From: a virus
Taxonomy: Duplodnaviria > Caudoviricetes
Strand: one strand, 5' to 3'
Length of the DNA: 64,000 bases
Virus record (IMG/VR): IMGVR_UViG_3300028833_000142
Coordinates: 11,927-75,926 of that record
Of the stretch, positions 1-64,000 are shown in pieces (position 1 is the stretch's first letter; each line of letters begins with the position of its first letter). The position numbers and the translations under genes are program-made. The notes below the pieces were generated by a model. It saw nothing but the letters and a program-made list of their open reading frames with translations. It had not been told where the DNA came from and did no database searches.

Positions 1-1
1 C

Positions 2-1723
2 GCATTAAATTCGGGTGCAACAACTTCAAATATTGGACAAATTACAACAAACCAAAACAATATTGCTGATATTAGAGCGTTAATTCCAGCACAAGCAACC
101 ACGTCAAATCAATTAGCCGATAAGAACTTTGTAAATTCATCTATTGCAACGAATACAGCTAATTTTATAGGAACATTTAATAGTGTTGCAGAACTTGAAG
201 CATATAGCGGAACTTTGACCAATAATGATTATGCCTTTGTTGCCACCACTGATAGTGTAGGAAATACTTTATATGACCGATATAAATATAATGCCGATAG
301 TCAACAATGGATATTCGAATATGAACTAAATAACTCTTCTTTCACTGCTACACAGTTGGAGAGTATTAACTCTGGAATTACAAGTGGTGACGTTACACTT
401 ATAAGAACAGCATTACAACCTAATGACAATATATCTGAGCTTATTAATGATGTAGGTTATATAACAGGGATTACAAGTTCTGATATAACTACGGCTTTAG
501 GGTTTACACCTTATAATTCAACAAATCCAGCAGGCTATATAACAAGCTCTGCATTATCTCCATATGCTAGAACTTCTGATTTAGCAACAGTAGCCACGAG
601 CGGAAGTTACAACGATTTGACGAATAAGCCGACTATTCCTGCTCCACAAGTTAATTCTGATTGGAATGCAACAAGTGGCGTCGCACAGATACTTAATAAA
701 CCAACTCTTGCAACTGTAGCGACAAGTGGCAGTTATAATGATTTGAGTAATAAGCCTACAATTCCAAGTGAAGTAACAGAAAATACTGTTAGTGATTGGG
801 GATTTACTAAAAACACGGGTACAGTAACTTCTGTTAATAATATAAGCCCCGTTAACGGAAATATAACTTTAAATATCCCCGATATAAGTAATCTTGCAAA
901 TAAGGATTTATCTAACCTAACTTCTACAGGTAATAGTAAATTCCAAGCACCTTTAGTTTCTGGTACTAATATTAAGACTATTAATAACACATCGTTACTT
1001 GGTAGCGGGAACATTGATATACAAGGTGGAAGCACTATTACGGTTGACGAAGCATTGTCAACAACTTCAACCAACCCTGTACAAAATAAGGTTATAACTA
1101 ATGCGCTTCCTGACACATCTTCATTATCCTATTATGGCACTTGTGCAACGGTAGCATCTACACAAGCTAAAGTTGTCGACTGCCCTGAATTTACGGAGTT
1201 AAAAGAAGGTGCATCAATTAGGGTTAAATTTACCTACGCACAGTCTTATAATGGTGCGCCGACTTTAAATGTCAATTCTACAGGTGCAATAAGTGTAAAA
1301 TCTATTGGTACGACAAACGCTACGCGTTATTGTTGGCTAGCAGGTGAAGTTGTAGCTTTTACTTATGACGGTACAAACTGGATAATGGAAGATGCAGGAA
1401 TTGCAAGCACAACTTATTATGGGTATACAAAATTATATACAGGGGCAGGGAGTACAAGCACATCAACAGCTTTAACACCTGCAAGTTTGAATAATTTAGC
1501 TCAACTTATGGTTGAACCATATCCAGTTTATTCAGCGTCAGCGACTTATGATGTAGGTGATAGGGTAAGATACGGTTATCAGGCTTGGGAATGTATAACC
1601 GCAATAACGACAGCAGAAGCTTGGGATGCTGAACACTGGAAAGCATTAGACCCGATACAAACACAGATTGATAATATAAATGCGACTATAGGCGACATTG
1701 AAACATTACTAAGTGAGGTATAA
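2..1723 (+). CDS. Tail fibre / receptor-binding protein, 5'-truncated by the window
   Basis: Frame is open from base 2. Repeats LATVATSGSYNDLxNKPTIP (x2) and VSGTNIKTINNTSLLGSGNI are typical of phage fibres. C-terminus YSASATYDVGDRVRY...WDAEHW resembles a CBM5/12 carbohydrate-binding module. Confidence 0.75.
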   Translation, partial: ALNSGATTSNIGQITTNQNNIADIRALIPAQATTSNQLADKNFVNSSIATNTANFIGTFNSVAELEAYSGTLTNNDYAFVATTDSVGNTLYDRYKYNADSQQWIFEYELNNSSFTATQLESINSGITSGDVTLIRTALQPNDNISELINDVGYITGITSSDITTALGFTPYNSTNPAGYITSSALSPYARTSDLATVATSGSYNDLTNKPTIPAPQVNSDWNATSGVAQILNKPTLATVATSGSYNDLSNKPTIPSEVTENTVSDWGFTKNTGTVTSVNNISPVNGNITLNIPDISNLANKDLSNLTSTGNSKFQAPLVSGTNIKTINNTSLLGSGNIDIQGGSTITVDEALSTTSTNPVQNKVITNALPDTSSLSYYGTCATVASTQAKVVDCPEFTELKEGASIRVKFTYAQSYNGAPTLNVNSTGAISVKSIGTTNATRYCWLAGEVVAFTYDGTNWIMEDAGIASTTYYGYTKLYTGAGSTSTSTALTPASLNNLAQLMVEPYPVYSASATYDVGDRVRYGYQAWECITAITTAEAWDAEHWKALDPIQTQIDNINATIGDIETLLSEV

Positions 1724-1725
1724 AA

Positions 1726-3000
1726 ATGACAATAGCTAGTGAAATACAAAGAATAAAAACAAATATTGCAAATGCTTATATCTCTTGCGATAATAAAGGG
1801 GCAACAATGCCTAGTACGCAAAATAGTGCTAATTTAGCTAATTGTGTTAATAGTATACCAACAGGCATTACCCCAACAGGTACAATATCAATTACCAATA
1901 ACGGTGTGTACGATGTTACAAATTATGCAAGTGCAAATGTAAATATTAGTAGTGGTGGTGGCGATACAGTAGGTATAACAAGAGAAGTATCTTCAAATGG
2001 GGTGTTTCAAATGCCTGAAAATGACTTTACTTTTAGTTTGCCTAGTAATGCTACGGATGTGGGTGGCGGTGCAATGTCCTATGCTTTCGCCAGTTGCAGA
2101 AATTTAACAAGCGTAGACTTAAGCAGTCTGACTACAGTGAGTGGTGTTAATGCAATGAACTATGCTTTCTTCGCTTGCACAGGTTTAACAAGCGTAGACT
2201 TAAGCAGTCTGACTACAATAAGTGGTAGTAGTGCAATGAACTATACTTTCTACAATTGCAGAAATTTAACAAGCGTAGACTTAAGCAGTCTGACTACAGT
2301 AAGTGGTAGTCAAGCAATGTACTATGCTTTCTACGCTTGCGCAGGTTTAACAAGCGTAGACTTAAGCAGTCTGACTACAGTAAGTGGTAGTAATACAATG
2401 TACCGTGCTTTCTATAGTTGCACGAGTTTAACAAGCGTAGACTTAAGCAGTCTGACTACAGTGAGTGGTAGTGGCGGTGCAATAGCCTATGCTTTCAGCG
2501 GTTGTACAGGTTTAACAAGCGTAGACTTAAGCAGTCTGACTACAGTGAGTGGTAATGGTGCAATGAACTATACTTTCCAAAATTGCACAGGTTTAACAAG
2601 CGTATTATTCACTAATCTTGAAATAATCGGAGCAAATAGTTGGTTAGTTGACTACGGACATTTTACACAATGTTTCTATAATTGTAATAATCTAACTTCT
2701 ATAACATTCCCTAAGCTTGAAAAAATCTATTGCACAGGTGGAACGTCAACAAGTTACGGTACTTTTGCAAATAATAATAAAGTGCAAAAAATGTATTTTC
2801 CCAAACTTGACACAATTACTTACGGTAACGGTGCAAATACATCAAATCAGAACGCTTGCAAAAATGTATTCTATGGCTGTTCAGCTCTAACAGAACTACA
2901 TTTTGGGGCAGCAAATCAAGCTGCTATTGAAGCGAGTCCTGGTTATTCAACTGCTTGGGGTAGGGGTGCAGGCGATGTAACAATTTACTTTGATTTATAA
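1726..3000 (+). CDS. BspA-type leucine-rich-repeat protein, probable tail adhesin
   Basis: 27-aa repeats AFxxCxxLTSVDLSSLTTVSG. N-terminus MTIASEIQRIKTNIANAY is typical of phage fibre-associated LRR proteins. Confidence 0.8.
   Translation: MTIASEIQRIKTNIANAYISCDNKGATMPSTQNSANLANCVNSIPTGITPTGTISITNNGVYDVTNYASANVNISSGGGDTVGITREVSSNGVFQMPENDFTFSLPSNATDVGGGAMSYAFASCRNLTSVDLSSLTTVSGVNAMNYAFFACTGLTSVDLSSLTTISGSSAMNYTFYNCRNLTSVDLSSLTTVSGSQAMYYAFYACAGLTSVDLSSLTTVSGSNTMYRAFYSCTSLTSVDLSSLTTVSGSGGAIAYAFSGCTGLTSVDLSSLTTVSGNGAMNYTFQNCTGLTSVLFTNLEIIGANSWLVDYGHFTQCFYNCNNLTSITFPKLEKIYCTGGTSTSYGTFANNNKVQKMYFPKLDTITYGNGANTSNQNACKNVFYGCSALTELHFGAANQAAIEASPGYSTAWGRGAGDVTIYFDL
2104..2603 (+). repeat. In-frame tandem repeat, 81-nt unit, 6 full copies plus 1 partial
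   Basis: Identical 33-mer TTAACAAGCGTAGACTTAAGCAGTCTGACTACA at 2104, 2185, 2266, 2347, 2428 and 2512; partial copy at 2593. Confidence 0.95.
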
Positions 3001-3011
3001 GGAGAAAATTT

Positions 3012-3371
3012 ATGATAACAACAACATTAACAAAATTAACAGCAAGTACAGGAATGGTACTAACAAACGGCAAAAACTTTACTCATTCAGTATTACTAAG
3101 AGAAGATGAAAGTCCTGAAGATTGGTCTGAAATTACAGAAGAATATTTTAGAAAACTTCAAGCACAAATGACTCCTAGAGAATTTTTGCTTGCTTTAATT
3201 AACAAAGGTAAAACAAGAGAACAAATTGAAGCAATTATAAATTCTGATGATAAAATTTGGGCAGAATTAACAGGCGCAACAGCAATTATACGTGCTAATC
3301 CATTACTTGATTTGTTGTGTAGCAAATTAGATTTAACACCTAATGATTTAGATAAAATGTTTGGATTATAA
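3012..3371 (+). CDS. Tail-fibre-associated / assembly-like small protein
   Basis: GGAG RBS; directly follows the adhesin; LTASTGMVLTNG and WSEIT motifs are common in such proteins. Confidence 0.5.
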   Translation: MITTTLTKLTASTGMVLTNGKNFTHSVLLREDESPEDWSEITEEYFRKLQAQMTPREFLLALINKGKTREQIEAIINSDDKIWAELTGATAIIRANPLLDLLCSKLDLTPNDLDKMFGL

Positions 3372-3525
3372 ATAAAGCTTGAATAACTTTATTAAATTCT
3401 AAGATAGGGGGAAAAGAAGGCTTTGAATTGCCACAAGATAATTTACTTAACTAGGTAAAATCAAAATTTATTTATTTTTTTAATGATAAAAAAGGTAGAT
3501 TATTTATTATAACAAGGAGTTTAAA

Positions 3526-3885
3526 ATGAGGGTAGAAAAGACAAATAACGCTTCTTTTTGTGGTTATAACTTTAAATTAAAAAAAATGTACCGACAAGGT
3601 AAACTTCCTAAGAATTTAATAGATATGGGTGGTAATAAAATTACACAACGAAATTTATCTGGAGACCACGGTATACCTCGCTCTTTAGGTGGTAAAAATA
3701 CAGATGATAATATGATACTTGCGACAAAACAATTTAACTCTTTAAGAGGTAATAGACCATTAAAAGAAGTTGTTACATTAGATAATTTAATAAAATGGGC
3801 AAATCAATATTTAAAATTAGGTACAATTGATGGTTTTGATTTTGTAAAATATGTACAAAATATATTTAAAATATTTGAGAAATAA
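3526..3885 (+). CDS. HNH-motif protein
   Basis: GDHGIPRSLGGKNTDDNMILATKQFNSLRGN matches the HNH pattern; AAGGAG RBS. Confidence 0.7.
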   Translation: MRVEKTNNASFCGYNFKLKKMYRQGKLPKNLIDMGGNKITQRNLSGDHGIPRSLGGKNTDDNMILATKQFNSLRGNRPLKEVVTLDNLIKWANQYLKLGTIDGFDFVKYVQNIFKIFEK

Positions 3886-3929
3886 CGCTAAGATAGATAT
3901 GTAAAAATTTAAAAACAGGGATATATAAA

Positions 3930-6242
3930 ATGTCAGAAAAAATAATTTTAGTACGAGGCGATGATACAGATTTTAATTACCAAGTCTTATTGGTGTTAAA
4001 TTTTATAAGCACTTTAAACCTAGAAGGTTATAAAACAAGATTAACTATTGAAAACCCTACAAATGTAATAAAAACTTATGAAATCTTTAATAATAATTGC
4101 GAAGTTAATTTTGATAAAAGTATAACTTCTACTTTAGAAGTTGGCGAACATAGATGTACCGTCAAATTACTAAATTCTTTAAATCAAATCAAAACCATAT
4201 ATAATTTTGACATTTTAGTACAAGACGAATTCGATATTTCAACTAAATTTATCAACGAATATACTGTCGATATAAAAATTGATGATGGTATCAATAAATA
4301 TAAAAATTACAACGAACTATTTAATAAACCGTTAATAAATGACGTTGAATTGGTCGGTAATAAAAGTTTTGAAGATTTAGGTATCACAGAATATACAGAA
4401 AATACTATTGATAGTAAAATAGAAGAACATAATATAAATGCAAATTCACATCAAGATATAAGACAAGAGTTAAACAATAAACAAGATACTTTAATTGCTG
4501 GCTCTAACATCACTATTATAGACGGTATTATATCGTCATTAGGTGCACAAGGTGGTGTAACAACAGACTATAAAGAATTAGGTAATAAACCTAAGATTAA
4601 TAATGTAACATTAGTTGATAATGTTTCTTTAGAAGATTTAGGTGTTCAACCAGTTGGTGAATATATAACTGAGGAAGTATTAGATAATAAAGGATATTTG
4701 ACTGCTGTGCCTACTGGATATGTAACAGAAGAAGAATTAAATTCATATAATTTCTTAACAGAAGTTCCAGAAGATTATTATACAAATACTCAAAATGAAG
4801 GAATATATGCTAAAAAAGAAGAATTAAATAATAAACAGAATATTTTAACCGCTGGGGATAATATAACAATAGAAACTGTAGATGAAAACACAGTTATATC
4901 TGCAAATATACCAGAACAATACATAACAGAAAATGAATTATTAGAAAGAAATTATATCAATTCAGATTATTTAACAACCCAATTAAACAAAAAACAAAAT
5001 TTAATGAGGGCTGGTAATAATATTAGATTTTATCAAAATGCAGATGGTTCTTATACAATATCCGCGGTAGATGGGCAAAGTTCACCGTCTATAGCTTCGT
5101 ATAATGCTTTAAGTAATAAACCGCAGATAGGCGGTATAGAACTTATAGGAAATAAAAGTCTTTCACAATTAGGAATACAACCCGCTGGTGAATATTCACC
5201 TATTTTAACTGCTGGTGATAATATAACCATAGAACAATCTAATGGTGAAACAGTTATATCTGCTATTATACCAGAAGATATATGTACTGATGCTGAATTA
5301 GAAGCTGGATTATCAACAAAAGCAAATAAAGCTACAACTTTATCTGGTTATAATATAGAAAATGCATATACTAAGACAGAAATAGATGAATTTTTTGATA
5401 TTTATTTAGATAATAAAATTTCAGACATAGTTAAAAGTGCACCAAACCAAATAATAAGATATACAGAAAAAACTATAACATTACAGTCTGACACTGAAAT
5501 ATCGTTCGCTAATGGATTAAATATAGACAATGCATTGAAAAGTTTAAGTGTCTTAAATGAAAATGATTTGATATTAGACCTTAGCAATACTCCATTTAAT
5601 GATGAATATAAAGATTTTTATATAATAGCAATTTATGAAAATGATATATTGTCTTTAAAGGTTATACCTTGTAATAAATTTACAATGTTTAATGGAGAGG
5701 TTATACCTTTAACCTTAAAGGGGTATGTAAAACATGTTTACCAAAATAAATACTATGAAATGGTAGAAAATAATGGTATTAACACACCTATACCTAAAAT
5801 TATTAAAATATTAGGTAAAGGAACTGCTGTAGCAGATGAAAATATGATATTTAAAATAACATCTGTTACACCTTGTGGGGTAAATAGATTAGCCACAGAA
5901 GACGAAGTTTTACGCTTCCAAGAGTATATAGGCACAAATTATCAACGCAATTTAACTTTTGGAGATAATTTTAATGTAGAAAATAATGTCGTAAATTATC
6001 AAATACCTTCTAACTATATTAGTGTTGATTATTTGGTTGAAAATGATTATGTAACTCAAACAAATATAAATGACGCTGTACGTATACATAATACGAATGG
6101 AACATCTCATGAAGATATAAGACAACTTATACAAAATACGAGAGATAATTATATCGCAAAAACACAATTTAACCAATTAGCAAATAGAGTTAGTATTTTA
6201 GAAAATAAAGTTGACGAAATTTTAAACAGATTGGGTGAATAA
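3930..6242 (+). CDS. Tail / baseplate-associated fibre-like structural protein
   Basis: Three YxxLxNKPxIxxVxLxxNxSxxxLG repeats and several LxAGxNITI repeats; tail-module context. Confidence 0.6.
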   Translation: MSEKIILVRGDDTDFNYQVLLVLNFISTLNLEGYKTRLTIENPTNVIKTYEIFNNNCEVNFDKSITSTLEVGEHRCTVKLLNSLNQIKTIYNFDILVQDEFDISTKFINEYTVDIKIDDGINKYKNYNELFNKPLINDVELVGNKSFEDLGITEYTENTIDSKIEEHNINANSHQDIRQELNNKQDTLIAGSNITIIDGIISSLGAQGGVTTDYKELGNKPKINNVTLVDNVSLEDLGVQPVGEYITEEVLDNKGYLTAVPTGYVTEEELNSYNFLTEVPEDYYTNTQNEGIYAKKEELNNKQNILTAGDNITIETVDENTVISANIPEQYITENELLERNYINSDYLTTQLNKKQNLMRAGNNIRFYQNADGSYTISAVDGQSSPSIASYNALSNKPQIGGIELIGNKSLSQLGIQPAGEYSPILTAGDNITIEQSNGETVISAIIPEDICTDAELEAGLSTKANKATTLSGYNIENAYTKTEIDEFFDIYLDNKISDIVKSAPNQIIRYTEKTITLQSDTEISFANGLNIDNALKSLSVLNENDLILDLSNTPFNDEYKDFYIIAIYENDILSLKVIPCNKFTMFNGEVIPLTLKGYVKHVYQNKYYEMVENNGINTPIPKIIKILGKGTAVADENMIFKITSVTPCGVNRLATEDEVLRFQEYIGTNYQRNLTFGDNFNVENNVVNYQIPSNYISVDYLVENDYVTQTNINDAVRIHNTNGTSHEDIRQLIQNTRDNYIAKTQFNQLANRVSILENKVDEILNRLGE

Positions 6243-6243
6243 A

Positions 6244-6330
6244 ATGAATAAAATATTATCTACTATTATTATTTTAATGTTAACTTGTTTGCCATGTTCT
6301 GCTAGTTCGGAGGGTGTGAGTTATATCTAA
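6244..6330 (+). CDS. 28-aa signal-peptide-like ORF
   Basis: MNKILSTIIILMLTCLPCSASSEGVSYI; ATG lies 1 nt after the upstream stop codon. Confidence 0.35.
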   Translation: MNKILSTIIILMLTCLPCSASSEGVSYI

Positions 6331-6485
6331 AATTAAATTTTTAGGTAAAATTAGTAAATATATTGTCTTTTATAAAAATGATATTTGTGAATTTATATTA
6401 TATCCTAATATAGATATTGAAGAACAAGAAATAAATGGCTTTAACTTTAAGTTTGTTTATAAAATAAAAACGAAGGGAGAGAAAC

Positions 6486-6779
6486 ATGAATTTTCTAAAA
6501 AAAATGTTCGTATTCTTAAAGGACTCTAGTATATTAGTAGATGTTAAAACAGCATTATTACCTATAATACAAGACGATTTAAAAGAATTAAAACCTAAAA
6601 TTTTAATATATATAAATGATAAAACACCATGTGCTAAAGAAAAACTTATAGATTTTATATTATTAAAAGTTAAATTACCTTGGTATTTAAGACCATTTAA
6701 AGGTAAAGTAAAAAATATATTAAATAAAAATTTTGATAAAGTTTTAGATTTTGTTTTACAAGTTATAGGGTTAAAATAA
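6486..6779 (+). CDS. Hypothetical protein
   Basis: GGGAG RBS; stop overlaps the next start. Confidence 0.65.
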   Translation: MNFLKKMFVFLKDSSILVDVKTALLPIIQDDLKELKPKILIYINDKTPCAKEKLIDFILLKVKLPWYLRPFKGKVKNILNKNFDKVLDFVLQVIGLK

Positions 6780-7330
6780 TGGCTATTATATATGATAAAG
6801 AATTTTTTAGAATGATGTTAAGAACCGATTTAGAAAAATGGATTAAAGATAATTATGATAATCTTATCGGCAGTACAATATTTACCAAAAATAATAGTTT
6901 AACCTCTAAAATTGTATCTTGGGCACAAAAAATACATGATAAATCTAAAGATAATTTTATACCTTCACATACAGCTTCAATAGTAGAAAAAGATGGTGAA
7001 CTTTATCTTTTTGATATGAAACCACCCAAAGCAAGTATACAGCCACTATTCAAATACCTATATACTTCAAAAGATGAATTTGTATTGGTTTTAAGAAACT
7101 ACCCACTTGATACATTTATGTTTAGTAAGAATCTTTTATATCATGTTGGTGAATTATACCCATATTTAAGTGCAATTAGGTCTGTATTTACAAAACGTCA
7201 AACAAAATGGGTAAACCACTGTTCAGAAATATTTGCACGTGAATTAGATAGACAAGGTTTTAAATTCCCAAAAGGGTTTAATTTAGAGTGTACCCCTAAT
7301 GAATTATTAAATGTTTTAAAAGATATATAG
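6779..7330 (+). CDS. Permuted papain-like amidase (YiiX/YebB-type NlpC/P60)
   Basis: His precedes Cys: PSHTASIV...NHCSE. Confidence 0.7.
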   Translation: MAIIYDKEFFRMMLRTDLEKWIKDNYDNLIGSTIFTKNNSLTSKIVSWAQKIHDKSKDNFIPSHTASIVEKDGELYLFDMKPPKASIQPLFKYLYTSKDEFVLVLRNYPLDTFMFSKNLLYHVGELYPYLSAIRSVFTKRQTKWVNHCSEIFARELDRQGFKFPKGFNLECTPNELLNVLKDI

Positions 7331-7334
7331 TGAA

Positions 7335-7357
7335 AAGAGCCAGTTTATCTGGCTCTT
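7335..7357. terminator. Bidirectional intrinsic terminator
   Basis: AAGAGCCAG-tttat-CTGGCTCTT between convergent genes. Confidence 0.75.
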
Positions 7358-7379
7358 GTTGCAAATGAAGGGAGACATT

Positions 7380-8441
7380 TTATAAACTTAACAATTCATA
7401 ATCTTCTTCTATATCATCTTTTGGTAAATCTTCGTCTTTTCTTATTGCCCAATACCATTGTAAAACTTTATCTATTGTTTTCCCTTCTTTTTTTACTAAT
7501 TCTTGTGGAATATCAAACTTTTTATAGTCGCCAGATATTAAATGTAGTTGTATAATATTGAAATTTGGTAGATTATCACTATATAGATGCGTCATACCGC
7601 TATTTTGTAATAGTTTATAATATATATAAAGCTGTCTAGCGTATGGTGCTAATTGAGATTTAGTTTTAAACTTGGGTTTACCAGTGTTTTTGTCTAATGA
7701 CGAGGTTGTTTTATAGTCCCAAATAGAAAACTTGTTATCGTAATAACAAACCAAATCTATTGAACCCTGTATAAATTTATCCATTGATATAAAAATCTCT
7801 GAATAAACAAGGTCTGTAAAAATAAGCTCTCTTTTTATAAAATCGGGTAGACACTTTAAGGCAAAATCTAAATAAAAATCTTTAGTTTCTTGTATGTCTG
7901 GTATTTTACGTAATATTTCACTGTCATTAAATGACTCTTCTGCATATTTTTTAATATCGTTTATAATCTTATTTTCTATTTGCTGTTGTATTTTTAAAGA
8001 AGGTTTTTTACTTTTTTGTAAAATCTTTAATTGTTCAATAATTGGTTTATCTTTTTTTCTACCTTCTTTATCACATATATAATGTTCTAATATACTATGA
8101 ACAATTGTACCCTTATTTAAAGTCTCTTCTTTATTATTATCTTGTTCTAACAATGGTGTGTCATTTTTCCACCTTATTAAAAACTTATCCTTATATAAAT
8201 CAATTGGAAATAAAGAATAAGCTATTTTGGTGGAGCTTGGAAGGTCCTCATTATATTCTTCGCCTCTACCTTTTGATGTAAACTTATTTTCAAGAATTTC
8301 TTTTATTTTTTTACGATTCTTAATAACTTCATATTTAAAATCTGTTTGACAAAAATTTCTTAATTCTAAAAAATCGTTAACATCTTTTTCGTAAATTGTG
8401 TTGTATTCATCTGTTAATTTATTGTGTATTAAAACAAACAT
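7380..8441 (-). CDS. PD-(D/E)XK exonuclease (AddB/Cas4-like superfamily)
   Basis: KGTIVHSILE, SE, GSIDLV, WDYKT and QLxxY motifs. Confidence 0.8.
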   Translation of the reverse strand: MFVLIHNKLTDEYNTIYEKDVNDFLELRNFCQTDFKYEVIKNRKKIKEILENKFTSKGRGEEYNEDLPSSTKIAYSLFPIDLYKDKFLIRWKNDTPLLEQDNNKEETLNKGTIVHSILEHYICDKEGRKKDKPIIEQLKILQKSKKPSLKIQQQIENKIINDIKKYAEESFNDSEILRKIPDIQETKDFYLDFALKCLPDFIKRELIFTDLVYSEIFISMDKFIQGSIDLVCYYDNKFSIWDYKTTSSLDKNTGKPKFKTKSQLAPYARQLYIYYKLLQNSGMTHLYSDNLPNFNIIQLHLISGDYKKFDIPQELVKKEGKTIDKVLQWYWAIRKDEDLPKDDIEEDYELLSL

Positions 8442-8609
8442 ACAAAATCCTAACCATTATATCCATAATTATATCACACTTATATACTTTTGTCAAGTGT
8501 TTAAGTTACACTTTATACTAAAATGATTAAAATCCTTATATATCAATGGTTTACAAAACATATTGACAAATAGTTGTTCACGTGATATAATTAACCATGA
8601 GGTTAACCA

Positions 8610-8845
8610 AGAGGTATACCTTTAAGGTATATAATAAGGTATACCTATAGGTATACTTAAAGGTATAATAATAGGTATAATAATAGGTATAATACTTATA
8701 TACCTCTAATATAATACTTAATATACCTTAAAGGTATACTTATTATAAGGTATACTAATATTTTTATACCATTGTTTTAACAATAGTATACTAATATTGG
8801 TGTACTGTTATTGTAATAACATTATACTTTATAGGTATACTAATA
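8610..8845. repeat. AGGTATA/TATACCT iteron-like array, candidate replication origin
   Basis: AGGTATA at 8612, 8625, 8637, 8649, 8661, 8673, 8685, 8732, 8748 and 8833, plus reverse copies. Non-coding, very AT-rich, between divergent promoters. Confidence 0.7.
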
Positions 8846-9024
8846 TTAAGTAAACCAATATTATATTACTGAAATTAAATAATTTCATATAAAATAATGG
8901 TATAATTAAAGTAAAATATATTTGTTTTTTTTCTTCTTTTTAAAAGAATAAACCTCTTAATAAACTTGACAAATATACCTTTAGGTGCTAAAATAAATAT
9001 AGCAATAGAAAGGTTTACTACTTT

Positions 9025-9612
9025 ATGATAAAAGCAATAATTGGACCTATGTTTGGTTCAAAATCTTCAAGATTAATTGATATAGCATTAGATTTAGAGA
9101 AAGAGGGTAAAAAATTTAAAGTTTTCTTTCCAGCATCTTGTAATAAATTAGATGGATATATCTATTCGAGAGAAAACGATAAAAAAATTAAAGCTATAAA
9201 AGTATTTGACATAAGTGATTTATACAACAATGTTAATGACTGTGAAATAATACTTTTGGATGAATTTACTTTTATGTGTACATCTCAATATATAGATGAA
9301 TTTATGGCTTTTTTAGACGCTATGGATGAAAGAAATATTGATGTAATACTTGCAGGTTTACAATTGGATTATATGGGTAAATCTTTTGATTTAACTGAAA
9401 GAGTGTTACCTTATTGTGATGAAATCGTAACTACATCTGCTATTTGTGAACATTGTGGCAAACCAGCAAGTAGACAAATACGTAAAATTGATGGTGTAAT
9501 AGATACAGTGGAAAATACACCTACTTTAATAATGGAAAATGAAAATGTAGTGTATATTCCTTTATGTAGGTCTTGTTTTAGAAAATTAACTGGGTTAACT
9601 GCTATCAAGTAG
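9025..9612 (+). CDS. tdk: Thymidine kinase
   Basis: GPMFGSKS P-loop, LLDEF, GLQLDY, CEHC and PLCRSC zinc sites. Confidence 0.93.
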   Translation: MIKAIIGPMFGSKSSRLIDIALDLEKEGKKFKVFFPASCNKLDGYIYSRENDKKIKAIKVFDISDLYNNVNDCEIILLDEFTFMCTSQYIDEFMAFLDAMDERNIDVILAGLQLDYMGKSFDLTERVLPYCDEIVTTSAICEHCGKPASRQIRKIDGVIDTVENTPTLIMENENVVYIPLCRSCFRKLTGLTAIK

Positions 9613-9755
9613 TTAATTTTAACGTCTTATATTTTTAGATTTCTAAAATTAGGTCTTGAAACCCTTGGTATATAAGGGTCAAATTAACGACTTTAAACTA
9701 ACTTGACATTTTAAAATTTATATGTTAATATGATTTTGTCAAGGAGAGGTATAGA

Positions 9756-11477
9756 ATGACAATTTATTCACAAGAAATTTTAAATAATATTAAAGAAAAA
9801 ATAAATTATTTTGAATTTTACCAAAAATTTTTCCCAGATTTACAAAATAATAGAGGTAAAGTTTTTGTTGTATGTCCGTTTCATAAAGAGCAGGTTGGAA
9901 GTTTTCAAATAGATTTAGAACTTGGACTTTGGAGATGTTGGGCTGAAGGTATATATGGTGATGTATTTACTTTTTATATGAAGTATTACAATATGTCGTT
10001 TCCAGAAGCTGTAGAATCTTTAGCTGAACAATATGGTGTAGAATTAGTTGTTGACCCAGAAGAACAAAAGAAAAGAGATTATAAAAATAATTTATACAAA
10101 ATAAATAAAATTATTTGTAATAAATTTGAAGAAAATTTAATGAAGGATAATGAAGCTTGGAATTATATTACAAAAATTAGAGGTTTTTCCCCGAAAATTG
10201 TAAAAGAGTTCCATTTTGGTCAAGGTTTAGATGAGTTACCTATAACAAATGGTTTACAAAGTGTTGGTTTATTATCTAACTATCACGACACACTTAAACC
10301 TGTATTTACCTCTGACCGTATCACGATACCTATTCAAGACGAAAGGGGTAATATTACTTCTTTTGTAGGTCGTGCATTTAGAGGTGATGAAAGTCGTAAA
10401 TATATGTATACACATAATACAGACATCCATTCAAAATCAGATGTTGTATTTGGTTTATATCAAGCAAAAGAGTATATTAAAAGGTTTAAAAGTGTTGTGG
10501 TAGTTGAAGGTCAACTTGATATGATTAAATGTTACCAAAAAGGTATAGTTAATACCGTATGTTTGGGCGGTTTATATTTTTCTGATAATCAAATAAATTT
10601 ACTTAAAAAGTATACTTCAACCTTTTATATATGCGTAGAAGATGAAGCAATTTTAAGAAGTCCAGAAGGTAAAGATAACATACAAAAAGCACCTTTAACA
10701 AGAATGTATGAAAAAATAAAAGAAATTATACCTTATGCAAAGGTATATGTGGTTGACCTTAGACACACTGACGGTACAAAGTGTGACCCAGATATGTATT
10801 TAGAAGAAAACACAAAAGCCGATTTTATGGAAAAGGTAAAACATGCTAAAATTTACAACGAATTTGTAATAGATGTATTATTAAAGTCTTGCAACCCTAA
10901 AAACATCGAAGAAAAAACGGCTTGTATAAATATGCTTATTCCTAAATTAGTAAGTATTCAAAACTATTTAGACCGCAGACAATATATTGAACTTGTAAGT
11001 AATAAACTTTTAATACCAGAGAACGATATATACCGTAAGGTTAAATTCTATTCTGAGAAACAAGAAAAATTAAATACAGCTAATTTAAAATGGGATAGTA
11101 AACCTATTTATGCACAAAAGATATTGTTATCAATTTGCTTTGCAAAAAACTTTAGTCAACATAAAGCTTTGGCGTATGTAGTGTTGTTAGCTAAAGATAA
11201 AATGGAAGAGTTTTATCGCAATATATTATGTGAAATAATAGCACCATATATTGATGACCAGTTTAAAGAAACGGGCTCAGAAACAATAAACTTTGATAAA
11301 TTTTTCTCAGAAGTGGTTCATAATCCAGATTTAGATGTTATGATACAAAACACAATTGTAGATTGTTATATGAAAGCAGAACAATTAGAAGATTTAGATG
11401 ATGAAGATTTACAAAATTTAATAGAAGAACAGGTAGATACACTAAAAGATTATGTATATACCGAAGTAACAGTTTAG
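9756..11477 (+). CDS. dnaG: DNA primase, DnaG-type
   Basis: CPFH...CW zinc-binding domain, FVGRA, KYMYT, VVEGQLD TOPRIM, DPD. Confidence 0.92.
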   Translation: MTIYSQEILNNIKEKINYFEFYQKFFPDLQNNRGKVFVVCPFHKEQVGSFQIDLELGLWRCWAEGIYGDVFTFYMKYYNMSFPEAVESLAEQYGVELVVDPEEQKKRDYKNNLYKINKIICNKFEENLMKDNEAWNYITKIRGFSPKIVKEFHFGQGLDELPITNGLQSVGLLSNYHDTLKPVFTSDRITIPIQDERGNITSFVGRAFRGDESRKYMYTHNTDIHSKSDVVFGLYQAKEYIKRFKSVVVVEGQLDMIKCYQKGIVNTVCLGGLYFSDNQINLLKKYTSTFYICVEDEAILRSPEGKDNIQKAPLTRMYEKIKEIIPYAKVYVVDLRHTDGTKCDPDMYLEENTKADFMEKVKHAKIYNEFVIDVLLKSCNPKNIEEKTACINMLIPKLVSIQNYLDRRQYIELVSNKLLIPENDIYRKVKFYSEKQEKLNTANLKWDSKPIYAQKILLSICFAKNFSQHKALAYVVLLAKDKMEEFYRNILCEIIAPYIDDQFKETGSETINFDKFFSEVVHNPDLDVMIQNTIVDCYMKAEQLEDLDDEDLQNLIEEQVDTLKDYVYTEVTV

Positions 11478-11488
11478 AAAGGATTTTT

Positions 11489-12118
11489 ATGAGAAGAAAA
11501 AAAATTAATTTTACACCGTTAATTTTATTGATTTTTCTTATTTTTATGTCATTTAAAGTGGTAAAATTAGAAAGAGAAATTGAAAATTTAAAGAGTAATG
11601 AAACACTTATTTTATTACAACTTGAAACAGAAGAAAAAGACTTAAATAGAGTACACACAAAGGTTTTAGATTTGGATAGTATAATAAACAAATATGCTTC
11701 TAAATATAATGTAGAACCCAATTTGGTAAAAGCTGTGGTCAAAGTTGAAAGCAGTAATAACCCGAACGCTACAAGTAAAGCGGGAGCCATAGGTTTAGGG
11801 CAATTAACTTTATCTACTGCAAAAGCAATGGGGGTAAACCCATATAACCCAGAGGATAATATAAAAGGCACAGTGAAATATTTAGATTATCTTAATAAAA
11901 AATTTAATGGTGATACTAAAAAAGTTTTAGCTTCATATAATGCAGGACCAAATGCAGTTCAAAAACACAACGGCATACCACCATATAAAGAAACACAGAA
12001 TTACGTTAAAAAAGTAGAACAAGAAAAGGCTAAACTCGATGCTAACACAAAAACAGATGGAACAGTTGGAACAACAGACCCAAATATTACTGTTAGAGTA
12101 TATAAAACAACTAAATAA
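11489..12118 (+). CDS. Lytic transglycosylase (SLT) with N-terminal membrane anchor
   Basis: AVVKVESSNNPNATSKAGAIGLGQL, LASYNAG and ETQNYV motifs. Confidence 0.92.
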   Translation: MRRKKINFTPLILLIFLIFMSFKVVKLEREIENLKSNETLILLQLETEEKDLNRVHTKVLDLDSIINKYASKYNVEPNLVKAVVKVESSNNPNATSKAGAIGLGQLTLSTAKAMGVNPYNPEDNIKGTVKYLDYLNKKFNGDTKKVLASYNAGPNAVQKHNGIPPYKETQNYVKKVEQEKAKLDANTKTDGTVGTTDPNITVRVYKTTK

Positions 12119-12222
12119 AATAATTCAAGAAGACTTGACAAAAAATAAAAAGTATGATATACTTAATGAGTAAACAAAAAACAAAGGTTTACGGTAGGTT
12201 TTAACAAAAGAAGGAGAAAAAA

Positions 12223-12978
12223 ATGACAGATTTTATTGAAGTCAAAAATGCAAAAATTTCATTTTCAACAATGAAAAACAAAGACACAAAAAAATTATTT
12301 GGTAGAGTATTTAAGGTTTTAGTTCCAGTAGGTTCACCAGAACTTGAAAAAACTATTGGACAATATAAGGCTTTGAATGATTTAGCTAAAACAACTTATG
12401 GCGAAAAAGAAGGCAAAAAAATTAAAAATGCTAAGTCTGTAGATGATGTATTTGCAGAAAGTATTTACAATGAAGGTTTTGTTGAATTAGCTTTTAACGT
12501 ATCATATTTTAATGATGAAGTTAAAACTGATGAAGACGGTAATCCTTTGACTGATGAAAATGGTAAAGAGATTACTGAAAAAGTTGAAAAACTTAATCCA
12601 GTTTATAAGAAAAATCCTAATTTTACCTATATTTTAGATAATAATGGCAACAAAGTTTTTGAATATGATGAAGGTAAATATTGGGCACCGCTTTCTGGTA
12701 ATACAGTAAATATTAAATATAGTTTGGTTGCAAAATATTCTAAAAAGAATAATCAACCTATCATTCAGTTAAAAGCAGAAGAAGTACAATTGCTGGATAC
12801 AGAATTTAGAGAGAAGAAAAGCGGTAGTAGTTTAGGTTTCTTAACTTTGTCTAGTGAAGACGAAGAAATTGAACAAAAAGTAGAAAAAACTGCACCTAAA
12901 GCTAAAAAAACTAAATCTGTAGAAGAAGATGAAAGTGCTACATTTACAGCAGAAGAATTAGCATCGTTGGATATTTAA
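12223..12978 (+). CDS. Putative single-stranded DNA-binding protein
   Basis: Replication context, own promoter, beta-rich body, acidic C-terminal tail ending LDI. Confidence 0.5.
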   Translation: MTDFIEVKNAKISFSTMKNKDTKKLFGRVFKVLVPVGSPELEKTIGQYKALNDLAKTTYGEKEGKKIKNAKSVDDVFAESIYNEGFVELAFNVSYFNDEVKTDEDGNPLTDENGKEITEKVEKLNPVYKKNPNFTYILDNNGNKVFEYDEGKYWAPLSGNTVNIKYSLVAKYSKKNNQPIIQLKAEEVQLLDTEFREKKSGSSLGFLTLSSEDEEIEQKVEKTAPKAKKTKSVEEDESATFTAEELASLDI

Positions 12979-12988
12979 GAGGTGAACT

Positions 12989-13579
12989 ATGGAAGTAAAA
13001 GTAGGGAAAGTAGAACTTAGTGTTACTAACAATGGTACACCAAAAGTAAATATATATCCAGAAGGTAGTGATTTTGAAAATATAGCTGAATCTATAGAAA
13101 TTATAGGTGAAGAAAGTATTTATGCTATGACTCGTAAAGCAGGTGATGTAATAAATATCATAGAAAAGGGTAAATGGAAAAATTTAGAAATTCCAACCGA
13201 TTATATGAAGCTTTTAAACTCACCTACTTACGACAGAGTAAAATTACTATTCAGACGTAGTATTGCTGGGGTAAATAAGGCAGTAAACGGTGTAAGAACC
13301 CAAATTGACCTTGATACTGCAAAAATGTTAATTGTAGATAATTTAGAATTACAGTTAAAGGTAGCAAATTGTGTTATAGATACATTAAAAAATTCTAAAA
13401 CAGATTTTGCTAAACAAATTATCGGTGATTTAAAATCTGGAAACCCAGAAGCTGTACATAATGCTTTAAAAATAGTAAACGATTTAACCTTTAAAAACAT
13501 TAGTGAAATATCTAAGGATTACAAGATATTAAACGACTGTGAAGAGGTTAAAGAATCTAAAGTAAAGAAAAAATCTTAG
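12989..13579 (+). CDS. Hypothetical protein
   Basis: GAGG RBS; 196-aa ORF followed by a terminator. Confidence 0.7.
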   Translation: MEVKVGKVELSVTNNGTPKVNIYPEGSDFENIAESIEIIGEESIYAMTRKAGDVINIIEKGKWKNLEIPTDYMKLLNSPTYDRVKLLFRRSIAGVNKAVNGVRTQIDLDTAKMLIVDNLELQLKVANCVIDTLKNSKTDFAKQIIGDLKSGNPEAVHNALKIVNDLTFKNISEISKDYKILNDCEEVKESKVKKKS

Positions 13580-13607
13580 ACATACCTCCCTCCTTACTGA
13601 CTAAGAG

Positions 13608-13643
13608 ATATACCACTGGTTTTCATATCGGTGGTATATTTTT
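13608..13643 (+). terminator. Intrinsic terminator
   Basis: ATATACCACTG...CGGTGGTATAT followed by a T-run. Confidence 0.7.
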
Positions 13644-13695
13644 GTTGACAAAAAAATATTTATATGTTATAATGTTCACATCGGAGGTATAAATA

Positions 13696-15174
13696 ATGGT
13701 TTTAAACTTAGAAAACGCATTAAATAAACAACCAAGTAAGGTTGAAGAAAAGATTTTAAAGGCTATTTTTAAGAAAAATGATTCAATAATAGATGTTGTA
13801 GATATAATAACACCCCAAATGTTCACAATAGCTGAATATGCCAACATATACGAAGCTATGATAAGTCTATACAAATCTAATAGTAAAATAACGGATGATT
13901 CAGTAAAATTATGGCTAGAAGATAATGGGTATGTTGTAGATTTTAATGTTGTAAAAAAACTATATAATGAAGGATATACCGCTATTAAAATTAAAGAAAG
14001 CGGTTTAATACTTAGAGAACTTCATAACAGAAGGTATATGTTATCTAAAATACACGAAATTATTGATAAACAAGAAGAGAAACCTACTGTAAGTGAAGAC
14101 ATACTGCAACAAATAAATAATATTGCAATAAAATCTGGTGAACAAATTAGTTATAATGATAGTGCCACTAGATGTTTTAGTGATAAAAATAGGATATTGG
14201 CTGATATAGATTCAAGACTTAATAGACCAGAAGCGGAAATTGGATTAATTACTGGTTGGAAATCTATTGATTTTGATTTAGGTGGGTTTTATAGAGGTCA
14301 ACTTATTTGTTTATGTGCTTCTTCTGGTGCAGGGAAAAGTTGGATAAGTTGGGAAACATGTATACAAATGTGTATGAATAACCCTAATCTTAAAGCATTA
14401 TATTTTTCTTTGGAAATGAAAAAGGATGAATTAGAAGATAGGGCTATTTCTATATTATCTGGTATACCAACTAACGCTATTCAAAGACCAAGACAATATT
14501 TTAAAAAATATGATGAAACTGGTGTGTTGCACGATTATTTTTTAGAAGATAAAAAAAGAGTAGAAGAATTTAAAAGTAAAATAAAAGATGCGGTTAATAC
14601 ATTGGCTAATCTTAATATCACGATTGATGATGAAGGCGGTTTAAAAATTGAAGATATACTTGCTAGAATACAAAGATATATTTTAAAAAATGGTGGTTGC
14701 GATTTAATATTTATAGACCACACATATTTATTAAGAAATATAAATGTAGATATGGGAACATCTGATGAATTTGGTAATATTTATTATTCTTTAAAAAATG
14801 TTGCTAAAAAATATAATTGTGTAGTATATGCTTTACATCAATTGAATATGGAAGTAAAAAATAATTCAGATAGAAGACCAAGTATATATAATATTAGGGG
14901 GTCTTCACAAATTATAGATAACTGTGATGTATTAATGTTGCTTTATAATTCAAATATACATAAGGATTTAATTAAACAAAATCCAGAACTTAAAGACATA
15001 ATTGATATTACTTTTGGTAAAGTTCGTTCAAATAAATTACCAGATAGTATAGAACTAAAATTTACAAATAATGGTATTGTAGAGAAGTTACCTTCAGAAC
15101 TTACTGGTAAAATTTTGAGTGGTAAAACATTTTTAGATTTAGACGGAAATTTAGAGGTAGACGAAGATGAATAG
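13696..15174 (+). CDS. dnaB: Replicative helicase, DnaB family
   Basis: ASSGAGKS Walker A, YFSLEM, IFIDH, LHQLN, RPSIYNIRGSSQI and KVR motifs. Confidence 0.92.
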   Translation: MVLNLENALNKQPSKVEEKILKAIFKKNDSIIDVVDIITPQMFTIAEYANIYEAMISLYKSNSKITDDSVKLWLEDNGYVVDFNVVKKLYNEGYTAIKIKESGLILRELHNRRYMLSKIHEIIDKQEEKPTVSEDILQQINNIAIKSGEQISYNDSATRCFSDKNRILADIDSRLNRPEAEIGLITGWKSIDFDLGGFYRGQLICLCASSGAGKSWISWETCIQMCMNNPNLKALYFSLEMKKDELEDRAISILSGIPTNAIQRPRQYFKKYDETGVLHDYFLEDKKRVEEFKSKIKDAVNTLANLNITIDDEGGLKIEDILARIQRYILKNGGCDLIFIDHTYLLRNINVDMGTSDEFGNIYYSLKNVAKKYNCVVYALHQLNMEVKNNSDRRPSIYNIRGSSQIIDNCDVLMLLYNSNIHKDLIKQNPELKDIIDITFGKVRSNKLPDSIELKFTNNGIVEKLPSELTGKILSGKTFLDLDGNLEVDEDE

Positions 15175-15313
15175 AAAAATTGAACAGTTAATTTTGCTTT
15201 TGCAACATATAGAAGAAGATGATTTAGACGGAATTATATATGAATGTAACACAACAGATGAAGTAATAATGGCTATAAAGGCACAATTAGAGTGTGAATA
15301 CGGAGAGGTGTAA
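15167..15313 (+). CDS. Small hypothetical protein (48 aa)
   Basis: GAGG RBS; overlaps the dnaB stop; fills the gap to the next gene. Confidence 0.5.
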   Translation: MNRKIEQLILLLQHIEEDDLDGIIYECNTTDEVIMAIKAQLECEYGEV

Positions 15314-15314
15314 A

Positions 15315-15626
15315 ATGAAATTTAATATATCAGAAGTTGTTTTAGATAAGGTACTTAAAGAAAAAGAAAAAGAAATAACAGGTTATGCTTATGAAAAATA
15401 TAAGTATGTAGATTTTATTTTGTTTTTGTTCAACCAATTAGCAGATAATTATAGTGTTAAGGGTTTAGTAAATTTAATTTATAGTGAACCACTTGAATAT
15501 AACGAACATCCTTATAAATATAACGGTTCATTTTCTAAGGCTAAAATGATAACTTTTTTATTGAATAAAGATGATAATTATTTATTGTGGGTAATTAAAA
15601 AACTTATAGATTATGAGGGTAAATAA
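15315..15626 (+). CDS. Hypothetical protein
   Basis: GAGGTG RBS before ATG 15315. Confidence 0.6.
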   Translation: MKFNISEVVLDKVLKEKEKEITGYAYEKYKYVDFILFLFNQLADNYSVKGLVNLIYSEPLEYNEHPYKYNGSFSKAKMITFLLNKDDNYLLWVIKKLIDYEGK

Positions 15627-16177
15627 TGACTAAAAAATACTCTTTAATATATGCAGACCCCCCGTGGAATGTAAAAAAAATAAAACGTAAATGTAGACCT
15701 AATCAGGTAGATTTTGATTATCCTACACTTACATTAGAACAAATAAAGTCTATTCCAGTTGGTACACTCGCAGATGAAAATTGTTGTTTATTTTTATGGA
15801 CTACACAAGCATATTTACCTAAAGCTTTTGAAGTTATGGAATCTTGGGGTTTTAAATATCAAAGAACTATAACTTGGGATAAACAAAATGGAATGTGTCT
15901 ATTCGGTTTTCATAACAGAACAGAATTTTTACTTTTCGGTTATAAGGGAAAAATAGATATGTACCCTAAACGCAAAACTATACCAACAATATTTCAGATT
16001 TCTTCTAAAAAACTTAGACATTCACAAAAGCCAGATGAAATTAGAAATGCAATAGAAGTTTTTGCAAATAATGGTAATAAAATAGAACTATTTGCTAGAA
16101 GTAAATCTGAAGGTTGGGATGTATGGGGAAATGAAGTAGAAAGTGATATAAATTTAGAGGTAAATAATGAAAAATAA
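15626..16177 (+). CDS. MT-A70 family N6-adenine methyltransferase
   Basis: IYADPPW, LFLWTT, WGF, HSQKP and IELFAR motifs. Confidence 0.92.
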   Translation: MTKKYSLIYADPPWNVKKIKRKCRPNQVDFDYPTLTLEQIKSIPVGTLADENCCLFLWTTQAYLPKAFEVMESWGFKYQRTITWDKQNGMCLFGFHNRTEFLLFGYKGKIDMYPKRKTIPTIFQISSKKLRHSQKPDEIRNAIEVFANNGNKIELFARSKSEGWDVWGNEVESDINLEVNNEK

Positions 16178-16565
16178 TATAGAATTTAGAATACCTATGT
16201 TTACTGATAAAGATAATTTTAGCGAATTTCAATATATTGAATTAGGTGATGATATTGAATGTACCTTGTGTGGACATAATGGTGAACCAGAACAGTATAC
16301 TGGTAGAAAAGATTGTATGGGTAAAAAAATATTTGATAATGATATTGTTACTGTTACAGGTTCAAATGGTATGTTTTGGACTTATATTGTAAAATATGAT
16401 AAAAAGAAATATAAATGGGTTCTTTTATATCCTAATGAAAAATATGCTAGAGATTTCAGCAAAGAATATGCACAATCTAATAAAAAATTATATAGCAGAG
16501 GCTATTATATAGTAGGGAATATACATCAAAATAAAGATTTGCTAGTAAAAGAGGGGGCATATTAA
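16167..16565 (+). CDS. YopX family protein
   Basis: QYTGRKDCMGKKIFDNDIV ... IVGNIHQN. Confidence 0.85.
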   Translation: MKNNIEFRIPMFTDKDNFSEFQYIELGDDIECTLCGHNGEPEQYTGRKDCMGKKIFDNDIVTVTGSNGMFWTYIVKYDKKKYKWVLLYPNEKYARDFSKEYAQSNKKLYSRGYYIVGNIHQNKDLLVKEGAY

Positions 16566-17260
16566 TGACTAAACAAAATCAGATTATACTTGCAATAGAT
16601 TATAGTTTAAACGGTTCTAGTTTTATATTTGGGGATGAAAACGGTAAACTTTGGGCTTTCAAATATTTTTCAAAGTTAAAATCAGACCATAAAAATCCTA
16701 ATTGTTCACCTATTTATGATGAAACATCAGAAAACAAACTAGACAATGTTATATGTGCGTTTTTACAAGATATAAATAAAGTAGATTTGGTTGTGTTAGA
16801 AAGCAGAAGTTTTAACTCTTCCAATGCTTCAACATCATTTTTAGATGGCTATTCTATAATAAGTTATTTATGCAGACGCTTAGATATACCTATAATACAG
16901 ATACCGCCTATTACTAACAAAATGTTTTTTACAGATGATGCAAAGGCAGATAAAAAGAAGATGGTGGCAAGGGCACGTGAACTGTATGGTAAAGAGATAG
17001 ATTTTGATAGTATTAGTAGCAAACACCAAGAAGATGTAGCAGACAGTTTGAGTTTATATAAAATAGGTTCTACCTACTTAAAATGTAATCGTTTGCCTGC
17101 ACCTAAAGGATATGTTGGAACAAGTGATATAAAACCATTCGATGTTTTACCTTTAAATGAGCAAATGGTTATAGCTAAATTACGTGGTAGAGAAGATTTA
17201 TATAATGAGGCTAAAAAACTTAGAGAAAAGAAAAAGAAGCTTGACAAAGGTTTTAAATAA
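16565..17260 (+). CDS. RuvC-like Holliday junction resolvase
   Basis: ILAIDYSLNGS, VVLES, ADKKKMV and DVADSL motifs. Confidence 0.75.
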   Translation: MTKQNQIILAIDYSLNGSSFIFGDENGKLWAFKYFSKLKSDHKNPNCSPIYDETSENKLDNVICAFLQDINKVDLVVLESRSFNSSNASTSFLDGYSIISYLCRRLDIPIIQIPPITNKMFFTDDAKADKKKMVARARELYGKEIDFDSISSKHQEDVADSLSLYKIGSTYLKCNRLPAPKGYVGTSDIKPFDVLPLNEQMVIAKLRGREDLYNEAKKLREKKKKLDKGFK

Positions 17261-17287
17261 TGCTATTATATGTTTGGAGGTATATAG

Positions 17288-17617
17288 ATGAATAAATTTG
17301 AATACAAATTTACAACTGAAAAGAAAATGCTTGCAACAGTTAATCGTATCGAAAAATGTTGCAAAGAGCAAGGACTTTATTACTTAGGTGATGGTATTGA
17401 ATTTAATTATGAAAAAGATGAAAATGCAAAGTCTGTAAGAATGAGATTATTTGACGGACATAATGCTTTTCTTTCCGTGCAATATCATGTAGATAAAGGT
17501 GATGATAACCACAGTATAAGTAATACAGAGTTTTTCAGATACTCTCTTGATGATAGTAAAAAAGCATTTAATAAAATGCGTGAGTTATTAATTAAATATA
17601 AAGGAAAGAAAATATAG
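17288..17617 (+). CDS. Hypothetical protein
   Basis: GGAGG RBS and upstream sigma70-like promoter. Confidence 0.65.
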   Translation: MNKFEYKFTTEKKMLATVNRIEKCCKEQGLYYLGDGIEFNYEKDENAKSVRMRLFDGHNAFLSVQYHVDKGDDNHSISNTEFFRYSLDDSKKAFNKMRELLIKYKGKKI

Positions 17618-18001
17618 ATGCAAATAGTAACAGAAGAACAAATAAAGAAGGCTTTAGAAGAAGCTGGTATAGAAATAAAAGGGAACTGCTTCTATGAATT
17701 AGACGATGGTGGTTTTGGTAAAGTTATTAACTTGCCAAGATTTCGTACAAGACTTCAGATTCATGAAATAGACGATGAGACAAAGGTTTCCTATATTTGT
17801 GGTATAAATAAGATAAACAAGAAAAAGTTGTCTTATACAGATAGGTATACGGGTTGTCTACATTGGGTTGTAAGACCCGAAAATCTTATAGATGCTATGT
17901 GGTTAGAGTGTAATAAGTTTACGGTTATTGAGAATTTAAGAGCTTGCAGGAATGCAGATTTATTTAAAAGAATAGTGAAGGAGCTTGAGGAACAACCATG
18001 A
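17618..18001 (+). CDS. Hypothetical protein
   Basis: Abuts the upstream gene. Confidence 0.6.
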   Translation: MQIVTEEQIKKALEEAGIEIKGNCFYELDDGGFGKVINLPRFRTRLQIHEIDDETKVSYICGINKINKKKLSYTDRYTGCLHWVVRPENLIDAMWLECNKFTVIENLRACRNADLFKRIVKELEEQP

Positions 18002-18450
18002 AAAGAATAATAGTAGTCATAAGTGAAAATGAAAACAAGAAATTAGAATATCTTTCAAGAAATGTAGAAAGATATACAACTCATTATAATCCTGAAAATA
18101 ATAAACACCCAAAAGTACAGAAAGAATTTATAGAAAATATAATTCAAGATGCTAATATTTATCATAAACAAATATGTATTGCAACCAATAGTCCTTATGT
18201 TCTTACTACATTAAATAATTTATTATATGCGGGAAGATTAAAGGATAAAATTTCAAAAGAAAAATTTGTAGAAATAATGGGTAATGTATCTAATTATATT
18301 CTTCCTAATGAATTGGAAGTTATTAATCTTGATACAAGTAAATCCATAATAGAAGATAATGAAATTCTTGCTGAAGCAATAGATACTGTTTCTGATGAGA
18401 TTAGTAAACAATATACAGCATTGTACGATGTAGAAATGGAAGGGGTGTAA
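17998..18450 (+). CDS. Degenerate C-terminal half of an ABC/AAA_15-type ATPase
   Basis: PENNKHPKVQ resembles EEPExxLHPxxQ; IATNSPYVLTTLNNL resembles ITTHSPYIL..LNN; no Walker A. Confidence 0.55.
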   Translation: MKRIIVVISENENKKLEYLSRNVERYTTHYNPENNKHPKVQKEFIENIIQDANIYHKQICIATNSPYVLTTLNNLLYAGRLKDKISKEKFVEIMGNVSNYILPNELEVINLDTSKSIIEDNEILAEAIDTVSDEISKQYTALYDVEMEGV

Positions 18451-18451
18451 A

Positions 18452-18745
18452 ATGTCAGAAGCAGAATATTTAGATTCAATATATCCATATACAGAAGAAT
18501 ATATTTCTGAGTTAAGAGAATTAAATCAGAAAGTTTTTGATGCTATCTCTGAACCTGAAATTGAATTAATGAAAGTAGCTTATAAAGATGCAAGTAATGC
18601 TAAAACAGGAGATAAAATTATTTGTCCTTTTTGTGGTAAAGAAATAATAAAGAAATCTTATCAACATAAATTCTGTTGTACTAAACATAAAGATAAATAT
18701 TGGAATATAATTAATCCGAGAGGTATAATGGGAGGGGTGTTATGA
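18452..18745 (+). CDS. Hypothetical zinc-binding protein
   Basis: CPFC...FCCTKH. Confidence 0.6.
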   Translation: MSEAEYLDSIYPYTEEYISELRELNQKVFDAISEPEIELMKVAYKDASNAKTGDKIICPFCGKEIIKKSYQHKFCCTKHKDKYWNIINPRGIMGGVL

Positions 18746-18924
18746 TAAATATATTTTTAACACTTTGGATAACATGTTATTGTTTATTTGTAATATTAGA
18801 TAATACACCATGTGATAATAATATAAGAAAAGCATTTTTATTTCTTACATCATTTGTAGTAAATACAGCAGCAATAGCTGTTATATGGCATAGAGAATTA
18901 AATGCTTTAATAGGAGGTAATTAA
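18742..18924 (+). CDS. Small membrane protein
   Basis: Two hydrophobic stretches; GAGG RBS. Confidence 0.55.
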   Translation: MINIFLTLWITCYCLFVILDNTPCDNNIRKAFLFLTSFVVNTAAIAVIWHRELNALIGGN

Positions 18925-19071
18925 TGATAACTAAACAACAAACATTAGATACAAATAGCGAAAGAAACGCTTTAGCAATGGCTTTATACAATTTATGTGT
19001 AAGAAATAATATAAATCCACAAGATTTTATAAAAACAATGAAAGATACTCGTAAAAATATAAGGAAAAGAC

Positions 19072-19260
19072 ATGATAATTAAAGAACAAATAGGTGAATG
19101 TTTATTAGATTGTATTCGTTCTCATTATTATGAAGGTGGATTTGACAATAAACAGAAATCATATTATAAACAAGATAAATTGATATTTGAAACTGTTTGT
19201 GATGTATTCAATTTAGATAAACAAAAATGTCTGAAAGACCGTGGATATGAGGAAGAATAA
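19072..19260 (+). CDS. Hypothetical protein
   Basis: Tightly packed operon. Confidence 0.55.
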   Translation: MIIKEQIGECLLDCIRSHYYEGGFDNKQKSYYKQDKLIFETVCDVFNLDKQKCLKDRGYEEE

Positions 19261-19491
19261 ATGCAATTTTATGTAATAAAGAAAAACAGATGGTTCGGTG
19301 CTGGTATATTAAATATAGGTCTTAAAAAATCTCATCATTATACCGACAGCGTTTTATCAGCAAAATATTATACGGATTTAAAAGAGGCAGAATATGCATT
19401 AAATTCTTACAAAGAAAACAATATATTACCTTTATATAAAGGTGAATGGAAGATAAAAAAATATGAAATTAGAGAGGTAAACAAAATATGA
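19261..19491 (+). CDS. Hypothetical protein
   Basis: Tightly packed operon; GAGG RBS. Confidence 0.55.
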   Translation: MQFYVIKKNRWFGAGILNIGLKKSHHYTDSVLSAKYYTDLKEAEYALNSYKENNILPLYKGEWKIKKYEIREVNKI

Positions 19492-20000
19492 GTGTAAAAA
19501 TATCTAAAAATAAAGAAAAAATAAAGGTTTTTGATATTTTTAATACAAATGAGGTTGTAGAGATAGAAGCTAATCCTATTATTATAAATGAAAATAAAAC
19601 ATTTTTGTATTTATATCAAAGTCGTAATAAATTTTGGTATATATATGAGTTAACAACTGGATTAACAGCTTTTAGTAATAAAAAAAGAAAAGTTTGTATA
19701 GATTTCTTGGATAAGCAAGAAAATGTGGACTATATAAACCTTGTGGCTTCAGAAAAACCTACACTTGAAGAAGTATGTAAAAACCGTATAGAATGGAATG
19801 ATTTGTATAACGAATTTGTAACAATATTTTCTTTTAATCCACCAATAGACTTTTGGGGTTTAGATGTTATAAGATTAGATTCGTTATTAAGAGTACCACA
19901 AGTGGATGGTGTAAGTACAAGTTCTTTTATCCTTAAACACTATGGTAAACGTGGGGTTGAAGTAGTTGAAAGAATGTTAGAAATAGGGAGTAGAATATAA
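19488..20000 (+). CDS. Hypothetical protein
   Basis: GAGG RBS; overlapping start/stop. Confidence 0.6.
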   Translation: MSVKISKNKEKIKVFDIFNTNEVVEIEANPIIINENKTFLYLYQSRNKFWYIYELTTGLTAFSNKKRKVCIDFLDKQENVDYINLVASEKPTLEEVCKNRIEWNDLYNEFVTIFSFNPPIDFWGLDVIRLDSLLRVPQVDGVSTSSFILKHYGKRGVEVVERMLEIGSRI

Positions 20001-20004
20001 TAAT

Positions 20005-20385
20005 ATGCGTACAGAAAAAGAAATAAAAGATAAAATAGCTAGTAAAGAAGAATATTTACAAAATCATTATTCTAGTTCTATAACAAATGAAGTGATAATG
20101 TTAAAAGCATTATTAGAGTCGACCGATGAAGAAAAAGAAAAATATTATAAATACGTTTTAGAAAAGGTAGAGCCGTATTATACATATGTACAAAGAAAAA
20201 ACGCTGAAGATAAAGCGGATGAATTTTTCGCTAAAAATATAAGAGGTAAAAAAGAAAGTCCTAAAAAAGAAGCTTTGTTAAAACAATATGAAGAAATGAG
20301 ACCCACTACATATACAGAGGGTTTATGGGCGGGGTATCGTGTAATGAAGTGGTATATAGAGGAAAATGATGAATTTTATATATAG
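20005..20385 (+). CDS. Hypothetical protein
   Basis: GGGAG RBS. Confidence 0.6.
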   Translation: MRTEKEIKDKIASKEEYLQNHYSSSITNEVIMLKALLESTDEEKEKYYKYVLEKVEPYYTYVQRKNAEDKADEFFAKNIRGKKESPKKEALLKQYEEMRPTTYTEGLWAGYRVMKWYIEENDEFYI

Positions 20386-20397
20386 AAAGGATATAGT

Positions 20398-20628
20398 ATG
20401 TTTTGGTTAATATTAAATTTATGGTTAATGGGTTTTATATTTTTAGGTTGTATTATTCAGTGCTTAGACTCAACTTATAAAAACCTTCAAAATATAAATG
20501 ATAACTTAGAAAGTATGCGCAAAGAATTAACTATTATCAGAAATAACGTGTATATACACGATAAATTTAACTTATTAATATCCACATTAGATAGAATAGC
20601 AACTATTCTTGACAAAAAGATAAAATAG
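20398..20628 (+). CDS. Small membrane protein with coiled coil
   Basis: N-terminal hydrophobic helix; GAAAGG RBS. Confidence 0.55.
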   Translation: MFWLILNLWLMGFIFLGCIIQCLDSTYKNLQNINDNLESMRKELTIIRNNVYIHDKFNLLISTLDRIATILDKKIK

Positions 20629-20806
20629 TGATATTATATAAGAAAAGGAGAAATAAAATGATAGCAATTACGTTAAGGTTTAGTATTAATGATTTTGAAG
20701 GAATAGAAGATGAAAACGAAGTCCAAAGTTTAGTAGATGAATTATCACCAGATGAATTACTATCAATGGCAAGAGGACCAGTAAATGTAGACGTAGAGGT
20801 AGATTA

Positions 20807-21028
20807 ATGGAAGAAAATAAAGAAAGATTAACAGAAGAAGAAGAAGTAGACCAAAAAATTGCTGAAGCTAAAGAAAGAATTAAACAGCATGCCACAAAAT
20901 ACACAAAAGTGGTATATGGTGGAACCCCAGAGTTTACCTTGCAAATGTATAAAGCCAAAAAAGAACGTGCCCGTAAAAGAGCCAAAGTACAAAAGGCTAG
21001 TAAAAAAGCAAATAGGAAAAAGAAATAA
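20807..21028 (+). CDS. Small basic hypothetical protein
   Basis: GAGG RBS; Lys/Arg-rich C-terminus. Confidence 0.55.
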   Translation: MEENKERLTEEEEVDQKIAEAKERIKQHATKYTKVVYGGTPEFTLQMYKAKKERARKRAKVQKASKKANRKKK

Positions 21029-21471
21029 TGACTATACCGTTTGGTAAATATAAGGGCAAAAGTATACAGTGGGTTTATGATAACGATAAAAGTTATTATA
21101 AATGGTTAGAAGGTATACGGTTAAAAGAACCATTTGCTACAAAGTTTGCAGATTTTCATAATTCACTTCTTCAAAAAGAACGAGAAATAGAAAATGGACA
21201 CGTATATAACGTCTTAGGTTTAATAGAAGAACTTATTAAAGATAATGATGATATATATGGTGTGAATGTACATTCTGTGGGGTTTGAATTTAGATTTAAT
21301 GGTATATCTTTGGAAAATATTTTAAATAAACATTATAATCTTAGATATTATGATAATAATGGTATGGTAAATATCGAGTTATCAAAAGAAAATTATGATG
21401 TATTGTATGAAGTAATGTATAAATATTGGACCGAAAAAGGTAAACCGTGGCAAGATAGAGGGTTATATTAG
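21028..21471 (+). CDS. DUF3820 / ExoX-C-terminal-like protein
   Basis: IPFGKYKGKSI...YYKWL. Confidence 0.6.
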   Translation: MTIPFGKYKGKSIQWVYDNDKSYYKWLEGIRLKEPFATKFADFHNSLLQKEREIENGHVYNVLGLIEELIKDNDDIYGVNVHSVGFEFRFNGISLENILNKHYNLRYYDNNGMVNIELSKENYDVLYEVMYKYWTEKGKPWQDRGLY

Positions 21472-21482
21472 AAAGGTAAATT

Positions 21483-22124
21483 ATGACAGATAAAAAACAA
21501 ATTATTGCATTTATGGGATTAAAAACGTGTGGCAAGGACTATAATAGTCAACCATATATAAATATTGGGTATAAAAAAATAGCATTAGCAGACCCATTGC
21601 GTGAAATAGCTTGGAATATATTGGGGTATAATCCAGAAGAAATAGGTAATATACCATATAATGATTTTAAAAACTGTAATTTATCAGCAGAGGTAAAACA
21701 TAATTTTATGGGTTTATTACCCTATTATACCGATGTTAAAATAACATCAATTAGAAAAATTTTACAAAATATAGGCACCGAATTTAAACGCTTATTTGGT
21801 ACAGATTACTGGTGTAATTTGTGGTATGACTCGGTGGTAAAAAGTGGTGAGAATGTTGTTCTTACAGATTTAAGATTTCCCAACGAAGTCAAAAAAGTCT
21901 TAGAGTTAAAAAACGTAGGTTATAATGTTACGTTTATGTGGTGTCAATATGAAAAAGCTGATTATGATAAAATTTTAGCTGATAAACACGAAAGCGAATT
22001 GTTAAATCAATTTATATACTACAACCGTGATAAATATAGACTACACGATGGTTGTATTATAAAAGAAGATGTTTTAAAAAGAATTTTAGAAGATTTTGAA
22101 AAGACAAAAAAGTTTAGTTTTTAG
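21483..22124 (+). CDS. Deoxynucleoside monophosphate kinase
   Basis: GLKTCGKD P-loop, ALADPLR, RKILQNIGTE, TDLRFPNE and HESE motifs. Confidence 0.85.
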   Translation: MTDKKQIIAFMGLKTCGKDYNSQPYINIGYKKIALADPLREIAWNILGYNPEEIGNIPYNDFKNCNLSAEVKHNFMGLLPYYTDVKITSIRKILQNIGTEFKRLFGTDYWCNLWYDSVVKSGENVVLTDLRFPNEVKKVLELKNVGYNVTFMWCQYEKADYDKILADKHESELLNQFIYYNRDKYRLHDGCIIKEDVLKRILEDFEKTKKFSF

Positions 22125-22165
22125 TATATGTTTACTTTTATATTAACCTGTGCTAATATAGAAGT

Positions 22166-22275
22166 GAACATTAATAAGGTATTTGTATAAAAACAATTAA
22201 ATAGAAAATATAATTTATAACTCTCTGTATTAATATCTTTAGATACTTTGTTAATGTTCAACAGAGAGTTTTTTT
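22166..22275 (+). promoter_or_regulatory. Terminator with a competing helix (attenuator or sRNA candidate) upstream of dnaE
   Basis: Terminator stem 22219-22228/22261-22270 plus T-run; alternative 17-bp helix 22166-22182/22243-22259. Confidence 0.5.
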
Positions 22276-22364
22276 ATGGGAGGTGCATATTTATTACCAC
22301 AAAATAATAAAAGAATTATTGACAAATAATATTTTTTATGATATGTTATATTTGGAGGTAAAAA

Positions 22365-25300
22365 ATGTCAAATTATATATCTTTTCATAATCATGATTGT
22401 TTAGGTAGTTTACTTGATAGCTCTTTAAAGTTGAAAGACTTGGTAAATTGGGCTAAGGCTAATAATATGAAGGCTGTAGGTGTTACTAACCATGGTTACT
22501 TAACTTCGTCTATAAAACTATTAGACTTATGTAAAAAGGCAGATATTAAACCGCTAATAGGAATAGAGTTTTATGTTACAGAAAATAAAGTAGATGGAAA
22601 CGGCAAAAAAATAAGAGACAATCACCATTTATGTGCAATTGCTAAAAATTCTAACGGGTATCATAATTTAATCAAATTACATAATTTAAGCTTTCGAGAA
22701 GAGAGGTTTTATTATGATGGTCGTATAACTTTAGAAGATTTAGAGAAGCATAAAGAAGATTTAATTATAACTTCTGCTTGTATAGGTAGTGTTCTTGGGA
22801 AACAATTTACCTCTGGTAATTTAGATGTAGCTGAAAACAAGCTTGTTACTCTTTATAATATGTTTGGTGAAGATTTTTACCTTGAACTTCAAAACCACAA
22901 TTCTTTTAATAAAGAATGGCAAAAACAGCAAGAGGACTATAATGAATGGTTAATAAAAATGGGAAAAAAATACGGTATAAAATGTATAGTGCAACAAGAT
23001 AGCCATTATTATAGAAAGGAAGATTGGAAGGCTCATCAAGTTCTATTGTGTAAAAATACTGGTTCCAAATTAAGTAAGCCTACGTTTCAATTTGACTCTC
23101 ATGAATATTATTTAAAAAATGAAGCAGAAATGCTCGAAACTTTTGCTAAATACCCACTTCCTTTTATAGAAGGGTGTTTTAAACACACTAGCGAAATTGC
23201 TGATAAAGTAGAGGTTTTCAATATAGAGAATGAACATTATTCTATGCCTACTTTTGGTGAAAAAAAAGAAGTAAGTCGTAAATTGAGGGATTTAGTAAAG
23301 GCTGGCTTTATTAAGAGATTTGGTTCATTAAATTATAAAAAAGAATATATCGACAGAATAAAATACGAACTTGAAGTTATAGAAAAAATGAATATGCAAG
23401 ATTATATATATTTACTTTGGGATATATATGAATTTGCTAAAAAAAATGGTATATATAGAGCAGTAGGTCGTGGGTCAATGGGGGCTAGTTTAGTTCTTTA
23501 TTGTCTTGATATTGTGCAAATAAACCCTATGGAATACAATTTAATGTTTGAAAGATTTCTTTCACCCGACCGAATTTCGTGCTGCGATTGTGATTCAGAT
23601 TGGGCACCAGACGATAAAGCAAGAATAGAGCAGTATTTGAGGGATAAATATGGCGAAGACAAGGTGTGTGGAATAGCTACGTATGTTGAACTTACTGCAA
23701 AAAGTTCCTTTAAAGCCGTTACAAGTGCAATGGAAGTTCCATTTGCGTTGGCTAATAAAATAACTTCTTTAATGGACCCTAATTTAACTCTTGAAGAAAA
23801 TATAGAGGACAATGAAGCCTTACAAAAAGAGATAAAAAACAACAATTTAGAAGAAGTAATCAATATATCAAAGGTGCTAGAGGGCACTTTCTCTGCTCAG
23901 TCTGTTCACCCTTGTGCTAATGTTATATTTCCAGATAATTTCGATAATTTATGTCCTGTTATATCTGTAAAAGACCCAAGTGGCAAAAAAGATAGAGTTT
24001 TTGTTACTTCATACGATATGAAAGAAGTAGACGGTAAACTTAAATTTTTAAAAATGGATGAGTTGGGACTTGCTTGTCTACAAACAATAAGAGAAACAGA
24101 TAAATTAATAACCGAAAGGAATGGTATAAAGATAAATTTTCACAATTTACCACTAGATGACAAAAAGGTTTATGAAACATTGGGGAATGGTGAAAGTTTT
24201 GGCGTATTTCAAATGGAAAGCCAAATGTTTAAGTCTTTATTAAAGTCGGTTAAACCAAAGAATTTAGAAGATTTAACAGTTATAACTGCTATCGGTAGAC
24301 CTTCAGCTTTACAAAGTGGAATGACAGAGCAATACAAATTAATAAGAAACGGTAAAGCAGAACCAGAATATATTATTCCAGAGTTAGAAGAGCCATTAAA
24401 AGATACTTATGGATTAATGATATTTCAAGAAACAATGATGTTGACATTAAAATACTATGCAGGGTTCTCAAATTCTCAAGCAGATTTTGCAAGAAAAATA
24501 TGTGGTAAAAAATTAAAGGATAAAATTCCAGAATTAAAAGAATTGTATTTGGAAGGCTGTAAAAAGATGAATAGGGATTTAGAACAAGCAGAGGATTTAT
24601 TCGAGAAAATACAACAATTTGCTTCATATTCTTTTAGTAAGATACATGGTGTTCTTTATAGCTATATGTCTTATGCTACAGCTTGGTACAAGGTCAACTA
24701 TCCCCTCGAATATATGTGTGCTTTATTAAATGCCAATTCAGATGACCTAGATAAACTCAACCTATATATAAACGAGTGTTATCGCTTAGGCATACGTGTT
24801 ACACCCCCCGATGTTAACGACTCAGGTAAAGATTTCCAAATAAACGAAAGTGGTGAACTTGTGTTCGGTTTATCTGCTATTAAAGGTTTGGGTAAAGCCG
24901 TTGTAAACGATATTATAAGAGCAAGAAGTAATAAAAAATTTATATCAATTGAAGATTTTATAGAAAGGGTAAACAAAGCAGATAAAGGTAGTATACAAGC
25001 ACTTTTACGGGTTGGTGCTTTTAATAAATTGGTAAAATACCCTAAACGTTGGGATTTACTATGTGATTATATCAACGATGCTAAAAACTCTAAATATTAT
25101 ATAGATACAGAAAATTTAGAGCAAGCGGTATACCACGTGGTTGGCACCAAAGCAGGTAAAAAGAGTGATAAATATATAGAAATCCAAGAAGAAAAACGAG
25201 GTTTAAAATCAAGTAGACAAGATAAATTATATAGAGAAGAACTAAACAAAAAACAAGATGACCTTTTAGAGTATTATATTGATGTAGTTAAAAGACAATT

Positions 25301-25970
25301 TTTAAAAGCTACAACATATAAACCTGCTGAAAAAATACAAAACGAACAAGAACTTATGGGGTTTAATATATCTACAAATCCTTATAAACGTTGGGATTTA
25401 TTTAAGAAATACTATACACGTGCCTTAGAAGGCGGTATACCGTATGTTGAATTAAATGAATTAGTTGATGATTTTGAAAAATTTGTTGACTTAAAAAGCT
25501 TTAATACCGTTGGTTTACTTACAGATGTTAAGGAATTAAAAACTAAAAAAGGTCAAAAAATGGCTAAATTAACTTTCGAGTATTTTGGTAGTAAAACAAC
25601 CATAACAGTATTCCCAAATGATTGGGAGAATGATTTAGAATTTAAACTTCAAAAAGGTAATATGGTATCTATAACTGGATATTTGGTAGAAACAAATAAA
25701 CAATATAGTGATGACGATTACGAAATCAGATTTACTTCTATGCGTCAATTAAATGTTTTAATAAACGAAAACAATAAATGTATTATAGACATAAAGAACA
25801 AAAATGTTGAAGATGTAAATTTTGCTGTTAAGAAATTAGCATATAGTGAAAAATCTGATAATTTGCCAGTTGAAAGAGTTGTAATATATAAGAAAGATGA
25901 TAAAATGCTTGTATTACAAGGTGTTTTATGGATAAACAATCCAGATAAACTTTTAAATTATTTGAGGTAA
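22365..25970 (+). CDS. dnaE: DNA polymerase III alpha subunit (family C)
   Basis: PHP domain (HNHD, TNHG, DSHY), GRGSMGASLV, FQMES, YSFSKIHG, YKVNYPLEY, PPDVN, GLSAIKGLG, OB fold. Confidence 0.95.
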   Translation: MSNYISFHNHDCLGSLLDSSLKLKDLVNWAKANNMKAVGVTNHGYLTSSIKLLDLCKKADIKPLIGIEFYVTENKVDGNGKKIRDNHHLCAIAKNSNGYHNLIKLHNLSFREERFYYDGRITLEDLEKHKEDLIITSACIGSVLGKQFTSGNLDVAENKLVTLYNMFGEDFYLELQNHNSFNKEWQKQQEDYNEWLIKMGKKYGIKCIVQQDSHYYRKEDWKAHQVLLCKNTGSKLSKPTFQFDSHEYYLKNEAEMLETFAKYPLPFIEGCFKHTSEIADKVEVFNIENEHYSMPTFGEKKEVSRKLRDLVKAGFIKRFGSLNYKKEYIDRIKYELEVIEKMNMQDYIYLLWDIYEFAKKNGIYRAVGRGSMGASLVLYCLDIVQINPMEYNLMFERFLSPDRISCCDCDSDWAPDDKARIEQYLRDKYGEDKVCGIATYVELTAKSSFKAVTSAMEVPFALANKITSLMDPNLTLEENIEDNEALQKEIKNNNLEEVINISKVLEGTFSAQSVHPCANVIFPDNFDNLCPVISVKDPSGKKDRVFVTSYDMKEVDGKLKFLKMDELGLACLQTIRETDKLITERNGIKINFHNLPLDDKKVYETLGNGESFGVFQMESQMFKSLLKSVKPKNLEDLTVITAIGRPSALQSGMTEQYKLIRNGKAEPEYIIPELEEPLKDTYGLMIFQETMMLTLKYYAGFSNSQADFARKICGKKLKDKIPELKELYLEGCKKMNRDLEQAEDLFEKIQQFASYSFSKIHGVLYSYMSYATAWYKVNYPLEYMCALLNANSDDLDKLNLYINECYRLGIRVTPPDVNDSGKDFQINESGELVFGLSAIKGLGKAVVNDIIRARSNKKFISIEDFIERVNKADKGSIQALLRVGAFNKLVKYPKRWDLLCDYINDAKNSKYYIDTENLEQAVYHVVGTKAGKKSDKYIEIQEEKRGLKSSRQDKLYREELNKKQDDLLEYYIDVVKRQFLKATTYKPAEKIQNEQELMGFNISTNPYKRWDLFKKYYTRALEGGIPYVELNELVDDFEKFVDLKSFNTVGLLTDVKELKTKKGQKMAKLTFEYFGSKTTITVFPNDWENDLEFKLQKGNMVSITGYLVETNKQYSDDDYEIRFTSMRQLNVLINENNKCIIDIKNKNVEDVNFAVKKLAYSEKSDNLPVERVVIYKKDDKMLVLQGVLWINNPDKLLNYLR

Positions 25971-25999
25971 GTCTAAAATAAAATTGTCACTAAAAATAC

Positions 26000-26063
26000 T
26001 TGACAAAATTGTTAAGATGTGTTACAATGTATATAGATAAATTTGTACATTAAAAATTTAATA
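26000..26063 (+). promoter_or_regulatory. Sigma70-type promoter plus boxA-like leader
   Basis: TTGACA 26000, 17-bp spacer, TACAAT 26023, then TTGTACATTAAAAATTTAATA at 26043. Confidence 0.65.
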
Positions 26064-26089
26064 TCCCAACCTAGTTTAACAAATCAAAA

Positions 26090-26290
26090 TACCGTATAAG
26101 TTTACTAAGTGCTTATACAAGATGGTGAACGTGGTGAGAGTCCACGGGGAGGGTCATATATCGAAATGACTTGTCTGGAAAAATTCATGGTCTTTGACGG
26201 TAGAGCTATACCGTGTGTTGGATGTACAGGGTGTATACGTTTTAGATAGTAGCTAATATATAAAACTAGAGATGCACTCTGGACATTGAA
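26090..26290 (+). ncRNA. Structured ncRNA candidate A
   Basis: ORF-free, GC-richer than flanks. Hairpins GTATAAG/CTTATAC, CGTGG-TGAGAGT-CCACG, GTCAT/ATGAC, ACGGTA/TACCGT; closing stem TGTCTGGA/TCTGGACA. Confidence 0.55.
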
Positions 26291-26307
26291 AAAAAGAAAG
26301 GTAAACG

Positions 26308-26484
26308 ATGAAAATATATAACGAAAAGTTAAAAAGAAATATTGTGGTATTTAATGAGTATAAATTAAATGGTGCAACTGCTTGCCCCGAATGTCACAGA
26401 ATCTTTAAAGAATACGATATTAAAAATTTAGAAGAACGTGGTAAAATAAGTTGTGTAAAATGTGGTGCAAAACTTAAAAAATAA
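26308..26484 (+). CDS. Small zinc-ribbon protein (58 aa)
   Basis: GAAAGG RBS; CPEC...CVKC. Not in the ORF track. Confidence 0.7.
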   Translation: MKIYNEKLKRNIVVFNEYKLNGATACPECHRIFKEYDIKNLEERGKISCVKCGAKLKK

Positions 26485-26489
26485 TTGAA

Positions 26490-26672
26490 TAGTGGTGGGA
26501 CACAGGTCGTAGAACATAATGAGGTTTAGCTCGGATGCAATGTGTTCATTACATAAAGGCACCTGTATGTATTTACTTCCTAGGGGTAATACACGGTATA
26601 GCTATATACTCGGTCATAGACCTTACAGCGTGGTAATAAACTGAAATAGCACCTCTTCGGAGGTTTTATAGA
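26490..26672 (+). ncRNA. Structured ncRNA / leader candidate B
   Basis: Nested stems ACAGGT/ACCTGT and GAACATA/TGTGTTC, hairpins GTATT/AATAC and GTATA/TATAC, final ACCTC-TTCG-GAGGT. Confidence 0.5.
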
Positions 26673-26687
26673 AAGAAAGTTAATTTA

Positions 26688-27256
26688 ATGGATAAAGAAG
26701 AGTATGGTAAAAGCGGTATATATTTCACCGCAGATTTGCATATAGGACATAAAAATATATTAAGATTATCTAATAGACCTTTTGGTGATATAGACCATCA
26801 TGATGATACAATTATAGATAATTATAATTCAATAGTTTCAAGTAATGATGTCTGTTATATTTTGGGCGATATATCTTGGAATCAAAGTTATGAAACATAT
26901 AAATCAATCTTTAATAGATTGAATGGTAAAAAATTTATAATCTTAGGAAATCATGACAATAAACAAAATCTTATTAGATGTCAAAAAGAAGGTTTAATAG
27001 AAAGTGTTAAAGAAAGCCAAATATTGCAAATAGGTAATGATAGAATATTTTATCACATTTCCCTTATCGTGAATGGTCTGGGTTTTACAAAGGTTCATAC
27101 CATGTTTATGGACATGTTCATTGTACACTTCCAGATTATAAACAAAGTACAGATTGTGGCGTAGACGCTTGGGAATATGGACCAGTTTCTTGGGAAGAAA
27201 TCAAAGAATATATAAACCTTAATTGTGAACCTAATGTTGTAAATGAAGAGAGATAG
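26688..27256 (+). pseudogene. Calcineurin-like metallophosphoesterase interrupted by a 1-nt frameshift
   Basis: ADLH, GD and GNHD in the first frame; SHFP...HVYGHVH...CGVDAW continue in another frame after TTTT at 27048-27051. Confidence 0.8.
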
Positions 27257-27285
27257 ACAGTATTATACAACAGCAGGTATATAGG

Positions 27286-27912
27286 ATGAGAAAAAAGAAA
27301 AAAACAAATGAACAGTTGATTTATGAATATCAACAAGAGCAGAATCCAGTCAAAAAGAAAAAAATTGCAGATGAATTATATAGAAAAATCTTTAGACTTG
27401 TTGCCAAATATGCGGGTACATTCCCAAATATAGCCTATGGTACACAAGAAGATTTAATACAAGAGGCTAGTTTAATTTTTATGCGTTGTATAAATAAATT
27501 TGATGTTACTAAAAACCTAAAGTTTTCAACTTATTTAGGTAAGGCTTGTAAATATGAACTTAGGCGTTACAAAGATAAACAAAGGAAACATATAGACAAT
27601 AGTTATTATTTAGAAATAGATGAAATTATACGAGCTAAAACGCAAGACGTAGATGAATTTATTGACGATATAAATGATTGGAATAAAGTACAAAAGATTG
27701 TGGTAGATTTATATAAAAATGAACAGATAACACAAAAACAATTTGAAACTATAATAGATGTGCATGGTTTTCTTGGAAGAGATAAAAAAACAAGAAAAGA
27801 AATTGCAGATGAAAAGGGTTGTTCATTACAGAATATAGGGTTTTTATATCGTAAAGCATTAAATAAAATCCGAGAAGAATTAATAAAACAAAATGTAGAA
27901 TATGTTATTTAG
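27286..27912 (+). CDS. Sigma-70 family RNA polymerase sigma factor
   Basis: EDLIQEA, FDVTKNLKFSTY (region 2); region 4 HTH RKEIADEKGCSLQNI. Confidence 0.88.
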   Translation: MRKKKKTNEQLIYEYQQEQNPVKKKKIADELYRKIFRLVAKYAGTFPNIAYGTQEDLIQEASLIFMRCINKFDVTKNLKFSTYLGKACKYELRRYKDKQRKHIDNSYYLEIDEIIRAKTQDVDEFIDDINDWNKVQKIVVDLYKNEQITQKQFETIIDVHGFLGRDKKTRKEIADEKGCSLQNIGFLYRKALNKIREELIKQNVEYVI

Positions 27913-27928
27913 AAATGGAGATTAACAA

Positions 27929-28171
27929 ATGGGAAAATTTGTAGACAGAGCTAGACAGGCTGTAGCTGGTGCAAAAGAAGTTATTGCAAAAATTGACCTT
28001 AAAAAAGATAAGGTTATTATTGAGCTTTCAGAAAAAGTAGTTAAGTTAGAAGAATTAGTTGCTAAACTTTCTAAGGTAATCGAAAAATTACAATCTAAAG
28101 AAGATAAAAAGGCTGATAAAAAGGCTGATAAACAAGAAGCTGATAAAAAAGAAGATAAAAAAGCCGAGTAG
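27929..28171 (+). CDS. Hypothetical coiled-coil protein with KKADK repeats
   Basis: GGAG RBS; followed by a terminator. Confidence 0.6.
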   Translation: MGKFVDRARQAVAGAKEVIAKIDLKKDKVIIELSEKVVKLEELVAKLSKVIEKLQSKEDKKADKKADKQEADKKEDKKAE

Positions 28172-28188
28172 TTTAAACTACCCTAAAC

Positions 28189-28224
28189 AATAGGGTGTAC
28201 CTTTGTGGTATACCCTATTTTTTT
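28189..28224 (+). terminator. Intrinsic terminator
   Basis: AATAGGGTGTACC...GGTATACCCTATT plus T-run. Confidence 0.7.
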
Positions 28225-28284
28225 CTTAAATTTGACATTTAAAATAGTTTGTAGTAATATTGTTGTAGAGAAAAGGAGATAAAA

Positions 28285-31200
28285 ATGCAGACATTAGAAA
28301 GAGAAAACGGTGTAAAAGAGGTAAATATGGAAGAAAATAATAAAAAAGAGTTTATAAAAAATTACTTAAATTCTCAATCTTATCAAAAAGATTTTGTCAA
28401 TTTTATGGTAAATATGTTAGATAAATACGGGGTTGAAATATTTAATCTAAATGGTATTGGTGAACAATTAGATATGAATAAAGCAATTAAGAAAGCTATG
28501 TCTAGTTCAACAATGGCAGATACTTCTGTAGACCCTAATTCTAATACCAATATTATTACAAGTGGTGCAGTATTTTCCGAAGTGGGGAAAGCACATTCTT
28601 TAATCCATAATCATTATAGAGTTTGGAAATTTATGAAAAAATCACATGATTTAGAATATGCGAATGATTTAATGGAAAGAAAGTTAACTGGTCAAATTTA
28701 TATACATGATTTTAGTTCATTTTTACCGTATTCTTACTATGGAAAAACAGTTATAACTGTTAAATATCGTGGTCAAATTCTCTATTTGAATATGGAAGAC
28801 TTGTTTAATATGTTTGAAAATAGTATTGAAGTTCTTCCTGATAGAGAAACAATTGATTTATCTAATGTTAATATTTATGTTTTAGATAAAGGAAATAAGT
28901 TTGTTAAATTAACAAGAGTTTTACGCCATAAATCACATTGTGGGCTGTTAAAATTTGAAACAAAGAATGGAAGAACAACAATAGTAACAGAAGACCACCC
29001 AGTAATTTTAGAAAATGGAGAAGAAAAACAGGCTTCTGCAATCAATATAGGCGATAGATTGATGATTTCAGATTGTTTGTTTGATATATTCGATAGTGGT
29101 TGTCATGATATTAGTAGAACAAAATATCTTGTTGGTTTTACTTTGGGTGATGGTCATTTGATATTGGGTGGAACAAGAGGAAGTAATCAATTAAGCATAA
29201 AACAGAAAGGTTTAGAAAATCATAAAGTGTACCAATATATAAAGGAAGAAAGTCCAACAACGGCTAATAATTTACACGATGGTGGTAACGGTACACAACG
29301 AGTTAGTTTTGGTACAAAGTGCTGGGTATGTAAAAATGCACAAATAAATCATGGAGCACCGAATAAAGTATTCCCTAAAGATGTACTAAATTGGGATAAA
29401 AATGAAGTTTTAAGTTTTATAGCAGGACTTATTGATTCAGATGGTTGTGTTAATTCACAGAACGGTGTTGTAGATGTTCGTGTAACTGCCTTTTCAGCAG
29501 TTCAACAAATGGCTGAAATTTTGAGAAGTTTAGGTTTTGAACGTGTAAGAACTTCTTTAATGGATACACAAAAGAGAGAGTATCAATTCGGTTCCAATTA
29601 TGACATGTATAGGGTTTCTTTCGTTGTAAATGACAAAAACATTGATTTAGTTAATTTTTCTGATAAATTGCAAAAATACAAGGATGTTGTGCTGAAAGAG
29701 CGTGGGAAAGACGGTAGGTTTGAAACAAACGAGGTTTTGAAAATCCGTTCATTTGAACAAGACTATGTTTATGATATTACTACCGAGACAGGAACTTTCA
29801 GTTCACAAGGGTTAATACAACATAACTGTTTTAATTTTGACCCAGTACATTTTGCTTTATTAGGTATACCTAAAGAGCTAGATGGTAAAGGTGAAAGTTT
29901 ACCACCACAACATATGGAATCTTTCTTTGGTATTTTGGAAGATATATTACCAATTTTCGCTAAAAATTTAGCTGGGGCTTGCGGAATAGCCACATTATTT
30001 CCAGTTTTATCTATATATGTACAAAAAGCAATAAAAGAAGGATATAAAATAGATAAAATACAATTAAAAGATGAACAAGCTGTATGGGATTTTTTAAGAG
30101 TAAAATTGACATCTTTATTATATAATCTTAATAGACCATCCAGAGATGGTTCACAAAGTTTATTTACTAACGTAAGTATTATGTCACCGTCTTTCTTAGA
30201 AGAAGTTTGTGCTAATACTGTTGTGGTATTTAAAAATGATGTGGTTATTACAGCCGATGTAGATATTACTTTAAAAATACAAGATTTATGGGTTGATGTG
30301 TTTAACGAAGAAAGTAAGAGAAGACTATTTACCTTCCCAGTTCAAACATTGTCTATAGCAACAGTAGAAGACCCAGAAACAGGTAAACAAAAAATAGTAG
30401 ATGAAGATTTTTATAACAAAATGATGGCTAAAAACTCTAAGTTGGCATCACAAAATGTATATGCTGGTGATAGTTCAACGCTAAGCTCCTGCTGCCGTTT
30501 GCGTTCAGATAAATCTAAAATTTTTACAAATTCATTAGGTGGTTCTACTTCAAATATAGGTTCGTTTGGTGTATGTACAATAAATCTTGCTACTTTAGGT
30601 TTAAGATATAAAGACAACTTAGATAAATTTTACAAAGAACTTGAAAAAAATATTCGTTATGCACAAGAAGTTAATAGATGTAAGATGAATTTCATTAAAA
30701 AAGATATAAAACGTGGTGCATTGCCTATGTATACATTGGGTTTTGTATCTTTAGATAAACAATATGCTACACTCGGAATTAACGGTTTATATGAATGTTG
30801 TGTGGAATTAGGCAAGGATTATAGAGAATTAAAAAATCGTAGCTTTGTAGAAGAATTACTACAATTTATTAATAAAATAAATGACGATATAGGCGAAAAT
30901 ACTTTAAAACATATTGTTAATTGTGAACAAGTGCCCGCCGAAAATGTTGCTGTAAAACTTGCAAAAATTGATAATTTGCTTGGTTATAATACTAATTACG
31001 AAATTTATGCAAATCAATTTATTCCATTAGATATAACTACAGAAGGTGGTATATTGGACAGGGTATCAATACAAGGTGAGTTAGATAAATATTTTAGCGG
31101 TGGTAGTATTTTACACGCAAATTTAGACCAAGAATGTGATGAACAGTCATTTATAGACCTTGGCAAATATGCAATTGAAAACGGTGTCAGATATTTTGGT

Positions 31201-31398
31201 ATTAATTATGTTACTTGTAAATGTCATAATTGTGAAGGTACATTTGTTGGTAAATTCGATAAATGTCCTCATTGTGGCTCAGAAGATTTTGAGGCTTGGT
31301 GTCGTATTATAGGATATATGGTACCTATTTCTAATTATAATGCGGTTAGAAGAAAAAAATTTAACGATAGAATTTTTTATAAAAGTATCAATAATTAG
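28285..31398 (+). CDS. nrdD: Anaerobic (class III) ribonucleoside-triphosphate reductase with intein
   Basis: IYIHD, SCCRL, GSFGVCTINL, EQVPAE, GGSILH, C-terminal CxxC...CxxC and RIIGY glycyl-radical motif. Confidence 0.93.
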   Translation: MQTLERENGVKEVNMEENNKKEFIKNYLNSQSYQKDFVNFMVNMLDKYGVEIFNLNGIGEQLDMNKAIKKAMSSSTMADTSVDPNSNTNIITSGAVFSEVGKAHSLIHNHYRVWKFMKKSHDLEYANDLMERKLTGQIYIHDFSSFLPYSYYGKTVITVKYRGQILYLNMEDLFNMFENSIEVLPDRETIDLSNVNIYVLDKGNKFVKLTRVLRHKSHCGLLKFETKNGRTTIVTEDHPVILENGEEKQASAINIGDRLMISDCLFDIFDSGCHDISRTKYLVGFTLGDGHLILGGTRGSNQLSIKQKGLENHKVYQYIKEESPTTANNLHDGGNGTQRVSFGTKCWVCKNAQINHGAPNKVFPKDVLNWDKNEVLSFIAGLIDSDGCVNSQNGVVDVRVTAFSAVQQMAEILRSLGFERVRTSLMDTQKREYQFGSNYDMYRVSFVVNDKNIDLVNFSDKLQKYKDVVLKERGKDGRFETNEVLKIRSFEQDYVYDITTETGTFSSQGLIQHNCFNFDPVHFALLGIPKELDGKGESLPPQHMESFFGILEDILPIFAKNLAGACGIATLFPVLSIYVQKAIKEGYKIDKIQLKDEQAVWDFLRVKLTSLLYNLNRPSRDGSQSLFTNVSIMSPSFLEEVCANTVVVFKNDVVITADVDITLKIQDLWVDVFNEESKRRLFTFPVQTLSIATVEDPETGKQKIVDEDFYNKMMAKNSKLASQNVYAGDSSTLSSCCRLRSDKSKIFTNSLGGSTSNIGSFGVCTINLATLGLRYKDNLDKFYKELEKNIRYAQEVNRCKMNFIKKDIKRGALPMYTLGFVSLDKQYATLGINGLYECCVELGKDYRELKNRSFVEELLQFINKINDDIGENTLKHIVNCEQVPAENVAVKLAKIDNLLGYNTNYEIYANQFIPLDITTEGGILDRVSIQGELDKYFSGGSILHANLDQECDEQSFIDLGKYAIENGVRYFGINYVTCKCHNCEGTFVGKFDKCPHCGSEDFEAWCRIIGYMVPISNYNAVRRKKFNDRIFYKSINN
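28732..29826 (+). mobile_element. Intein with LAGLIDADG homing endonuclease (365 aa)
   Basis: Starts SYYGKTVITV after LPY; block B VTEDHPV; LVGFTLGDG and FIAGLIDSDG; ends YVYDITTETGTFSSQGLIQHN before CFNFD. Confidence 0.9.
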
Positions 31399-31499
31399 TA
31401 TAAAATATATATTCAGACCTTTGCATTTAGCAGAGGTCTATTTATATCTCTTGACATCAAAATATTTTTATACTAAAATAATAAGACATGGAGGTAAGA

Positions 31500-31988
31500 A
31501 TGCAAAAAAATTTACAAATAGCCCATATAGAATACTCTATAACAACTAAATCACTTGATATATTCACAATTGGTTGTGATGGTCATTGTACTGGTTGTTG
31601 CAACCCAGAAATAAAAAGTTGGGATTTAAAAGGATTAAGTGTATTTGAAGTATTAGACAAAGTTATGGAATTAAATTCTCGATACGATAATCTTATCGAA
31701 AGAGTAATAGTTGTGGGTGGAGACCCAGTTGACGCATACTCTAAATATCCTTTTGATATGAAAACATTATTAAAAGGTATTAAATCGGTTACAGGTAAAC
31801 CTCTGTATCTATTCACTCGTCACGGTTTACCACTTATCCCACAAGACTTAAAAGACCTTGTAGATTATATAAAAAGCGGCGAATATAAATCAGAGTTAAC
31901 TTGTGATGACAATATACAATACGGTATAAAATTAGCTACTAGCAATCAGGTAATATATAGAAAGGAAAATGACGAATGGATAAAATAA
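31500..31988 (+). CDS. nrdG: Anaerobic RNR activating radical SAM protein
   Basis: GCDGHCTGCCNPE (CX3CX2C), GGDP, DYIKSGEY, TSNQ. Confidence 0.88.
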   Translation: MQKNLQIAHIEYSITTKSLDIFTIGCDGHCTGCCNPEIKSWDLKGLSVFEVLDKVMELNSRYDNLIERVIVVGGDPVDAYSKYPFDMKTLLKGIKSVTGKPLYLFTRHGLPLIPQDLKDLVDYIKSGEYKSELTCDDNIQYGIKLATSNQVIYRKENDEWIK

Positions 31989-32254
31989 CTTATAGACCCC
32001 AAGGTGTATGTTCAAAGATTATACAAATTAGTTTAGATGGCGATAAAATAGACAAAGTAGTCTTTATAGGTGGATGTCAAGGCAACGCTGGTGGTATATC
32101 CGCATTAGTTAAAGGTTTAACTATACAAGAAGCAATTGAAAAACTTGAGGGTATACAGTGTGGTAATAAAGGTACAAGTTGCCCAGACCAATTTGCTAAA
32201 GCATTAAAAGAATTTTTAGAAAAACAAGGAGTAAAAAATGACCAAAATAACTAA
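31976..32254 (+). CDS. Stand-alone TSCPD-domain protein (TIGR03905-like)
   Basis: GVCS...FIGGCQGN...GIQCGNKGTSCPDQ. Confidence 0.88.
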   Translation: MDKITYRPQGVCSKIIQISLDGDKIDKVVFIGGCQGNAGGISALVKGLTIQEAIEKLEGIQCGNKGTSCPDQFAKALKEFLEKQGVKNDQNN

Positions 32255-32483
32255 ATATGCAAGTCATACTTGTGTAAAATGTAAAGTATTAGATAAAATG
32301 TTAAAACAATTAAATATCGAACCAGACGAAACAATATATACGGAAGATGTTGATATTAACGAATTAACTCAAAGAGGTATAATGTCGTTACCCACTTTAA
32401 TTATTGATAATGGAAAACAAACATATAAACTTTCTGGTGCAATAACAGCGAAAGATATAAAACAATGTCTTGACATAGAATAA
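32238..32483 (+). CDS. Thioredoxin/glutaredoxin-like protein
   Basis: CVKC and IMSLPTLII cis-Pro motif. Confidence 0.8.
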   Translation: MTKITKYASHTCVKCKVLDKMLKQLNIEPDETIYTEDVDINELTQRGIMSLPTLIIDNGKQTYKLSGAITAKDIKQCLDIE

Positions 32484-32504
32484 AATATATGGTATCATAT
32501 ATAT

Positions 32505-32711
32505 ATGAAAAGAGAACAACGTGTAGAAAACAAAATAAGCGAACTCAAAAACACAATAAGTGCGTATGTTTCAGAGATAGAAACTCTAAGAAAAGATGTT
32601 GAGTTTTACGAAGAAATATTAGATTTATTGCAACGTAAATCAGAAGAATTAAACCCGTGTGAGTTTAAACAATTTTTTGATGAAGAAATTATAATAGAGA
32701 AAGGTTTATGA
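32505..32711 (+). CDS. Hypothetical coiled-coil protein
   Basis: Overlaps the next start. Confidence 0.55.
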   Translation: MKREQRVENKISELKNTISAYVSEIETLRKDVEFYEEILDLLQRKSEELNPCEFKQFFDEEIIIEKGL

Positions 32712-33085
32712 TGGGTGTAGAAGTAGAATTAGTAGGACTGATAGGTTTAAAATTAGATTATATAAAATATCATGTATATAAAAATAAAAATGATGAAGAT
32801 TATATAGAGCATAAAGAAGAGGGTAAATTAGATAATATACACTGTATATTTGAAGATTATTTTCCAGAAAATTTTATATCTAAATCTGATGTTATGAGCG
32901 GTGAATATGTATATATAGGTAAAAAAATATTCGTCACTAAATATATAGACGTAGGTGTAGAGGTATCTTTAAACCCAGAAGAATTACAAAAGGAAATTGA
33001 TAGTGTTATACCAGATTTAAAGGCATTGGGTATAGAATTTGAAAACAAAGACGTTAAGGTACATTTCTTCACTCATTTTTGGTGA
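32708..33085 (+). CDS. Hypothetical protein
   Basis: GAAAGG RBS. Confidence 0.6.
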   Translation: MMGVEVELVGLIGLKLDYIKYHVYKNKNDEDYIEHKEEGKLDNIHCIFEDYFPENFISKSDVMSGEYVYIGKKIFVTKYIDVGVEVSLNPEELQKEIDSVIPDLKALGIEFENKDVKVHFFTHFW

Positions 33086-33198
33086 TGTAATTATATATGT
33101 CATATAGGGTTTCCTTGCAATAGAACGGTTTTACCGTTCTTTTCTTTTGCTTGACAAAAAGGTAAAAATATGGTATCATACAAGAAAAGGAGAAAAAT

Positions 33199-33516
33199 AT
33201 GGTAAAAATTGCAGAAGAATTAGAAAAATACAAAAATGGTGAAATTTCCGCAGAAGATTTGTGGGATAAACTACGTTGGAATACTCATGAGATTAAAGAA
33301 GTGGCAGTTGAAGAATATCGCTGGCAAATTCTATATAATTGGGTGGTACAAGACGAAGAAAATAGATACTGGTCTTTTGGTAGACTTATGGATAAAGGTG
33401 AAATGGGTGAACACGAAGATTTTGACCCATATTGTATACAAGAGGTTGAACCTTATGAGAAAACCGTTATTGATTATAAACCGATTTTAAAAGATGTAGA
33501 GGTAAAAAATGGATAA
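33199..33516 (+). CDS. Hypothetical protein
   Basis: Promoter and AAGGAG RBS. Confidence 0.65.
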   Translation: MVKIAEELEKYKNGEISAEDLWDKLRWNTHEIKEVAVEEYRWQILYNWVVQDEENRYWSFGRLMDKGEMGEHEDFDPYCIQEVEPYEKTVIDYKPILKDVEVKNG

Positions 33517-33748
33517 AAAACTAAATTTTGATTTAATTGATGGACTTAAAAAGGTAGATGATTTAGCAGAAGAAGAATTTGAAGAAAGACCTGCTTCATA
33601 TGGCTTTTGGTATAGTATAGGCGAGGGTAATGGTTCTATGTTTGTAGAATTTTTAAAAGACGAAGAAACAAAGAAAAAATGTTATGAAGCGATAGGTATA
33701 TTGAGTAAATTGGAAAGTTTAATAGACGATTATATAATTTGGATGTAG
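33509..33748 (+). CDS. Hypothetical protein
   Basis: GAGG RBS. Confidence 0.6.
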   Translation: MDKKLNFDLIDGLKKVDDLAEEEFEERPASYGFWYSIGEGNGSMFVEFLKDEETKKKCYEAIGILSKLESLIDDYIIWM

Positions 33749-33760
33749 AAAGGAATTAAA

Positions 33761-33919
33761 ATGCCAATAGATAATACAAGAAGTCATAGTGAAATTGTAC
33801 AAGAGTTAATGGATGCGTATGAAAAGACTGGAAGGATTGGGAACCTCACCCCAGAAGATAGGGAAGATGCCTTACGCATCAGTAATGCTATCGCCTTCAA
33901 AGCAAAAGAGGATAAATAA
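33761..33919 (+). CDS. Small hypothetical protein (52 aa)
   Basis: GAAAGG RBS. Not in the ORF track. Confidence 0.5.
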   Translation: MPIDNTRSHSEIVQELMDAYEKTGRIGNLTPEDREDALRISNAIAFKAKEDK

Positions 33920-33990
33920 CTTTAATATACTTGACATCGGTATACCTTTGTGGTATACTGGTGTTAGTTACAAAAGGAAAGGTATGTAAA

Positions 33991-35133
33991 ATGGAAGAAA
34001 CAAAAGAATTGCAAAAAGAAGTTAAAAAAACATTAGATTTTAAGGATTATGTTACACCTCAAGGGTACAAATATTCTATTTATGATGATAAAAACATCAA
34101 AATAGTAAAATCCGAGAAATATAACAGTATCTTTAATAAAAAAACTGGTATGTTTTTGAGATGGGGTGAAACACCACAGGTTGACCCGAAGTTTTCGCCA
34201 GTGGGATGTGAGATTTTAGACATAGAAGTCTCGACAATATGTCACGGAATTAATAATCAACCTTGCCCGTGGTGTTATAAAAGTAATTTTGCAGTCGGTG
34301 AAAACATGTCATTTGAAACCTATAAACAAATTATAGATAAAATGCCATTATCTTTAAATTCTGTAGCAATAGGAATTGGCAGTATAGACGCTAATCCAGA
34401 CCTCTGGAAAATAATGGAATATACCAGAGAAAAAGGTATAGTTCCCAATATCACTATAAACGGTGCAAGATTAACAGATGAAATCGTAGAAAAATTGGTT
34501 AAATATTGCGGTGCAGTTAGCGTATCTTGTTATTCACCTAAAGATGTTTGCTATGATGCCGTTAAAAGATTGACAGATGCTGGTTTAAAACAGGTTAACA
34601 TACATCAGTTAATTGCACATGAAACAGTGGATAAATGTTTAGAAGTTATAAACGATAAACTAACAGACTCAAGATTAGAAAAATTAAACGCTATAGTATT
34701 CTTAACATTAAAACCAAAAGGTAAAAGAAATACGTTGACGGTGCCAACAATGGATGATTATAGAAAAGTAATTAAATCAGCTATTGATAAAAAGGTTGGT
34801 ATAGGTTCTGATAGTTGTGGTAGTGGTGCACTTTATAGAGTTTATAAAGAACTAGGTTTAGAAAATATGGTTAAAGATGTCGTAGAAAGTTGTGAGTCTT
34901 TTGGTTTGTTTTCTTCTTATATAAACGTAAGAAATGAATATTTTCCCTGCTCTTTTACAGAAAATGAAGGTGAATGGGAACAGGGTATAAATGTATTAAA
35001 TTGTGAAGATTTTTTAAGTGATGTTTGGTTTAATGAAAAATTAGAAAAATATCGTAAAGCTTCAATTTGTTCGGCAGATTGTAATGGTTGCCGTAAATGT
35101 TTAACATTTAAAGATGTGAATGTAGAGGTGTAA
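33991..35133 (+). CDS. Radical SAM protein with SPASM/Twitch-like C-terminus
   Basis: CHGINNQPCPWCYK (CX7CX2C), NITING, YFPCSF and CSADCNGCRKC; own promoter upstream. Confidence 0.85.
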   Translation: MEETKELQKEVKKTLDFKDYVTPQGYKYSIYDDKNIKIVKSEKYNSIFNKKTGMFLRWGETPQVDPKFSPVGCEILDIEVSTICHGINNQPCPWCYKSNFAVGENMSFETYKQIIDKMPLSLNSVAIGIGSIDANPDLWKIMEYTREKGIVPNITINGARLTDEIVEKLVKYCGAVSVSCYSPKDVCYDAVKRLTDAGLKQVNIHQLIAHETVDKCLEVINDKLTDSRLEKLNAIVFLTLKPKGKRNTLTVPTMDDYRKVIKSAIDKKVGIGSDSCGSGALYRVYKELGLENMVKDVVESCESFGLFSSYINVRNEYFPCSFTENEGEWEQGINVLNCEDFLSDVWFNEKLEKYRKASICSADCNGCRKCLTFKDVNVEV

Positions 35134-35134
35134 T

Positions 35135-35530
35135 ATGAAAGTTAGAAATGGATTTGTAAGTAACAGTAGTTCAAGTTCTTTTATTGTACGCTTAGACAAG
35201 CCAATAGAAGACTATACGTATGAAGAATTTATGGATATTTGTGGTATAACAAAATCTTATGAAAATGAAAATTGTAAAGATGAATGGGGTGATACAATGC
35301 CGTTTACTTATGGGGATTGTGTTAATGCCTTATGGAATGATTTAAAGGATAAATATGCCAAAGTGTTAAGCGACTGGTTTAAAGAAGAATACTGTGTGGA
35401 TAATCTTGGACCTACGGAATATAAGGTTTCTTATGGTAGTGAAGATAGTGACTGGGAAAAGGGTAGATATATGGAGTGGGAATTTATGCCACACCTCAAA
35501 ATAACAAAAGATACAATTAACATGCATTAA
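35135..35530 (+). CDS. MKxRxGFVSNSSSSSF-family protein 1
   Basis: N-terminus MKVRNGFVSNSSSSSFIV. Confidence 0.85.
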   Translation: MKVRNGFVSNSSSSSFIVRLDKPIEDYTYEEFMDICGITKSYENENCKDEWGDTMPFTYGDCVNALWNDLKDKYAKVLSDWFKEEYCVDNLGPTEYKVSYGSEDSDWEKGRYMEWEFMPHLKITKDTINMH

Positions 35531-35545
35531 AGAAAGGATGTATAT

Positions 35546-35980
35546 ATGAAATTACGTACAGGTTTTGTAAGCAACAGTTCATCATCGTCATTTATTATTT
35601 GGTATAAAGACGATTTAACAAAAGAAAATTTAATAAAAGCTATGGGTGTAGACAAAAATAATCCGCTTTATTTCTTTGCGGACGATTTGAGTGACTATGT
35701 AATAGCAGAAAGTAAAAGCTCTTATAACAAACCAATAGAGACATTTGAAGAGTTTGCAAAGGATTATGGGTTTATTGATTGTGATGATGAAAACCCAGAT
35801 TTAACTGAAGCTATAGAAGAGCTTCCAGATGAATACAATAGGTTTAAAAAAGGGTTCAAAATGTTGAGTTTATGCCCTTCATATAACGAAGCTGATAGTG
35901 CTATTGAATATTATTTAGGTAATATGAATGATAAAGTTTTAGCCGATACAGACACTATTTATATGGAAGTAGGTGAATAA
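35546..35980 (+). CDS. MKxRxGFVSNSSSSSF-family protein 2
   Basis: N-terminus MKLRTGFVSNSSSSSFII. Confidence 0.85.
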   Translation: MKLRTGFVSNSSSSSFIIWYKDDLTKENLIKAMGVDKNNPLYFFADDLSDYVIAESKSSYNKPIETFEEFAKDYGFIDCDDENPDLTEAIEELPDEYNRFKKGFKMLSLCPSYNEADSAIEYYLGNMNDKVLADTDTIYMEVGE

Positions 35981-35983
35981 ATT

Positions 35984-36481
35984 ATGAAAATACGAAATGG
36001 TTTTGTAAGTAATAGTAGTAGCAGTAGCTTCGTAATATATAATCCACAAAAACAAGCACAAGTAATGGACATTATAAATAATGTCGGTTGTTATGATTTT
36101 TATGAACTAGACGGTGTTTTATATACATCTTTCATATCAGACTGCTCTGATGCATATAGTATAATTTCTAGGTTAGCCGATGAAAGTTATGATGGCTCTC
36201 ACGGTACACCTTATGATGAAGCTGATTATGTAGAATTTGAAGGTGATAGAGGAGTTGATAGTGTATATATATTAAAATCTAAATGTAAAGATGTGGTTGA
36301 AGCTGAAAATAGAATAAAAGATTTATTATATGAGTATGTTAAAAACTATATAAGTTGTAACAGTATATATTCAGAAGATTATATAATGAAAGTCAATGCA
36401 TTAAAAGAAGATTCACCATATTTTTTAAATAGATGTTGTGAAATTGTAGGATACTGTGAAAAAGAAGATTGGATGGAATAA
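35984..36481 (+). CDS. MKxRxGFVSNSSSSSF-family protein 3
   Basis: N-terminus MKIRNGFVSNSSSSSFVI. Confidence 0.85.
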   Translation: MKIRNGFVSNSSSSSFVIYNPQKQAQVMDIINNVGCYDFYELDGVLYTSFISDCSDAYSIISRLADESYDGSHGTPYDEADYVEFEGDRGVDSVYILKSKCKDVVEAENRIKDLLYEYVKNYISCNSIYSEDYIMKVNALKEDSPYFLNRCCEIVGYCEKEDWME

Positions 36482-36634
36482 TGAAACTAGAAGATTTTAT
36501 ATGCAAGGTCGATATTTTAAAATATGAAATAGAGGGTTGTAAAAATTTGATAGAATTTTATTCTAATAAAAAAGAAAATCTTGAAAAAGAATTGCATAAT
36601 TTATTGAAACAAAATTTAACAAGCGAGGTAAACA

Positions 36635-37249
36635 ATGAAAATTAGAAAAGGCTTTGTAAGCAATAGTTCAAGTAGTAGTTTTGTATGTGATGTATGTGGC
36701 TATACCGAAAGTGGTTGGGATATGAGTTTAGAAGAAGCAGAAATGTATGAGTGCGAAAACGGACATACATTTTGTGAAGGACATATTATAACACCAACAA
36801 AAGAACAACTAATTGAATACGCTAAAAGAATTTTAAATAATGAAAAAATTAGTGCGGTTAATTTTTCAGAATGGTTAGATAATAAAGATTATAATTCAAT
36901 TGAAGATGTAGATAGCTTAAGTGATATAGAAGATTTGTCCAGAGAATATGGTTGGGGTGAAGGTGGAAGATATGCTATACCCGAATGTTTTTGCCCCTTG
37001 TGCAATTTTGAAGAATTAAGTCAAGCAGATGCAAGAGAATATCTATATATAACAACAGGTATATTACCATCTACTGTATTTGAAGAAGTCAAAAAAATAA
37101 ATAAAAGACGTAAAAAATTAAGGGATAGTGAATATGTTTCTTATGTTTTACAAAAACTAAATAAAAACGAAACAGAATTGCTTCAAGAAATAGATGAGAG
37201 ATTTAATCACTCTTATAAAAAATTTAAGATATTTATACGTGGATTATAA
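36635..37249 (+). CDS. MKxRxGFVSNSSSSSF-family protein 4, probably zinc-binding
   Basis: N-terminus MKIRKGFVSNSSSSSFVCDVC; CENGHTFC and CPLC. Confidence 0.85.
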   Translation: MKIRKGFVSNSSSSSFVCDVCGYTESGWDMSLEEAEMYECENGHTFCEGHIITPTKEQLIEYAKRILNNEKISAVNFSEWLDNKDYNSIEDVDSLSDIEDLSREYGWGEGGRYAIPECFCPLCNFEELSQADAREYLYITTGILPSTVFEEVKKINKRRKKLRDSEYVSYVLQKLNKNETELLQEIDERFNHSYKKFKIFIRGL

Positions 37250-37312
37250 TCTATTGACAAATAAAAATATATGTGATAAAATTTTCATGTAGTTAAGAAA
37301 AGGAGAATAAAA

Positions 37313-37564
37313 ATGGCAACAGTTAAAGAAGCAGATACTATTACAATTGACAGAACAAGTGGTAAATTTAATATTACCGCATGTGCAGATGAAAATGCTA
37401 ATGTGAGTATTTCAAGTTTAGACCTTAGAAAAATTGAAACTTTTGCAGACTTGCATACTGTTATTAACTTGTTAACGGACACAGAAGAAGCTCTACAAGC
37501 GGTAACGGATATGTATGACGGTGGGATTTGTGGTGAATGTGTTGGTCCTTGTTATGCACAATAA
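37313..37564 (+). CDS. Hypothetical protein
   Basis: Promoter and AAGGAG RBS. Confidence 0.6.
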   Translation: MATVKEADTITIDRTSGKFNITACADENANVSISSLDLRKIETFADLHTVINLLTDTEEALQAVTDMYDGGICGECVGPCYAQ

Positions 37565-37606
37565 TATGAGGGGGTTATACCCCTCTTTAAGTTTTAAGGT
37601 GTAGTT

Positions 37607-37825
37607 ATGTTGTTTTTAAAAATTTTGTTTTATATCGTTGTATTTTATTTCTTTTTGTTTATATTAACTTGCATTACCACAAGTGGTTTAGGTAAAATAC
37701 ATGAATATTTAGAACTCAGAAAAAAGGAAGAAAATAAAATAGTATATAAATCAAAAGCTAAACCCAAAGAACATAATAATAATTTAAAATTTAATAAAAG
37801 TTTAGGTATATGGGAGGAAGAGTAG
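37607..37825 (+). CDS. Small membrane-anchored protein
   Basis: N-terminal hydrophobic helix. Confidence 0.55.
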   Translation: MLFLKILFYIVVFYFFLFILTCITTSGLGKIHEYLELRKKEENKIVYKSKAKPKEHNNNLKFNKSLGIWEEE

Positions 37826-38085
37826 TGGATTATAAAAAAATAAAAAAACAAGATTTGATTCAACTTTTAGAAATGTACAGTAATAAAATGACGATATTAG
37901 ATATTATGCTTAATGACATATCTGATGTAAATATTAGCGATATACAAAAGTGGTTAGACGGCATACAAGATTATTTAGCAATTTTTAAACATAAACAAAT
38001 AAACGAAAATAATAATTATGATGAAAATCATTATAAACAAGTAACAATACAAGAAGCCTTGGAGTTATTAGAAGATGACAGATAA
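37810..38085 (+). CDS. Hypothetical protein (start uncertain)
   Basis: Fills the gap in the operon. Confidence 0.5.
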   Translation: MGGRVVDYKKIKKQDLIQLLEMYSNKMTILDIMLNDISDVNISDIQKWLDGIQDYLAIFKHKQINENNNYDENHYKQVTIQEALELLEDDR

Positions 38086-38908
38086 AAAATTTTGTTTAGT
38101 TAGCGATTTACATTTAGATATAAATAATACAAATATATTAAAGTTTGGTTTTATCAAAAATTTAGAAAATATCGACTATCTTTTAATAGCAGGTGATACA
38201 AGTGGAAGTTATTTTAATGAATTAGATAATTTAGAAATGTTGAGAGATTACATTTTAAATAATAATCTTAAAACTAAGGTTATAACAATTGGTGGTAATC
38301 ATTCTTGGTATGATTTTAAAGAAGAATTTATTTCTAAAAATACAGGTACAACAATGTTAAGTAATTCCTTTAATGAAGACCCTATATATTTTTTAGAGAA
38401 CAATATCTTTGAAGATAAAGATATAATTATATTTGGTGCTACTTTATATACGGACCTAAAATTATTGGGTGATATAAACTTAGCTTTATGTTATCATAAA
38501 TATATGAATGACTTTAGATATGTTTATAAGGAAGTAAGAAATCAAAATATACCTGTTACACCGTTTGATTATATGAAGTGGCATGCTGATACAATGAAAA
38601 AATTAAAAGAAATATGCGAAAAATACAAAGATAAAGATATAGTGGTAATTACACACCATGCCCCGTGTAGCCAGAGTATTTCACTAGAATACATAAATGA
38701 TATTTTAAACTCATTTTACGCTTCAGATTTAAGTGGATTTATATTAAATAATCAAAATATAAAAGCATGGTGTCATGGACACATACATTCAGACAGTGAT
38801 TATAATATAGGTAGCACGAAGATTTTATGCAATCCCTATGGATATGCAAATTATGAAGGTAAGGTTAAACCTCAGAAATATATAGGCAAAGAATTTGTAT
38901 TGACATAA
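38075..38908 (+). CDS. Calcineurin-like metallophosphoesterase
   Basis: SDLH, AGD, GGNH, THHAP, CHGHIH and NPYGY motifs. Confidence 0.9.
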   Translation: MTDKKFCLVSDLHLDINNTNILKFGFIKNLENIDYLLIAGDTSGSYFNELDNLEMLRDYILNNNLKTKVITIGGNHSWYDFKEEFISKNTGTTMLSNSFNEDPIYFLENNIFEDKDIIIFGATLYTDLKLLGDINLALCYHKYMNDFRYVYKEVRNQNIPVTPFDYMKWHADTMKKLKEICEKYKDKDIVVITHHAPCSQSISLEYINDILNSFYASDLSGFILNNQNIKAWCHGHIHSDSDYNIGSTKILCNPYGYANYEGKVKPQKYIGKEFVLT

Positions 38909-38955
38909 TTTATTTTTTGTGTTATACTTAGTTGGTACAAAGGTGAGGGAAATAA

Positions 38956-40275
38956 ATGAACAAAGTTTTAGAAAATGAATTAGTAGAAAAAATACTCAGT
39001 GATAAATCAAGTAATATCAACCAATTATTAAATCAAAGAATAGATGATATTACTAATCGAGTAGATAAAAAAATTACTGAAACAGAACAAATTTTAACAG
39101 AAAAAATTTCACGAGTAAGCGATAAATTAAAAGGGAAACCGATAAAGGTTAACTTGGGTTCTGTTAAGAAACCAGATAATAAAATTCTTCATGAAAAATT
39201 TGATACAATTATCAAAGTTTTAGAAAGCACAAACCGTATAGAAAAACATATAATGTTAGTTGGACCTTGTGGTTCTGGTAAAAGTTCATTATGTTCTGAT
39301 GTTGCTAAGGCTTTAAAGGTAGATTTTTACCCTATGAGCGTAGGGTTACAGACTACAAAATCAGATTTATTGGGCTTTATTAACGCTAAAGGTGAATATA
39401 TAACTACACCTATACGTCAAGCATTTGAAAACGGTGGTTTGCTCTTACTTGATGAATTTGATGCTACAAATCCAAGTACAGTAACTATTTTGAACTCAAT
39501 GTTAGCTAATAATATATGTAGTTTCCCAGATAAAATTGTATCTAAACATAAAAACTTTATTTGTATTGTAGCTTGTAATACCTATGGTAAAGGTGCAGAT
39601 ATATCTTATGTTGGTAGAAATAGGCTTGATGCTTCGACACTAGATAGGTTTATCGTTATAAATGTAGATTATGATGAAGTTCTTGAGGGGCATTTAACTA
39701 ATAATGATGAATGGTTCAAATGTATTAAAAAAATGCGTTCTAATATAAATAAATATGGTGTAAAAACTATTATTTCACCAAGAGCTTCTATGCAAGGTGC
39801 CGATTTATTAGAACATGGATTTTCGTTTGAAGATGTTGTAAATATGGTTGTTTTAAAGGGTGTAAGTGAAGATGTAAGAAATAAAATTTTAAACGGTGTT
39901 ACTTACGGCAAAAAGAAAAAAGAAGTTAAAAAATCTGATAGTGTAAAAATAACATTTTCAGTAGACAGAACTCATGCTTTTGTAGAGTATGACCAAGATT
40001 TTTCAATGATTACGGAATTAGACTGGGAAGGTAAATATAGCATTTTTATTTCAAAGGATAAAGAATATATATCTAGTTTAGATTCAAATGTTAATAAAAT
40101 ATTCTTAAATTGTGGCGATAATAAATTTGATAAACCAGTAAATTTAACAAAATTAGTTAATGATATTAAAGAAAACATTAATAGTTATAATGTTTCAGAC
40201 ATTAGCGTTTCCATAATCTTATGTTCAGAACAGCCAGAGTTAAATCGTACATATATATTGGAGTGTGATAGTTAA
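38956..40275 (+). CDS. MoxR/CbbQ-type AAA+ ATPase
   Basis: GPCGSGKS, LLLDEFD, ACNT, LDASTLDRF and SPRAS motifs. Confidence 0.88.
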   Translation: MNKVLENELVEKILSDKSSNINQLLNQRIDDITNRVDKKITETEQILTEKISRVSDKLKGKPIKVNLGSVKKPDNKILHEKFDTIIKVLESTNRIEKHIMLVGPCGSGKSSLCSDVAKALKVDFYPMSVGLQTTKSDLLGFINAKGEYITTPIRQAFENGGLLLLDEFDATNPSTVTILNSMLANNICSFPDKIVSKHKNFICIVACNTYGKGADISYVGRNRLDASTLDRFIVINVDYDEVLEGHLTNNDEWFKCIKKMRSNINKYGVKTIISPRASMQGADLLEHGFSFEDVVNMVVLKGVSEDVRNKILNGVTYGKKKKEVKKSDSVKITFSVDRTHAFVEYDQDFSMITELDWEGKYSIFISKDKEYISSLDSNVNKIFLNCGDNKFDKPVNLTKLVNDIKENINSYNVSDISVSIILCSEQPELNRTYILECDS

Positions 40276-41172
40276 ATGGTTAGGCTATATACCTTTAAAG
40301 ATAATAATAGAAGTATAAAATGTGCTGATTTTAACGGATTAGTAGACCAATATAATTTTATCTCTGATGAATTTAAAGAAAAAAAATATAGAACCGTGCA
40401 AATGCAAATTGACGAACGTAGAGATGACTGGTGGGGTAAGCACAATATAGAAGAAACCTTACAAGGAATGTTTTATGGTTTTGAAAATTCTACGGAATAT
40501 TTTTTAGAGAATATACAAAGTAGTAAATATTTTAACGAAAAAGATAATGGTATACAAATGTCTGAACAAGGTAATATATATGATATGGGTAGTTTTGTAT
40601 CAGGTATACCTGAATGTTGTTTAGATTTCGGTTTACCAACACCGAATCCATATGTTAAAATTATGGTTGATTTACCATTTTCTTGCGGTTATTCTGAAAA
40701 CCAAATATATAATCGTGGTGTAGCTATATTGGCTTTATTGCAAACATTAATCATTTCAAAATGTATAGTAGATTTATATATGTTTGAATTTAATCAACAA
40801 AGTGATATGCTCGTTATGTATACAAATAAAATTGATATGAATTGTATATCAATAGCAGATTTAGCGTTTTTATGTTCACCAGAGTATTTCAGAAGAATAG
40901 GTTTTGTAACTACGGAATGTATACGACAAAGAAGTAGCGAATGGGGTTGTGGCAACAGTACCTTAACTAATTTTATAAAAGAAAAAATAAAAAAAGATAA
41001 AATATTTTTTATAGGTGGTAGTTACACAGACGGTGAATTGGCAAATAATTTATCAACACCAGATAAAGCCATAGAATGTTTATTAACAAAATTTAATAAA
41101 TTTTGTACAGAAAATAAATTAAATTTGAATTTACAGATGAAAAAGAATGGAGAAATAAATGTTAGAAATTAA
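40276..41172 (+). CDS. vWA-like partner of the AAA+ ATPase
   Basis: VKIMVDLPFSCG...RGVAILAL resembles a degenerate MIDAS/vWA fold; abuts the MoxR-type gene. Confidence 0.55.
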   Translation: MVRLYTFKDNNRSIKCADFNGLVDQYNFISDEFKEKKYRTVQMQIDERRDDWWGKHNIEETLQGMFYGFENSTEYFLENIQSSKYFNEKDNGIQMSEQGNIYDMGSFVSGIPECCLDFGLPTPNPYVKIMVDLPFSCGYSENQIYNRGVAILALLQTLIISKCIVDLYMFEFNQQSDMLVMYTNKIDMNCISIADLAFLCSPEYFRRIGFVTTECIRQRSSEWGCGNSTLTNFIKEKIKKDKIFFIGGSYTDGELANNLSTPDKAIECLLTKFNKFCTENKLNLNLQMKKNGEINVRN

Positions 41173-41605
41173 AATGGTGGCAGGAGAAAAGTATAGACCA
41201 ATATATGCAAACGACACAGATGCTTGTATGGATATTAAGGCAAAAATAGATAACGATTTAGGCGAAATAATTATATATCCTAATCAGATAGTTAAGATTG
41301 GCTCTGGTTTACAAGTAGATGTGCCCAAAAACCATATTATGCAAATGTTCGTAAGAAGTTCTGTAGGTATTAAGAAAAATTTATGTTTAGCAAACGGTAC
41401 AGGGATAATAGATAACGGTTTCAAAGATGAAATTATTATGGTATTATATAATTTTGGGAAAGAACCACAAATAATTCAAGATGGTGATAGAATTTGTCAA
41501 TTTTTAATTTTTCCAAGACCTATTATTAAACCAGTTTTTGTACAAGATAATGAAGATTTTAGACAAGGTGATAGGGGCGGAGGCATCGGCTCTAGTGGAG
41601 TTTAA
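41159..41605 (+). CDS. dut: Trimeric dUTPase
   Basis: ACMDI, RSS, GIIDNGF, GDRICQ and RGGGIGSSG motifs. Confidence 0.92.
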   Translation: MLEIKMVAGEKYRPIYANDTDACMDIKAKIDNDLGEIIIYPNQIVKIGSGLQVDVPKNHIMQMFVRSSVGIKKNLCLANGTGIIDNGFKDEIIMVLYNFGKEPQIIQDGDRICQFLIFPRPIIKPVFVQDNEDFRQGDRGGGIGSSGV

Positions 41606-41667
41606 GTCTATTGACTTTTTTGTTAAGCTATGGTATTATATTTTAGTGTTATAAACGTGAGGTGTAT

Positions 41668-42099
41668 ATGATTTCATTAGATTTATTTAAAAGTATTATT
41701 AGTCACATTAAACAACAAGAAGAAAAAGACGAGAAGTTAACAAAATTGTTAATTGACCCAGATTTTACGGGTTGGGTTTCTACCGCCAACGATTTAATTG
41801 ACGATTTAGTTAAATTATTAGAATATGAACTTGGTGATAAATACGAATATATATCTTGGTGGTTATATGATATTTCTGATGGCAATAAATTTGTATATGA
41901 AGATTTTAAAGATAATAAACAAATTAGATATAATCTTAATCTACTAGAAGATTTATATTATTACGTAATTGGTGATTTGGAAGCTGTTAAGCAGGATGTA
42001 GTTAATAAAAATAAAGAGGATAATGCATATACAATGGCTGACAGTTCTGTATTTAATGAAATTTTTGATACAATTTGGGGTGAAACGGATGAGTTATAG
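41668..42099 (+). CDS. Hypothetical protein
   Basis: Promoter and GAGG RBS; YISWWLY motif. Confidence 0.6.
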   Translation: MISLDLFKSIISHIKQQEEKDEKLTKLLIDPDFTGWVSTANDLIDDLVKLLEYELGDKYEYISWWLYDISDGNKFVYEDFKDNKQIRYNLNLLEDLYYYVIGDLEAVKQDVVNKNKEDNAYTMADSSVFNEIFDTIWGETDEL

Positions 42100-43012
42100 G
42101 CTTAACCCAGAAATTATAAAAAATCCATTTAATTATATTGGTTCTAAAAATAGAATTATGCCTTTGATTTTAGATTGTATACCAGAAAATATATATGAAC
42201 TGGTAGACGTTTTAGGCGGTAGTGGCGAGGTTGGTTTATCAGTTGGTTTACCATGTGTATACAACGACCTTAATAAACCCTTAACCTACATAATAAAAAC
42301 ATTCCAAGAATTGCCTATAAGCCTTATATTAGATTCAATACAGGTTTTAATAAATTCTTACAATTTATCAAAAGATAATAAAGAAGGGTATTTAGAACTT
42401 AGAAAAGATTTTAATGAACATCAAGGGTATAATTTATTGAATTCTGAGGATAGCGATATAAGATGGGCTAATTGCATAGCCTTATATGTACTTATCTGTC
42501 ATTCTTTTAATTATTATATAACTTTTAATTCAAAAGGCGAATATAATAATCCAAGTGGGTGCAACAGGTCTTGGTTTAGCGAAAGCTTAAAAAATAAATT
42601 GATAAAATATAAAGAAAGACTTGACCAAATGTGTAAATTCGAGGTAAACTGTGTAGATTACAATGAGATTTTAGATAGATATTTGGTTAAAGATGATTTA
42701 AGAGATATATTGTTTTTTATAGACCCACCGTATTTAGCAAGTGACGATATTTATTCAAGAAATAAAATTTTAAAATGGACAAAGGATAATGAAATAAATC
42801 TCTATCAAAAACTCTTGACAATTCATTCAAAAGGTGGTAGAATTATTTTAACAAATCAGTTACAAAAGGGTGATTATAAAAATGAAATTTTACAAGATTT
42901 TATTACAGAGAGTGGTTTTGACGTAGTGAACACAATGGTAAATTTTGATAATTGTTCTTATCAACGCAAAAACAAAGGGTATGATAAAGAAATATTAGTT
43001 AAAAATTTTTAA
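42089..43012 (+). CDS. Dam-family (D12 class) DNA adenine methyltransferase
   Basis: PFNYIGSK, DVLGGSGEV, YNDLN and FFIDPPY motifs. Confidence 0.88.
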   Translation: MSYRLNPEIIKNPFNYIGSKNRIMPLILDCIPENIYELVDVLGGSGEVGLSVGLPCVYNDLNKPLTYIIKTFQELPISLILDSIQVLINSYNLSKDNKEGYLELRKDFNEHQGYNLLNSEDSDIRWANCIALYVLICHSFNYYITFNSKGEYNNPSGCNRSWFSESLKNKLIKYKERLDQMCKFEVNCVDYNEILDRYLVKDDLRDILFFIDPPYLASDDIYSRNKILKWTKDNEINLYQKLLTIHSKGGRIILTNQLQKGDYKNEILQDFITESGFDVVNTMVNFDNCSYQRKNKGYDKEILVKNF

Positions 43013-43026
43013 TAGAAAGGTATAGC

Positions 43027-44349
43027 ATGGATAGAGAATACGCAATTGAAGAACTTAAAAAATTTAAGAATTATTCAGGTATTAGTAGAGATAAATGTAT
43101 AGAAATTTACAACTCATTTAAAATGTCACCGACGACATTTAAAATTACTATACCATATCACGGTGAACTAATTAATATAGAAAGAGATGAATTTTGGGAT
43201 TATATAAAAACGTCTGATATTAGAGAGGTATACTCAACGGGGTATATACAGTCTTTAGAAGGTGAATGTAATAACGAACCAGAAGATGAAGAAACGCTTT
43301 TAAAATTAAGAAAACAAAAGTTAGCCATTCAAGATAAGTTAAATTTTGAAAGAAAAATTAACAATAAAAGTTTAAGAAATTTGAATACACTTGAGGAATT
43401 AAATAAAGAAATCATAGATAAATTGAATAAATTACCAAAAGTGGAAATAAATAGAAGTGATATTATTTCAAATGACAGGTCTGTTGGTATTATAGCAATA
43501 GGTGATGTCCATGCAAATGAACTTATAGATACACCTAAAAATAAATATGATTTTGAAATTTTGAGTAAAAGATTTAAAAAATTAGCAATTTGTGCTAAAA
43601 AATATTTTAAACAAAACAATGTAAACACAGTCGTAGTGATGCTTTTAGGCGATTTGCTGAATAGTGACCGTAGGATAGCAGAGGTTTTTAATATGGCTAC
43701 TAACCGTTCTTGTGCAGTAGTATTGCTTTTCCACGTTTTAAGACAATTCTTAATGGATATATCAGAATTTTGTAATATTACTGTGGCGAGTGTTTCGGGT
43801 AATGAATCAAGAGTCATTGGTGATGAATTTGATACCTCTGATATATTAGCAACATATAATTATGATTATACATTACATGAGTTTTTAAAGGTTGCATTTG
43901 AAAAAGATGAGAGAATTAAATTTATTGACGGAAACTTTGCTGAAAAGGTTATGAATATTGCGGGTTCAAATGTGCTTATGACTCACGGTACATCTTTTAC
44001 AAAAGATATAGAAAAGTCTGTGCAACAAACCTTTGGAAGATATGCTTCAAATGGGATAACTCTTGATTATTTGTTCTGCGGACATTTTCATTCTGCTAGA
44101 ATAGGTGATATGTATGCACGAACTGGTTCTATGTGTGGCAGTAATAGTTATTCAGAGGGTGCATTAAACCTTAATTCAAGAGCGAGTGAGCTTATTGGTA
44201 TTTTTTATCCAGATAAAAGTAATACGGTTTCAAGAGTAGATTTACAAGATGTAAATAATATAGAAGGATACAATATAGTTGAAGAGTTAGAGAAATATAA
44301 TGTTAAATCTTCTTCTAAAAAAGAAAAGTTTTTAGTTCATATTTTATAG
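43027..44349 (+). CDS. Metallophosphoesterase / nuclease with N-terminal helical domain
   Basis: GDVH, LGD, GNE, THG and CGHFHS motifs. Confidence 0.8.
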   Translation: MDREYAIEELKKFKNYSGISRDKCIEIYNSFKMSPTTFKITIPYHGELINIERDEFWDYIKTSDIREVYSTGYIQSLEGECNNEPEDEETLLKLRKQKLAIQDKLNFERKINNKSLRNLNTLEELNKEIIDKLNKLPKVEINRSDIISNDRSVGIIAIGDVHANELIDTPKNKYDFEILSKRFKKLAICAKKYFKQNNVNTVVVMLLGDLLNSDRRIAEVFNMATNRSCAVVLLFHVLRQFLMDISEFCNITVASVSGNESRVIGDEFDTSDILATYNYDYTLHEFLKVAFEKDERIKFIDGNFAEKVMNIAGSNVLMTHGTSFTKDIEKSVQQTFGRYASNGITLDYLFCGHFHSARIGDMYARTGSMCGSNSYSEGALNLNSRASELIGIFYPDKSNTVSRVDLQDVNNIEGYNIVEELEKYNVKSSSKKEKFLVHIL

Positions 44350-44359
44350 GATATAATAT

Positions 44360-44545
44360 ATGTTAACAGATAGAGAGATAATAATATTGATAGAAAATTT
44401 AGAAAAAGCTAAAATAAAATTTAAAGATTATCCATATAGAATATATCGACTCGATACAATTATAGATACACTTGAATATGTCTTAAACCCAGAGGATAAA
44501 AATTATGGCGGTATAATAAGAGGTGTATGTGATGAAAATAAGTGA
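44360..44545 (+). CDS. Hypothetical protein
   Basis: AGGA RBS. Confidence 0.5.
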   Translation: MLTDREIIILIENLEKAKIKFKDYPYRIYRLDTIIDTLEYVLNPEDKNYGGIIRGVCDENK

Positions 44546-44679
44546 TAAAACAAAGCTTTTATTAGCCATAAGCCTACTTGAAGGTTTAAAGAGAGATGTG
44601 GAATATAGACTATGTAAATGTGAAGATTGTAAATTTACGTTAGACTATATAGATTATTGTTTAAGAATTTTAGAAGAAA

Positions 44680-44895
44680 GTGAAACAAATGGTTAAATTT
44701 TTAAAAAAAATAGCAGTTATATTAGGAATGGCGTATTTAGTTATTATAAGTGTTAAGGAAATGGTAAATGTATTAGACCTTTATATAGATTCGCCTTCAT
44801 ATAATGCAAAAGCTTTTTTAAATGATTTTAATAATGCTATTTATAAAAATATAAATATTCTACAAAACGCATATAAAGAAGGTTTGGGTATATAA
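44680..44895 (+). CDS. Small membrane-anchored protein
   Basis: N-terminal hydrophobic helix. Confidence 0.5.
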   Translation: MKQMVKFLKKIAVILGMAYLVIISVKEMVNVLDLYIDSPSYNAKAFLNDFNNAIYKNINILQNAYKEGLGI

Positions 44896-45197
44896 TGAAT
44901 ATAGCAGGTTTTGGTACATATTTTTCAGTTTTAGGGCATTGTATAAGATTACATGTTGAAGCAAACACTTATTACAATTGGTTTGACTGGCGTTTTGAAT
45001 ATGACGAAGGTTTAAATGGCGTAAGGATAATAACAGAGTTTTTAAAAATACAAGTTTTTATAGGTATAGGTAGTAATGTACAAGATGTATGGTTTTTTGA
45101 TTCAAGTTCTTATTTCTTACAACAAGAACATGACCGTATACCAAAAGAACTACAAGAAATGATGGGAAATAATATAATAGAAGAAGAAACGGAGTAA
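44895..45197 (+). CDS. Hypothetical protein
   Basis: Overlapping start/stop. Confidence 0.55.
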   Translation: MNIAGFGTYFSVLGHCIRLHVEANTYYNWFDWRFEYDEGLNGVRIITEFLKIQVFIGIGSNVQDVWFFDSSSYFLQQEHDRIPKELQEMMGNNIIEEETE

Positions 45198-45360
45198 AAA
45201 GATGAAAGTAGACAAAATATTGAGTCAAATTTCTTTTAAAAGAAATGAAATACCAGAAGATTTAGATAGAAAAAAAAGAATAGAAAAAAATCAAGTAATA
45301 TCAACAAAAGAAGCCGAGATATTATTAGGTAAAAAAAATAAAATAAATTATATAGCTTAA

Positions 45361-45389
45361 AAAAAAGATGCCCTAATCGGCATCTTTTT
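45361..45389. terminator. Bidirectional intrinsic terminator
   Basis: AAAAAAGATGCC-ctaatc-GGCATCTTTTT. Confidence 0.75.
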
Positions 45390-46146
45390 CTGTAATAGAT
45401 TTGGGTTCAAGTAGAGGTATAGGTTTGACATCTATTACATTTTTATTTTTACTTTCAATTAATGCTTTTTGCTGTTTTTCTTGTTGAAGTGCAATAGCTA
45501 AAATACTTTTTGTATTTACATCAACAGAGCCATTATGGTTTACGACTTGTGTATCGGCAAATTCTTCTTTATTATAACTTTGTAAAAGCTTAAACCCAAG
45601 TTGTGCATTTTTGGAACTCATACCGTGTTTTGTTACACTAGACAATAAACCCATTTCTATCATACATCTACAACGGTTATATATTCTTGCAAATCTAATT
45701 AAAAGTTTATAATCTCTATCTAAATTTTTATCATCAGACAATTCAACATTTTCAAGTATTTCTTGTTCTTTTGCCTCTATTTTACGCTCTATAAAGTTGC
45801 GTTTTTTATCAAGCATAAAGTTTTCATGACGCATATATAACCTGTCAGGTATAGGTGTGTTAGGTTCTAAATCATATAATTGTGCAAATTCAGCTTCAAA
45901 TTCCTCTTTTCTTTGTTCAAAAACTTGCTCATAGGTGTACGGCAATAATAAATCTAAATCTTCTAATTTATCTGAAAATTCTTCTTGTAAAATTGTACCA
46001 GTTTTTATATAATTTCTAACTGTATCTACATTATTTATACCTAATCCCATAGCTAAATATTTTGGGGTAGGTGCTTGTAACATAATTGGCAATATAGCCT
46101 TTAATTTATTATTGTCAATCTTTAATTTCGGTCCAGTTTTCGCCAT
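45373..46146 (-). CDS. Putative terminase small subunit-like protein
   Basis: N-terminal HTH-like segment; C-terminal KLLQSYNKEEF..TQVVNHNGSVDV resembles TerS tails; GAGG RBS. Confidence 0.4.
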   Translation of the reverse strand: MAKTGPKLKIDNNKLKAILPIMLQAPTPKYLAMGLGINNVDTVRNYIKTGTILQEEFSDKLEDLDLLLPYTYEQVFEQRKEEFEAEFAQLYDLEPNTPIPDRLYMRHENFMLDKKRNFIERKIEAKEQEILENVELSDDKNLDRDYKLLIRFARIYNRCRCMIEMGLLSSVTKHGMSSKNAQLGFKLLQSYNKEEFADTQVVNHNGSVDVNTKSILAIALQQEKQQKALIESKNKNVIDVKPIPLLEPKSITEKDAD

Positions 46147-46244
46147 AATTTACCTCTACTTTCTACTTTTCTATAATAGCATTTTAAGGATACTTGACAA
46201 AATTATATTGTTATGGTATAGTGAATATATTGAAAGGATAACTA

Positions 46245-46478
46245 ATGAAAAAAGAATTAAGGTTTAGACAAAAACTTGTAATTAAACTTGATAAAATAAC
46301 TCAAATAATTTTATTTATTATTTGTTTACCTCTAGTATTAATTTTCGAGGGGAACAATAGAGTGTTTCAATTTTTAGCAGACTTTAATCAAAAGTGTAGC
46401 GATATATTGGTAGATGTAGTTGCACGTAAAATTTATGTATTTATTAACAATTTACTACTTAAATTTGGAGGAAAATAA
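46245..46478 (+). CDS. Small membrane protein
   Basis: Promoter and GAAAGG RBS. Confidence 0.55.
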   Translation: MKKELRFRQKLVIKLDKITQIILFIICLPLVLIFEGNNRVFQFLADFNQKCSDILVDVVARKIYVFINNLLLKFGGK

Positions 46479-47042
46479 ATGTGCGAAATAGAAAAGATGT
46501 ATATGGATGATACTATTGATAATAGTTTAAGTATTTTGTATAAGCAAATTATTAAACTATATCTTATTTCTTTGGGTTTTGAATTTGACGAAAGTATTAA
46601 CATGAAATCATTATCATATCCTAAAAAGTTTGTAGCGTGGAAAGTGGATGATTTTGATTTTAACAAGATTACAGACCAAATAACTGCTACTTTACATTCA
46701 ATTAAAAAATTTATGAAAGATGAGAATTTAATTCATAAAGGCTATAGATTTAATGTAAAAGATGTAGAAGCTTTGAAAGATAAAGACGATTGCGAGTCTA
46801 CTTTGTTTAGAACCATTATACAAGTGGACAAAAAAACAACAAGTGAAATAATGGATGAAAGAATATCGCAAATTGAAAAACTAGCAAGTGAATTAAGAAA
46901 GTGTGCTTATGGTACTGGTGGACAATGTGTAGGGGTTCAACATAGAAATATGTTAAAATCCAATTTAGGTTTAAAATGCTTAAAAGCAATAAAAGAATAT
47001 AAGGATGAAAAAGACGAATTTTTTGGAGGGCAAAATGCCTAA
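46479..47042 (+). CDS. Hypothetical protein
   Basis: GGAGG RBS. Confidence 0.6.
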   Translation: MCEIEKMYMDDTIDNSLSILYKQIIKLYLISLGFEFDESINMKSLSYPKKFVAWKVDDFDFNKITDQITATLHSIKKFMKDENLIHKGYRFNVKDVEALKDKDDCESTLFRTIIQVDKKTTSEIMDERISQIEKLASELRKCAYGTGGQCVGVQHRNMLKSNLGLKCLKAIKEYKDEKDEFFGGQNA

Positions 47043-47562
47043 AAAGAAAAAAATATGTATAATTATAGATGTAGATGGAACTCTTGTAAGTGAAAAGGAC
47101 AATAGTCAAATTATTTTACCTACAGAAAATAATAGAGAGGTTTGGGATTTATTCCATAAAAACAAACAATATTATAAACCTTCTCAGTTTAAACAAAATA
47201 AAAATATAGTAGATATTATAAAAGCTATTATTAATAATGTGCCAGAGGTATATTTAATATTTTTAACAGCAAGGGAAAATATTGAAGGTAAACCGATTTT
47301 TATAAATACATATAGATTAATTAAAAAAATATTCGGTTTTCAACCTACAGATTTTAGTAGAAGATTTACTATTTTAATGAGAAAAGAAAACGATTTTAGG
47401 TCAAGCGATATGGTAAAAGAAGATATTTTAAATAATGAAATATTACATGATTATTTGCCAGTTTTAGCCATAGATGATGAAGAGCCTAATATAAAAATGT
47501 TTGAAAGAAACAATATAAATTGTATTCGTGCAGTAAGAAAAGGAGATTTATTAAATGGATAA
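47035..47562 (+). CDS. HAD-family phosphatase (T4 PNKP 3'-phosphatase-like)
   Basis: DVDGTL, FLTAR, K and AIDD motifs. Confidence 0.82.
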   Translation: MPKKKKICIIIDVDGTLVSEKDNSQIILPTENNREVWDLFHKNKQYYKPSQFKQNKNIVDIIKAIINNVPEVYLIFLTARENIEGKPIFINTYRLIKKIFGFQPTDFSRRFTILMRKENDFRSSDMVKEDILNNEILHDYLPVLAIDDEEPNIKMFERNNINCIRAVRKGDLLNG

Positions 47563-47911
47563 TAAGATTCCCTATGATAGTTATATAGGTTGGACTCACG
47601 CAACTTGTAAAAAATGCAAAGAAGTATTCCCTATTTTTGACCGTTATGGTCAATGGAATGATTTACCGCCAGACAATAAATTTTATTGCCCAAAATGTGA
47701 GCGAAAAGGTTTTAAATCAAAAAAACCAAAATCGCCCAAAACAGCTACTGGTCGTGTAACACCCGAAGTATTTTTGAAACAAAATGAAATAAAAGATAAA
47801 TTAACTATCAAATTTTTTAAAAAGATTTGTCGTGAACGTGGCAAGGGTAGAAGTTATAATAGTATTTTAAAAGAAGCAATAGAAGTAGCAGATTTGTACA
47901 GAGAGGATTAA
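47555..47911 (+). CDS. Zinc-ribbon protein
   Basis: CKKC...CPKC. Confidence 0.6.
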   Translation: MDNKIPYDSYIGWTHATCKKCKEVFPIFDRYGQWNDLPPDNKFYCPKCERKGFKSKKPKSPKTATGRVTPEVFLKQNEIKDKLTIKFFKKICRERGKGRSYNSILKEAIEVADLYRED

Positions 47912-47912
47912 A

Positions 47913-48203
47913 ATGACAGATTTTAAATATAAATTACCGATTTATGAAGTTGTAGATGAAGAAGGCAGTTTAAAATTCTTATTTAATTTAGAGGCGAACA
48001 ATATACCAAATATAGGTGAACAAATTGTTGTTTTAAAACGAGGTGAAGACGGTTCTTTTGAACATAGGCTTTATTTTAAAATAATACACAAACTTATACC
48101 TACAGTTTTAGACGAAACAAATAATAGAATTTTTGATGAAGATAATGTGAATTATGTTTTATATGTTGAAAAACAAATTGATGAACCTGTATTAAATTGT
48201 TAA
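47913..48203 (+). CDS. Hypothetical protein
   Basis: GAGG RBS. Confidence 0.6.
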   Translation: MTDFKYKLPIYEVVDEEGSLKFLFNLEANNIPNIGEQIVVLKRGEDGSFEHRLYFKIIHKLIPTVLDETNNRIFDEDNVNYVLYVEKQIDEPVLNC

Positions 48204-48206
48204 CAC

Positions 48207-48272
48207 TTGACAAATAAAAAAATATGTGCTATAATAAAATTGTCAAGAAAATTGTACATTTAAAATTTAATA
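48207..48272 (+). promoter_or_regulatory. Consensus sigma70 promoter plus boxA-like leader
   Basis: TTGACA 48207, 17-bp spacer, TATAAT 48230, then TTGTACATTTAAAATTTAATA at 48252. Confidence 0.7.
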
Positions 48273-48279
48273 AAAAATA

Positions 48280-48790
48280 AAAGAAGTGACTGAATAATAC
48301 TTTCATCGGGTATAAAGTGGTGATATAAGAGAGTTGGAATACTCTTCATAGGTTTGTCAAAACCGAATTGTATTACGCTCAGGTCTTTTAGAAAGCTCAA
48401 GTACGCATAAGATATATCTTGCAGGTTGAAAAATTACCAAAATGGGTATACGCTAGTAGGATTTTAATTTTAAAATCTGTTCTCTGTATGCGGTACACAG
48501 CCAAAATCTAGCAATTAAACCATGCATGTAATCTGCTTACTGGTTAGAGTGGTGAGTGTTGAATAGTTTATCTATTCTATGGGAAAAATTTTATGGAGAA
48601 TGTTTTGCTGACGGGTAAAACTATTTTTTATAAAATCCGTAAAACTTGTGAAGGTCAAGGATAAAAGGTTTGATATTAGTAATAAACTAATCTAATTTTC
48701 TTTTATTTTTTAATTTTTTTAACATAATATAATGTAACATTTTAATTACCACCCTTTTAAACCTCTTTCTTGGGTGGTTTTTCTTTTGTA
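48280..48790 (+). ncRNA. Large (~500 nt) multi-hairpin ncRNA candidate C
   Basis: No ORF between a perfect promoter and a terminator (ACCACCC/GGGTGGT plus T-run). At least 8 hairpins, e.g. AGAGT/ACTCT, GGTTT/AAACC, GATTTTAA/TTAAAATC, GAATAG/CTATTC. Confidence 0.6.
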
Positions 48791-49179
48791 AAAAATTACA
48801 TGTCATTTACTGAATTTAAAAATGAGAAAATAAAAAAGCCAGAAAATATTTTTGAAAAATAAAAAACATTATATAAAGAAGATATTAAAAAATATAATAA
48901 GATAAAAAACATAGTATCTTCCAAAATATAAAACATCAATTTAATTTAAAGTTGTTAATTTCGCCCTTATATACCAAGCGTTTCAAGACTCAAAATAAAA
49001 AGCAAGTGTAAAATCACGAGTAAACCACGTGGTGAATAAGATTTATCATAGCAAATAAAATTTAACATGTAGTCCACATGTCATGCCGTAGCTCAAGCTA
49101 AAAAAATGCGATTAAAACTCTTGACTTTTGGGAAATTTTTTGCTAAAATAATTGTGTTAGTAAAATAAAGAGGAAAAAA

Positions 49180-49905
49180 ATGATAGGTAGTAGTGATTTT
49201 TTTGATTTTGACATTTCAGAGCAGGATAATTTGAGCTTTTTCACATCAACCAATATTAAGACTGTTCTTGGCAAAAATCAAGTTTTGAACTTTATAGATA
49301 AAATGAATTTTGAATTAAAAATGTTTGATTTTTCAGAAACCGCATTGAATATTGCAAAATTTTATGAAGAAAGTAAAAATACAAAAGGGATTATATCTTT
49401 TTATCAAAATCAAGTGATACAAATGATTTTATATGTTATTGAAAATTATCCCGAATTAAAAAAATATTTATATGAAAGAATTTTTGATAGTATTGAACAA
49501 GATAAAATTAAGTGTTTAGACAACACTTTTAAAAACAATGAAGAAATTTATCAAAAAACACAAGAACAAGTAAATAAGTTTGTTGAACAAAAAGCAATTT
49601 ATGAAAAGAAAATTAAAAAAATAATGAAAGATAATAAATGCAATAGAAAAACCGCAGAGCTTATATATGAAAACGAGAGATTGAAGAAATTAGCTCAAAA
49701 ACAAGGCTTTGTATCACCGAGTTTTGGTGTAGAATTTCCAAATATACCTAATATATTCGGCACAGGCATACCACAAGCACCTCAAAAAGATAGTGGTTCA
49801 AAAAACATAACTTCATCTGATGATACGGTAGAACAAGAAGAAATAATTATTGACGATACACAAAATAATAACGACTCTTTTGATGATGAAAATTTTTGGT
49901 CTTAA
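49180..49905 (+). CDS. Hypothetical protein with acidic tail
   Basis: Promoter and GAGG RBS. Confidence 0.65.
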   Translation: MIGSSDFFDFDISEQDNLSFFTSTNIKTVLGKNQVLNFIDKMNFELKMFDFSETALNIAKFYEESKNTKGIISFYQNQVIQMILYVIENYPELKKYLYERIFDSIEQDKIKCLDNTFKNNEEIYQKTQEQVNKFVEQKAIYEKKIKKIMKDNKCNRKTAELIYENERLKKLAQKQGFVSPSFGVEFPNIPNIFGTGIPQAPQKDSGSKNITSSDDTVEQEEIIIDDTQNNNDSFDDENFWS

Positions 49906-49984
49906 TATTTCTTTATAAAACACTTGACAGGCATGGTAAAATATGTTAAAGTGTATATGTAAGTTAAAAAGAAAGAGGTACATT

Positions 49985-50203
49985 ATGGGTGATGTAGTTT
50001 TATTAGAAAACAAACAACAAAGAGAAGAAAGACGGTGGGTTGAGTACCAATTAAACAACATGCCGTATGAAGAAAAAAGATATTATATAGCGAAAGTTAT
50101 ACTAAAATTTAATGATAGAACATCAGCAAATATAATATGTGGTAAAAAACTGAACGATATTGAGTTTCAGCAATTTAAAAATACGCTAAAACAATATGTT
50201 TAA
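49985..50203 (+). CDS. Early hypothetical protein
   Basis: GAAAGAGGT RBS in cassette. Confidence 0.65.
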   Translation: MGDVVLLENKQQREERRWVEYQLNNMPYEEKRYYIAKVILKFNDRTSANIICGKKLNDIEFQQFKNTLKQYV

Positions 50204-50422
50204 TATTTCTTAACAAAAAGGTTGACAATTTTATAAATAAGTGCTATATTTATTATATAAATAAAGAAGTACAATAAATTGAAATCAAAAAGAAAGCGAG
50301 GTTCAATATGTAGTGGCTAATGTACCGAATATGGTTAAGGCACATTGTAAGATTTAAAACCACAAACAATTTTTATTTTTATAGGATTTAAAATCAATAG
50401 TACAAAAAGAAAGAGGTAAAAA

Positions 50423-51067
50423 ATGAGTTACGAAATTGTAAAAACTTTAAGCGTAAACCAAAATGAAAATGGTAAATGGTACGCAAAGGTAGTATCGGCT
50501 TGTAATAATTGCTATCCGCATTATTATTCAGCATGGGATTATGGGTTTTTTGATACAAAAGAAGAATTGCAGAAATCTTTACTATTAGATTTCTTTCATG
50601 GTAATTTTCATGGTGGCACATCAACCAAATACGGACAATTTATTAAAAGTTTAGGTGGTTGGGGTAGTAAACAAGATAACGGTAGTTACGTATGTAAAAT
50701 ACACAGGTTTTATGATGATATTATATACGGCTCTTTATATGGTAACAAATATAAAGATGTTGATAGAAAAATTTGTAGTAAACTATCTGTTAGACGAGAT
50801 AGAGAATTAAGAAGATATTTATATAAAGAATTTCAACAGTTTTCTAACACGCATAAACCATGCAAATTAAGAACATGGTCATATAATAAATATCTTAATG
50901 AATGGGTAGCAGGTGCATACTTGCATACTTATTATAAACAACGCAAAGGTGCGTATTTTACAAACAGTTATGAAAATGCTACGGTTTATAATAAAGCAAG
51001 TAAAATAGGTTATTTAACAAAACTTGCTGAACAAAACGGTTTAAGAGTAGAAAAAATATATGTGTAG
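50423..51067 (+). CDS. Early hypothetical protein
   Basis: GAAAGAGGT RBS. Confidence 0.7.
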   Translation: MSYEIVKTLSVNQNENGKWYAKVVSACNNCYPHYYSAWDYGFFDTKEELQKSLLLDFFHGNFHGGTSTKYGQFIKSLGGWGSKQDNGSYVCKIHRFYDDIIYGSLYGNKYKDVDRKICSKLSVRRDRELRRYLYKEFQQFSNTHKPCKLRTWSYNKYLNEWVAGAYLHTYYKQRKGAYFTNSYENATVYNKASKIGYLTKLAEQNGLRVEKIYV

Positions 51068-51080
51068 AAAGAGGTGTAAC

Positions 51081-51296
51081 ATGCTTTCAAAGAAACTTCA
51101 AAAAGCCATAGAGAAACAACTAGAACACGATTTTAGAGCAGATAAAGATGTATTGAGGGTATTTATAACCAAATGTCCAAAAGGTTCATTAAAAACTTGT
51201 TTAATGGCTTGTGAACAAAATTATTGTGGTGTTAAAATATTACTTAATTGGGATTATAATTATAAAACAATAAATGCAAGATATTGTGAGGTATAA
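51081..51296 (+). CDS. Early hypothetical protein
   Basis: GAAAGAGGT RBS. Confidence 0.6.
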   Translation: MLSKKLQKAIEKQLEHDFRADKDVLRVFITKCPKGSLKTCLMACEQNYCGVKILLNWDYNYKTINARYCEV

Positions 51297-51297
51297 A

Positions 51298-51537
51298 ATG
51301 GAATTAACAGTTAAAAACTTTAAAAAAGCATTATCAAAAGTTGATGAAAACAAAATTGTATATGTAGAGGGTGGTTTTGGTCGCTCTGATATACATGTAG
51401 CGTATGATATAAGAGAATTATCAAATGGTAATATTATGGTAAATATTGACGGTTGTTGTGGTGAAGATGATAGAGAAAACACTCAATTTGATTACGAATA
51501 TTTTGTCGAAAGTAAAAGTTTAATTAAAGAGGTATAA
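51298..51537 (+). CDS. Early hypothetical protein
   Basis: GAGGT RBS. Confidence 0.6.
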   Translation: MELTVKNFKKALSKVDENKIVYVEGGFGRSDIHVAYDIRELSNGNIMVNIDGCCGEDDRENTQFDYEYFVESKSLIKEV

Positions 51538-51538
51538 T

Positions 51539-51733
51539 ATGAAGAAATATATTATTTTATTATTGATTTTGATTTTAAACTTTGGTTTATTATGTCATGC
51601 TCAACAAAAACAAGATAAACCAAAATCACCGAGTCAAAGTACAAGTAAAGAAAATAAAATCAGAAAACAAAATTTTGATTTATGTGTACTAAGTGGCAAA
51701 AATAGGTCATATTGTTATTATTTATATTATTAA
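51539..51733 (+). CDS. Small secreted protein
   Basis: Signal peptide MKKYIILLLILILNFGLLCHA. Confidence 0.6.
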   Translation: MKKYIILLLILILNFGLLCHAQQKQDKPKSPSQSTSKENKIRKQNFDLCVLSGKNRSYCYYLYY

Positions 51734-51913
51734 GACTAATTGTTAAGAAATGTAAAATAATACAAAAGATGTATTGACTTAAGGTAAATAATGTGATACT
51801 ATATAATTGTAAACCAAAGAGGAAATTTTAAAAGTTAATTCACCTCTCTAAAAGAAGATATAAATTAAGGTTTGCAAAAGAGTTACAAAATAAAGCATAG
51901 AAAGAGGTGTACA

Positions 51914-52543
51914 ATGGGTACAAGAGGACTTACAGTAATTGTTAAAGACAATCAAATCAAATTATCAAACTACCAACAATTTAATAGTTACTTTGATTAC
52001 ACAGGTATTAAGTTTTTAGAATTTTGTAAAGAGAATTTAAACGAAGAAAGAAAAATTAAAAACTTTTCTGAAAAAGTAGATTTATTACAAGATGTTACAA
52101 ACGGTACTGAATTTAAAAATAAACTTAATAAACTTTTAGAAATGTTCAGAGATGGAAAAACATATTTCTTGGGCATAAACGAATTATTACCGCAATTTAG
52201 CAGAGATACAGGTGTAAAAATATTAGATATAATCAATAATTTATCTACTTTTGATTTTGGAAATAAAAAATATCCAATTTTTATTGATTTAGATGTTTGT
52301 GGCATAGAATATATAAATGTTATAGATTTGGATAAACAAAAAGTATATATGTTAAGAGATATATATATAAAGGGTTTTAAATCTTTAAAGGTAAATAAGG
52401 TTATTGAAGAAACATTTATTAAAAGAGGATTTGAATGTTATTTATCTTACAAATTAGATAAAATCCCAAGTATAAAAACGGCTAAAAAACAGTATGAAAA
52501 GACTGTAATTAAAGAAGAAGAAACCGAAGAAATACCATTTTAA
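51914..52543 (+). CDS. Early hypothetical protein (MGTRG...YxQxxSY type)
   Basis: AAGAGGT RBS after a structured leader. Confidence 0.65.
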   Translation: MGTRGLTVIVKDNQIKLSNYQQFNSYFDYTGIKFLEFCKENLNEERKIKNFSEKVDLLQDVTNGTEFKNKLNKLLEMFRDGKTYFLGINELLPQFSRDTGVKILDIINNLSTFDFGNKKYPIFIDLDVCGIEYINVIDLDKQKVYMLRDIYIKGFKSLKVNKVIEETFIKRGFECYLSYKLDKIPSIKTAKKQYEKTVIKEEETEEIPF

Positions 52544-52687
52544 TATTTCTTAACAAAGTGCTTGACAAAATAAAATTTATTTGGTAATATATAGAAAAAG
52601 GGATAAGTATAATGGAAGATTATACCGAATGATATAGGGCTAACAAACTATATCTTCCCTTTTAAATAAAAGAAAGAGGTAAATTAA

Positions 52688-53014
52688 ATGATTAGAAACA
52701 TTAAACATCAATTTAAGTTACAAGAGTTAATAACCAAATATGCTGAAAAATGTAATGCAGAATGGATAACACTTGATGAAACATTACAATATAAAAATAC
52801 GGAATACCAAAGCTCAATGATAGGTATAGGTGTAGGCGAAGAACCGACAAAACACCTATCAGATGAAGAAATGTGGAATGCAATAGAATTAACTTATTAT
52901 TATGACAAGCAAATTGTATTTTATATTTTTGCTGACTCTGATAAATTTAGGGTATATCATAATAAAGGTACAGGTATAAACGGTTCTGAATTGATAGAAG
53001 TAGTAAAATTTTAG
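52688..53014 (+). CDS. Early hypothetical protein
   Basis: GAAAGAGGT RBS. Confidence 0.65.
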   Translation: MIRNIKHQFKLQELITKYAEKCNAEWITLDETLQYKNTEYQSSMIGIGVGEEPTKHLSDEEMWNAIELTYYYDKQIVFYIFADSDKFRVYHNKGTGINGSELIEVVKF

Positions 53015-53029
53015 AAAGAGAGGTATAAA

Positions 53030-53338
53030 ATGGCTTTATCAGAATTTAAGGAAAGACAATATTTAAAATGGGGTGATTTTCTAATTGAATTAGAAGAAAA
53101 GATTGAAACCTTATTTGAAAACAAACTAGCAAAAGATGAAAGAAAATACATAGAACAACAAATTAAAAAAGGTGATGAATTGCAAGAACAGTTGAATGAA
53201 GAATGGCTTGACAAGGGTTTTATGACCTATCAACAATATATGTCGCAAATGTATAAATATATTCATTTACAAGATGAAATTATTAGAAACATTGAAAAAT
53301 ATATTACAAATATTAAGAATTATAAAGAAGAAAAATAA
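53030..53338 (+). CDS. Early hypothetical protein
   Basis: GAGAGGT RBS. Confidence 0.65.
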   Translation: MALSEFKERQYLKWGDFLIELEEKIETLFENKLAKDERKYIEQQIKKGDELQEQLNEEWLDKGFMTYQQYMSQMYKYIHLQDEIIRNIEKYITNIKNYKEEK

Positions 53339-53403
53339 AACATTTGACAAATAAAATTTTATATGATAGTATATAAGAGTAGTCAAAAAGAAAGAGGTAC
53401 AAA

Positions 53404-53742
53404 ATGGGTTTTTTCAGTTGGTATACGCAAGATACAAATAAATCAATAGCAAATAAATACAGTAGTAGACCTACGTTTACAGTTTATATGGTTAATCCTT
53501 TAGATTTAAATGAATATTATAAAGAGGATAATTATAATGGCTATGGTGAATTTGGCGGCAAAGATTACTATGAATTGTTGGCAGAAATAAACGATTTGGG
53601 TTCTGATAGAATTAAGGGTATAGAATTAGCTTTTGATAATACAAAAAATATAGAATATCCTATTCTTGTTGAAAGATTAGAAAATGCTATCAATATAACA
53701 GGTAAACCTAAAAATTGTGAAAATCAAGGATTTTTTTATTAA
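53404..53742 (+). CDS. Early hypothetical protein (MGFFSW...YxGYGEFGGKD type)
   Basis: Cassette RBS. Confidence 0.65.
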   Translation: MGFFSWYTQDTNKSIANKYSSRPTFTVYMVNPLDLNEYYKEDNYNGYGEFGGKDYYELLAEINDLGSDRIKGIELAFDNTKNIEYPILVERLENAINITGKPKNCENQGFFY

Positions 53743-53760
53743 AATAGAAAGAGGTGTAAA

Positions 53761-53964
53761 ATGATGACAAAAACAGAACAAAATATGTTAGATATGGCAA
53801 GAGAAAGTGCTAAAAATCATAAACAAGATTTGGATAGACTTTTAGAAAATATAAATAATCTTAAAGGTTATTTGAAAGTGTATGAAACACTTGATGATAC
53901 ATCAAATAAAGAAATTGTATTATGCGAAACAATATTAAGGTATTTGAAACAGAAAGAGGTATAA
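53761..53964 (+). CDS. Early hypothetical protein
   Basis: GAAAGAGGT RBS. Confidence 0.6.
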   Translation: MMTKTEQNMLDMARESAKNHKQDLDRLLENINNLKGYLKVYETLDDTSNKEIVLCETILRYLKQKEV

Positions 53965-53966
53965 AA

Positions 53967-54236
53967 ATGGACAAAGCAACATTAAAAGCGAGATTATTAA
54001 GAAACGAAATAGTATCAAGCGCAGTAAATAGTAGTAATTTAAGCACATGGTCGTATAATCCGGGTATATCAGAATTGACAATTTTATTTGGTCGTGGTAC
54101 AACATACAAGTATAAAAATGTGGATAGAGATACGATTTTGAAACTTATAAATGCCGAAAGCGTCGGTAAAGAGTTTAGAAAAAGTATTATGGGTAAATTT
54201 GAATATAAAAAAGAGGATATACAGGCTATTTTATAG
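53967..54236 (+). CDS. KTSC-domain protein
   Basis: VNSSNLSTWSYNP...LTILFGRGTTYKYKNV...LINAESVGKEF. Confidence 0.85.
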   Translation: MDKATLKARLLRNEIVSSAVNSSNLSTWSYNPGISELTILFGRGTTYKYKNVDRDTILKLINAESVGKEFRKSIMGKFEYKKEDIQAIL

Positions 54237-54247
54237 GATATGATAAA

Positions 54248-54853
54248 ATGAGTTTTATAAATGTACCTAGCAAAATAACACGAAAAGACATTAAATATTG
54301 CGGAAATATTTATAAAGGAAATGGTTTTAGTTATGTATTATCAGATTTAGAAAATAAAGATATTGGAAAAACCTTAAAATTAAACGGTTATGGTTGGTAT
54401 AATTATGTTTACAAAGTTTATGATACATATCTATTTATAATCGGTAATCAAATAAAAAATAAAGATGTGAATATTAAAAACATTGATTTTGTAAGTAAAA
54501 TTTTAAAATTTGAATATTATTTACACAATAACGATAAAAGAATAATGGATTTTGATATACCGAGCAACATATTAACTATAATATCAAACGAGAGGTGGTT
54601 AGACGGCTCATTTTTGAATGATTATACAAAAAGGGTAGATTATATCATAAATAAAAATAAACCGTCTTTAAAAGGCATACAAGAGTCTTATATTAAATAC
54701 ATGAAGTTTTTATGTGATAATCCGTATACAAACATGGGTTTATTTAAAAATGGTTTATCTATAAATTTATTAACAGGTAATAAAATAAAATTAATGAAAG
54801 ACACATCAATAGACGGATATATTATAAAATATGACTTATCAGACTTTTTGTAA
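54248..54853 (+). CDS. Early hypothetical protein
   Basis: AGGA RBS. Confidence 0.6.
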   Translation: MSFINVPSKITRKDIKYCGNIYKGNGFSYVLSDLENKDIGKTLKLNGYGWYNYVYKVYDTYLFIIGNQIKNKDVNIKNIDFVSKILKFEYYLHNNDKRIMDFDIPSNILTIISNERWLDGSFLNDYTKRVDYIINKNKPSLKGIQESYIKYMKFLCDNPYTNMGLFKNGLSINLLTGNKIKLMKDTSIDGYIIKYDLSDFL

Positions 54854-55012
54854 TATTTCTTAACAAAGTGCTTGACAAAATAAAAAATATTTGGTATTAT
54901 ATAGACATAAACCAAAGAGGAAGTTTAAAAGTTTAATTCACCTCTATAAAAGAAGATATAAAATAAGGTTTACAAAAGAGTTACAAATTAAAGTATAGAA
55001 AGAGGTAAAAAC

Positions 55013-55186
55013 ATGGACGTTATTAAGTTAATAATATTTCTATCAAGTGGAATAGGACAATTTATTGTAATTGCTTTATTAATAGGTTTATTTCTTCCAC
55101 ATTGTATTTTAGAAATTTATGGTTTTATTATTGGTTTGATTTTTATAGTATTGTTTATTGCAGGTTTTGTGAGTTTGTTAAAATAA
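55013..55186 (+). CDS. Small two-helix membrane protein (57 aa)
   Basis: GAAAGAGGT RBS after the duplicated leader. Not in the ORF track. Confidence 0.6.
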   Translation: MDVIKLIIFLSSGIGQFIVIALLIGLFLPHCILEIYGFIIGLIFIVLFIAGFVSLLK

Positions 55187-55467
55187 TGAATAGATATGAA
55201 TTGCACAAAATAATATTTTTTCTTAAAAATACAAGAGAAGATTTTATACAAGATTATCAAATTAACGACATAGAATACGACATAATGTTTTATAAATTTT
55301 ATAATAACTTGATTTATAATATAGAAACAATATATAAAGAAATATTACAAGTTAAAGATATGGCAAAAGTTGTATATTTACAGGTATTACAAGACTTTAT
55401 AAGAACATTAGAAGAAAATAAACAAGAAAAATTAAAATACATACTTGACAAACAATTTATATTTTGA
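55186..55467 (+). CDS. Early hypothetical protein
   Basis: TAATG coupling with the upstream gene. Confidence 0.55.
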   Translation: MNRYELHKIIFFLKNTREDFIQDYQINDIEYDIMFYKFYNNLIYNIETIYKEILQVKDMAKVVYLQVLQDFIRTLEENKQEKLKYILDKQFIF

Positions 55468-55682
55468 TAGAATGTGAATATAAAAGAAAGAGGTAAATCA
55501 TGTACAAATTAACAGTTAAAAATAGTGTTTACACTATACCAAAAGAAAATTTAAAATTCTTAGCTATTATGAAAGCTAAAGATTACGGTAAAAATCCCGA
55601 TTTATCAACAGAAGAAAAAATTATTGATTTTTTTAAAAGCATTAGAATATTCGTAGAAAAAGTATAGAAAGAGGTAATAAAA

Positions 55683-55961
55683 ATGATAATAAAAGCACTT
55701 ATTATGTATGTAATAGCAAGTTATATGTTAGTACCAGTATTATTTTTCTTTAATGAAAAATACAACTTAAACTTTGGTGTATTTTGGTATTGTGAGAGTA
55801 CAATGGATAAACTTACAAACTTTTCTAATTGTTGGTTTATATCCCCAGTTACAATAATTTTCTTTATTCTTCAAGAAACTACAAGACTTATATCATTTAT
55901 AACGGAAATATTATCAGTTTTAGTATATTATGTAATTATGAAGTTTTGTAACAAAGATTAA
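55683..55961 (+). CDS. Early membrane protein
   Basis: Hydrophobic; GAAAGAGGT RBS. Confidence 0.6.
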   Translation: MIIKALIMYVIASYMLVPVLFFFNEKYNLNFGVFWYCESTMDKLTNFSNCWFISPVTIIFFILQETTRLISFITEILSVLVYYVIMKFCNKD

Positions 55962-56033
55962 AAAAATATAGTTGACAAAATAAAATTTATTTGATAGTAT
56001 ATACATGTAATTAAAAAGAAAGAGGTAAAAAAA

Positions 56034-56321
56034 ATGAGTATGTCAATTAGAATTTACAACGAAGTTGTAGGCGAAAAATTTATCGGTAACGAAACTTATC
56101 AAACAATTACAAGAGAACAAATCGTTCCAACATTATCAAACAGTGATTTCGCAGATGATTTAATTTCAGAATGTCGCAGAAACTGGTATCTTGAAGATAC
56201 AGCAGGATTTGAGGGTGAATTATATGGGCATGGCTTAATCCCACTTTTAAAAAAGTATAATTTTAACTCTATACAACAATTAGATGATGAAGATTATTAT
56301 ATAGTGTCAATTTCATGGTAA
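56034..56321 (+). CDS. Early hypothetical protein
   Basis: Cassette RBS. Confidence 0.65.
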   Translation: MSMSIRIYNEVVGEKFIGNETYQTITREQIVPTLSNSDFADDLISECRRNWYLEDTAGFEGELYGHGLIPLLKKYNFNSIQQLDDEDYYIVSISW

Positions 56322-56337
56322 TAGAAAGAGGTATAAA

Positions 56338-56589
56338 ATGAAAAGTATTAAAGAACAAGTAAACAAACAAATTTTACAAGACAAAATGAAATACGGTGTA
56401 AAAACTGTTGGTGATTTAATTTTGGTATTAAATAAACTAATTGAAAATAAGGAATTGACTCCCGAAACAAAAATAAATCTATCTGATTTTGAATTTAACG
56501 GCAGACAGAGAAATTTTGAAATTTCAAAGGTTGAAGGTGAAAAAGAATTATTCTTTATGTACGAAATGCATGAAGGTGAATGGTTTTAA
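56338..56589 (+). CDS. Early hypothetical protein
   Basis: GAAAGAGGT RBS. Confidence 0.6.
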   Translation: MKSIKEQVNKQILQDKMKYGVKTVGDLILVLNKLIENKELTPETKINLSDFEFNGRQRNFEISKVEGEKELFFMYEMHEGEWF

Positions 56590-56671
56590 AAACCTCTTTC
56601 AAGAGGTATAGAATTTAATTTTATACCTCTTTTCTTTGAAGTATTATTTAAAAATAAAAGGAAGTGAAATT

Positions 56672-56833
56672 ATGAGTTTAAAAAATCCAAATTGGAATGA
56701 TTATAGCGATAGACAATTATTTGATAAATTATTTTATCAAAATAACGACAACAAACCATTAACGGAACAAGAAGAAGAATTTTGCAAAACAATGTATCAT
56801 TTTGAAGAATTTGCAAGTGGTTTAGACGGATAG
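56672..56833 (+). CDS. Early hypothetical protein
   Basis: AAGGAAG RBS. Confidence 0.5.
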   Translation: MSLKNPNWNDYSDRQLFDKLFYQNNDNKPLTEQEEEFCKTMYHFEEFASGLDG

Positions 56834-57094
56834 AAAGAGGTGTAAAATGAGTACGGTATATAATTATAATTTAAGTAAAGATTTGCGAGCATTACAAGGC
56901 AAAATAAAGGGATTAGAACAAATAAAACCTTTTGTTAATAAAGCAAAAAATAAAATAATCTCTAACAAAATTAGAGAATTAAACAAGCAAATAAAACTTT
57001 TGGAAAGATAACTTAATATTTCTTAACAAAAAGGTTGACAAAATAAAATTTATTTGGTAGTATATACATGTAGTTAAAAAGAAAGAGGTAAAAA

Positions 57095-57334
57095 ATGAAC
57101 AAACTAGAACAATACAAAAATTTAGTTATTACTACCAACACAGAAACTATATTATCAAATATAGATTTAATTCAAAAATATTCCGAAAGAATTTCGAGAT
57201 TAAAAAAGCATGAATATGCACAATATTTTGAAAATGAAATTGTAAGATATGAAAAAACAATACAAGAATTAAAACAAGAAAATGTAGAATATTTAGAAGA
57301 AATTGACAAAGTAAAAGAAATGAAAGAGGTGTAA
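57095..57334 (+). CDS. Early coiled-coil protein
   Basis: Cassette RBS. Confidence 0.6.
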   Translation: MNKLEQYKNLVITTNTETILSNIDLIQKYSERISRLKKHEYAQYFENEIVRYEKTIQELKQENVEYLEEIDKVKEMKEV

Positions 57335-57586
57335 TATGGTTGCAGAATTTGAACTTTATAAAAATGATGAACTAGAATTTAAAACTTTTAAATTACAGGA
57401 TATAATAGACAGTTTAGAAAATGAAGTTAAAATCAACTGTATAGATGACCTTTTTGATAAAAGAGTTATGAAGGATTATAGAATTGAGGTTGTTACACAT
57501 TAACTTAATATTTCTTTACAAAGTAGTTGACAAATAAAATTTTATTTGGTAGTATATACATGTAGTTAAAAGAAAGAGGTTTTAAA

Positions 57587-58081
57587 ATGGTAGCAAGATT
57601 TGATGAATTATTAAATGTCGTAAAAGCAGATTTAAAAGGTGTTGTACCTTATTCAGAAAACATTACATCGAAAGTTTTATTATTAAGCAATAGAAATAAA
57701 AGAACTTTGGGTAAATGCACAAGAAATAGAGAAAATACGCAGTTTACTATTTCATTAAACCCGAAACTTGAAAATATGTCTGAACAGTTAATTAAAGATG
57801 TATTAGCACACGAAATTATACATACCGCAAAAGGTTGTTTTAATCATAGTTATAATTTCAAAAATTATATGTATAGAGTGAATTATAATTGTAAAAATTA
57901 TAATGTTGAAATAAAATCAAAAAGTCAAGAGTGGGAAGAAAACAAACAATATAAATATAAATTAACTTGTAAAAAATGCGGTAAAGTGTTTTACAGAAAT
58001 AGAATTGTCCATGAATATGCAAAATTAGGTTTATATAGTCATAAATGCGGTGGTGATTTGATTATAGAGCAATTATATTAA
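57587..58081 (+). CDS. SprT-like zinc metalloprotease
   Basis: RTLGKC, LAHEIIH...H and C-terminal CKKC. Confidence 0.88.
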   Translation: MVARFDELLNVVKADLKGVVPYSENITSKVLLLSNRNKRTLGKCTRNRENTQFTISLNPKLENMSEQLIKDVLAHEIIHTAKGCFNHSYNFKNYMYRVNYNCKNYNVEIKSKSQEWEENKQYKYKLTCKKCGKVFYRNRIVHEYAKLGLYSHKCGGDLIIEQLY

Positions 58082-58167
58082 GAAATGTAAATTATAAAAT
58101 AAAATAGTTGACAAAATAAACTTTATTTGGTAGTATATAAGAGTAGTCAAAAAGAAAGAGGTAAATT

Positions 58168-58527
58168 ATGGCAACAAAAAATCAATTAGCGGTTATTCAC
58201 ATTTTAAAAAAAGAATATGGTTTATCAGATAATGAATACACTGATTTAATGTGGAATTTATTTAATGAAACATCTTCAAGACATTTAGATGAAGAACGAG
58301 CAGAAAAATTTATTCATGCTTTAAATTATAAATATAATGAAAGTTATAAAAGAGGTTATGATAAGGCAATTTCAGAGGTTTGCGGTAAAGATTTAGATAC
58401 GCAATTTATATTTTTCTATCGTGATAGATTTGAAAAAGAACCTACAAATTTAGAATTGTATTTATTCGGTAAATTAGATGATAACCAAAAATCAGACACT
58501 ATAAACGATTTAAAAAAACAATTTTAA
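58168..58527 (+). CDS. Mu GemA/gp16-like regulatory protein
   Basis: QLAVIHILKKEYGLSDNEYTDLM...SSRHLDEERAEKFI. Confidence 0.65.
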   Translation: MATKNQLAVIHILKKEYGLSDNEYTDLMWNLFNETSSRHLDEERAEKFIHALNYKYNESYKRGYDKAISEVCGKDLDTQFIFFYRDRFEKEPTNLELYLFGKLDDNQKSDTINDLKKQF

Positions 58528-58848
58528 GACCAATAGCAGACGATTTAAGAGCAGTTTATATAAAATAGGTGTAAATATATCAAAACAAATAGAAAGAGGT
58601 GTAAAATGACTAAACAAGAACTTTTAGATAAACTAATTTTTTTACAACAAGATAAAGATTATGAAGTAGCACATGAATTAGCCGACAATTTATTATTATC
58701 ATTTATTAACGATAAAGATATAACACAGGCATTTCAAAAAATTGAAAGATATTATGCTTAATATTTCTTAACAAAATACTTGACAAAATAAAAAACATTT
58801 GGTACTATAATCATGTTGATAGATAAATTTAAAAGAAAGAGGTAAATT

Positions 58849-59178
58849 ATGACAAAGCAATTAACTAAGGAAACTTTAAAAAGAGGTGATGTTATCGGGT
58901 ATCATTTTGGCTATTCAATGAGTTTGTATGACGCATATCAAGTAGTAGCTATTAAAGGTTCTACAATTCAGATTATACCCGCTAAAAAAGAGATTATACA
59001 AGGTGGTTGGCGACCTATCGTAAAATTTTCCAAAAGAAAAATATGGTTACAAAAAGAGGTAATCACTAAAAGATTTAATAAATATGGACAAATTAAATTA
59101 GGTGGTACAGGTAGATACGGACATACAGCATTTATATGCGAAAAAGATGAAACATTCCAAGAAGACCATTGGGATTAG
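58849..59178 (+). CDS. Early hypothetical protein
   Basis: Cassette RBS. Confidence 0.65.
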   Translation: MTKQLTKETLKRGDVIGYHFGYSMSLYDAYQVVAIKGSTIQIIPAKKEIIQGGWRPIVKFSKRKIWLQKEVITKRFNKYGQIKLGGTGRYGHTAFICEKDETFQEDHWD

Positions 59179-59223
59179 CACATAGAGCCGATTTCGGCTC
59201 TTTTAAAAGAAAGAGGTAAACAA

Positions 59224-59631
59224 ATGAGATACGATATAACTTTTGAAAACTTTATGTCATGGTTAGAAAAACAAATAGAAAAAGCAGAAAACCATAAACA
59301 GGCTTATACACCGCACAATTTAGAACAAATTTATAAAGCAAATAATTTTAATGTATTGTCTGAAATTTATAGTTTGGCAGAATATTACAACCACTACGGA
59401 CAAGACAGTAAAACAAAATTAATTATGATGTTCAACCATGTTAAACAAAAATATATAAATGAAAGCAATTTATTAAAAGTATTACCCAAAGTAAACCAAG
59501 ACTTGCATTGTGGCATTATAGATACCTACCATGCTATATCTGATTATTTATTTTGGTCTAATGATGTACAGGCATATTTATACCAAAACGGTAGATATAG
59601 CGAAACAAAAGAAGAATTATTGATTTCTTAA
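59224..59631 (+). CDS. Early hypothetical protein
   Basis: GAAAGAGGT RBS. Confidence 0.65.
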   Translation: MRYDITFENFMSWLEKQIEKAENHKQAYTPHNLEQIYKANNFNVLSEIYSLAEYYNHYGQDSKTKLIMMFNHVKQKYINESNLLKVLPKVNQDLHCGIIDTYHAISDYLFWSNDVQAYLYQNGRYSETKEELLIS

Positions 59632-59709
59632 CACTTCTTAACAAAGTACTTGACAAAATAAATTTTATATAGTAGTATATACATGTAGTCAAAAAGAAAG
59701 AGGTAAACC

Positions 59710-59916
59710 ATGAAATTAAAAGATAAAGAACATTCTTATTATGTAGTAGACAGTTATGCAAACTATAAACCGCTAACTTTAAGAGGTACAAAACAAGACA
59801 TGGTTGAAACCGCTTGTAAACTGAATGATGAAACATTTGATAAATCAAAAGAATATGATTTATTATCTGATTTCAAAGGCAAAAGATTTTGTGTATTATT
59901 GGCAGATTACAAATAG
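59710..59916 (+). CDS. Early hypothetical protein
   Basis: Cassette RBS. Confidence 0.6.
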   Translation: MKLKDKEHSYYVVDSYANYKPLTLRGTKQDMVETACKLNDETFDKSKEYDLLSDFKGKRFCVLLADYK

Positions 59917-59930
59917 AAAGAGGTAAAATT

Positions 59931-60281
59931 ATGGACATCATGAAAAAAAGCATGCTACTTGACAGAGCAGGAAAAGACTATAGACCTAAAGAAGAAAAAC
60001 CTAGACATATTTTTTTCTTTAAAGGACATTATATTATGATAAGTGAAGATTATAGAGATGTATGGGTACTTACAAGAAAATCTTATTTTTCTACTCATAA
60101 TAATTCTTTAGATGAGTCTTTAATTCAAGGTATGGAAGAAGTCTATAATATAAACAAAAGAAACTATGACAGAGAAATAAAGAAAGAAAACGAAGAAGAA
60201 AAAGAAAATGCTATAAGAGAGCAATTAGAACCTTATATGGAAGTTATTATTAAAGAAATTATGGCAAGTAAAGAAAGTTAA
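59931..60281 (+). CDS. Early hypothetical protein
   Basis: GAAAGAGGT RBS. Confidence 0.6.
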   Translation: MDIMKKSMLLDRAGKDYRPKEEKPRHIFFFKGHYIMISEDYRDVWVLTRKSYFSTHNNSLDESLIQGMEEVYNINKRNYDREIKKENEEEKENAIREQLEPYMEVIIKEIMASKES

Positions 60282-60301
60282 CAAATAGAAAGAGGTAAAC
60301 T

Positions 60302-60544
60302 ATGAAAAATATAGCTTTGATTTTATGTATTTTGATGTTGGGTATGCCGAGTATGGCGCAAACTATAAAAATCCATGTCAACGAACAACCAAATCAACAA
60401 CAAAACCAAGTTATAAAATTAGGTGGTGGATTTACAAACGGCAAAGCATATACTACCGTAAAGATAAACAACAAGCAAATTTTGAGGTTGAACTCTAAAA
60501 AACTGACAAGTGGAATGTTAAGTTTTGTAAATGTTAGATTTTAA
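60302..60544 (+). CDS. Small secreted protein
   Basis: Signal peptide MKNIALILCILMLGMPSMA. Confidence 0.6.
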   Translation: MKNIALILCILMLGMPSMAQTIKIHVNEQPNQQQNQVIKLGGGFTNGKAYTTVKINNKQILRLNSKKLTSGMLSFVNVRF

Positions 60545-60607
60545 CATTTGACTTTTTGAATTTTATGTGTTAGTGTAATCATGTAGTCAAAAAGAAAGAG
60601 GTAAACA

Positions 60608-60823
60608 ATGCGAATAGAAGATTTTAATAATACTGAATGGTATATAGTGTATGAGATTTTTTTAGACGGTAGCAAAAGCATATACGGTATGAATTTAGAC
60701 AAAACACCAATTATGAATAAAAAACAGTTAAGAACTGTAAAATCACATCTTAAAAGAAAAGGTGTAAAATACGAGGTTCAGAGGGTTTCAGTACAATTAC
60801 AAGATATAATAGAAAGAGGTTAA
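60608..60823 (+). CDS. Early hypothetical protein
   Basis: Cassette RBS. Confidence 0.6.
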   Translation: MRIEDFNNTEWYIVYEIFLDGSKSIYGMNLDKTPIMNKKQLRTVKSHLKRKGVKYEVQRVSVQLQDIIERG

Positions 60824-60824
60824 A

Positions 60825-61076
60825 ATGTATATAAACAAAATGATTTTTTTAGAACAGGCAGAAGTAGAAAATTTATTATCAGAAGAAGAACTACAATGCC
60901 TTAAAGAGCGAGAAATAATTGCACATACAGATTATAATACGGTTGAAATAGTTGCAGATGTAGTCAATTATTATATAGGAAATTTTTATATAGTCGAAAC
61001 ACTCCGTAAATGTTTAGGTCAAGAGGTTTTGAAATTGATTTTATCAAACCAAATAGATTTTATAATGTTAGTATAA
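60825..61076 (+). CDS. Early hypothetical protein
   Basis: GAAAGAGGT RBS. Confidence 0.6.
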   Translation: MYINKMIFLEQAEVENLLSEEELQCLKEREIIAHTDYNTVEIVADVVNYYIGNFYIVETLRKCLGQEVLKLILSNQIDFIMLV

Positions 61077-61088
61077 AAGAGGTGTAAA

Positions 61089-61292
61089 ATGTATTTTAAA
61101 AATGATATTTTATTTAGAGATGACAACCAAATTTTGATAGATTTAGAACAGGTTAATAAATATGTAGGCACATCTAAAATTGATGATAAGTTAAGAGAAT
61201 TTATAAAAAAATATCCAAACCTACATTTAGATTTCGGACTCAACACAAACAAATTTTATATAAGCAATAGCAAAGGTGCAAGAGCGATATAG
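61089..61292 (+). CDS. Early hypothetical protein
   Basis: AAGAGGT RBS. Confidence 0.55.
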   Translation: MYFKNDILFRDDNQILIDLEQVNKYVGTSKIDDKLREFIKKYPNLHLDFGLNTNKFYISNSKGARAI

Positions 61293-61634
61293 TAACACTT
61301 CTTAACAATTTGCTTGACAAGATAAAATTTATTTGATAGTATATACATGCGGTCAAAAAGAAAGAGGTAAATCATGACATTAAAATTTATTTAATTAAAC
61401 AAAAAGGAATTAGTAAGTAAATATAAAGATACAATAATAAAAAAGGGCTCTAAAACTTTACAAAAGACAAAAGATTTTGAGATAGTAGGTACAAGAAATA
61501 CGAGAGATAGAAAATGGTTTATAGATGTTTTGGTAGGACAAAATACTACAAAAGAAAGCGTGAATTATAAAAGATTTAGAATAGCACAGGGAAAATATTA
61601 AATTGATTTAGACTTTCTTTTTTTATCTTTTGAC

Positions 61635-61666
61635 AGAGCAAGTTTCGGACTTGCTCTTTTGTTTTT
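61635..61666 (+). terminator. Intrinsic terminator closing the early block
   Basis: AGAGCAAGT-TTCG-GACTTGCTCT plus T-run. Confidence 0.8.
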
Positions 61667-62290
61667 TATATAAAACACAGATTTTAAATTAGGTGTATAT
61701 AAGTTTATATCAAAACAAATTTTAAGACCATTTCTAGGTCAAATTTAAAGAGTTTATACACCAACATATATAAATTATCATATAATATATAAACAGGTCT
61801 TAAATCGGCTGTGAATGACCGCAGATTTAATACAGGTGATAAATATAGGTGGTATATAGGTTTTGTGTGAATTACATGGTTGAAATGCAGTTATAATTTT
61901 TACATGTTCTTTTTCCCGTTTATTTTTGGCAAAAAATTTCTTCCCGATTTTATTTTTGAAAATCAACCATAAATCTATACAAATGCAGGTATATAGGCAT
62001 GTACATATACAAAAAGCATATATAAATCATGCTCATATACAAAAGCATAAAAAAAAGAGCATATCATATATATGCTCTTAGTAAAGGAGTTAGTTTTTAT
62101 GAAAAAAAGTTCGTTTATTGTCAAAGTTGAAAACTAAAAAATAAATTTTTGGTTATATACGCACATGTACATGTCATGGTGTAGCTCGTCATGTACCGTA
62201 GCTCGTCTGTTTTCACTCATTTTGGGAAAAATTTTAGCGTTTTGGGAAAAATTTACCGTTTTTTTTCAAAAAAATAGGTTTTTTCAAAAA

Positions 62291-62392
62291 AAATGTATCT
62301 AAGCGGTATATTTTTTTTAAAAATGTATCTAAGCGGTATATTTTTTTAAAAAATGTATCTAAGCGGTATATTTTTTTTTAAAAATGTATCTA
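62291..62392. repeat. 30-bp tandem direct repeats, 3 copies plus a partial fourth
   Basis: AAATGTATCTAAGCGGTATA-T(7-9) at 62291, 62321 and 62351; partial near 62382. Confidence 0.92.
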
Positions 62393-62666
62393 CCAAAAAA
62401 AATATTTTATTAAGTTTTCAACGTACAAATTTATTACATTAGCACTATAAAAAATTTTTTTATAAAAGTAAAATTGATATATATAAAATTTTTTTATATT
62501 GTCTATAACTCAATCATATTAAGATTTTATAAAAAAATTGATATATATAAAAAAATTTTTTATAAAAAAAATACTTGACATAAAAAAAATGTCATGCTAG
62601 TATTGAGTCATGCCATGAGTGTTAGGCATGGCAAGTGTAGTAAAAAAATATAGGAGGTTAGTTATC

Positions 62667-63446
62667 ATGACTACAAAAAAACAAAATTTTAAAAAAATTA
62701 ATTTCAATCAGGCAAAAAAAATCATGGCGGTATGTAAAGAGCTCATGCAAAAAAATACTTTATATACCGATAATGATTTCAATAAGGCATGGGAGCAATT
62801 CAATATTGAGCAATCAAAAATAAAAAACAATGAATATGTCAAAATGTTAGCAAGTGGGAACCTAAAACTAGGAGCATGCGTTGGAGTGTGGGATTTGCCA
62901 GCTATAATCACATGCAAGGGAGCATGTCCCGGTTGCTATGCATTGAAAGCTGAACGCCTCTATGCTAACACTAAAACGTGTAGACTCCGCCACATGTTAC
63001 ATATATTATACAGCATGTATAATCCTCTATATCAAAAAGCTTTTATAAACAATTTTATAAAAAATTGTAACATGTATAACATAATCAGATTTCATGGGAG
63101 CGGTGATATATTTCATGAAAATTATTTCAAAATTTTATTAAAAATTGTTGAAAATTGCAAAAAAATAAGGTTTTACACTTATTCTAAAATTTTAGACAAT
63201 AGACGGATTGATTATTTCAACCAAAAATATAAAAATTTCAATATAATCAAGTCAATAATTGATATAAATAATAAAAAATTTATTAATTTCGGTGATATTG
63301 ATTATATAAACGACGTAAAAAAAGAATTAAAAAATAACGGCATGCCATGTTATGTTTGCAATTATCAGAATATGGAGCATGGCATGTGCATGGTGACTTG
63401 TAAAAAATGTTTGACATGCCCGCATGTTTTATTTCAAAAGCACTAA
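62667..63446 (+). CDS. GP88-like protein with radical-SAM-type CX3CX2C motif
   Basis: SGNLKL, WDLPAIITCKGACPGCYA, IRFHGSGDIF and FYTYSK; GGAGG RBS; promoter at 62575. Confidence 0.7.
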   Translation: MTTKKQNFKKINFNQAKKIMAVCKELMQKNTLYTDNDFNKAWEQFNIEQSKIKNNEYVKMLASGNLKLGACVGVWDLPAIITCKGACPGCYALKAERLYANTKTCRLRHMLHILYSMYNPLYQKAFINNFIKNCNMYNIIRFHGSGDIFHENYFKILLKIVENCKKIRFYTYSKILDNRRIDYFNQKYKNFNIIKSIIDINNKKFINFGDIDYINDVKKELKNNGMPCYVCNYQNMEHGMCMVTCKKCLTCPHVLFQKH

Positions 63447-63466
63447 TTAAGGGAGGATATAAAAAC

Positions 63467-63646
63467 ATGATATATAATAAATACAATAACGATTATAAAA
63501 AAATACTATTGAATATAGATACAACATGCCATGACTTTATAAAAAAGCAAGCTAACATGCATGATATATCTATCACATTATTAATAAATAAAATATTAAA
63601 ATTATATGTTAAAAATTGTAAAGATAAAATAAAAAACTTGCAATAA
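63467..63646 (+). CDS. Small putative ribbon-helix-helix DNA-binding protein
   Basis: LLNIDTTCHDFIKKQANMHDISITLLINKIL pattern; GGAGG RBS. Confidence 0.5.
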   Translation: MIYNKYNNDYKKILLNIDTTCHDFIKKQANMHDISITLLINKILKLYVKNCKDKIKNLQ

Positions 63647-63706
63647 TTTTAAAGTTTTGATATTATTATTATGGTGTTATATAAAAAAAGTAAAGGAGAA
63701 AAAATT

Positions 63707-63976
63707 ATGGAAACACAATTAAAATTATTTAACATTATTAAAGATTATGAGTCAATTAAAAACATGGGCATGGTCATGTCGGTTAATAGTCAAAGCCGGG
63801 GGATATATGGAGTTGATTATTATATAAAAATTAATAAAGATATTTTAAATCATATAACCATGCATGAATTATCAAACATAATTTTAAATAAATTCATAGG
63901 TGTATACGGCGGGAGTATAAACATTAAACCATGTACAGATTATATATATTGTCATGTTGACTCATGGAGCGATTAA
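63707..63976 (+). CDS. Hypothetical protein
   Basis: Promoter and AAGGAG RBS. Confidence 0.6.
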   Translation: METQLKLFNIIKDYESIKNMGMVMSVNSQSRGIYGVDYYIKINKDILNHITMHELSNIILNKFIGVYGGSINIKPCTDYIYCHVDSWSD

Positions 63977-64000
63977 TAAAAAAAATAAAAAAATTTTAAA

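Follow-up and report, generated by a model that had tools for sequence, protein, structure and literature searches.

A radical-SAM enzyme gene and four adjacent genes whose products share a 16-residue N-terminal sequence (the tag) point to an undescribed phage system in which one enzyme recognizes many different phage proteins, which it probably modifies chemically. The genes lie in a 64,000-nucleotide stretch of DNA, hereafter called the window, from a large phage of an anaerobe. Known radical-SAM maturases act on short peptides (RiPPs) and on a few dedicated proteins, such as sulfatases and quinohemoprotein amine dehydrogenase. In the phage system, a near-invariant, portable N-terminal handle links a single family of viral enzymes to hundreds of folded proteins that are unrelated to one another. 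No description of such a system was found in Pfam, NCBIfam, PADLOC or the literature searched (motif strings and phage radical-SAM systems).

The operon and its N-terminal tag

The initial annotation of this DNA had placed a radical-SAM gene and four tagged genes, here called A to D, on the plus strand, and all five open reading frames are present at those positions (Table 1). The series behind the enzyme gene requires one correction: an additional, untagged frame is located between the third and the fourth tagged gene, and a 54-aa gene is called at its place in the syntenic relative L082. A single promoter had also been proposed for the whole set. The sites ahead of the enzyme gene and just past D fit a single operon, although both are consensus matches only, and shuffled sequence would be expected to contain as many such sites as the region does. 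The neighboring genes belong to nucleotide metabolism (NrdD, NrdG, dUTPase and Dam) and form a non-structural context, with NrdD and a separate NrdG-type activase upstream at 28285–31988.

Table 1. Operon features, with positions given in the window.
Feature	Position	Strand	Basis or remark
Sigma-70-like promoter ahead of the operon	33931..33959	+	TTGACA, 17 nt, TATACT, upstream TG; 11/12 consensus
Radical-SAM enzyme gene, 380 aa	33991..35133	+	ORF, Pfam and PHROG match
Tagged protein A, 131 aa, pI 4.5	35135..35530	+	Start codon 1 nt past enzyme stop
Tag of A (MKVRNGFVSNSSSSSF)	35135..35182	+	16 residues
Tagged protein B, 144 aa, pI 4.2	35546..35980	+	ORF
Tag of B	35546..35593	+	16 residues
Tagged protein C, 165 aa, pI 4.3	35984..36481	+	ORF
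Tag of C	35984..36031	+	16 residues
Untagged small frame between C and D, 58 aa, TTG start	36469..36645	+	ORF
Tagged protein D, 204 aa, pI 4.9	36635..37249	+	ORF
Tag of D	36635..36682	+	16 residues
Next promoter-like site, just past D; downstream boundary of the operon	37254..37282	+	Consensus match

The tag has the consensus MK[VLI]R[NTK]GFVSNSSSSSF. Its near-invariance and the varied serine codons behind it had both been described from the letters alone, and both descriptions are accurate: 14 of the 16 positions are identical in A, B, C and D, and each gene uses a different mix of AGY and TCN codons. DNA identity drops immediately at both edges of the tag. Because the residues are identical despite the differing serine codons, selection on the tag acts at the peptide level; the same codons rule out recent duplication or conservation of the DNA itself. 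A six-frame regex scan of the window found no copy beyond these four.

A tblastn search of the phage collection with ORF A returned nothing, probably as a result of low-complexity masking and divergent bodies, and tagged genes across phages were collected by pattern-based scans instead. The tag occurs strictly at the N-terminus of hundreds of phage proteins, mostly encoded in arrays of 2–13 genes. In 314 distinct tags, K2, R4, G6, F7, V8, S11 and F16 are conserved at 96–100%; of these seven positions, the search pattern demanded only R4 or F7. The small polar residues S9, N10, S11, S12 and S15 are near-invariant. A PDB sequence search with the tag-family profile yielded chance matches only. 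Two known motifs were considered and rejected. In a glycyl-radical protein, the RVxG[FWY] motif is C-terminal, whereas R4-x-G6-F7 of the tag is N-terminal and has the wrong spacing. The type IV prepilin leader resembles MKxRxG/F, but in the tagged proteins VSNSSSSSF and a soluble acidic domain follow, and both the Glu at +5 and the hydrophobic helix of about 20 residues are missing.

The tagged proteins and their predicted folds

Behind the tag, the four proteins had been characterized as acidic, without visible similarity to one another and in one case zinc-binding, and the sequences agree with this description. All four have a pI of 4.2–4.9, and profile–profile alignment of the tag-less bodies with hhalign gave a probability of at most 1.1% for every pair. 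The putative zinc-binding protein is D, which consists of a zinc-ribbon-like CxxC...CPxC module followed by a helical domain; C18, C120, P121 and C123 are invariant in its family alignment (A4). No family was found for the four proteins in Pfam, NCBIfam or PADLOC, and phrog_7397, of unknown function, is the sole match. It matches A with an E-value of 2e-7, and its alignment with A and D runs past the tag to about residue 86. The A subfamily is marked by two conserved motifs, EYxVxYG and MExEF, and by a C-terminal His. The tag-less body of B has 27 relatives in the pool of sequences used in this analysis. D is the most widespread body type: at E <= 1e-3, its tag-less body matches 1071 clusters, and among the best 150 of them nearly every match begins at target residue 17–18. 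The D body is hardly found without a tag at this same offset. The protein P0222, a fusion of the enzyme N-terminus with a D body's C-terminal half, was set aside as a deletion or assembly chimera because it is found only on a single 1-kb contig, and it is not used as evidence.

The AF2 model of A (pLDDT 86.6) is predicted as an alpha/beta domain with a strand at residues 13–19, and residues 1–11 score below 50. The model of D (pLDDT 90.8) is predicted to combine a zinc ribbon with helical bundles; its first 10 residues average 52 and residues 13–17 form a strand. Neither model has a fold match. Foldseek against the PDB gave best E-values of 0.94 for A and 0.68 for D, VIA gave best Z scores of 3.2 for A (rmsd 3.7, 73 aligned) and 5.8 for D (rmsd 4.1, 73 aligned, helical tail only), and the best BFVD E-value for the two models was 0.21, all below a meaningful level. 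On these two unrelated bodies, tag residues 1–11 have low pLDDT, and SSSF with the two following hydrophobic residues is modeled as the first beta-strand of the body. Because its C-terminal third is predicted to be this strand, the tag is not a fully detachable leader.

The predicted strand bears on a reading that the initial annotation had named as a counter-case to its own proposal, namely that the tag is an integral strand of a shared fold. In its broadest form, the tag would be an active-site or structural motif of one ancient fold that diverged beyond recognition, and the radical-SAM gene would be a neighbor with another job. The modeled strand at the SSSF end agrees with this reading, as do the phrog_7397 alignment beyond the tag and a single-linkage clustering with low-complexity masking that joins many tagged proteins. 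However, hhalign finds the four bodies unrelated, the predicted architectures of A and D differ, and residues 1–11, the most conserved part of the tag, lie outside either modeled fold. A shared fold would also leave the linkage to the enzyme and the covariation with it, described below, unexplained, and this origin of the tag is considered highly improbable.

The enzyme and its linkage to the tag

The enzyme belongs to the radical SAM superfamily (PF04055, 32.9 bits against a cut-off of 29.5) and matches phrog_7293 with an E-value of 1e-88. Its cluster motif is C84-x7-C92-x2-C95, and further Cys residues are located in the tail. The non-canonical CX7CX2C spacing reported earlier is real but peculiar to this lineage: most of the 29 relatives in a 30-sequence alignment (A3) have the canonical CX3CX2C at the same site, so the spacing represents a four-residue lineage-specific insertion. 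A twitch domain lies at the C-terminus and provides the ligands for one auxiliary Fe-S cluster, whereas a SPASM domain is defined by a seven-Cys motif (CX9-15GX4C ... CX2CX5CX3C ... C) and two auxiliary clusters. Four Cys residues after the core (C276, C301, C320 and C370) are invariant in the 30-sequence alignment, which fits one auxiliary cluster better than a full SPASM domain; of the Cys-rich SPASM/Twitch-like tail originally described, the twitch-like part is the better supported. PF13186 (SPASM) has no match in the window enzyme at E <= 1, but it is carried by 25–33% of the members of its nearest ESM Atlas clusters, which are 83–100% viral.

A PDB profile search with the enzyme retrieved BtrN (E 1.7e-5), SkfB (1.4e-4) and, weakly, SuiB (5.6e-3). 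The auxiliary-cluster region of BtrN is aligned Cys on Cys, with a domain E-value of 0.026 beside the whole-sequence value. SkfB and SuiB have peptide substrates; BtrN is an alcohol dehydrogenase. Judged by its sequence, the C-terminal domain of the enzyme is a single-cluster, twitch-like domain nearest to those of BtrN and SkfB. NCBIfam returned 13 weak matches at E <= 1, all of them peptide or cofactor maturases. No PqqD/RRE family was found among the Pfam matches of the enzyme or its neighbors; a conserved 75-residue N-terminal extension of the enzyme might still contain a divergent recognition domain. Designed-PPR matches to the enzyme profile are repeat artefacts, and viperin was rejected because the PADLOC pVip match (E 2.5e-5) is confined to the generic radical-SAM core.

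The enzyme and the tag are linked in both directions. A member of the enzyme family lies within 10 kb of the tag in 44 of 59 IMG/VR loci, nearly always upstream and on the same strand; by comparison, 173 of 50,697 phage records carry this enzyme overall. Among 41 loci, 39 have their closest tagged gene on the same strand and downstream of the enzyme gene; the median distance is 644 bp, compared with 1 nt in the window. Rechecking 15 records located the enzyme elsewhere on the contig for three more loci. The sole rechecked record estimated to be at least 90% complete (100%) has the enzyme, and the 12 remaining records, in which none was found, are estimated to be 6–88% complete. All four isolated phages tested (Klebsiella phage KLB23, iPHaGe-KPN-11i, Cronobacter phage leB and Vibrio phage D479) encode the enzyme and 2–5 tagged genes, in some cases approximately 20 kb apart. 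The large phages that carry the system range from T4-like Klebsiella phages to jumbo phages known from uncultured material. When the tag neighborhoods were clustered all against all, no other gene family recurred across lineages, and this includes proteases, exporters and MoxR/vWA genes.

Residue 9 of the tag covaries with the enzyme clade. Ser9 is present in 123 of 123 tags from the window and 30 loci, the 31 sources whose enzyme belongs to the main clade, and Thr9 is present in 39 of 39 tags from 13 loci with a divergent clade (about 30% identity). The 13 Thr9 loci include 12 from near-identical phages, and the covariation may represent a single evolutionary event.

The tagged genes of T4-like phages lie approximately 20 kb from the enzyme gene, where they flank a vWA protein instead, and the body of one T4-like tagged protein matches phrog_132, 'head-tail adaptor' (E 2.6e-9). 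Some arrays have no enzyme in reach: L071, with 13 tagged genes on a 26-kb contig, G002 (88% complete) and G005 (79% complete). Such arrays, the separation in T4-like phages and the lack of a detected RRE were counted against modification of the tag.

These arrays and distant genes are also what would be expected if the tag worked independently of the enzyme, as a signal for capsid packaging and injection or for a host protease, chaperone or secretion factor, and if the enzyme merely shared a mobile early-gene module with it. Unrelated T4 internal proteins share a short N-terminal capsid-targeting sequence, which is the same pattern, and the 'head-tail adaptor' body is compatible with it. Against this, the enzyme and the tag co-occur genome-wide in every isolated phage tested and in the 100%-complete record, and residue 9 tracks the enzyme clade. 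The operon is located behind a host-type promoter amid NrdD, NrdG, dUTPase and Dam, outside any structural module. Residues 1–16 of the tag contain no Glu and no acidic residue for the (L/I)xE site of a prohead protease, and a capsid-targeting sequence is not expected to be near-invariant across such different phages. An enzyme-independent role is quite unlikely.

Proposed mechanism and comparison with known systems

The tag is fairly probably the docking and modification site of the adjacent radical-SAM enzyme, with the clients then becoming matured early phage effectors. The operon would be one copy of a widespread phage two-part system that is expressed early from a host-type promoter, and the clients would form a variable set of unrelated small acidic proteins bearing the same tag. 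The enzyme would bind the initial residues of the tag, MKxRxGFV[S/T]NS, which extend freely from the folded body in the models, and a 5'-deoxyadenosyl radical would introduce a covalent change there, most likely on residue 9 itself or a residue beside it. We infer the binding, the catalysis on the tag, the modification site and the role of the clients. The tag had been proposed from the start as a recognition or substrate sequence on diverse folded proteins; the linkage, the residue-9 covariation, the unrelated bodies and residues 1–11, which are free in the models, argue strongly for it, with binding and modification themselves as predictions.

By analogy, the top-ranked chemistries would be a side-chain oxidation at Ser/Thr9 that yields a carbonyl, as by the dehydrogenases anSME and BtrN, or a Phe7-to-Ser9 cyclophane, as in FxS triceptides. 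A bolder and rather doubtful extension is that the enzyme equips a universal N-terminal handle with a reactive or rigidifying moiety, such as a formylglycine-type carbonyl at Ser/Thr9 or a Phe7–Ser9 cyclophane, and thereby 'arms' dozens of unrelated early phage proteins. This would constitute a general viral radical-based maturation of folded proteins, which might serve to inhibit host targets or capture them covalently, defence systems being one example.

The same data could also arise if the tag were a docking peptide only. The clients would then be interchangeable adaptor or specificity subunits, or regulators, and the enzyme would modify a target that the client brings, whether a host protein, a nucleic acid or a small molecule. 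The linkage and covariation are compatible with docking, a single enzyme pairs with 2–13 diverse bodies, and a strictly N-terminal tag with a predicted strand-forming SSSF(I/V)(I/V) suits beta-strand addition. However, near-invariant small polar residues such as S9, N10, S11, S12 and S15 are more usual where a reaction takes place than in a docking strand, the closest enzymes of solved structure have the bound peptide or a small alcohol as their substrate, and there is no sign of a third-party substrate. A tag that docks without being modified is judged unlikely.

If the tag is modified, the system would bring a new post-translational protein chemistry, would extend phage early-gene biology by a new layer that covers many 'hypothetical' small acidic proteins at once, and would supply protein engineering with a potentially transferable tag–enzyme pair. 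Cultured, tractable Klebsiella and Enterobacter phages have both the enzyme and the tag.

The phage system resembles several known systems in part. Like the tagged proteins, the T4 internal proteins are unrelated small phage proteins with a short common N-terminal peptide, encoded in variable arrays; unlike theirs, the phage tag is linked to a radical-SAM enzyme, is near-invariant across very different phages and belongs to an early or nucleotide-metabolism region. In the systems of RiPP maturases of the SkfB, SuiB/StrB and CteB types, one auxiliary-cluster radical-SAM enzyme likewise lies beside several genes whose products share a short segment and otherwise differ, and SkfB and SuiB themselves rank among the closest sequences with a solved structure. 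In contrast, the phage clients are folded proteins of 80–260 aa (131–204 aa in the window, with confident folded models) and not short peptides, and their shared segment comprises 16 residues at the extreme N-terminus, partly within the fold. The phage system is also viral, with no RRE/PqqD-like domain detected and no recurrent protease or exporter.

FxsB (FxSxx-COOH) and triceptide synthases are linked to vWA–MoxR conflict systems (Kaur et al. 2020, PMC7159879). The tag holds an F-x-S triplet (F7-V8-S9), and in both cases the partner proteins of a radical-SAM enzyme vary greatly except for a short conserved stretch at one end. A MoxR-like AAA_5 ATPase is encoded 1.7 kb downstream of the operon, and the vWA protein of T4-like phages is flanked by tagged genes. 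Unlike the C-terminal FxSxx, F-V-S-N-S of the tag occupies N-terminal residues 7–11; the phage locus has no metallopeptidase partner, and no FxsB model is among the NCBIfam matches. Phe–Ser cyclophane chemistry may apply despite these differences.

The last comparison is with anSME/AtsB and BtrN. The tag lacks the (C/S)-x-(P/A)-x-R motif on which anSME acts, none of the clients is a sulfatase, the 13 NCBIfam matches at E <= 1 include no anSME model, and anSME has two auxiliary clusters, compared with four conserved Cys in the phage enzyme. In these systems, however, a radical-SAM enzyme acts on a hydroxyl-bearing carbon, which for anSME lies in a short motif of a full-length protein. The phage tag is built around invariant Ser/Thr residues, and the C-terminal domain of the phage enzyme aligns with the twitch domain of BtrN, including its Cys ligands.

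Layout of the putative operon and genomic setting

Five co-oriented ORFs occupy positions 33991-37249 (+): a radical-SAM gene and four ORFs (A to D) with near-invariant first 16 residues, the tag, as the initial annotation had reported; a small untagged ORF also lies inside. The four tags read MK[VLI]R[NTK]GFVSNSSSSSF and are identical at 14 of 16 positions, and a six-frame regex scan found no further copy of the motif within the 64-kb window. The mix of AGY and TCN serine codons differs from gene to gene, and DNA similarity among the four genes stops at the tag borders; conservation therefore acts on the peptide, in agreement with the earlier reading of the serine run. All four tagged proteins are acidic (pI 4.2-4.9). 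A single nucleotide separates the enzyme stop codon from the ORF A start codon. The gene order, small ORF included, recurs in a syntenic relative, a metagenomic contig of 99 kb (L082), where a 54-aa gene is called at the position of the 58-aa ORF. Just ahead of its enzyme gene this contig carries an additional 326-aa gene in the opposite orientation (2261-3241, -), which the window lacks there and which may be a mobile insertion.

Features of the operon and its surroundings
Feature	Position	Strand	Remarks
DNA polymerase III alpha subunit	22365-25970	+	full-length; PHP, finger, HhH, OB domains
NrdD, anaerobic ribonucleotide reductase	28285-31398	+	1037 aa; interrupted by intein with LAGLIDADG homing endonuclease (Pfam Intein_splicing, Hom_end)
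NrdG-type activase	31488-31988		after NrdD
Sigma-70-type promoter match, strong	33931-33959	+	consensus match; before enzyme gene
Radical-SAM protein	33991-35133	+	380 aa
ORF A	35135-35530	+	131 aa
ORF B	35546-35980	+	144 aa
ORF C	35984-36481	+	165 aa
Small untagged ORF	36469-36645	+	58 aa; TTG start; overlaps ORF C end and ORF D start
ORF D	36635-37249	+	204 aa
Next sigma-70-type promoter match	37254-37282	+	consensus match; after ORF D
Terminator-like hairpin	37568-37585		
MoxR-like AAA_5 ATPase, then directly DUF7192 protein	38956-41172	+	439 aa and 298 aa; 1.7 kb downstream of tagged array

A TSCPD protein and a thioredoxin-like protein follow the NrdG-type activase upstream of the operon, and a metallophosphoesterase, the MoxR-like ATPase, the DUF7192 protein, a dUTPase and a Dam methylase lie downstream. 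The source record is a 76-kb viral fragment (GC ~28%) estimated to be 47% complete. The operon falls in the early region, devoted to nucleotide metabolism, of a large phage infecting an anaerobe.

The radical-SAM enzyme and its linkage to the tag

The enzyme passes Pfam Radical_SAM and matches phrog_7293 (E 1e-88); NCBIfam gave only weak core matches, to peptide or cofactor maturases, and viral proteins make up 83-100% of the nearest ESM Atlas clusters. The non-canonical CX7CX2C noted initially was recovered when the enzyme was aligned with 29 relatives; most of these carry the canonical CX3CX2C, and the first spacer of the window enzyme is four residues longer. Four more cysteines (C276, C301, C320 and C370) are invariant in this alignment. 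When the enzyme profile was compared with PDB sequences, BtrN was matched at E 1.7e-5 in an alignment that spans its auxiliary-cluster (twitch) domain and pairs cysteine with cysteine, followed by SkfB (E 1.4e-4) and SuiB (E 5.6e-3); designed PPR proteins ranked above BtrN and were rejected as repeat artefacts. Of the Cys-rich, SPASM/Twitch-like tail described earlier, the twitch-like reading fits better: four conserved cysteines would suit a single auxiliary cluster more than a seven-Cys SPASM domain.

The initial annotation had proposed a motif search with a check for co-occurrence of the enzyme. A pattern scan of IMG/VR for the tag returned at least 597 stretches and at least 59 loci. Among the matches listed, arrays hold up to 12 tagged genes, and 44 of the 59 loci have a member of the enzyme family (28-52% identity) no more than 10 kb away. 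Among the same matches, the tagged gene closest to the enzyme gene follows it on the same strand in 39 of 41 cases (median gap 644 bp). Since roughly a dozen positive loci come from near-identical phages, they represent closer to 33 independent lineages. In all-against-all neighbourhood clustering of the matches listed, the enzyme family was the sole other gene family recurring across lineages. The enzyme is present in 173 of 50,697 phage records, and the four isolated phages with the enzyme that were tested (one Slopekvirus, two Pseudotevenvirus and Vibrio phage D479) all hold 2-5 tagged genes. In T4-like isolated phages, the tagged genes sit on either side of a vWA protein of 748 aa (phrog_2426), and ~20 kb separates them from the enzyme. 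In Cronobacter phage vB_CsaM_leB (L069, 2953-4283), the enzyme gene is split into two annotated ORFs, with two tagged genes still present; in Vibrio phage D479 (L068, 5929-7840), a homing endonuclease gene adjoins the enzyme gene.

Among the matches listed, 15 loci have no enzyme within 10 kb, and three of these, including the only record of the 15 estimated to be complete, carry the enzyme elsewhere on the contig; the remaining 12 records are estimated to be 6-88% complete. The largest enzyme-less array of this analysis holds 13 tagged genes in 7.5 kb of a 26-kb MAG contig (L071, 10019-17449), and the 20 kb examined contains no enzyme gene. Only 71 stretches in 185,579 prokaryotic genomes match the tag pattern, and all 11 confirmed loci sit on MAG contigs, which may represent binned phage DNA.

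Residue 9 of the tag varies with the enzyme clade. Among the matches listed, Ser occupies this position in 123 of 123 tags from 31 main-clade sources (the window and 30 loci), and Thr in 39 of 39 tags from 13 loci of the divergent clade, whose enzymes show about 30% identity and a different Cys spacing. This partition may reflect one evolutionary event; it would also be expected if residue 9 sits in the enzyme active site. The tag is probably where the radical-SAM enzyme docks and reacts on a varying assortment of early phage proteins, a reading in which we infer binding, catalysis, site and chemistry. That the tag is merely a docking peptide for adaptor subunits seems rather unlikely, and a sorting role of the tag that is independent of the enzyme appears improbable. 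For a reaction on the tag, oxidation of a hydroxyl-bearing side chain is attractive because of the BtrN similarity and the invariant Ser/Thr residues; a triceptide-type cyclophane is an alternative, since the tag contains an F-x-S triplet.

Bodies and models of the tagged proteins

The tag-family profile returned 450 matches (E <= 0.01) from 5.8 billion proteins, none with a Pfam domain, and the motif is at residues 7-16 in nearly all of them. Without the tag, relatives of the four bodies fall into four separate groups (phmmer), and the hhalign probability is 1.1% or less for every pair of groups. The bodies thus appear unrelated by sequence comparison, as initially proposed. The tag-less ORF D body matched 1071 clusters (E <= 1e-3) among 1.84 billion representatives, and for almost all of the 150 best of these the match begins at target residue 17-18. 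Of 140 newly returned D-body proteins, 120 carry the strict tag and 13 a one-residue variant; the seven without a tag have either a truncated or a different N-terminus.

AlphaFold2 models were obtained for ORF A (11 sequences deep, mean pLDDT 86.6) and ORF D (61 sequences deep, mean pLDDT 90.8). ORF A is predicted to form an alpha/beta domain, with residues 1-11 below pLDDT 50 and a first strand at 13-19; ORF D is predicted to form a zinc-ribbon-like sheet with helical bundles, with the first ten residues averaging 52 and a first strand at 13-17. A fold search with both models gave no meaningful match in PDB or BFVD. Because a low-pLDDT N-terminus precedes a strand in both, the tag is modelled as two-part: a free, highly conserved head, MKxRxGFVSNS, then SSSF plus two hydrophobic residues, which are predicted to pack, as the first strand, against bodies of quite distinct architecture. 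An integral strand of a shared fold had been named initially as an observation against a modification tag. The models do place a strand at residues 13-17/19, but the bodies appear unrelated and residues 1-11 free, and a reading of the tag as a motif from a single ancient fold is highly improbable.

In the T4-like Klebsiella phage iPHaGe-KPN-11i (L064, 1501-1965), the second tagged protein is annotated as 'head-tail adaptor'; it has a normal tag, and its body residues 75-146 match phrog_132 (E 2.6e-9). A 178-aa protein (P0222; L081, 198-734), known from one 1-kb contig only, starts with the ~80 N-terminal residues of a divergent-clade enzyme, Cys motif included, and ends with the C-terminal half of a D-type body; it probably arose by deletion or as an assembly chimera.

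Relation to described systems

No family in Pfam, NCBIfam or PADLOC covers the tagged proteins, and no description of the enzyme-plus-tag system was found in the full-text literature searched. The MoxR-like ATPase downstream of the operon weakly matches bpMoxR and PADLOC IetA. The tag system may be connected with MoxR/vWA modules; neighbourhood clustering of the matches listed found no MoxR/vWA gene recurring across the IMG/VR loci. The nearest system in print is found within vWA-MoxR systems, where radical-SAM/SPASM genes adjoin variable proteins whose C-terminus carries a conserved FxSxx piece (Kaur et al., 2020; PMC7159879). Unlike the phage system, it has a peptidase partner; its enzyme belongs to another family, and its conserved piece is C-terminal, whereas the phage tag is N-terminal.
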